A stretch of DNA of 29,943 nt from an uncultured Thermococci archaeon. Its GTDB lineage: Archaea; Methanobacteriota_B; Thermococci; Thermococcales; Thermococcaceae. This document shows, one piece after another, positions 1 through 29,943 of this stretch (positions are counted from its first letter, which is position 1; every line of letters starts with the position of its first letter). Made by a program: the position numbers and the translations under genes. The notes below the pieces were generated by a model that was given only the letters and a program-made list of their open reading frames with translations, was not told the origin of the DNA and did no database searches. The DNA lies in assembly GCA_964615185.1 (NCBI GenBank), contig CAZTOS010000022.1, positions 1 through 29,943 of the forward strand, in the 5' to 3' direction.

Positions 1-252
1 CAAGCATTTAAACCTCCCCTTGCTTTCCTGCTCAAAAGCCAAATTTCCAAACACTATAGCCACCCTAAAGGACAAGGCTTGAAAAAGAAAAAAGTCATCA
101 ATTAGGATTGGATATCCAAGTTTCAATGAATACATTGCAAGGACATAAAAAGCTATATGATGAAAAGAATAAGGCGTGTATTCTACAAGAACTGTTTCTC
201 CAGGTTTAATCTTCGAAAAGTGTTCTATTAGCTGTGAAATCCTTTCTGTCAT
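1..252 (-). CDS. DUF257-like (Thermococcales RecA-fold) protein, 5' part; open to the window edge and possibly disrupted after ~codon 54
   Basis: Hand translation from ATG at 252 (GGGGTG RBS upstream) gives MTERISQLIEHFSKIKPGETVLVEYTPYS...GYPILIDDF. The GETVLVEY and IDD motifs resemble DUF257. Sequence after IDDF no longer resembles the family. Confidence 0.55.
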   Translation of the reverse strand, partial: MTERISQLIEHFSKIKPGETVLVEYTPYSFHHIAFYVLAMYSLKLGYPILIDDFFLFQALSFRVAIVFGNLAFEQESKGRFKCL

Positions 253-345
253 GCAGAACACCCCATAATTAATTCTAACTTTAAATTATTAAAAATGTTT
301 TGGAACGAAAGCCAGAAAAAGACGAAAATAAGAAATAAAGCATTT

Positions 346-891
346 TCATCTCCGTTCGTAAATGCCAACAAGCTCGCCGTATTGGATAATATGCCCTTTC
401 ATTGCCTTTTCTAAATCCTCCTTGCTTGCCCCAGGCTTCAAATTGAGCTGTGTATCGAGGACATATACCTTAAAGTGATAGTGATGGATCCCATGTCCGC
501 GTGGAGGACAGGGACCATTGTACCCTATCCTTCCAAAGTCATTCCTCCCTTGAAGCATGTGAACTGGAGATTCAACAATACCTCTCTTTGGAATCCCTTC
601 TGGTATTTCTTTAACCGGAGGGATATTCCATGCAACCCAATGGACAAAAGTTCCTATTGGAGCATCGGGATCGTCAACAATTATGGCAATGCTAACAGCT
701 TTTTCGCTGAGCCCTTCAAGCTTTAGAGGTGGGTTAATGTCTAATCCCTCACAGGTGTACTTGCTTGGTATAAACTCATTCTCACCAAAAACAGAAGTAA
801 CCTTCAAGCTCATTTCCTTCCCCTCCTCTTTTTGGATGCATCCAGATGCCAAAAGAACGAATATCACAAAACTAATTAGTACTTTCTTCAT
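346..891 (-). CDS. YbhB/YbcL family (PEBP/Raf kinase inhibitor-like) protein with lipoprotein signal
   Basis: Motifs DDPDAP, FVHWVAWNIP, GRNDFG, YNGPCPPRGHGIHHYHF. The start MKKVLISF...LLASGC (lipobox) at 891 is preferred over the track start at 993, which overlaps the next gene. Confidence 0.9.
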   Translation of the reverse strand: MKKVLISFVIFVLLASGCIQKEEGKEMSLKVTSVFGENEFIPSKYTCEGLDINPPLKLEGLSEKAVSIAIIVDDPDAPIGTFVHWVAWNIPPVKEIPEGIPKRGIVESPVHMLQGRNDFGRIGYNGPCPPRGHGIHHYHFKVYVLDTQLNLKPGASKEDLEKAMKGHIIQYGELVGIYERR

Positions 892-976
892 GTTATCTTC
901 TTTGCTTTTTAAACGTAAAAATATTTCGGAAATCGAGCAAGTGTTTTTAACCTTAACATTGTAAATTGATAAGGGG

Positions 977-1705
977 ATGAAGATGGAGCTCACAGGTAAA
1001 GTTGCCCTTATTACTGGCGCATCGAGGGGAATTGGAAGAGCAATTGCGGTAGCATTGGCACAAAAAGGAGCAAACGTGGTTATAAACTATGCTCACAATG
1101 AAGAAGAAGCAAAGAAAACTCAAGAAATGTGCAAAGCATATGGAGTTGAGGCAGTGATTGTAAGAGCTGATGTGAGCAACAGGGATGAGGTTAGGAAGAT
1201 GGTAGAGACAGTGATTGAAAAATTCGGCAGGATTGACATCTTAATCAACAATGCTGGCATTCTTGGAAATGCAATAACTCCAATGGAAATAACAGAAGAA
1301 GAATGGGACAGGGTTATAAACATAAACCTAAAAGGTGCCTTTTTAGTGACTCAGGAAGTATTGAAGCACATGAAAAAAGGAAAAATCGTAAATATAGCAT
1401 CTATTGCCGGAAAAGACGGAGGAACTGTAGGCGCTCATTATGCGGCCTCAAAGGGTGGCCTTATAGCTTTAACATTCAACCTGGCACGCCACTTGGCACC
1501 GAATATTTTGGTGAATGCGGTAGCTCCGGGTCCAGTTGATACGGATCTTATATCCCCAGAAATAAAGGAAAAGCTCAGAAAGCTCTCTTTGACTGGGGAA
1601 ATAGCAAAGCCAGAGGATGTTGCTCATGCGGTGGTTTTCCTCTTGGAAAATGATCACATAACTGGAGAACTAATAGACGTAAATGGTGGAAGATTGATGG
1701 ACTAA
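977..1705 (+). CDS. SDR family oxidoreductase (3-oxoacyl-ACP reductase FabG-like)
   Basis: TGASRGIG Rossmann motif, NNAG, catalytic YAASK, VNAVAPG. Confidence 0.92.
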   Translation: MKMELTGKVALITGASRGIGRAIAVALAQKGANVVINYAHNEEEAKKTQEMCKAYGVEAVIVRADVSNRDEVRKMVETVIEKFGRIDILINNAGILGNAITPMEITEEEWDRVININLKGAFLVTQEVLKHMKKGKIVNIASIAGKDGGTVGAHYAASKGGLIALTFNLARHLAPNILVNAVAPGPVDTDLISPEIKEKLRKLSLTGEIAKPEDVAHAVVFLLENDHITGELIDVNGGRLMD

Positions 1706-1708
1706 ACA

Positions 1709-3769
1709 CTATGTGAACGTTTTGGAACGATTCCTGTGTACATAGTAGAAGTCCCCTTCGCTATCGATGTAAATGTAGTCCGGAGAGTACTTTGGTCCGC
1801 AATATAGGTTATGCCCATCCAGACGATACCACAAAGCTCTGGCAGCTTCAAGCTTGTTAAGCTCGTCAAGAATTGCCAAATTGCCAGGTTTAATCATGTT
1901 GAGAAGCCTTTGCATGTACGCATCACTTATCCGAAAACTTATATATGAAGCAAAAAATTCATAGCCAGTGATGAACTCTTTGGACACATCCTTAAGAGGA
2001 TATGCCGGGGTTACTTTAATCCCAAATCTTTCATAGAACTCTCTTAGAGCAAATTTATCCGGTCTATAGGGAATAAGCCCAAGGGTCATGAGCTCAATGG
2101 TTTCTCTGGAATATTTTTTAGGCCAATCTGATTCAAAAGGATAAATATGTTCTGGAACTTTAGGATAGGGATCAAGTCCAAGAACGTAGAATGCTTTGTA
2201 ACTGCTTCCAATTAATAGGGGGACTCTCCAAACTACCACGACTTCAGAATGGTCAAGCTTTCCACCATTCAGACTTGCTGGGATTTGAATTGCCCATGCC
2301 TTCAGATTGAAATCCATAAAGAGATTATTCATGAGGATTACCTCAGTTTCTCCATCATATCCACATATTCCTGATTCAAGGCTACCAACTATTGGCACAT
2401 CACGGGAATGGACATAGATATTTACAAAATATGCCACATGGAGCGGAGTCATGGAGTAAAATGGAACAGGCTTTTTATAGTAACTTAAGAGCTTACGCTT
2501 TGCGTCTCTATAAAAAAACTTCATAGCGCCATCAAGCTTTATTTTGTGATAACGGGTGAAACCCAAATTCGGATAGATGGCCTCATAAACCTGCAAGGGT
2601 TTAAACTCAGCGGCTTTTTTCCACATGTATTCAATCTGTGCCTTTGTGTATAACTGTGCATTCTGAAACCAGTATTTTCCTTTCCCATTAAAGTATATTG
2701 GGAATACCAGTGGATAATGTGCCAGCACGAGACTGGTGGATTTTTTATTTCCCTTTGCATCATAAGCTTCTATTGTTATGGTGTAGTTTCCCCACTTTAA
2801 TGGAAACTGAATAACATGCATGTAGCTGAGAGATTCTGTTTTTATTGTGATATTCCTTTTTTCTTTTCCATTTATGAGGATCCTGACTCCATGAGGAGGA
2901 TTTGCATTGTCTTCAATGCTCAGAGATATCTCAACTACACCTGACGGCAAGCTTTCGACTTTACCTTGCATCTCTGGAGGTATTTTGTCGTTCCTGTACT
3001 CTTTCTGAAACTCAATCCATGTTCCATATACCTCAGAAATCTCAAATTTATGTGCATTTTTTATAAACCACTCTCTATAGGTGGTATTTGTGGAAATCTC
3101 TTGCCTAATCAGCTTTATCCCAGAAACAAACTTAGATATCTCAGCGGGTTCAAATCCTCCAAAAAGTCCCTGCATGTTATCAATCGCATCGACAACATCT
3201 GAAGGTAAGCCAGAGAGAGATATACTTAGTTCTTTAACCAGCTGGATATATTCAGTTAGAGTTTTTACTTGATAAATCTGATGTGAGTTCTCTATTCCTG
3301 CTCTAATATGGGGAGGAAGGGTTGAGTAAACATTTACAAACTCCCTAACTTGAGTGTTAAAAATCTCCACCTTTTTGGAGAACTCCTCCAAGGCATATGG
3401 AGAATCAGAAAACAGAAATCTCACCATGTCGTCTCTAAGAGGGAGGGGTACGGAATTTAGGGTCTGGGTTACTTGCCAGCATAACTCTGCAAATTTTTCT
3501 GGGTCCGTAACCTCAACATCTTCAAAGAGAGTTGTGTGATATTTGTAGACGGGATACACTTCTTCTATTATTCTTAGTTCATGCTCGGTTATTTTCCCAT
3601 CATTCAAGAATCCCAAGTGTTTCGCAATATCTTCATAGTCTGATTTAAGTGAGTATGTCTTTACAGGCATGATAGATTTTTTAACTTGAGGAGGCCGAAA
3701 TGCAAGCATGAGACCAAGTATATATATCACAATCAGGATTAACCCAACTTTACGTAAGTCAATTTGCAT
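1709..3769 (-). CDS. Membrane-anchored/secreted 686-aa protein with an Ig-like segment and a putative transglutaminase-like Cys-His-Asp domain
   Basis: N-terminal hydrophobic helix (KVGLILIVIYILGLMLAF); beta-rich GNYTITIEAYDAKGN segment; GICGYDG...LDHSEVVVVW...LGLDPY spacing. The function is inferred. Confidence 0.7.
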   Translation of the reverse strand: MQIDLRKVGLILIVIYILGLMLAFRPPQVKKSIMPVKTYSLKSDYEDIAKHLGFLNDGKITEHELRIIEEVYPVYKYHTTLFEDVEVTDPEKFAELCWQVTQTLNSVPLPLRDDMVRFLFSDSPYALEEFSKKVEIFNTQVREFVNVYSTLPPHIRAGIENSHQIYQVKTLTEYIQLVKELSISLSGLPSDVVDAIDNMQGLFGGFEPAEISKFVSGIKLIRQEISTNTTYREWFIKNAHKFEISEVYGTWIEFQKEYRNDKIPPEMQGKVESLPSGVVEISLSIEDNANPPHGVRILINGKEKRNITIKTESLSYMHVIQFPLKWGNYTITIEAYDAKGNKKSTSLVLAHYPLVFPIYFNGKGKYWFQNAQLYTKAQIEYMWKKAAEFKPLQVYEAIYPNLGFTRYHKIKLDGAMKFFYRDAKRKLLSYYKKPVPFYSMTPLHVAYFVNIYVHSRDVPIVGSLESGICGYDGETEVILMNNLFMDFNLKAWAIQIPASLNGGKLDHSEVVVVWRVPLLIGSSYKAFYVLGLDPYPKVPEHIYPFESDWPKKYSRETIELMTLGLIPYRPDKFALREFYERFGIKVTPAYPLKDVSKEFITGYEFFASYISFRISDAYMQRLLNMIKPGNLAILDELNKLEAARALWYRLDGHNLYCGPKYSPDYIYIDSEGDFYYVHRNRSKTFT

Positions 3770-3883
3770 AACATTTCCCTATTTGTAAAATAGATTTGTT
3801 ACCTTATCAACTTTTCTGGGCACATCTGCCAGGTTGAAATATCTTTAAATAGTTCCTCTGGATTAGCTATTTTTGGTGATATT

Positions 3884-4300
3884 ATGAAGATAGTGCGATT
3901 TGGAGTTTCTATTCCCCAAGACTTGCTTGCAAAGTTTGATAAGATCATTGAAGAAAAAGGTTACACAAACAGGAGTGAAGCTATTAGAGACCTTATCAGG
4001 GATTTCATTGTAAGGTATGAATGGGAAGCTGGTGATGAAGAGGTCGCTGGAACAATTACGATAGTTTACAACCATGATGAAGCGGAAGTTGTTAAGGAGC
4101 TTTTGGATTTGCAGCATGACTACATTAATGAGGTTGTCTCAAGTTTGCATGTCCACATGGACAAACATAACTGTCTTGAAGTTGTTGTTGTCAAGGGAAA
4201 AGCAACCAGGATAAAGAAGATTGCTGAAAGACTCATAAGCCTTAAAGGAGTTAAACATGGAAAACTTGTCATGACCACAACTGGCAGGGAACTCGTCTGA
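3884..4300 (+). CDS. nikR: Nickel-responsive transcriptional regulator NikR
   Basis: N-terminal ribbon-helix-helix (RFGVSIP...[11 protein letters not shown]) and Ni-site motif QHD...[14 protein letters not shown]. Confidence 0.95.
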
Positions 4301-4301
4301 A

Positions 4302-4316
4302 GAAAAGCTTATAAAT
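4302..4316 (+). promoter_or_regulatory. BRE/TATA promoter of tRNA-Thr
   Basis: GAAAAGCTTATAAAT about 27 nt upstream of the mature tRNA 5' end. Confidence 0.7.
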
Positions 4317-4342
4317 CCACTCCCTATCATCTTTTCGTGAGT

Positions 4343-4419
4343 GCCGGGGTAGCCTAGCTCGGTAGGGCGGGGGACTCGTAATCCCCAGGTCCCGGGTTCA
4401 AATCCCGGTCCCGGCTCCA
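4343..4419 (+). tRNA. tRNA-Thr(CGT)
   Basis: Acceptor stem GCCGGGG/TCCCGGC, anticodon arm GGGGA-CT-CGT-AA-TCCCC, T-loop GGTTCAAATCC, discriminator T and encoded CCA. Confidence 0.95.
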
Positions 4420-4605
4420 TTTTCCCCCTAAGTATTCGTAGAATTTTTGTTTTGACTTGAATCTTTCATCATTCAGCAGAATAGCGACTGACATTTCGAC
4501 GAACTCTTGTACAGTCCAACCTCGTGAGCGTATTTCCTCAATAAAAGAAGCTGATAGCTTGATGTGTACCTGCTGATACTCGCCTCTTTTTCGAGTTCGA
4601 GCTAA
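4354..4605 (-). pseudogene. Int(N) fragment of a split SSV1/pT26-2-type tyrosine integrase overlapping the tRNA (attachment site); start codon lost
   Basis: Stop-free frame ARTRKRGEYQQVHIKLSASFIEEIRSRGWTVQEFVEMSVAILLNDERF...GGKWSRDRDLNPGPGDYESPALPS*. It has an RHH-like N-terminus and reads antisense through the tRNA 3' half. It is preceded by GTG-TAA-TTA rather than an intact start. Confidence 0.65.
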
Positions 4606-5363
4606 TTACACCAGCCCCCTATTTTTGGTGTACGGCATACTATCTGGACAACATTTTATGTAGTTTTAACCATCATTTATTCTTATTATGTTTTTTCTCT
4701 ATTCTATTTTTGAAAAATATGCGATCCCCTCAGAAGTACCATTTGAGTGTTTGTTACTACATAGGCATGCTTTATGAATGGTTATTACGATTACCTGACA
4801 AAATTATCCATGATACCTTTTGTTTTCCGAATACATGTCAGATGTTAGTTTTTCGCTCAATAAAAACTAATGGGGAACAGAATACTTTTTGTGTCAAGTT
4901 TCAATGACTAACAACAAAAATAAAGCAAGAATATTTGTGTGTTACACGAATGCGTTGCTATGCTTTTGGAAATTGTCCCTAATCTAATAATCTAACAAAA
5001 TTGAACTTTCTAAGTGCTCTATTTTCCCAAATCTTGACTTTTTATACTTTTTTGCAAGCTTTGTTTTGAGCATTCGTCAATAAAATTACTGTGTTAGTGA
5101 CTTTTTGACTTTTTATGCCACATTATTCAAAAACAAGGATTATTTAGTAGCTTTTAGAATTGAGTCAAAGACAAAACATGAATGGCGGAGAGAGGCAAAG
5201 GTGTCTCCCTCTTCCGCAGAGAAGCACAATATTATGTGTCACATATAGACACATCCAATATTTGCTCCCTTCATTTCATGTTTTCTCAAGTGATAATAAA
5301 ACTATTGAGCATGACCAAAAAGACTTTATCCCATTTTGAGTTATATAATGATTGGGATAGTAC

Positions 5364-8300
5364 ATGCCAAGGATTGAGATTGGCAATATACTAAAAAGTA
5401 CCAAATGGAAAGAGCCTTTTCTTGTAGAATTAATCCATGAACAAGATGGAATAATCAAAGTGGCTGGTTATTATCTCAATTCTCGTGAGCCAGATTATCT
5501 CATGATAACAGAAGCTGATTTAGAGGAAATAGAAATAATAAGCAATCCCTTGGACTTCAGGGCAGATCCTGAAAATGTTATGTTAGCGATAGAGAGTGAA
5601 AGATATCACTTTGCTTCTCTTTATGATCCTATACTTGCTGTGAGTATTTCAAAAATCGACCCTCTTCCATTCCAGATTGATGCTGTTTATAATTATATTC
5701 TCAAAAATCCTCAGATTAGGTTCCTTTTGGCGGACGATCCAGGTGCGGGAAAAACTATCATGGCGGGTCTTGTTATCAAAGAACTCAAACTAAGAGGACT
5801 TGCTGAGAGAATACTCATTGTGGCTCCAGGACATCTTGTAGAACAATGGAGACGTGAAATGAAGGAAAAGTTTCAAGAAGAATTCATAGTTGTCAAAAGG
5901 GAAATATACAAAAACACAACCGATGTATGGAGACGAGAGAAGCAGATCATTACCTCCATTGATTTTATCAAGCAAGAAGATATCAAAAAGAGTCTTGAAA
6001 CTGTAGATTGGGATTTAGTAATCGTTGATGAAGCTCATAAGTTGGCTGCTTATCGTTTTGGCAATAAACTCTACAAAACTAAGAGATATCGTGTGGGAGA
6101 GATATTGTCCCAAAATTCTACTCATCTGCTATTTCTCACAGCAACCCCACACAAAGGAGACCCAGAAAATTTCCGATTACTGTTAGATCTTCTTGTACCT
6201 GGCTTATTCTCTGACACTGAAATATTGTTGGAGGCTATAAGACGAAATGAAAATCCAATCCTGCTCAGGCGCATGAAAGAGGATTTGTATGATTTTGATG
6301 GGAAACCAATTTTCAAACCTCGTAAATCATATACTGCCCCATTTGAACTTTCAGAAGATGAAATGAAGCTCTACAATGAGCTATCTCTGTATATACGAGA
6401 TCAATATACTCTTTTTGAATCTACATCAAAAAGGCGAAACATTGCATTTGCCCTTGTTATACTCCAAAGAAGATTTGCCTCCAGTATATACGCACTCTTA
6501 CAATCGCTTAGAAGGAGAAAAGCTCGCTTAGAGGAATACCTTAGAAGTGGTAGAATAGAACTGAAAGAACCACAGCTCAATTGGGAGGAGTTACTTGCCC
6601 TCGAAGATGAAGAAGAACGCGAACGTTGGAAAGTAGAGCTTGAAATGGAAGGTTATACAGTTTCAAGGAGCAGAAAACAGATAGAAGCCGAGCTTAGAAC
6701 AATTGAAGAGCTGATCAGAAAAGCCGAAGAAATCATAGCAGAAGAACGTGAGACAAAGTTGAAGAAGCTGAAAACAACACTCGACGAAATCAAAAGAAAG
6801 CATGGAGAACGGGAGAAAATACTCATATTCACAGAGTTCAAAGACACCCTCGAGTATCTTGTTGATAAACTCCAAGAGTGGGGCTATTCAGTCACGTACA
6901 TTCATGGAGAAATGCCAATGGACGAAAGACTGCAACGTGAGAAGGACTTTAGAGAATGGGCACAAATTATGGTTGCCACTGAAGCTGCTGGAGAAGGTAT
7001 CAACTTGCAATTTTGCCATTTGCTGATAAATTATGATATTCCATGGAACCCAAACAGACTTGAACAGAGAATTGGTAGAGTGCACCGTTATGGTCAGGAA
7101 TATCCAGTGTATATTTTCAATTTCGTTGCTTCTAACACAAGAGAAGGAAAAGTACTCAAAAGCCTTTTAGAAAAGATTGAAAAAATCAGAGAGGCTCTTG
7201 GTGACAAAGTGTACGATGTTATTGGAGAAATTCTCGAAGGAGAAAAACTGTATCAGATATTATTAGAAGCAACAGCTAAAGCAGAAGATCTAGAACAATA
7301 TGTCAAGGAAATTGAACAGAGATTGAGCGATGAGAAGATTATTGAACGGATAAAAGAAGCACTTGGAGAAAGCCTTGTGACAAAACATTTTGACCTGAGA
7401 AAGATAAAGCAACTACTAGAACAGGCTGAGGAAAACAGATTGGCTCCAGAGTACCTTGAAGTGTTCTTCACGAAGGCTATGAAGAAGCTTGGTGCAAATA
7501 TACGAAAGAAAGAGGATAGAATCTACGCTATTGATAGGGTACCCCGTATTCTTCGTGAAATCGCTGAGAAGCAAGGATATGGAATTGTAGAACGATCCTA
7601 TAAGGCGATAACATTTGACAAGACACTTGCAAAGAAGAGAGACGATGTTGAGTTCATATCTTTTGGACATCCACTCTTTGATTCTCTGCTTCACTGGGTA
7701 CGTGAAAACTATCTAAAAGAACTCCAAAGAGGAGCTGTTTTCTATGATCCAAGCAATAAGCTACATGGTATAATCTGGTTCTTTGAGGGAGAAGTCAGAG
7801 ATGGCTTCAATATGACTGCAGGAAAGACTTTGGTAGCAATATATGACGATGGAGAGAATTTCGAAATTATTGATCCTAAGATAATCTGGGATCTCGAGCC
7901 AGCAAAAACCAATGAAGAAGTTCAAATCGAGTTCAAGAGAAGAGACGAAGCAATGAAGCATGCTCTCAAAGCTATTACTGAATATAAAGAGCAACTTCTG
8001 AAAGAAAGGAGAAGACAAGCAGAAATCAAAAAGAAATATGGGGAGAAATCATTGAGAAAACTCATTGATACCCTTGACTACAAGCTGGCTGAGTACGAGT
8101 TATATCCTCCAGAGGAGAGGAAACGTTATGCCCTCGTTATTAGGAACATAGAAGAAAGACTTGAGAGGTACAAGAGAGCTCTAAAAGAACTTCCAGAAAA
8201 GATAGCGAGGGAAACAAGTCTGACAGTAAGTCCACCAGTCTTCGTTGGAGCGATATACGTGCTTCCGAGAGGAGAGATGAGTGAAGATTTGGATATTGAA

Positions 8301-8663
8301 AAAATTGGAATGGAAGTTGTTATGGAGTATGAACGGAGGCAAGGAAGAAAACCTGAAGATGTCTCCAAGAAGAAGCTTGGATACGATATCTACTCAGAGG
8401 GGAATGGGGAGAAAAGGTACATTGAAGTAAAAGCAAGGGCTTATCTTGGCGATGTTGAACTGACGTGGAATGAGTATGTAACTGCAAAAAGACTGAAGGA
8501 CAAATATTGGCTCTATGTAGTTGCTTATGCCGCCGAGAAACCAAAGTTGTACCTCATTCGGAACCCTGCTGAGAGTTTGAAGGTCGTTGAGGAGTACGAG
8601 ATTAGATTTAGAGTCCCAGTCAATGAATGGAAGAGTAAAGGAGAAAAAGTTGATCTTAGTTAG
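5364..8663 (+). CDS. SNF2-family helicase with C-terminal DUF3883 PD-(D/E)xK nuclease-like domain (HmaA-like)
   Basis: Motif I LLADDPGAGKT, motif II VIVDEAH, motif III LTATP, motif V TEAAGEGINLQ, motif VI EQRIGRVHRYGQ; C-terminal GYDIYS...YIEVKA. Confidence 0.9.
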   Translation: MPRIEIGNILKSTKWKEPFLVELIHEQDGIIKVAGYYLNSREPDYLMITEADLEEIEIISNPLDFRADPENVMLAIESERYHFASLYDPILAVSISKIDPLPFQIDAVYNYILKNPQIRFLLADDPGAGKTIMAGLVIKELKLRGLAERILIVAPGHLVEQWRREMKEKFQEEFIVVKREIYKNTTDVWRREKQIITSIDFIKQEDIKKSLETVDWDLVIVDEAHKLAAYRFGNKLYKTKRYRVGEILSQNSTHLLFLTATPHKGDPENFRLLLDLLVPGLFSDTEILLEAIRRNENPILLRRMKEDLYDFDGKPIFKPRKSYTAPFELSEDEMKLYNELSLYIRDQYTLFESTSKRRNIAFALVILQRRFASSIYALLQSLRRRKARLEEYLRSGRIELKEPQLNWEELLALEDEEERERWKVELEMEGYTVSRSRKQIEAELRTIEELIRKAEEIIAEERETKLKKLKTTLDEIKRKHGEREKILIFTEFKDTLEYLVDKLQEWGYSVTYIHGEMPMDERLQREKDFREWAQIMVATEAAGEGINLQFCHLLINYDIPWNPNRLEQRIGRVHRYGQEYPVYIFNFVASNTREGKVLKSLLEKIEKIREALGDKVYDVIGEILEGEKLYQILLEATAKAEDLEQYVKEIEQRLSDEKIIERIKEALGESLVTKHFDLRKIKQLLEQAEENRLAPEYLEVFFTKAMKKLGANIRKKEDRIYAIDRVPRILREIAEKQGYGIVERSYKAITFDKTLAKKRDDVEFISFGHPLFDSLLHWVRENYLKELQRGAVFYDPSNKLHGIIWFFEGEVRDGFNMTAGKTLVAIYDDGENFEIIDPKIIWDLEPAKTNEEVQIEFKRRDEAMKHALKAITEYKEQLLKERRRQAEIKKKYGEKSLRKLIDTLDYKLAEYELYPPEERKRYALVIRNIEERLERYKRALKELPEKIARETSLTVSPPVFVGAIYVLPRGEMSEDLDIEKIGMEVVMEYERRQGRKPEDVSKKKLGYDIYSEGNGEKRYIEVKARAYLGDVELTWNEYVTAKRLKDKYWLYVVAYAAEKPKLYLIRNPAESLKVVEEYEIRFRVPVNEWKSKGEKVDLS

Positions 8664-9145
8664 CATTTATCTGGAGGAAACCAAAAACCAGCTTCAATAA
8701 GTTTCAAGCATATTTTTCGTTTTTCTTTACTTATAATTCCCAAGTTACACATAAGATCAAGTAATCCGATGGTGCCAATTTTCTCTAAGCCCAATTTGTC
8801 TGCGCTTTTTCTTGCCCGTCCATCATCAAGAACACACTTGTAAGGTATCTTCTTTTTGTAAAATTGTTGTCCAATCCAAAGAACAGCTAATTCTCCCTTA
8901 TGCAGAGAAGGAAACTTGTATTTTAGGTGAGTTAGTTCATCTTCAGGTACTTTGACTTTTTCGTAAAAACCATTGTAGTAGTCTCGTTCAATTTCTTGAA
9001 AGTTTTCATCGTAGGAAATTTCTTCAAAAACTTGTTCGGGGATTATCAATCTGTACCCTCGAAATGCTAATGATCTAAGTAATTCTGGGCGTTTGAGTTC
9101 GGTATAGAACGCTATCAAGACTGTGGAATCGAGAATAAGTCTCAA
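8660..9145 (-). CDS. PIN-domain (VapC-like, DUF3368-type) putative ribonuclease toxin
   Basis: LILDSTVLI, IPEQVFEEI, LHKGELAVL, VLDDGRARK..A..LGL..IGTIGLL and a GFWF tail. Confidence 0.85.
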   Translation of the reverse strand: MRLILDSTVLIAFYTELKRPELLRSLAFRGYRLIIPEQVFEEISYDENFQEIERDYYNGFYEKVKVPEDELTHLKYKFPSLHKGELAVLWIGQQFYKKKIPYKCVLDDGRARKSADKLGLEKIGTIGLLDLMCNLGIISKEKRKICLKLIEAGFWFPPDKC

Positions 9146-9163
9146 AATTTGATCCCTCCGAGT

Positions 9164-9760
9164 TTAGTAGCTTAGAGGTATTTTCATTTTTCTCTGTCTT
9201 AGAAGTCTCATGAATTCGGGAAGAGGTTTCCCTGCAATTTCGGCAGCTTTTGAAAGGCTGATTTTTCCTTTTTTGTATAATGAAATAGCTAAATTCACTC
9301 GTTTTTTGCGGATTTTATCCACTACACGAGATTCTTTGGTCATTTCTGGGAAAGTGAAATATATGTATGCAAGAAGTTCATCTTGGCTTAGGTCATTCAA
9401 GTCCTTCTTGATTTCTGATATCAGCTCAAGCAATTCTGGAGGGGACATTTTGAGCAATTCTTGGAAAAGGAGCTTGCCCTCTCTGGTTAGAGTAATTTCT
9501 TTGTTTTCAGATATCAACCCATAGCTTTTTAGATTCTCAAGTTGAACCTCGATGAGTTCACTATACGGTCCATAATGATGGGGCTCATATTGTGAAAGCT
9601 CACCCAGCCCTTCAATGTTATTTACGATCAGGAACATCTCCTTTTGTAACCAAGTCCTCCCTTTCACTGGCTTGTTATCGATACCCACCAGTAACAATAA
9701 GAGAGCCTGAAATGGATTCAATTCATTTGGAGACAGTACCTTCCTTTTTTTCTCCACCAT
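9164..9760 (-). CDS. Putative antitoxin: SocA/YwgA (Panacea-like) N-terminal domain fused to a UPF0175 HTH
   Basis: N-terminal GRTWLQKEMFLI...YEPHHYGPYSELI; C-terminal AISLYKKGKISLSKAAEIAG...EFMRLL. It lies directly upstream of the PIN gene. ATG at 9760 is preferred over 9769. Confidence 0.72.
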   Translation of the reverse strand: MVEKKRKVLSPNELNPFQALLLLLVGIDNKPVKGRTWLQKEMFLIVNNIEGLGELSQYEPHHYGPYSELIEVQLENLKSYGLISENKEITLTREGKLLFQELLKMSPPELLELISEIKKDLNDLSQDELLAYIYFTFPEMTKESRVVDKIRKKRVNLAISLYKKGKISLSKAAEIAGKPLPEFMRLLRQRKMKIPLSY

Positions 9761-9769
9761 TCTTCTCAC

Positions 9770-9801
9770 AAAACTTTATATGTTGGTACTATTTATAAAT
9801 A
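9770..9801. promoter_or_regulatory. Overlapping divergent TATA boxes
   Basis: AAAACTTTATATG about 25 nt before ATG 9805 (+), and palindromic TATTTATAAATA (9790-9801) about 30 nt before ATG 9760 (-). Confidence 0.55.
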
Positions 9802-9804
9802 CCT

Positions 9805-10983
9805 ATGGTGGACACTGTGGTAAAGGTGAAGATCATTTCTGTGGATGATGACACTTATTATGCTCACAAAAAGGTGAGAATTAGCAGTTCAAGAAGTTTT
9901 GAAACTCCAATAAAGGCAATTAGTCCTCAAAATCTTAGAAATGATGTTAGTCTCATGCATAATGAATTTGTGGATGAGATTTACATAGCTTTTACAAAAG
10001 AGCGTCTTGAAAATCTAATGAATCGAGGCTACGGTTCACTTACAAAAAATCTTAGAGAGCAGATTTCAAAACTTGATAATATTGACGACAAAGCAAATAT
10101 CTTGATACCAGCCTTACGTACTTCGAATGTTTCTAAAAAGGAACTTGAATTTTTAGCAGATATACAATCGTTTCCTATCTTTGATTTCTATGTTGTCCCA
10201 CTTGTAGAAAAAACAAAAAAGATGCAAATTACAGCGGAGCAGTATAAGGCTATTGTTGCCAACTTTATTGAAATCCTACAAACCCGCAATCATAAGGAAA
10301 TTATGGGAACATTGCCCCTTGGCTTTTCATACAATGAAATTCAAGACTTGCTGAATCTTTATCTTGACTTGGGAATAACTGCATTTTGTTTTGATTTTGA
10401 GGGCAAGGTTGCATTTTCAGTCTTTCCCACTCTTTCCATGGCTCAAGCCACACTTAGAAAAGAGGGGATTGACCCGTTCATACATGCTACTAATGTGAAT
10501 ATAGGCAAACCAAGCAAGAAAAGCAATGTAATTATAGCAAAGGATGTTTTGGCTTTTGGATTTGGAGTTGACTCCTTAGGAGATGACCATAAGCCTAAAG
10601 GAGGATCAAAAGAGGGAGAAACTCAAAAAACAAAAACTGACGAAAATCTGAGAATATTCAATAAGGAGGGATATTCTTACCATAGAGTATCCCCCACAGA
10701 TGTAGACCAAGTATATCCAGCTGATACAAAAATCCCCAAAGAATACTTGATAGAAGGTCGAAAAACGAAAAAACGGCAAGCTCAAAAAACCCTCAATTAT
10801 GAACAATTAGGGTTAGAAACGCTTAGAATAAGAGAGAAAATTGATGAACATGAAATTATACCGTATGTCTCCAGAAAACAGTACATCCGACAAGCTCCAA
10901 ACTTGATAGGAACTCTTCTTTCTGTTAGACATGTACAACTCGATGTCCCCTCATTCTTGAAGAATGTCAAGATTAGAAAATGA
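9805..10983 (+). CDS. Uncharacterised 392-aa alpha/beta protein; putative divergent tRNA-guanine transglycosylase (TGT/DpdA)-like TIM barrel
   Basis: N-terminal beta hairpin ending FETPIKAI (compare TGT ETPxFMP), IMGTLPLG, and IHATNV...[11 protein letters not shown] (compare HLLG...LGVDxFD). It lacks the DSGG and CxCxxC motifs. The ORF is certain; the fold is inferred. Confidence 0.5.
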
Positions 10984-10997
10984 AGGGAGGATGTAAA

Positions 10998-13760
10998 ATG
11001 GAAGACAAACGCCTTATTGAGGTTACTTTTCCGGTAAAAGAAGTTAGTGAAGAATCTGCAAGGGAAAAGAACATCCGTCATGGTCATATTTCTACGCTCC
11101 ATATTTGGTGGGCAAGACGACCTTTAGCATCATCAAGAACGACCAACTATGCCGCATTAGTCCCAGCCCCGAAAGATATTGAAGAACTTGAAAACAAGAG
11201 ACAATTTGTTGCTGAGCTCTCAAAATGGGAAAACTCTCTCAATGAGATAATTATTGAGAAGGCAAGGAGAGATATTTTAGAGGCATTCAAAGGAAGACGA
11301 CCAAGAATACTTGATCCATTTGCTGGTGGAGGGGCAATACCTTTAGAAGCCCTCCGTTTAGGTTGTGAGACCTATGCCTCCGACTATAATCCAGTTGCCG
11401 TGTTGATTCTCAAAGCTGTTTTGGAGTACCCTCAGAAATATGGAAGGAAAAAGAGAAGCAGAGGAGCTCTTGATCAATGGGTTTCACCTAAGGAACGGGA
11501 TGAAGAAGATAAGTACGATCTCGTTGCAGATGTCAAAAAGTGGGGAGAATGGGTACTTGAGGAAGCAAAGAAGGAACTTGAAAGGTTTTATCCAAAAGAT
11601 GAAAATGGATACATTCCAGTTGGGTATATATGGGCAAGAACAATAAAGTGTCAAAATCCCGCTTGTGGTGCTGAAATTCCACTGATGAGGCAGTTTTGGC
11701 TTGCAAAGAAGGACAAGAAGAAGGTAGCTCTTTACCCATATGTTGAAGGAAAAGATGTGAAGTTCAAGATAGTTGGCGATGGTTATGAGCCGATGCCAAA
11801 AGGGTTTGATCCATCAAAAGGTACAGTCAAAGGGGCTAAAGTAACTTGCCCAGTGTGTGGAATGACTCACGATGCGAACACTACAAGAAAGCTTTTCCGT
11901 GAGGGCAAAGCTGGTCAGAGGATGGTTGCTGTTGTTTTGTATCATCCAGAGAAGAGGGGAAAGGTGTACCGTTTGCCGACTGAAAAGGATATTCAAGCAT
12001 ACGAGGAGGCTAAAAGGTACCTTGAAGAGAAGAGGGCTAAGCTGATGGAAGAATGGGGTATTGATCCAGTGCCTGATGAGCCAACCCCAGAAGGGAGAGG
12101 TAGAGGTGCGGAGAGAGCGTTCTCGGTGAGGAACTATGATTTGAACACTTGGGGAGATTTATTCAATGATAGGCAAAAGCTTGCATTGATAACCTTTGTC
12201 GAGAAAGTTAGGAAAGCTTACGAGAAGATGCTTGAAGAAGGTTATGATAAAGAATACGCAAAGGCGATTGTGACGTATTTAGCTCTAATTATTGATATGG
12301 TAAGTGCTTTTACTAATGTCCTTGCAAGATGGGATAATACCTCAGAAGCTATAAAACAGCTATATTCTCGTCAAGTACTCCCAATAATGTGGGATTATCC
12401 TGAAGCTAATCCATTTAGTGGTTCTACGGGTAGTGTTATAACTGGGTTATCCTACTACCTTCAAGTTGTAGAACATTGTTCAATGACTTCAGAAATTCCA
12501 GCAGTAGTCTTACAAGCCTCAGCAACCTCACTCCCATTTCCAGATAACTATTTTGATGCTGTTTTTACTGATCCCCCCTACTATGATAATGTTCCCTATT
12601 CATACCTCAGCGATTTCTTCTATGTCTGGTTGAAACGTACAATTGGTGATTTATATCCAGAGTTGTTTGTAACTCCACTTACACCAAAGAGCAAGGAGCT
12701 TGTTGCTTACACCACTGATAAAGACTGGGAAGCTGCAAAGAGGTACTTTGAGGAGGGAATGAAAAAAGCTCTCCAAGAAATTTACCGCGTTCTCAAGCCA
12801 AACGGTATCCTTGTGCTTGTCTATGCTCATAAGACCACTGAGGGATGGGAAACGCTCATAAATTCTCTTCTCGATTCTGGACTTGTTCCAACGGCATCTT
12901 GGCCAATTCATACAGAGATGAAAAATAGGCTTAGAGCTAAAGAATCTGCCGCTCTTGCTTCGTCAATCTATATCGTCGCAAGAAAAATCAAAAAGCATGG
13001 AATTGGCTGGTTCGATGAGGTAAAGCGTGAGATGAAGAAAAAGCTCGAAGAAAAGCTTGATACTCTGTGGAAAGAGGGTATAAGTGGTCCCGACTTCTTC
13101 ATCTCAGCCATAGGCTCAGCCATTGAGGTTTTTGGAAAGTATGAGAAGGTACTTGACTATGAGGGCAACGAGATAAGAGGCGATAGACTGCTACAGCTTG
13201 TGAGGGACATAGTCAGCGACTATGCAATAAGGCAGGTACTCCATGAGGACATATCTTCTGAGCTTTCTCCACTAACTAAGTTCTATGTGCTCTGGCGCTG
13301 GACATACGGTGAAGCTAAAGCTCATTTTGATGAGGCAAGAAAGTTGGCAACGAGCGTTGGGCTTGATCTTGAAAAGGAGTGGAATAGGAGCTTTATCAAA
13401 AAGGAGAAGGAGTATATCTATGTCCTTGGACCGCATGAAAGGAAACTCAAGGAGATAAAGGGCAATGACCTAATTGATGTTCTTCACAAAGCTTTGTTGC
13501 TGTGGCAAGCTAACAAGAGAAGAGAAATGGTTGGGCTTTTGGTGGAGACGGGCTGGGGAGAGAAGGATGTTTTCTATAAGGTTGCACAGGCTATCAGCGA
13601 AGTTCTACCAAATGACAGTAAAGAGAAGAAGCTTCTTGAGGGTTTCCTTGCTGGTAAGAGCAATATATTGAGGGCTATTGAGAATGGGGATTACTCGATG
13701 TTTGTTGATAATGGTGAGCGGAAGAAGCAGGTAACTTTGGAAGAGTTTATTGAGAGGTAG
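10998..13760 (+). CDS. DUF1156-domain amino-methyltransferase (N6A/N4C) with Zn ribbon (COG1743; HmaB-like)
   Basis: N-terminal [13 protein letters not shown]-binding DPFAGGG, CQNPAC and CPVC Zn pairs, catalytic TDPPY. GGAGG RBS precedes ATG 10998. Confidence 0.92.
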
Positions 13761-14459
13761 TGTCTTTTTGTTCTTTTTCTATAATTTCTGGAAGATACAC
13801 TACTTGGAGTCTTGCTTGTGGGAATTCTTCTTTGAGACTGGTAAGTAGCTGGTTTGCTGTTGTTGAGAAGTTTTTGTCTATTGTGTAGAGAGTGCATTCT
13901 TCTTCTGACTTTATGGAAAAAATAAATGCTTGACTAAATATCTGAGCATCGTGATCATCCTTGAATTTTCCTCTTACACGATTGTATATCTCGATTGCAG
14001 TTTCTAATTCGTTATCACTTAGATTTATTACATTTGTTCTTGCACCTAACGAGTCTATTTTTGCTGTCTGTTCGATTATGAAGTCATTCATCTCTTTTAT
14101 TAGTTTGAAACGATTCTTTCTTAGAAGAAGCCTTTTTCTTCAGCAATTTGAATAATGTACTTGCAGAAATTTAGTATCTTAGGCTCGGTTTTTTCACATA
14201 TTTCAACTGTGAGCTTTTTGATGGTCTCTATTTCTTCATATTCGTCGGTAATTTGTAGTTTGTTGGCTTTGCTAATTGCTTTTTTGAGTTTTGTTAGGGC
14301 GCTGAAGGATTTTTCGTAGAAACTTTGCCTGAGTTCATGGTACACTGATTCCATAATATCCATTCTATGTTCTGCAAAGAATTTCTCAACAAGCTCGTGA
14401 TGAGGGTCTGTTTTCAGAATGCTGGCTATGAGGATGTTTGTGTCGACGAAGTTGGGCAT
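13747..14459 (-). pseudogene. PIN-domain nuclease (~235 aa) split by a frameshift near 14120-14140
   Basis: The 5' ORF (14121-14459) has FVDTNILIA and SVYHEL. The 3' ORF (13747-14091) has DDHDAQI and LYTIDKNF. The second frame is open back across the first ORF's stop, so adding one base joins them. Confidence 0.8.
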
Positions 14460-15184
14460 TCTTCACCCACCAATTTGAGAATTTCCTCCAATTCTTCGGG
14501 GCTTGCTGTTTTTTCGAGTTTAGGTGCCATCTCGACTATATCCTTCTTGAGGAGTTTTATGTGCTCTTCTCTTCCATTTAGAATAGCCAGTATCCTAAGG
14601 TTGAGCATCAGAATGTACAAGGAGAGTTCAACATCCTCCCAGTTTTCCAGCATTTTTTGGTACAGCTTTATGAGGAGAGAAATCCCTTGATCCAATGCAA
14701 GGTACTTTTCAAAATCTTCATCGGGGATATCATCATCGGATGCAATTTCGAGGATACTGTCTCTCATAGAGTTCAGTATACCTATCTGTCTTCTTATATC
14801 AGTCTTTAGGGAAGCTTTCAGTTCGTTTTTATTTATGATTTTGACTAATTCGTTTATCTCTTTCATTACATCTTTGAGTTCTTCATTGAATATTTTGAGT
14901 ATCTCTCCTTGGGCTTTTAGATAGTACATTCTATTAGCTTCTTTTGGCAAAACCTCAATTACTCGATTTAGAATCCTTCCTCTTTTTTCTTCTAATATTT
15001 GTTTTAGTCTCAAAAGTGCTCGAAATCTGTGGGTTTGATGTTTTTTCCTTACGTAGGGAATTGCTGAAAAAGAGGGGTGCACAGCATCTAATATTCCCAT
15101 AAGTAGGTCATCAGAATATTTTTCCACCAAAATATCAGGGAGAATCCATGATGTTTGTGCTGTTGCTGTTGTTCCCATGTTCAT
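14426..15184 (-). CDS. Uncharacterised all-helical protein, upstream partner (putative antitoxin) of the PIN gene
   Basis: Amphipathic Leu/Ile/Glu/Lys-rich helices. It overlaps the PIN start by 34 nt, with a GGTGA RBS before ATG 14459. TTTATAA about 27 nt upstream favours a start near 15184 rather than 15256. Confidence 0.7.
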   Translation of the reverse strand: MNMGTTATAQTSWILPDILVEKYSDDLLMGILDAVHPSFSAIPYVRKKHQTHRFRALLRLKQILEEKRGRILNRVIEVLPKEANRMYYLKAQGEILKIFNEELKDVMKEINELVKIINKNELKASLKTDIRRQIGILNSMRDSILEIASDDDIPDEDFEKYLALDQGISLLIKLYQKMLENWEDVELSLYILMLNLRILAILNGREEHIKLLKKDIVEMAPKLEKTASPEELEEILKLVGEECPTSSTQTSS

Positions 15185-15334
15185 CACTATCTGTTCTTGT
15201 GAATATGAACTTATAAATTTTACATATTGTGTAGTATGTAGTTTGTACTTGCACATCTGTATACTACGGTTTATATTGTATTCCTAAATAAAAGCTAAAT
15301 AAAAAGTTTTTATACTTCTGCTTGTTTTCATGTT

Positions 15335-16387
15335 TTGGTGGGACTTGTGAAAAGGGCAGCTTCGCTAGTTATGATGTTTTTGATAATTGGTGCTGTTATT
15401 ATGGGTGGATGTCTCCAGAAAGACAGTGTTGTTGTAGTTACTAAGACTTCTATGGAATCTTCATTTTCACGTAACAACATGAATACTAAGGAGAAATCTT
15501 CCAAAGATACGAATCTTGCAGGGCAAATTAGTGCAAGTAAGCCCAATATAACTTCCATAGACCTAAATCTAACTTCCCAACAGGAGTTGAGTTTGGGAGA
15601 GGAAATAAGAAAATTCACTCAGAGTTTGAATGAGAGCGTGAGAAAATACGGGTATGATAATCTTACGATAATCTTGGCAAGTAATATCTCGTCTCTCCCA
15701 AAGCTTCCTGAATGTGGTGAGATAGCCAGAATGGGAGAGAACCTTACTCAATATCAGGAAAGTGTTTCTAAGCTGAATGCTCTCCTGCATGAGTATAAAA
15801 ATCTTGGAGAGGGAATTTTAGAAGAGTATGGGATCTACGTACCGTATCTAAAGGATCGTGAGATAGACCAGTTTGTGAATACTTTAGACCCTAAAAGCAT
15901 GAGTGTGACCTGCAATCTAATCGAAGATTATAATGCGCTGATTGATGCAGCAAATCAAGTAGAACCTGAAAATAGGGAAACATACACTGAATTTTATCTT
16001 CGTTTGCTCATTGTAGGACTTGAAATAATTTTCTTCAAGGAAAACTTGGCTTATAAATTAGCATACACCTTTGTTGGAAAGTTCTTCTGGAAAACTGGAC
16101 TGTTTCATATTATCTACCGTTATGGCGGCAGTACTGCACTGAAAGTAGCTATGAGCGTTGCACATTGGGAAACGCGCGGTAGAATAAACAAGTATATTGA
16201 TGAATTTGGTGATGATCCACATAAAATTTCCTCATTGATATCAAACGTTAGCAATAGTACGTGGATTGAGGAACATACTGAATCACTCTTGGATTCACTT
16301 AAAAATGGCACAGAAAAAGTGAAAAACGTAACTTCTGGTATTTTCGATAAAATTAGCGATTTCTTTGGATCAAAGGATAATGGATGA
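15335..16387 (+). CDS. Predicted lipoprotein of unknown function
   Basis: KR plus hydrophobic stretch plus IMGGC lipobox, a Ser/Thr/Asn-rich linker, a helical body and a second hydrophobic region. The exact start is uncertain (15335-15347). Confidence 0.75.
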   Translation: MVGLVKRAASLVMMFLIIGAVIMGGCLQKDSVVVVTKTSMESSFSRNNMNTKEKSSKDTNLAGQISASKPNITSIDLNLTSQQELSLGEEIRKFTQSLNESVRKYGYDNLTIILASNISSLPKLPECGEIARMGENLTQYQESVSKLNALLHEYKNLGEGILEEYGIYVPYLKDREIDQFVNTLDPKSMSVTCNLIEDYNALIDAANQVEPENRETYTEFYLRLLIVGLEIIFFKENLAYKLAYTFVGKFFWKTGLFHIIYRYGGSTALKVAMSVAHWETRGRINKYIDEFGDDPHKISSLISNVSNSTWIEEHTESLLDSLKNGTEKVKNVTSGIFDKISDFFGSKDNG

Positions 16388-16441
16388 GGTATACCAAAAA
16401 GCAAAAATACTCTGGAGTACAAGGATGTAAAGGTGATGCTA

Positions 16442-19069
16442 ATGGATTTGAAGCCGTTCTATCATGTTGCGATTCCTCATAATGACATAAAGGAGGGGAA
16501 ATTTACTCTCGATACTTTTGCCGCCGATCTCTGGAGTGTGTACCAGAATAAAGGTCCTTTGGAGTACAGAAATCCTAAGCTATTCTGGGAGAGAACATAT
16601 CCCACAAGGGGACTGATAACTCTCCTTGAGTTAGCTGAGAAACGACTCCAAAAAGGCGTTGGAGATGCAGTAATACAGCTCCAGACACCTTTTGGTGGAG
16701 GTAAGACTCATTCTCTCATTGCTTTGTATCATAGGGCTCGTGAATGGAATGCTAATGTTGTTGTCCTTGATGGTACCGTTTTTGATGCTAAGGAAGTCAG
16801 ACTTTGGGAGGAAATGGAACGCCAGCTTACAGGTAAAGTAGAAAGGATGAGAGGAGATACATCACCGGGAAAGGCTAAGATAATGGATCTCCTTGAGGAA
16901 AAGAAGCCTGTCCTGATTCTAATTGATGAGCTCCTTGAATATATGACAAAAGCTGCAGGAATAAAAGTTGGGGAGACGACACTGGCTGATCAGACTCTGG
17001 CGTTTATTCATGAGCTTACTGAAGCTGTAAAGGCAACTGACAGAACATTTTTGGTGATGACTCTGCCTTCAAGTATTTTGGAGCATTATTCTGAAAAAGC
17101 TGAAGAGTACTTCCAAAAGCTTCAAAAAATCTCTGGTAGGGCTGAAAAAGTTTTCACACCCGTTCAGGATGAGGAAATTTATGATGTTGTCAGAAAGAGG
17201 CTCTTCAAGAGAATTGACGATGCCGAGATGGAGAGAATTGTAAAGAAGGTTGTGGAATACTTAGAAAAGGAGAATCTTATTCCTGAAGGAATAACTCCCT
17301 ATCAATATCGAGAGAGATTTCTAAGGAGTTATCCATTCCAGCCAGAAGTGATTGATGTCCTTTACAAAAGATGGGGAAGTCTTCCAAAGTTTCAGAGAAC
17401 ACGAGGTGTGCTTAGGCTTCTTGCAATAGTTGTGCATTCAAACATAGGTAAAGAATTACCCTTCATTCGTTTGGCTGATTTTGATTTAGGTATCAAGGAT
17501 TTGAGAGATGAATTAGTTAGTGTAATTGGTGAAAGCAGGTATTACTCAGTCCTCGATGCAGACATTCTTTCTCCTGATTCTGGGGCTAAGAGGGTTGATA
17601 GGGAACTCGGAGAGTCATATGTACATTATCGTATTGGTACAAAAGCTGCAACGGTAATTTTCATGTACTCTTTCAGCAGTGGGGAGCTAAAAGGTGCTAC
17701 TACAAAGGAGATAAAGCTTTCCACAGCAGACCTTAGATATCCAAGTAGCATTGTGGGGGATGCAATTCTTATGCTAAAGGACAATTTACTCTACCTCCAC
17801 TATAGGGATGGCAGGTACTTTTTCAGCCTTGAACCAAGTCTGAATAAGCTTTTACTTGATGAAATGAACAATGTAACTGAAGAAGAAATAGAGGAGCTTG
17901 AGAGGAGTTTATTGAAAAGTGAAGTGCCTGGAAGGTACTTTAGACCGTATTTGTGGCCTAAAGACTCAAGGGATATTCCTGATAATGATCCTACCCTAAA
18001 GTTAGTTGTTCTCAGGGAATATGACTCAGAGAAGGTTTATCAAATTCTGAATTCATCTGGAAGTACAGCAAGGGTGTACAAGAATACCCTCATTTTCCTC
18101 GTACCTCGTGAAACTGAAAGAGTAGACTTCAACAGAAAAGCTCGTAAGTACATTGCTTGGGAGAGGATAAAGCAAAAATCTGATAGAGGACAACTTGAGC
18201 TCACGAAAGAGCAAAAGGAAGATGTGAGACTCAATGTCAAAAAGGCAAAAGAAGACGTCAAACAAAAGATTTCGGAGTTGTATAGAGTAATTTTGTTGCC
18301 GACGAAACAAAGGTACGAGGAACTTGATCTCGGAATGAAACCTGTGGGAGAAAAGAGCACAATTGAGAAGAGAGTTTATGAAAAGTTGAAGAGCGAAGGA
18401 AAGCTAATTGAAACTATGGCACCTATTGTCATTGAAAAGAAGTATTTAGACGATAAAGAGTACATTTTTACGGATCTTCTCTATGAGAGTTTTCTGAAAA
18501 CGCCTGGGATGCCTCTTGTAAAAAGCAAGAAAGTTCTGGCAGATGCAATAAAGGAGGGGGTAAAAAGAGGAATGTTTGGTCTTGGATATGTAAAAGATGA
18601 GATTATTAGATGCGAGTATTTGGGAGAAGGTGTCTCTCCAACGTTTGAAGAGGGAGAAGCAATAATCAGAAAGGATGTTTGTGAAAGTTTGAGGGTTTCA
18701 AAAGAGGAAGAAGGAGAGCCTACTGAGAAAGAAGGTACGGGAGTTTCAGAAAAAGAAGACGAGTCTGAGGTAACTAAAAAGAGATCTCCAGAAAGAGAGG
18801 GAGAGCCTGTATCATCTGGGAGAGTTGACACAGGAACTACCCATACAGAGGAAACATTTGAACAGCTTGACTTGAGGCTCGAGCTCGGTTCTGGAGTTGG
18901 TGGATTGCGTACGGTTATCAGTGTACTGAATTTCCTAAGAAATAGGTTCGATGACATTGAGGTTACAATTGAAATAAAGGCAAGAAATGGAAAATTGACA
19001 AAGAGGGAGTACGAGGAGAAGGTGTTAGAGGCATTGGAAATGGCAGGTATCAAGGTCGGGCATAAGTAG
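16442..19069 (+). CDS. DUF499-domain AAA+ ATPase (COG1483; HmaC-like)
   Basis: N-terminal PHNDI...FAADL, Walker A TPFGGGKTHS, Walker B LILIDEL, SYPFQPE and FQRTRGVLRLLA. GGTGA RBS favours ATG 16442. Confidence 0.92.
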   Translation: MDLKPFYHVAIPHNDIKEGKFTLDTFAADLWSVYQNKGPLEYRNPKLFWERTYPTRGLITLLELAEKRLQKGVGDAVIQLQTPFGGGKTHSLIALYHRAREWNANVVVLDGTVFDAKEVRLWEEMERQLTGKVERMRGDTSPGKAKIMDLLEEKKPVLILIDELLEYMTKAAGIKVGETTLADQTLAFIHELTEAVKATDRTFLVMTLPSSILEHYSEKAEEYFQKLQKISGRAEKVFTPVQDEEIYDVVRKRLFKRIDDAEMERIVKKVVEYLEKENLIPEGITPYQYRERFLRSYPFQPEVIDVLYKRWGSLPKFQRTRGVLRLLAIVVHSNIGKELPFIRLADFDLGIKDLRDELVSVIGESRYYSVLDADILSPDSGAKRVDRELGESYVHYRIGTKAATVIFMYSFSSGELKGATTKEIKLSTADLRYPSSIVGDAILMLKDNLLYLHYRDGRYFFSLEPSLNKLLLDEMNNVTEEEIEELERSLLKSEVPGRYFRPYLWPKDSRDIPDNDPTLKLVVLREYDSEKVYQILNSSGSTARVYKNTLIFLVPRETERVDFNRKARKYIAWERIKQKSDRGQLELTKEQKEDVRLNVKKAKEDVKQKISELYRVILLPTKQRYEELDLGMKPVGEKSTIEKRVYEKLKSEGKLIETMAPIVIEKKYLDDKEYIFTDLLYESFLKTPGMPLVKSKKVLADAIKEGVKRGMFGLGYVKDEIIRCEYLGEGVSPTFEEGEAIIRKDVCESLRVSKEEEGEPTEKEGTGVSEKEDESEVTKKRSPEREGEPVSSGRVDTGTTHTEETFEQLDLRLELGSGVGGLRTVISVLNFLRNRFDDIEVTIEIKARNGKLTKREYEEKVLEALEMAGIKVGHK

Positions 19070-19076
19070 TAGCGGT

Positions 19077-19119
19077 TATTTCTTTTTTCTTTTATTTAGT
19101 TCATGAAAAAGAAAAAGCC
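19077..19119. terminator. Bidirectional oligo(T) terminator between convergent genes
   Basis: TATTTCTTTTTTCTTTT after the ATPase stop, and an A-rich tract (T-rich on the minus strand) after uppS. Confidence 0.5.
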
Positions 19120-19138
19120 AAAAACAATAGGCTTTTAA

Positions 19139-19939
19139 CTACTTCCCAAACCGTCTCTCCCTCTTCTGATACTCCCTAATTATCCTAAGAAAGTCTATTT
19201 TTCTGAATTCCGGGAAGTACACATCAACGAAGAAAAGTTCGCTGTAGGCAATTTGATAAAGCAAAAAGTTGCTTATCCTGATCTCGCCACCAGTTCTTAT
19301 GACAATGTCAGGGTCAGGCATGTTTGGAATGTAGAGATATTTTTTCAAAAGCTCCTCATCAATATCTTCTTTGGTTATTTTTCCACCTTCAATATCGTCA
19401 ACAATCCGTTTTATTGCATCAACTATCTCACTCCTTCCCCCATATGCCAAGGCTATGTTTAGAATGTGATTGGTGTACTTTTTTGTAACTCTCTCAACTT
19501 CCTCAGCAGCTTTTCTCACGTTTCCTGGAAGTAATTCTCTTCTTCCAATTATATTAACTCTCATGCCATACTTATGAACCCTTTCATCATGAACCAATTC
19601 CCTGAACTTCTGCTCAAAAAGATTCATGAGGGCATTGACTTCTTCAGGACTTCTCTTGAAGTTCTCAGTAGAAAATGCATAGACAGTTAAAGCCTTAATG
19701 CCAAGTTCTCTACACCACTCTAAGATTTCCTCAAGCTTCTTGGAGCCAAAGAAATGTCCATACCAAGGGGGCTTCTCAAGCTTTCTTGCCCATCTCCTAT
19801 TGCCGTCCATTATAATGGCAACATGCTTGGGAATCTTTCCATTAGCCTTAACCCGCTCGAATAAGTAGCGTTCATACAGATCGTAAACAGGTTTGAATAA
19901 AGTATGAGGAATGTGGGAAATTATCCTATAAATTAACAT
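19139..19939 (-). CDS. uppS: cis-prenyltransferase (undecaprenyl diphosphate synthase family)
   Basis: HVAIIMDGNRRWA, YAFSTENF, YGGRSEI, IRTGGEIRISNFLLYQ. Confidence 0.96.
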   Translation of the reverse strand: MLIYRIISHIPHTLFKPVYDLYERYLFERVKANGKIPKHVAIIMDGNRRWARKLEKPPWYGHFFGSKKLEEILEWCRELGIKALTVYAFSTENFKRSPEEVNALMNLFEQKFRELVHDERVHKYGMRVNIIGRRELLPGNVRKAAEEVERVTKKYTNHILNIALAYGGRSEIVDAIKRIVDDIEGGKITKEDIDEELLKKYLYIPNMPDPDIVIRTGGEIRISNFLLYQIAYSELFFVDVYFPEFRKIDFLRIIREYQKRERRFGK

Positions 19940-19945
19940 TTAACA

Positions 19946-20470
19946 TCACTCTATTCGTTTTCTGCTTTTAAGGTGCTTTTCAGCGAGTCCCATATAAATT
20001 TCAGCGTTCTTTTTAGTCCACTCAATTTCCTCTTCGCTGAGTTGTCTAACTACTTTTCCTGGAACACCAATGACCAAACTGTAATCTGGAATCTCTTTTC
20101 CTGGCGGAATTAACGCTCCGGCTCCAATGATAACATGGTCTCCTATCTTTGCCCCATCAAGAACAATAGCACCCATTCCTATGATGACGTAATTTCCAAC
20201 CCTTGTCCCATGAATAACTGCATTATGGCCAATAGTTACATATTCACCGATTATTGTAGGCTGTTCATGTGATGTGTGTATGCTGACATTATCCTGTATA
20301 TTTGAGCCTTTTCCAACGTAAATCTGTTCAATATCTCCCCTTAGAACGGCTGAGGGCCAGACACTGGTTTTCTCTTCAAGAACAACATCTCCAATTATGA
20401 TAGCATTTTCATCAACAAAAGCGGTTTCATGAATTTTAGGCTTCTTCCCCTCAAACTCATAAATCGCCAT
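19946..20470 (-). CDS. Gamma carbonic anhydrase family protein
   Basis: Hexapeptide repeats; LRGD, NIQDNVSIH, TIGHNAVIHG with Zn-binding His residues. Confidence 0.93.
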   Translation of the reverse strand: MAIYEFEGKKPKIHETAFVDENAIIIGDVVLEEKTSVWPSAVLRGDIEQIYVGKGSNIQDNVSIHTSHEQPTIIGEYVTIGHNAVIHGTRVGNYVIIGMGAIVLDGAKIGDHVIIGAGALIPPGKEIPDYSLVIGVPGKVVRQLSEEEIEWTKKNAEIYMGLAEKHLKSRKRIE

Positions 20471-20562
20471 CTTTATCACCAAATTGAACTTTCCGGCATA
20501 GCTTATAAATCTTCACTACATAAGATTCTAATGGTAACTGACATTGAAATTGAGGGGAGAAC

Positions 20563-20967
20563 ATGAGGTACAGAAAAGGTGCAAATGCTGAAAGAGAACT
20601 CATTAGAATGCTTGAAAAAGAAGGATTTGCTGTTATTCGTTCTGCTGGAAGCAAAAAAGTTGATATAGTTGCCGGAAATGGCAGGCTTTACCTGTGTATT
20701 GAGGTTAAGAGCACTAAAGGGGAGAAGCTTTACATTAATGAGGAGGAAATCAGTAAGTTAACAAGCTTTGCAGAAAAATTTGGAGGTAAAGCGATCATAG
20801 CGGTAAAGTTCATTAACAATGGATGGTACTTTCTTTATCCGAATCAGCTGATGAAAAGCGGTAAGAATTATAAAATAATGCTAAGGGATGTAAAGTATAA
20901 AGGATCAAGGTTTGATGAGATAATTGGGAAACAGAAGTCTTTAGATGAGGTGATTAAGCGTGAATAA
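20563..20967 (+). CDS. hjc: Archaeal Holliday junction resolvase Hjc
   Basis: [31 protein letters not shown]. Confidence 0.95.
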
Positions 20968-22501
20968 ATGGCTTGCCCTCGCTTTAATTTTTGTTCTTAT
21001 CCTTCCCGTGATCCCATTGGTGAGAGCTCAACCCCTGATTATAATAGGTGTTTCGCAAGATTATTTTGAGGGTAAACCTGGAGATGCTATAAAAATCCCC
21101 GTTACAGTTAGAAATGTAGGAAATGAAACCGCTTATAATGTAACAGTTTACATATCTGGACCCGTTAAGGGTTTCCAGTACACAATGGCGGTAATGTCTA
21201 AGCTTGAACCAAATCAAAATACAAGTGTCGAGCTTACAATCTACATCAAAGATGATGCAAGGGCTGGGACATATGATTTGAAGATTGTTGGACGTGCCGG
21301 TGCTTTGCTCTTTGAAAAGCCAATAAAGGTTAGGGTTCTTACAGTCATTAACTATAAGCTTGACATTCAAGTTGAGAACAAATATCTCTATGGCAGTAAC
21401 ATTGAGGCAAACCTTGTAGTTAGATCCCTTTCAAATGGAGTCATGATTGGGACAATAAGTTATGAACTGTATTCTGAAGAGGGTTTGCTGAAAAAGAATT
21501 CTTGGGTAACCTACATAAATCCTCAAGAGAAATGGGAGTACACAGTCTTTTTGCCAAAGCCAAAAGTTGGAAAGTACACGATAATTCTAAGAGCAGAGTT
21601 TGGTGGAGTTACAAAGACACTCACAAAGAGCTTCATAGTATACAGAAGGAACCTTACCTATGATGCATATTTTGAGAATGGCATAATTTATGTTAGGGTC
21701 ATAGATAAAGAGGGGAATGGAGTTAAAGACATACCCGTCGAAATTGATGGAGTACTTTTTAAAACAGATCCATATGGATTTGTTAAGTACGAAGTTAAAA
21801 AACCAGGAGTTTACAAGATAAAGCTGAATCTTGATGGAAAAATTGTTCAAACCTTTGTTGAAGTTAAAAAGTTATTCATTAGCTGGGAGCAGAAAAATGA
21901 GACGTTAATTGTTTATGTGAGAGATGCCTCCGGAAAAGGAATTCCTAATGTTAGCCTTGAAGCGGTAGGGCCAAGTGGCAAAGCTTATGCAGTAACAGAC
22001 GAAAATGGACAAGCAGAGATAAGCTTAAACGAAACTGGTTATGGTTTAATTACAATAAAAGCAGAGAGCTCAAGGTACATTGGGTCTGAAGTGAGTATAA
22101 CCGTTGAAAAACCCAAACACAAGGAAACTTCAACCATAACAATAACCACGACACCAACTTCAACACATATTAACGAGACTTCCCCTCAAATTGAGCAACC
22201 AAAGAAAACCTATGGCTATCTTCCAATAATTCTCATTCTTTCAACAATGCTCTTCGGGATTACTTCATATGCAGCATTTTTCATGCCGATAAAACTTGAA
22301 GAGCAGCTTGATAGGTACTACTTTGTTAAAGTTAAAGCTCCAAAGCTAAGAGGCATTAAAAACTTCAGGTACGAGAAGGTGATAAATGCAGTTGATGCAA
22401 GGGCAACAAAAGGCAAAGTCAGCATTGACGATAACAAAGTTGTGTGGGAGATTGAAGAGCTTGAGCCCGAAGAAGAGGCATTTCTGCAGGTTTTGCTTTG
22501 A
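20960..22501 (+). CDS. Exported multi-Ig-like-domain membrane protein (COG1470/CARDB-like)
   Basis: Signal peptide, repeated beta-sandwich motifs (TVRNVGN, GTYDLKI, GKYTIIL), a Thr-rich linker and a C-terminal transmembrane helix. Confidence 0.75.
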
Positions 22502-22589
22502 TTCTATATTTTGATCTTCCATCAACCACATAAAACCTTTTAAGTAAAACTAATCACATTAAGATAAGAATCTAAACGAGGTGTTGAGA

Positions 22590-23627
22590 ATGGTAGACTT
22601 TGAGCTTTTGAGAAAACTTGTTGAAGCTCCAGGTGTCAGCGGCTACGAGTTTCTGGGAATTAGAGATGTAGTTATTGAGGCTTTGAAAGATCATGTTGAT
22701 GAAATCAAAATTGATAAGCTCGGCAACGTAATCGCTCATAAGAAAGGAGACAAGCCAAGGATTATGATTGCAGCACACATGGACAAGATAGGCTTGATGG
22801 TTAATCACATCGACAAGAACGGTTATCTTCATGTGGTCCCAATTGGTGGAGTTGATCCAAGAACTTTAGTTGCTCAGAGAGTCAGAATATTCACAGAGAA
22901 CGGAGAGCTCTATGGAGTCGTTGGTCACATTCCACCGCACCTAACAAAGCCTGAGGAAAGAAAGAAAGCTGCCGATTGGGATACAATTGTCGTTGATGTC
23001 GGTGCCGATTCAAAAGAAGAAGCTGAGAAGATGGGAATTAAAGTCGGAACAGTTATGGAATTTGCCCCGGCATTTACAAGGCTCACTGAAAATAGATTTG
23101 CTTCACCATATCTTGATGACAGGATATGTCTTTATGCAATGATAGAAGCCGCAAGAAATTTAGAAAATCATGAGGCGGACATATACTTCGTTGCAAGCGT
23201 TCAGGAAGAGGTCGGTCTGAGAGGTGCAAGGGTTGCAAGCTATGCAATTGATCCAGAGATTGGAATTGCTATGGACGTAACATTTGCAAAACAGCCTGGA
23301 GATAAAGATAAAATTGTTGTTGAACTCGGCAAAGGGCCTGTCATGGATGTCGGTCCAAACATTAACCCCAAAGTCAGGGCATTTGCTGAAGAAGTTGCCA
23401 AGAAATATAATATTCCTCTTCAAGTTGAACCAAGCCCAAGACCAACAGGAACAGATGCAAACATCATGCAGATTAATAGAGAAGGCGTTGCAACTGCTGT
23501 CTTAAGTATTCCAGTCAAATACATGCACTCACAAGTTGAATTAGCTGATGCAAGAGACGTGGACAATACAATCAAGCTTGCCAAATACCTTCTTGAAGAG
23601 CTCAAGCCTATTGACTTGGTTCCTTGA
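22590..23627 (+). CDS. M42 family (TET) aminopeptidase, lysyl aminopeptidase type
   Basis: [38 protein letters not shown]. Confidence 0.93.
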
Positions 23628-23679
23628 TTTATCCTTACCTTTTTCCAAAAGCCTTATCTTTTCTTAGTGCGAGTTATTA

Positions 23680-24123
23680 TTGGTGTTTGATTTGGAGGAC
23701 AAGATTCGACATAAAAAGGAATTAATTGAGATGAGCCTGAAAATTATTCGGGAAAATCTCCCGGATTCTTTGGAGAGCTTTTTAAAGATGGGGCTTGAAA
23801 AAGATGGAATATACAAGCAACTTGAATTTGCCCTCCAAAATGTTCTGGATATATGTAACGAGATAAACTCCACTCTTGAGCTTGGCATAGTGATTGGATA
23901 TAAGGATATTATTGGGAACCTTCATAAGGCAAAAATAATAGATGATAGCCTTAAGAAAAAACTGGAGTTTTTGATACAGCTTAGAGAAGTTCTGATTTAC
24001 AATTATGACCTTATACGAGATGAAATAGCCTTTAAAAATATGCCTGAATACTTAGCTATGATTGAAGACTTTTTGGCATTCACTCAAAGATTCCTTGAGG
24101 GACAAAAATGGCTGGAATCTTAG
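23680..24123 (+). CDS. DUF86/HEPN-family protein with degenerate RxxxxH motif
   Basis: LEFALQNVLDIC...GYKDIIGNL...LREVLIYNY, with Tyr where the His is expected. Confidence 0.7.
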   Translation: MVFDLEDKIRHKKELIEMSLKIIRENLPDSLESFLKMGLEKDGIYKQLEFALQNVLDICNEINSTLELGIVIGYKDIIGNLHKAKIIDDSLKKKLEFLIQLREVLIYNYDLIRDEIAFKNMPEYLAMIEDFLAFTQRFLEGQKWLES

Positions 24124-24662
24124 TGATTCCTATAGTTGCAAAAGAAGTAGAGAGAGATGTTATCAGAGCTATTGTTGACTATGTTAGACAATTTTATTCA
24201 AAATTTGGATTAGGAGTGACAATTCTACCAAAAATCAGTATAAGAAGATTTTCTGCGGGATACAATGAAATTAGAGGTCAGTTTTTAGGAAGGGTTTTTC
24301 TCCCTGTTTTAGGGAAGATTCGCAACGAACTCGGAGCCAAAGCTATCCTGGGAATAACAGACGTAGATTTATATGAGGAAGGCCTAAACTTCATATTTGG
24401 GCTTGCAAGTCCATATTCAAAAGCAGCGATCATTTCACTGTATAGACTCAAACCTGAATTCTATGGAGAGAAAGATGGAGAACTATTGATAGATAGGTCA
24501 ATAAAGGAAGCAATGCATGAGTTAGGTCACGTTTTTGGCCTTGACCATTGTCCCAATCCCAAGTGTGTTATGCACTTCTCCAATTCAATTCTCGATACAG
24601 ATTTTAAAGGTAGAGATTATTGTGATAGGTGCATAAAGAAGCTTGAGGTGACATTAGGATGA
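24108..24662 (+). CDS. amzA: Archaemetzincin (M54 zinc metalloprotease)
   Basis: LNFIFGLA, HELGHVFGLDHCPNPKCVMHFSNS, CDRC. Confidence 0.93.
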   Translation: MAGILVIPIVAKEVERDVIRAIVDYVRQFYSKFGLGVTILPKISIRRFSAGYNEIRGQFLGRVFLPVLGKIRNELGAKAILGITDVDLYEEGLNFIFGLASPYSKAAIISLYRLKPEFYGEKDGELLIDRSIKEAMHELGHVFGLDHCPNPKCVMHFSNSILDTDFKGRDYCDRCIKKLEVTLG

Positions 24663-25207
24663 TTGAAGTTGAGCTTAAAGGATATGCAGATGATAAAATT
24701 TTTGAAAAAGTTAGAGAAAGGTTTAAGTTCATGAGAAAGGAAGTGCATGAGGACATTTATTATCAACACCCATGTAGAGATTTTTCAAAAACAGATGAAG
24801 CTTTGAGAATTCGAATAAAACGTTTTAACGGTCATTTTGAGGTATTCCTCACATATAAGGGACCTAAGCTGGACACCATGTCAAAAACTCGGAAAGAAAT
24901 AGAAGTCCCGATAAGTGACGTTGACGCATATTCTGCTCTACTCTCATATCTCGGATTTAAGGAGGTTTTAACAATTAGAAAGGTCAGGGAAAAATACTAT
25001 GTTGAAAAAGGGGTTACGATAACGCTTGATGAGGTTGAGGGATTAGGAAAGTTTATCGAGATTGAAAAACTTGTTAAAGAGGGAGAAAATATTCAAAAAG
25101 AAGTAAGAAAACTTCGTATGATTCTTAAAAATCTCGGTGTTGAGAAATTTGAACGAAAATCATACTTAGAGCTTCTGCTCGAGAAGTTGAAGGTTCAAAA
25201 AATATAA
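24659..25207 (+). CDS. cyaB: CYTH-domain protein (class IV adenylate cyclase/CyaB-like triphosphate tunnel enzyme)
   Basis: N-terminal EVELK, DEALRIR, LTYKGPK, KTRKEIE, FIEIE, RKSYLELL. Confidence 0.88.
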   Translation: MIEVELKGYADDKIFEKVRERFKFMRKEVHEDIYYQHPCRDFSKTDEALRIRIKRFNGHFEVFLTYKGPKLDTMSKTRKEIEVPISDVDAYSALLSYLGFKEVLTIRKVREKYYVEKGVTITLDEVEGLGKFIEIEKLVKEGENIQKEVRKLRMILKNLGVEKFERKSYLELLLEKLKVQKI

Positions 25208-25226
25208 AGGATGCATTACCAAGATT

Positions 25227-26075
25227 TTAGCATTTGTTTTTTATAATATCTCTTAACTTCATTATGAGCTCTTTCTCACTGAAGGCAGATTTTTCCAAAA
25301 GTCCCTCTTTCTTTAGCCTGTGGGATATCTTAACACTGGCTGGTAATCTAATCCCAAGGTTTTGAAGAAGCTCTACTTCCTCAAAGACCTTCTTGGGTTT
25401 GCCCTCTACAACTATTTCTCCCTTGTCGAGAACTACGACCCTATCTGCAAAACTCAGAATGTACTCAGTATTATGTTCTACTAAAACTATTGTGATTCCC
25501 TGTTCTTTATTCAGGAGTGTTATCAAGCTCAATACTTGCTCTCTACCAAGGGGATCAAGTTGGGATGTGGGCTCATCCAGAACCAAAACTTCAGGCTTCA
25601 TTGCCAATACACTTGCAATTGCCAGCCTTTGTTTTTGACCACCGCTTAAATTTGGCGGAAATTCTCTCTCAAGTCCTTCCAATCCTGCTATCCTAAGTGC
25701 CCACTTAATCCTCCTTTTTATTTCCTCTGGATCCAATCCCAGATTTTCAAGACCAAAAGCAACCTCTTCTTCAACGGTCATGTTAAAAAGCTGAGAATCT
25801 GGATTTTGAAGAACAAGACCCACAATTGTGGACAGTTTTGCAACGCTTGTCTCTTTTGTATTGTAGCCCTTTACGTAAACATTCCCTCTAAACTCTCCCC
25901 TTATGGAATGGGGTATTATCCCATTGAATGTTAAACATAGCGTTGACTTTCCACTCCCACTTGGTCCAAGTATCCCCACGAATTCTCCCTTCTTTATTTT
26001 CAAATTGATGTCTTTGAGGGAATAACTCTTGGCTCTTGAGTATCTGAAACTCAGATCTTCAATCCTTATGAGCAT
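25227..26075 (-). CDS. Energy-coupling factor transporter ATPase (EcfA/CbiO family)
   Basis: GPSGSGKST, QNPDSQLF, LSGGQKQR, LDEPTSQLDP. Confidence 0.92.
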   Translation of the reverse strand: MLIRIEDLSFRYSRAKSYSLKDINLKIKKGEFVGILGPSGSGKSTLCLTFNGIIPHSIRGEFRGNVYVKGYNTKETSVAKLSTIVGLVLQNPDSQLFNMTVEEEVAFGLENLGLDPEEIKRRIKWALRIAGLEGLEREFPPNLSGGQKQRLAIASVLAMKPEVLVLDEPTSQLDPLGREQVLSLITLLNKEQGITIVLVEHNTEYILSFADRVVVLDKGEIVVEGKPKKVFEEVELLQNLGIRLPASVKISHRLKKEGLLEKSAFSEKELIMKLRDIIKNKC

Positions 26076-26076
26076 T

Positions 26077-27561
26077 TTATTCCCTCTCCACAACTCTTGG
26101 TATCAACATTAAGGCACTGACTATAAAGACAAGCGTAGAGAATATCTCAAGCCTACCAATCCACATATGAAGGATCAGAAGTATCTTTATGTCCAAAGGG
26201 AGGGTAGGGGAGGTTATTCCAACACTCAGTCCTACGTTTCCTTGGGCAGAAGCAACTTCAAAAAATGCATTGGCAATGGAAATCCCGAGTCTTGCCATTA
26301 CCCATACAGTTCCTATAAGCAAGAAGGCAAGATACGTCATGGTAAAGCTGAATACCTCTTGAATTTCGTCTTCTGAGAAGATGTAATTACCGACTTTCCT
26401 CTTTATAACCGCACCTTTTGGGAGAATTGCCTGTTGAATTGTCCATTTTAGACTTTCATAGGTCAACGTTATTCGGATAAGCTTTATACCACCTGCTGTA
26501 CTTCCCGCACCTCCTCCCACAACCATCAGAAACCCTATCAGAAGTTTTGCAAGCTCAGGATATTTCGAAAGGTCATCAATTGAGAATCCGGTACATGTTA
26601 TGGCAGATACCGCATGAAAAATACTTTCTCTAAATGCTTTGGCGATCTGCATGTGATTCCAAATTATTAAGGAGTATCCCACTAATACTATCGTTGGAAT
26701 AAGAAAAATGAACATGTATCTTACCTGGATATCTTCAAAAAAGTGCCGTATGTTGCGGTTCTTAAACATCTTATAGTGAACCGTGAAGTTTACTGCACCC
26801 ATTATCATAAGAAAGATCGTAACCGCTTCTATACTCAGGCTATTAAAGTATCCTATGCTCAGGTCGTGGGAGCTCATACCACCTGTTCCCAAACCTGTCA
26901 TTGAATGAACGACTGCATCAAACATTGGCATTCCGTTGATGTAATAGAGATAGATACCCAATAGGGTTAGAACTGCATATATCTGGAAGATTATTTTGGA
27001 AGTATTGGCCAAATTTGGGAGAATTCTTTCAGTTCTTGCTTCGGCTTTGTAAAGTCTTGCTGCTGCAACCCCCGGACGAATTAAAATTGTAAGTGCAACC
27101 AAAACAATTCCAATTCCACCGAGCCACTGCATCCATGATCTCCAAAAGAGGAGTATGTGAGGATAACTTTCAAGATTGCTCATCATTGTAAGCCCTGTTC
27201 CCGTCCAAGCGGACATGCTTTCGAAATATGAGTCAATAAAACTCATGTGGGCAATTTTCATAAATGGAACAACACTTATAAAAGACGCAAAAAGCCAGAC
27301 AAATGCTGCAGAGATCATTGCCTGTCTAAGGTTCACATCTTCGATCATCTTGATGTGTCTTCCAAGCCAAGCTCCAAGGAGAATGCTTATTATACCGGGG
27401 GTTACAAAGTAGTAAATGTACATGATTTCATCAGGATAGAACCACACAATTAAAGGAGGAATCAGATAAGCCAGCCCAATACCCTGAAGCAGCGCACCTA
27501 TTAAATTTTTAACAACAAAAAGGTCTTCAGTTAGATTAATGTATCTCCTGATTCCAAGCAT
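26077..27561 (-). CDS. trkH: TrkH family potassium uptake membrane protein
   Basis: Multiple transmembrane helices with four P-loops (SAWTGTG, GLGTGG, AITCTGF, SAQGNVG), GSTAGGIK and GRLE. Confidence 0.93.
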   Translation of the reverse strand: MLGIRRYINLTEDLFVVKNLIGALLQGIGLAYLIPPLIVWFYPDEIMYIYYFVTPGIISILLGAWLGRHIKMIEDVNLRQAMISAAFVWLFASFISVVPFMKIAHMSFIDSYFESMSAWTGTGLTMMSNLESYPHILLFWRSWMQWLGGIGIVLVALTILIRPGVAAARLYKAEARTERILPNLANTSKIIFQIYAVLTLLGIYLYYINGMPMFDAVVHSMTGLGTGGMSSHDLSIGYFNSLSIEAVTIFLMIMGAVNFTVHYKMFKNRNIRHFFEDIQVRYMFIFLIPTIVLVGYSLIIWNHMQIAKAFRESIFHAVSAITCTGFSIDDLSKYPELAKLLIGFLMVVGGGAGSTAGGIKLIRITLTYESLKWTIQQAILPKGAVIKRKVGNYIFSEDEIQEVFSFTMTYLAFLLIGTVWVMARLGISIANAFFEVASAQGNVGLSVGITSPTLPLDIKILLILHMWIGRLEIFSTLVFIVSALMLIPRVVERE

Positions 27562-27619
27562 TCGCTCACCACAAAACTAAAAATCACAATCAAATAAAAG
27601 ATTTTCGTGAGGGAAGTGC

Positions 27620-29798
<2,179 letters not shown>

Positions 29799-29864
29799 TT
29801 GTTTAATTATTTTATTGTGTTTTTCTTTAATTCTTGCTATTAAAGCTTATAAAAAGCTCGGCGT

Positions 29865-29943
29865 TGGCGCCGGGGCGGGGATTTGAACCCCGGCGGGCGA
29901 ACGCCCAGTGGATCTCGAGTCCACCGCCTTCCCTGGCTAGGCT
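29865..29943 (-). tRNA. tRNA-Ser(CGA), 5' end cut by the window edge
   Basis: The reverse complement shows anticodon arm GTGGA-CT-CGA-GA-TCCAC, long variable arm GGGCGTTCGCCC, T-loop GGTTCAAATCC and a GCCA end. Confidence 0.93.

Follow-up and report, generated by a model that had tools for sequence, protein, structure and literature searches.

UPF0175 proteins are the cognate partners of PIN RNases of the COG2405 type. The COG2405-COG2886 combination was predicted to be a classical toxin-antitoxin (TA) pair (PMC2701414, PMC5499597), and COG2405 is the only PIN reported alongside UPF0175 (PMC5499597). The candidate PDC-S70 is reported to be common among archaea, where the majority of candidates of this kind still await validation (PMC12988326). 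For the Panacea domain a role as sensor platform was proposed, with sensing left as an open question (PMC10440598). The TGT fold has also entered conflict systems: TIM-B, a TGT-related protein, is a proposed negative regulator of diverse effectors and is said to retain TGT-equivalent active-site residues (10.64898/2026.10.19.760177), and Cap10 of type IV CBASS is a TGT remodelled for protein binding (10.1101/2025.04.06.647259). A TGT is furthermore found in the different context of BRC systems (PMC12839542). Finally, the slot between hmaA and hmaB is known for antiviral cargo, and the available part of the list of HEC candidates contains no TGT (10.1101/2024.01.29.577857).

The trio described here is a real, apparently undescribed three-gene system made of known kinds of parts, with a function that is predicted. 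As in the COG2405-COG2886 pair and PDC-S70, a PIN of the same family lies adjacent to a UPF0175 HTH; unlike in PDC-S70, a SocA-like domain is joined to UPF0175 in one protein, and a further gene encoding 392 aa is near-obligate. The antitoxin appears to share its winged-helix domain type with those of SocAB, PanAT and DarTG, but unlike in SocAB and DarTG there is no macrodomain, DarT or SocB, and a protein of the TGT fold is predicted as ligand. Similar to TIM-B, a TGT-related barrel is coupled to a candidate toxic effector, the PIN adjoining the TGT-like gene in 43 of 50 clusters. However, none of 105 family members matched the TGT or Beta_protein PF14350 profiles (PF14350 at E 0.05), the family lacks the TGT-equivalent active-site residues, and section 33 of the TIM-B preprint lists neither PIN nor Panacea-UPF0175 among the partners (10.64898/2026.10.19.760177). 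The fold is common to Cap10, DpdA and ArcTGT/QTRT1/QTRT2; Cap10 and DpdA retain catalytic aspartates, whereas the 392-aa protein has lost the nucleophilic one, and Cap10 likewise has no Zn site. The position between hmaA and hmaB is shared with HEC-01 to HEC-09, but no HEC model matched the trio, which is mostly found away from Hma. The earlier note, made from the letters alone, did not recognise the combination as a named system, and no described match was found in the literature searched. Neither the family nor the trio is mentioned in the available parts of PMC5499597, PMC2701414, PMC10440598, PMC8832971, PMC4158269, PMC10164549, PMC12839542, PMC12988326, PMC9690074, 10.1101/2024.01.29.577857, 10.1101/2025.04.06.647259 and 10.64898/2026.10.19.760177; the supplements of the PADLOC and ParA/TIM-B preprints could include it.

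The window, i.e. the whole stretch of 29,943 nucleotides that was analysed, resembles DNA of a Thermococcales archaeon in its gene content and contains the following features:

5364..8663, + strand: HmaA helicase, left flank of the host locus (PADLOC HmaA, E 3e-206)
8660..9145, - strand: PIN RNase of the COG2405/DUF3368 type, 161 aa, candidate toxin/effector (Pfam DUF3368, PDC-S70)
9164..9760, - strand: antitoxin/adaptor, 198 aa, SocA/Panacea/DarG-C-like domain fused to a UPF0175 HTH
9761..9804, no strand: divergent spacer, 44 nt, with TATA-like words in both directions
9805..10983, + strand: TGT-fold pseudo-enzyme (from model and fold match), 392 aa, archaeal family without a name
10998..13760, + strand: HmaB DUF1156 methylase, right flank of the host locus (PADLOC HmaB, E 4e-145)
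16433..19069, + strand: HmaC DUF499 ATPase of the host locus (PADLOC HmaC, E 2e-129)

PADLOC models applied to the window matched HmaA, HmaB, HmaC and PDC-S70, and none matched the 392-aa protein; the three hma genes are co-directional. All coordinates given earlier for a trio filling the helicase-methylase gap proved exact. The stops of HmaA (8661-8663, + strand) and PIN (8660-8662, - strand) share 'ttag', the divergent ATGs (9760 and 9805) are 44 nt apart, and 14 nt lie between the end of the 392-aa ORF (10983) and the methylase ATG (10998). The PIN ORF (9145-8660) has a TTG start with GGAGG upstream, and the antitoxin ORF runs from the ATG at 9760 to 9164 (198 aa). The spacer contains TTTATAT near 9776 and the palindromic TATTTATAAATA near 9790, TATA-like words which may act as promoters for both directions. 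Visual comparison with the divergent spacers of 9 other loci revealed no conserved operator.

To define the linkage, 97 loci were examined, with the TGT-like gene present in 90, and 76 clusters at 90% identity were obtained. The 26 clusters with less than 1300 nt upstream were set aside (a partner is visible in 18, and upstream sequence does not exceed 458 nt in the remaining 8). Among the 50 informative clusters, 43 contain both partners, 3 the antitoxin only and 4 neither, and a PIN without antitoxin beside the TGT-like gene occurs in none. The partnerless clusters consist of two fragments, one marginal homolog and one intact Haloarcula orphan. Ten of the 50 came via the antitoxin search; when only non-redundant loci found via the TGT-like protein are counted, both partners are present in 34 of 40. 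These same loci served to build the partner profiles, which are blind to position. The proposal that the three genes form one module with recurring linkage across archaea was thereby borne out, with trios in Thermococci-related, Nanoarchaeota and Asgard genomes and in metagenomes. Chance neighbours were ruled out by a linkage far above chance. As a control, the fetched flanks of the genome's four other DUF3368 loci showed no TGT-like neighbour, and the UPF0175 matches there measure 66-86 aa. The 43 trios comprise 32 operons in the order antitoxin>PIN>TGT-like, 9 divergent arrangements and 2 others, the layout of the window being a minority variant and the co-directional operon the usual one. 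Furthermore, the pairwise distance matrices of the three proteins correlate with rho of 0.80-0.85, compared with permutation maxima of 0.27-0.36 (42 trios), which shows co-inheritance of the three genes rather than binding.

Searches starting from the antitoxin gave a similar picture. Of 20 antitoxin-like genes in the host phylum, 13 belonged to trios, 1 stood with a TGT-like gene only and 1 lay in a broken locus, while 4 stood with a 420-aa partner family and 1 beside a sce7726-like gene. The 420-aa partner of these other Panacea genes was rejected as a TGT-like relative (hhalign probability 1%). The 12 strongest Asgard matches (30 of 45 places fetched) yielded 9 trios, 2 loci without PIN and 1 antitoxin alone, and the full-length antitoxin matches in 401 Nanoarchaeota genomes (n=3) are the 3 known trios.

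The structure model of the 392-aa protein (pLDDT 92.7) confirmed the TGT-like fold that had been suspected from the sequence. The best fold matches were ArcTGT (Z 23.7), bacterial TGT (22.4) and QTRT2 (21.4), followed by Cap10 (16.1) and DpdA (15.7), with the next unrelated barrel at 12.6. Compared with 1iq8 (rmsd 3.7, 317 aligned), it forms a TGT-type TIM barrel with a C-terminal helix extension; Foldseek (E 4e-9) and hhalign (probability 85%, E 6e-6) gave the same fold. The family has 449 representatives at E<=1e-3, and archaeal members make up 91-100% of the three Atlas clusters nearest to it. Neither the 392-aa protein nor the homologs scanned matched a Pfam, PADLOC or NCBIfam model, and PDB sequence searches gave no real match. 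One scan of viral contigs showed no relative, and a viral fold library returned generic barrels only (TM <=0.49).

Residues were mapped by profile alignment against six TGT-family proteins from the searched genomes. Since G254-x-D256-x-x-G259 sits on the TGT motif G-x-D-x-F-D, the nucleophilic Asp of TGT is Gly in the 392-aa protein; G259 pairs with D243 of the genome's own ArcTGT, and Gly occupies this position in 121 of 128 members. The Zn-site pattern CxCxxC occurs anywhere in 3 of 128 sequences. The local profile alignment does not reach D89 of the same ArcTGT and has a gap at D124, and the family has no conserved Asp at either place. With Asp changed to Gly and the Zn ligands gone, the protein is therefore a pseudo-TGT as regards transglycosylation. 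An active tRNA transglycosylase was ruled out on the loss of catalytic and Zn residues, and the genome has a separate ArcTGT. The earlier suggestion that this protein senses or alters a nucleic acid thus holds in part: alteration by transglycosylation is unlikely because the TGT catalytic and Zn residues are absent, and a PIP-like tail hints at DNA or PCNA. The proteins are basic (pI >8.5 in 43 of 47), and the conserved set comprises P35, E58, P132, D197, N230, D247, H262, R283, Y290, Y292, N331, E338 and K358. Chemistry other than transglycosylation may be possible via the invariant polar residues E58, D197, N230, D247 and H262. It could be argued from these, together with the invariant R283, Y290 and Y292, that the barrel catalyses a new chemistry on DNA or a partner (base excision or transfer), repressing the effector constitutively in the manner proposed for TIM-B, a TGT relative reported as a negative regulator (10.64898/2026.10.19.760177). 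However, the nucleophile position and the Zn ligands, the lack of any PF14350 match, and the absence of QueC, DpdB and DpdC matches among 136 neighbour proteins scanned make this improbable. Genes for CD-NTase, QueC or Dpd proteins did not turn up next to members of the family.

The PIN matches DUF3368 (Pfam, E 4.5e-6) and PDC-S70 (PADLOC, E 3e-15), a model that also matches the UPF0175 gene. Among 49 homologs, E42 is invariant, E85 and D107 are kept in at least 90%, and D6 is present. The putative active site is intact, in keeping with the role of effector assigned to the PIN from the outset.

The antitoxin consists of an N-terminal winged-helix domain (residues ~10-145) and a UPF0175 HTH (152-193; Pfam E 3.4e-11 for the window protein), the UPF0175 profile being found in 38 of 44 members. 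The SocA/Panacea profile PF13274 matched 2 of 44 members weakly (best E 0.001), whereas the PADLOC models PDC-M19A and DarG matched 43 and 24 of the 44, respectively. The domain contains the conserved motif QKELF..F.P...GPYS, which we take to be SocA-like, and in fold it comes closest to the C-domain of DarG (7yk3_D, Z 10.7, rmsd 3.6, 148 aligned).

Co-folding, which the earlier note had put forward, was carried out for the TGT-like protein and the antitoxin. The pair scored 0.81 compared with 0.02 for the best control, where 116 of 157 solved complexes pass the score mark, as do 2 of 215 mismatched pairs, these rates being rough for self-made alignments. The runs agree to at least 91%, and the partner pLDDT is at least 85. 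The modelled interface involves residues 9-113 and 143 of the antitoxin and, on the TGT-like side, loops 173-178, 201-212 and 235-238 and the tail 364-391, while UPF0175 contributes none. Accordingly modelled, the TGT-like protein is predicted to dock on the SocA/DarG-C-like domain, leaving UPF0175 free for the PIN. No solved complex resembling this model was found. The top predicted contacts V381, F384 and L385 are the hydrophobic positions of a C-terminal PIP-like motif, Q378-x-x-V381-x-x-F384-L385, comparable to the PCNA-interacting motif Qxx[I/L]xxFF (PMC9690074).

Tail enrichment was scored with the looser pattern Q-x-x-[LIMV]-x-x-[FYW], which was present in 38 of 181 tails of the family compared with 17 of 1110 genome ORF tails; as further controls, 2580 internal windows gave 45 matches, and 200 shuffles never gave more than 9. 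Strict matches among the genome ORFs include HmaB and proteins that are presumably PolB, RFC and FEN1. This tail points to DNA rather than tRNA as the target, via putative PCNA binding. In 47 informative loci, the Q-form is present in 7 and a degenerate motif in 22; about half of the TGT-like members possess no PIP-like tail and still keep the antitoxin. Masking of the tail therefore cannot be a universal switch.

These contacts bear on the main rival explanation, in which two toxins share one double antitoxin: the SocA-like domain would mask the PIP tail of a DNA- or clamp-directed TGT-like toxin, comparable to SocB, and UPF0175 would hold the PIN. Besides the position of V381, F384 and L385, it is favoured by the fold nearest to the antitoxin domain, that of the DarG C-domain from a toxin-antitoxin complex, and by SocB, which binds and blocks the bacterial clamp (PMC9690074). 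Gene losses speak on both sides. Compared with G458 (86-97% match), locus G410 has lost ~1.1 kb of the TGT-like gene together with 0.4 kb of the PIN gene and retains an intact antitoxin, a loss that suits the regulator and the two-toxin reading alike; L164 shows similar decay. At L139/L028 a Panacea-only gene accompanies the TGT-like gene in the absence of a PIN, which speaks for two toxins. However, this explanation also predicts antitoxin-PIN pairs without the TGT-like gene, and no fusion antitoxin with an intact DUF3368 PIN of that kind was present among the reverse-search loci examined. In addition, many members have no PIP-like tail, and an intact lone TGT-like gene lies beside an Eco57I-type methylase on the Haloarcula plasmid CP050016.1, where a search of the plasmid gave no antitoxin match. 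The few loss cases (3, 1 and 1, small counts) favour a non-toxic regulator restraining the PIN somewhat better than two independent toxins, which we consider rather unlikely.

With respect to the host locus, the trio is absent from all 9 close Hma loci (HmaB 78-86% identical): in 4 of them no gene lies between hmaA and hmaB, and in 5 there is one gene of another kind. This ruled out an integral Hma subunit. Because DNA similarity to these loci ends near 8653 and returns near 10986, the trio was inserted into a slot whose content varies; it is mobile cargo of the Hma locus. The idea of the gap as an accessory hotspot is upheld as far as the variable slot is concerned, but a Hma-specific module is not, with 7 of 90 TGT-like loci linked to Hma. 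RM or Hma genes lie near at least 18 of the 90 loci (a raw count without background, many contigs being short), and other neighbours include integrases, transposases, VirB4, AbiE and other TA genes. Many TGT-like loci lie among housekeeping genes, which in some are the sole neighbours. The integrases, transposases and VirB4 nearby, the scattered occurrence (in 3 of 251 genomes of Nanoarchaeota and 0 of 7 same-genus genomes) and the predicted classical TA nature of COG2405-COG2886 (PMC2701414, PMC5499597) would also suit a selfish addiction or stress module that accumulates in defence islands and has no antiviral role. Retention of the 392-aa third component across phyla and insertion into a slot known for antiviral cargo (10.1101/2024.01.29.577857) argue against it, and we consider it very unlikely.

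Combined, the trio appears to be a toxin switch, probably with a defensive role. The reading that we prefer, and to which we give an even chance, is a mobile tripartite guard in which the pseudo-TGT, through the SocA-like/UPF0175 antitoxin, controls the PIN RNase at DNA or the clamp. The pseudo-TGT would be a non-toxic sensor or co-repressor, predicted to bind the SocA/Panacea-like domain by its barrel-face loops and PIP-like tail, and would keep the antitoxin in the inhibiting state; it would also bind nucleic acid, with DNA at the PCNA clamp as the likeliest target. Invading DNA, the clamp or a viral protein might then draw it off, whereupon the PIN would be released, RNA cut and the infected cell halted. 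The proposed sensor platform in Panacea (PMC10440598) is a precedent for such a guard, as are the TGT-fold regulators Cap10 and TIM-B. A more specific version, which we regard as a long shot, has the dead TGT riding PCNA and reading foreign or base-modified DNA, release of the PIP tail by the Panacea domain and its capture by the clamp unlocking the PIN; viral 7-deazaguanine DNA escaping neighbouring restriction systems is an example of a target. If true, a tRNA-modifying fold would have become a replication-coupled DNA sensor in an archaeal immune guard. The catalogue of archaeal antiviral systems is still poor, and here an unnamed TGT-like family of 449 representatives gains a genomic context and a predicted binding partner, the Panacea-type domain a candidate ligand, and the TGT fold another route into conflict systems, in three small genes open to direct test.

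The nearest named relatives of the TGT-like protein (38-40% identity) come from a Nanoarchaeota MAG, a Njordarchaeota MAG and Ferroglobus, and trios from the window genome's own family are more distant than these, suggesting horizontal transfer. In the Nanoarchaeota MAG, the trio has the same layout as in the window, ahead of hmaB.

The interval between hmaB and hmaC of the window, like that between hmaA and hmaB, carries accessory genes:

13747-15256, minus strand: 276-aa gene and PIN gene
15335-16387, plus strand: family-less 350-aa gene, directly ahead of hmaC

The 276-aa gene is present again in seven of the nine close Hma loci, and the PIN gene is one intact 232-aa gene in five of the nine, while the window copy is split by a frameshift (112 + 114 aa). 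The two genes constitute a second, unnamed module embedded in this Hma locus. The 350-aa gene has a homolog in the fetched locus L185 and no match in Pfam, NCBIfam or PADLOC. The HmaB methylase itself (10998-13760) ends at its C-terminus in a PIP-like motif, QVTLEEF, suggesting from the sequence that it may be tethered to the clamp.

Two further members of the TGT-like family were found in other genomes:

L088, 6938-8152: TGT-like gene of a haloarchaeon, an orphan carrying a PIP tail and adjoining Eco57I-type methylases
L140, 4288-5424: marginal member with a weak DpdA match (E 3e-4)

Several acidic homologs among the proteins retrieved by the family search resemble the L088 orphan. The L140 member, which lacks the trio partners at its locus, possibly connects the family to active TGTs.

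Panacea-like genes also occur in other settings. In L120, L121, L122, L125, L163 and L167, such a gene is accompanied by a 120-140-aa nuclease-like gene and the 420-aa A7, which has no family match and bacterial Atlas neighbours; some of these modules also contain a different PIN. This set is a sister module of the trio. The Asgard 316-aa Panacea-like proteins (L173-L178, L180) differ from mobile TA genes in their conserved setting, with an adjoining 371-aa gene (an NAD kinase in L173).

Further features of the window are:

1709-3769, minus strand: 686-aa protein, sole match weak (phage tail-tube)
4420-5364: 0.9-kb stretch ahead of hmaA, without ORFs of at least 80 aa
23680-24123, plus strand: HepT-like gene

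Follow-up and report, generated by a model that had tools for sequence, protein, structure and literature searches.

We describe here a gene of a Thermococci archaeon whose product is a (beta/alpha)8 barrel of the tRNA-guanine transglycosylase (TGT) superfamily, and which lies beside genes for an antitoxin-like protein and a PIN-domain RNase. The gene was studied within a 29,943-nucleotide stretch of DNA, referred to below as the window. Antitoxin, PIN RNase and barrel very probably form a mobile archaeal cassette of the toxin-antitoxin type. Our preferred reading, to which we assign a probability of about 0.45, is that the barrel is a non-catalytic nucleic-acid sensor that acts as the third cassette subunit and gates the PIN toxin. 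We found no description of the barrel, antitoxin and PIN combination in the literature searched, which consisted mostly of freely accessible papers and included PMC12839542 minus its supplement, where such neighbors might be listed. Our data point to a previously undescribed three-component toxin-antitoxin defense module built on an unnamed protein family.

An unnamed family with the TGT fold

The barrel is 392 residues long and is encoded at positions 9805..10983 of the plus strand. The motifs quoted for this open reading frame in an earlier note on the window are present as described, DSGG is absent, and C195 is the sole cysteine. That note called a TGT-like barrel by eye, and structural comparison bears this out. 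All of the top 50 Foldseek matches listed for the AlphaFold model (pLDDT 92.8) are tRNA-guanine transglycosylases (best E 9e-9), and VIA-align superposes 319 residues on the archaeosine TGT 1iq8 (Z 23.8, rmsd 3.8). The other superfamily members compared score 22.5 (bacterial TGT), 21.2 (QTRT2), 15.9 (Cap10) and 15.8 (DpdA), and the best unrelated barrel, at Z 12.3, falls below every one of them. A profile of the barrel family aligned to 22 TGTs runs end to end, with a probability of 93% in global mode and 39% in local mode. Sequence searches of solved structures with the barrel protein and with profiles of 8 and 119 rows returned nothing meaningful, and a viral fold library yielded weak generic barrels only. 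Homology to TGT is visible only through the fold and the global profile alignment.

The barrel itself belongs to no Pfam, PADLOC or NCBIfam family. When 119 members were compared with Pfam at E 0.1, PF01702 TGT, DpdA and the Beta protein were unmatched among the 25 of 37 families listed, each of which was matched by one barrel member only. PADLOC left DpdA unmatched by the same 119 sequences and gave three unrelated single matches, and NCBIfam gave nothing near its cut-off for the five members compared. The family is sizeable: at E<=0.001, 289 of the representatives at 50% identity are relatives, most of them 360-425 residues long. It is present in the three GTDB phyla searched and in Archaeoglobi and haloarchaea, and the nearest Atlas clusters are 91-100% archaeal. 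Purifying selection is strong (dN/dS 0.06-0.13 in 7/7 close homologue pairs), and the family is therefore being maintained.

Replacement of the canonical active site

The absence of canonical catalytic and zinc motifs noted earlier is confirmed by the profile alignment and by counts over 119 members (alignment A2: the query and 118 full-length sequences from 156 retrieved, with fragments and a 95%-identical copy excluded). The TGT nucleophile, the last Asp of GxDxFD (Asp256 in DpdA), aligns to G259, which is Gly in 114/119 members; D256 of the barrel corresponds to the first Asp of that motif and not to the nucleophile. The base-recognizing Asp after strand 4 (Asp130 in DpdA) aligns to P132 (Pro in 116/119), the Gln after strand 5 to P171 (Pro in 111/119), the TGT Gly-Gly to D197/F198, and the Gly after strand 7 to N230, which is invariant (119/119). 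A DSG[GA] motif occurs in one member of 119. Its acid/base position is likely residue 103, a register set by eye where the profile alignment is unreliable; this residue is Ala here and acidic in 44/119. The CxCxxC zinc motif is found in 0/119 members, and the zinc-site His position is L330 here and Phe in most members. The Tyr/His on strand 7 of TGT is retained.

Three aspartates are given as invariant in TGT and DpdA in the accessible part of PMC10164549. Judged from the aligned residues, the barrel cannot be counted among the transglycosylases of known chemistry, because the Asp residues invariant in TGT and DpdA, the base-binding residues and the zinc residues are all replaced. Recognition of deazaguanine in the TGT manner is likewise disfavored, since Pro, Pro and Asp/Phe occupy the guanine-recognizing positions. 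The earlier note had singled out the Asp residues of VDSLGDD as possibly lining the barrel pocket. Two of them, D260 and D261, are not conserved: Asp is found at position 260 in 27/119 members and is outside the six commonest residues at 261.

The residues that are conserved in the family are E58, D127, P132, D197, N230, D247, G259, H262, R283, Y290, Y292, N331, E338 and K358, and the basic residues kept include K235, K246, R283, K287 and K358. By secondary structure, D197, N230 and H262 would lie close to where strands 6-8 end, with D197 and N230 at the ends of adjacent strands, and these two residues could form a new active site. Position 197 is Asp in 54/55 paired loci and Asn in 15/119 members overall; H262 is retained in 39/55 paired loci.

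The barrel thus resembles the TGTs (1iq8, the bacterial enzyme and QTRT1) and DpdA (7ui4) in having an N-terminal hairpin and C-terminal helices. It differs from them in its Gly at the nucleophile, its Pro at the base-binding Asp and Gln, its lack of DSGG and zinc, a basic hairpin after strand 7, and its PIN and antitoxin partners. DpdB, DpdC and QueC are absent among the recurring barrel neighbors, a set that was clustered and scanned in part.

The antitoxin-like and PIN genes

Two genes on the opposite strand, spanning 8660-9769, went unmentioned in the earlier note. The one nearer the barrel (9164..9769, minus strand) encodes a 201-residue, two-part antitoxin-like protein in which an acidic winged helix resembling the DarG C-terminal domain is fused to a UPF0175 helix-turn-helix. 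The UPF0175 part is C-terminal (Pfam E 3e-11) and is present in 21/27 of the winged-helix partners tested. The protein has a profile match to chain B of 7yk3 (E 3e-4), and positions 156-307 of the 329-position PADLOC DarG profile also match it. Its model (pLDDT 94.7) superposes best on 7yk3 in VIA (Z 11.1, rmsd 3.6, 150 aligned residues; next 9.2 over 82), a Z that is only moderate because the protein is helical. The DarG C-terminal domain is a toxin-binding domain according to the 7yk3 title, and a DNA mimic according to the accessible part of PMC13368585; the helix region 56-83 of the antitoxin-like protein is acidic across the family. The acidic winged helix of the barrel's partner thus matches the toxin-binding domain of DarTG (7yk3) over 150 residues. 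Unlike DarTG, the trio lacks both a macrodomain and an ADP-ribosyltransferase; its winged helix is joined to UPF0175 and has a TGT-fold barrel as predicted client. Pfam SocA_Panacea is matched by 0/27 winged-helix partners at E 0.01.

Directly behind this gene, in the arrangement of a type II toxin-antitoxin pair, lies the gene for a 161-residue DUF3368-type PIN-domain RNase (8660..9145, minus strand). It matches PADLOC PDC-S70 at E 3e-15 and Pfam DUF3368 at E 4.5e-6, slightly short of the family cut-off. The acidic active-site residues are conserved over 67 aligned rows (D6 in 59, E42 in 65, E85 in 67 and D107 in 65, with D/E108 kept), and by this measure the active site is intact. The pair has both domains of the DUF3368 PIN/UPF0175 pair (PDC-S70) in the same antitoxin-toxin order, and differs from it in an extra N-terminal antitoxin domain of ~150 residues and in a third gene that is almost always present.

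The antitoxin-like and PIN genes are transcribed away from the barrel across a 35-bp divergent promoter region (9770..9804) with back-to-back TATA-like boxes. One box begins 30 nt before each of the two divergent start codons, a distance which, given the usual spacing of archaeal promoters, suggests leaderless transcripts. A sigma-70 promoter scan, using a model not suited to archaea, gave chance-level results.

A predicted complex and a PCNA-binding-like tail

Prediction of the three-chain complex gave a score of 0.76, compared with 0.34 for the best control, which is the value obtained with the antitoxin replaced. Contacts agree between runs to at least 84%, and pLDDT is at least 84 for the barrel and its partner. 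This mark was reached by 116/157 solved pairs and 2/215 mismatched pairs, a calibration that is only rough for a three-chain job. The predicted interface is mostly between barrel and antitoxin. The winged helix would bind the barrel at loops 173-178, 201-212 and 235-239 and at its C-terminal tail (364-392), using antitoxin residues 12-22, 50-65, 71-83 and 105-116, and the charges fit, with basic K201, K235 and K238 on the barrel facing the acidic 56-83 region of the partner. The model supports binding of the antitoxin by the barrel.

Contacts between PIN and barrel are few in the model, involving PIN residues 73, 76-77, 93 and 118. They bear on an alternative that we regard as improbable, namely that the barrel is a targeting subunit resembling QTRT2 that presents tRNA or structured RNA to PIN, with the antitoxin serving as bridge and lock. 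PIN toxins often cut tRNA, and the folds nearest to the barrel are those of tRNA enzymes and not DpdA (Z 23.8, 22.5 and 21.2 compared with 15.8). The predicted PIN contacts, together with the 0.34 still scored when the antitoxin is replaced, would also suit such a role. However, the zinc site of TGT and the loop that follows strand 3 are lost or shortened, there are loci without PIN (G041 and L183, below), and the tail described next points to DNA.

The C-terminus of the barrel carries a PCNA-interacting-like motif, Q378-x-x-V381-x-x-F384-L385 (10936..10959, plus strand). It is degenerate with respect to the PCNA-binding consensus QXXhXXaa given in the accessible part of PMC4929162, h being Val and the second a being Leu. 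When the motif is relaxed, it is found in the last 20 residues of 25/119 barrels, compared with 1.4 expected from internal windows; 10 of these 25 add a further hydrophobic residue, and the genome background is 17/1195 long open reading frames. A looser pattern is found in 49/119 barrels versus 72/1195 long open reading frames. In the 55 paired loci the relaxed motif occurs 5 times and the looser pattern 13 times. The motif is optional in the family, and PCNA binding is putative. In the complex model the antitoxin encloses the hydrophobic residues of the tail motif with residues that are variable across the family.

Linkage of the three genes across genomes

Loci were gathered by the barrel alone, which was found in 14 of 133 genomes from the window's phylum and in 3 of 251 from a second one; further loci came from the best 80 of 138 metagenome matches and from single scans. 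Among the resulting 75 barrel clusters (90% identity), 62 have both the winged helix and PIN within 1.7 kb. Six have one partner and lie at contig ends, and seven have too little flank; no cluster of the 75 with 1.3 kb on both sides is without partners. Related genomes are not independent counts in these tallies. Because the partner profiles had been built from the original loci, a fresh set was tested, comprising 17 loci in 301 genomes of a third phylum. Eleven of these have both partners and three the winged helix only, while two lie at contig ends and one is a weak unrelated match. Of the two partners, the winged helix is found more consistently: in 14/14 informative strong independent loci, as against 11 for PIN, and also in G041. 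Gene order varies (45 tandem, 12 divergent and 4 barrel-first, with convergent genes in L176 and L181), while the set of genes stays the same. In the reverse search of the 133 genomes, the 13 with a winged helix of at least 144 bits are the same 13 that have a barrel of at least 56 bits. That search also gave weaker winged-helix matches, namely G041, other modules, and in G118 a truncated remnant.

Several loci depart from the full trio. In L183 a barrel and winged helix lack a nearby PIN, and at L129:4165-7364 (G041) a winged helix and a very divergent barrel homologue, again with no PIN, converge on a DUF4145 gene. The barrel gene is split next to intact partners in L035, L048 and L181, and the barrel therefore seems unnecessary for keeping PIN silent. 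In L171 an intact barrel gene lies beside a split winged-helix gene, which may be an assembly error. The barrel of Haloarcula plasmid CP050016 (L188:8953-10167) is intact with neither antitoxin nor PIN within 9 kb; it has D197N, lacks K235 and R283, and carries a strong PCNA-like tail. Several of its nearest relatives also have Asn in place of D197. At L140:7909-12831 (G118) a truncated winged-helix gene stands by DUF365-like and DUF1156 genes without PIN or barrel, and this locus is a decayed copy of the cassette.

The sole match among viral contigs is L099:7665-9937, where the full trio, barrel first, shares a 32-kb contig of a viral collection with a DNA methyltransferase-like gene. The haloarchaeal barrel as query found no match among viral contigs, and the barrel found none among phage records. 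A parallel module (L126:3912-6671, L127:1068-3818, L128:3386-6262 and L120) combines a related winged helix with PIN_3 (in L128, a membrane-like gene), a 120-137-residue nuclease-like gene and a 421-441-residue protein that resembles a barrel. The 421-441-residue protein is fused to Ser/Thr kinases in bacteria. This second barrel-like family, found near weaker winged-helix matches, gave no profile alignment to the barrel family or to TGT.

The Hma locus around the trio

The window contains a complete Hma core of helicase, methyltransferase and ATPase, with the trio between hmaA and hmaB. The accessible parts of PMC12839542 and PMC7641849 describe Hma as a BREX-related system centered on DUF499. 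HmaA (5364..8663, plus strand) is an SNF2 helicase with a C-terminal NOV_C domain (Pfam; PADLOC HmaA E 3e-206), HmaB (10980..13760, plus strand; likely start 10998) is a DUF1156 adenine methyltransferase (PADLOC HmaB E 4e-145), and HmaC (16433..19069, plus strand) is a DUF499 ATPase (PADLOC HmaC E 2e-129). The stop codon of the barrel overlaps the first ATG of hmaB (10980-10983), so the two genes may share a transcript; a further in-frame ATG, at 10998, is preceded by GGAGG at a distance of 7 nt. On the sequence, co-transcription of barrel and hmaB is plausible.

The earlier note saw the barrel as positioned for co-transcription with the methyltransferase, but a functional link between the two finds no support. 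An HmaB homologue is near only 4/75 barrel clusters, and lies directly downstream on the same strand in two clusters, 58 representatives having at least 400 nt downstream. The idea that the barrel cooperates with the HmaB methyltransferase, whether as a base-exchange enzyme or as a reader of deazaguanine, would draw on its TGT fold, on the PCNA-like motif with which HmaB likewise ends, and on the stop-start overlap seen here, with the same gene order in L017. The genome also encodes an archaeosine TGT, so a deazaguanine base may be available. We nonetheless consider this idea very unlikely indeed: the three aspartates reported as invariant in TGT and DpdA (accessible part of PMC10164549) are not kept, the four HmaB-linked barrels fall in a single five-member clade (SH-aLRT 94 in a quick tree), and among seven genomes of the same genus two have a distant DUF1156 methyltransferase and none has the barrel. 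The single clade also weakens a case for repeated independent embedding in Hma loci.

The trio is optional local cargo in the Hma locus, and the barrel is not a core gene. The accessible part of PMC12839542 names PIN, HEPN and OLD-ABC modules, and not a TGT-fold protein, as backup effectors of Hma/BREX-related systems, and the TGTs it mentions belong to a separate HerA/FtsK system. The DUF499-linked barrels of G064, G052 and G076 come from a distant clade, of which the tree includes G052 and G076; its wider neighborhoods adjoin DUF499, DUF1156 and DUF365 genes. Other barrels lie within or beside restriction-modification operons, type I among others, or on likely integrated elements, and many copies sit among housekeeping genes. 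This wider context is undersampled, because flanks of 3 kb on each side are available for only 15 representatives.

Other features of the window deserve mention. A tRNA-Thr(CGT) gene (4343-4419, plus strand) is followed by a stretch (4420-5363) with no open reading frame of 80 residues before hmaA, and the island starts ~0.9 kb past the tRNA gene. A search for repeats of the tRNA-Thr end gave none above 13 nt, and hence no attachment site. The locus has no listed RNA holder. The C-terminus of HmaB is PCNA-binding-like (Q-V-T-L-E-E-F-I), one of 17 such tails among 1195 long open reading frames, and the methyltransferase may follow the replication fork. A second PIN gene (13747-14459, minus strand), split by a frameshift near residue 120, lies behind a gene for a 276-residue protein (14426-15256, minus strand). 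An intact homologue of this pair (242 and 240 residues) is found in L126, and the pair is more cargo between hmaB and hmaC. Directly before hmaC, a 350-residue protein with a lipoprotein-like signal (GGC) is encoded at 15335-16387 (plus strand) and has no Pfam, PADLOC or NCBIfam family. For a 686-residue protein (1709-3769, minus strand), Pfam gives only a weak match (E 0.004), with a phage tail tube family.

A sensor or a second toxin

If the barrel is a sensor that gates PIN, its basic loops would form a surface for nucleic-acid binding that was inherited from TGT. The acidic winged helix would plug this surface as a nucleic-acid mimic, as the DarG C-terminal domain does on DarT, while the UPF0175 end of the antitoxin would hold PIN. 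Invader nucleic acid would compete for the barrel and so alter its grip on the antitoxin; in some members it may be met at PCNA-loaded replication forks. The freed PIN would then cut RNA, leading to cell arrest. This reading is favored by the near-constant linkage of barrel to winged helix and PIN (62/75 clusters), by the precedent of QTRT2, a non-catalytic TGT fold according to its PDB title, and by defense or mobile settings that include Hma, DUF499/DUF1156 and restriction-modification genes. Against it stand G041 and L183, where with no PIN nearby there is nothing left to gate, and the intact Haloarcula plasmid copy without partners. Likewise, the model has few PIN-barrel contacts, the antitoxin residues that accept the tail are variable, and many copies lie among housekeeping genes.

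The sensor reading is also challenged by D197 and N230, which, as noted above, could form a new active site. The main alternative, possible but doubtful, is that the barrel is a second toxin that attacks nucleic acid with a rebuilt site (D197, N230, H227 and H262), and that the antitoxin is two-headed, its DarG-like mimic blocking the barrel and its UPF0175 end blocking PIN. Such a toxin might, for example, excise bases or block replication, steered to DNA by PCNA. The excess of PCNA-like tails (25/119 against 1.4 expected) would be in keeping with this, as would the greater constancy of the winged helix than of PIN (14/14 vs 11 loci, plus G041) and the presence of Asp at 197 in 54/55 paired loci but Asn in the partner-less haloarchaeal barrel. 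SocB, a replication inhibitor, binds the sliding clamp. It is neutralized by a related domain, SocA (accessible part of PMC8832971), and the client of the DarG C-terminal domain is a toxin that modifies DNA (7yk3 title; accessible part of PMC13368585). On the other hand, H262 is kept in only 39/55 paired loci, position 197 is Asn in 15/119 members, the association of D197N with missing partners is a single locus, and in L171 the barrel is intact beside the split, possibly misassembled, winged-helix gene.

The sensor reading remains our preferred one. Cap10 acts by binding. Cap10 of type IV CBASS (9ntn) and QTRT2 (6fv5) are, by their PDB titles, TGT-fold proteins of this kind, and Cap10 was solved bound to another immune protein. 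The barrel described here differs from type IV CBASS in having no cyclase or QueC partner, and its partners do not have a glycine-rich N-terminus (at least two Gly in the first eight residues in 2/55 and 0/55).

Implications

A bolder synthesis, which we think rather unlikely as a whole, is that the trio is an archaea-wide immune cassette in which the TGT fold, its pocket rebuilt around D197/N230, serves as a DNA sensor or toxin that rides on PCNA. One head of the antitoxin, the DarG-like mimic, would plug the barrel mouth and hide the clamp-binding tail, the other end would hold PIN, and both arms would be released when a virus or plasmid replicates.

Archaeal defense systems and their triggers are thinly described, and the barrel adds an unnamed family of 289 clusters at 50% identity with a near-fixed three-gene membership and a predicted complex. 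Complete genomes from the family to which the window belongs also carry barrel members, which puts gene deletion, toxicity assays and pull-downs within reach. The cassette would broaden the roles of the TGT fold beyond base swapping, to sensing or toxicity, would extend DNA mimicry of the DarG type to a new client, and suggests the sliding clamp as a point of immune surveillance in archaea.
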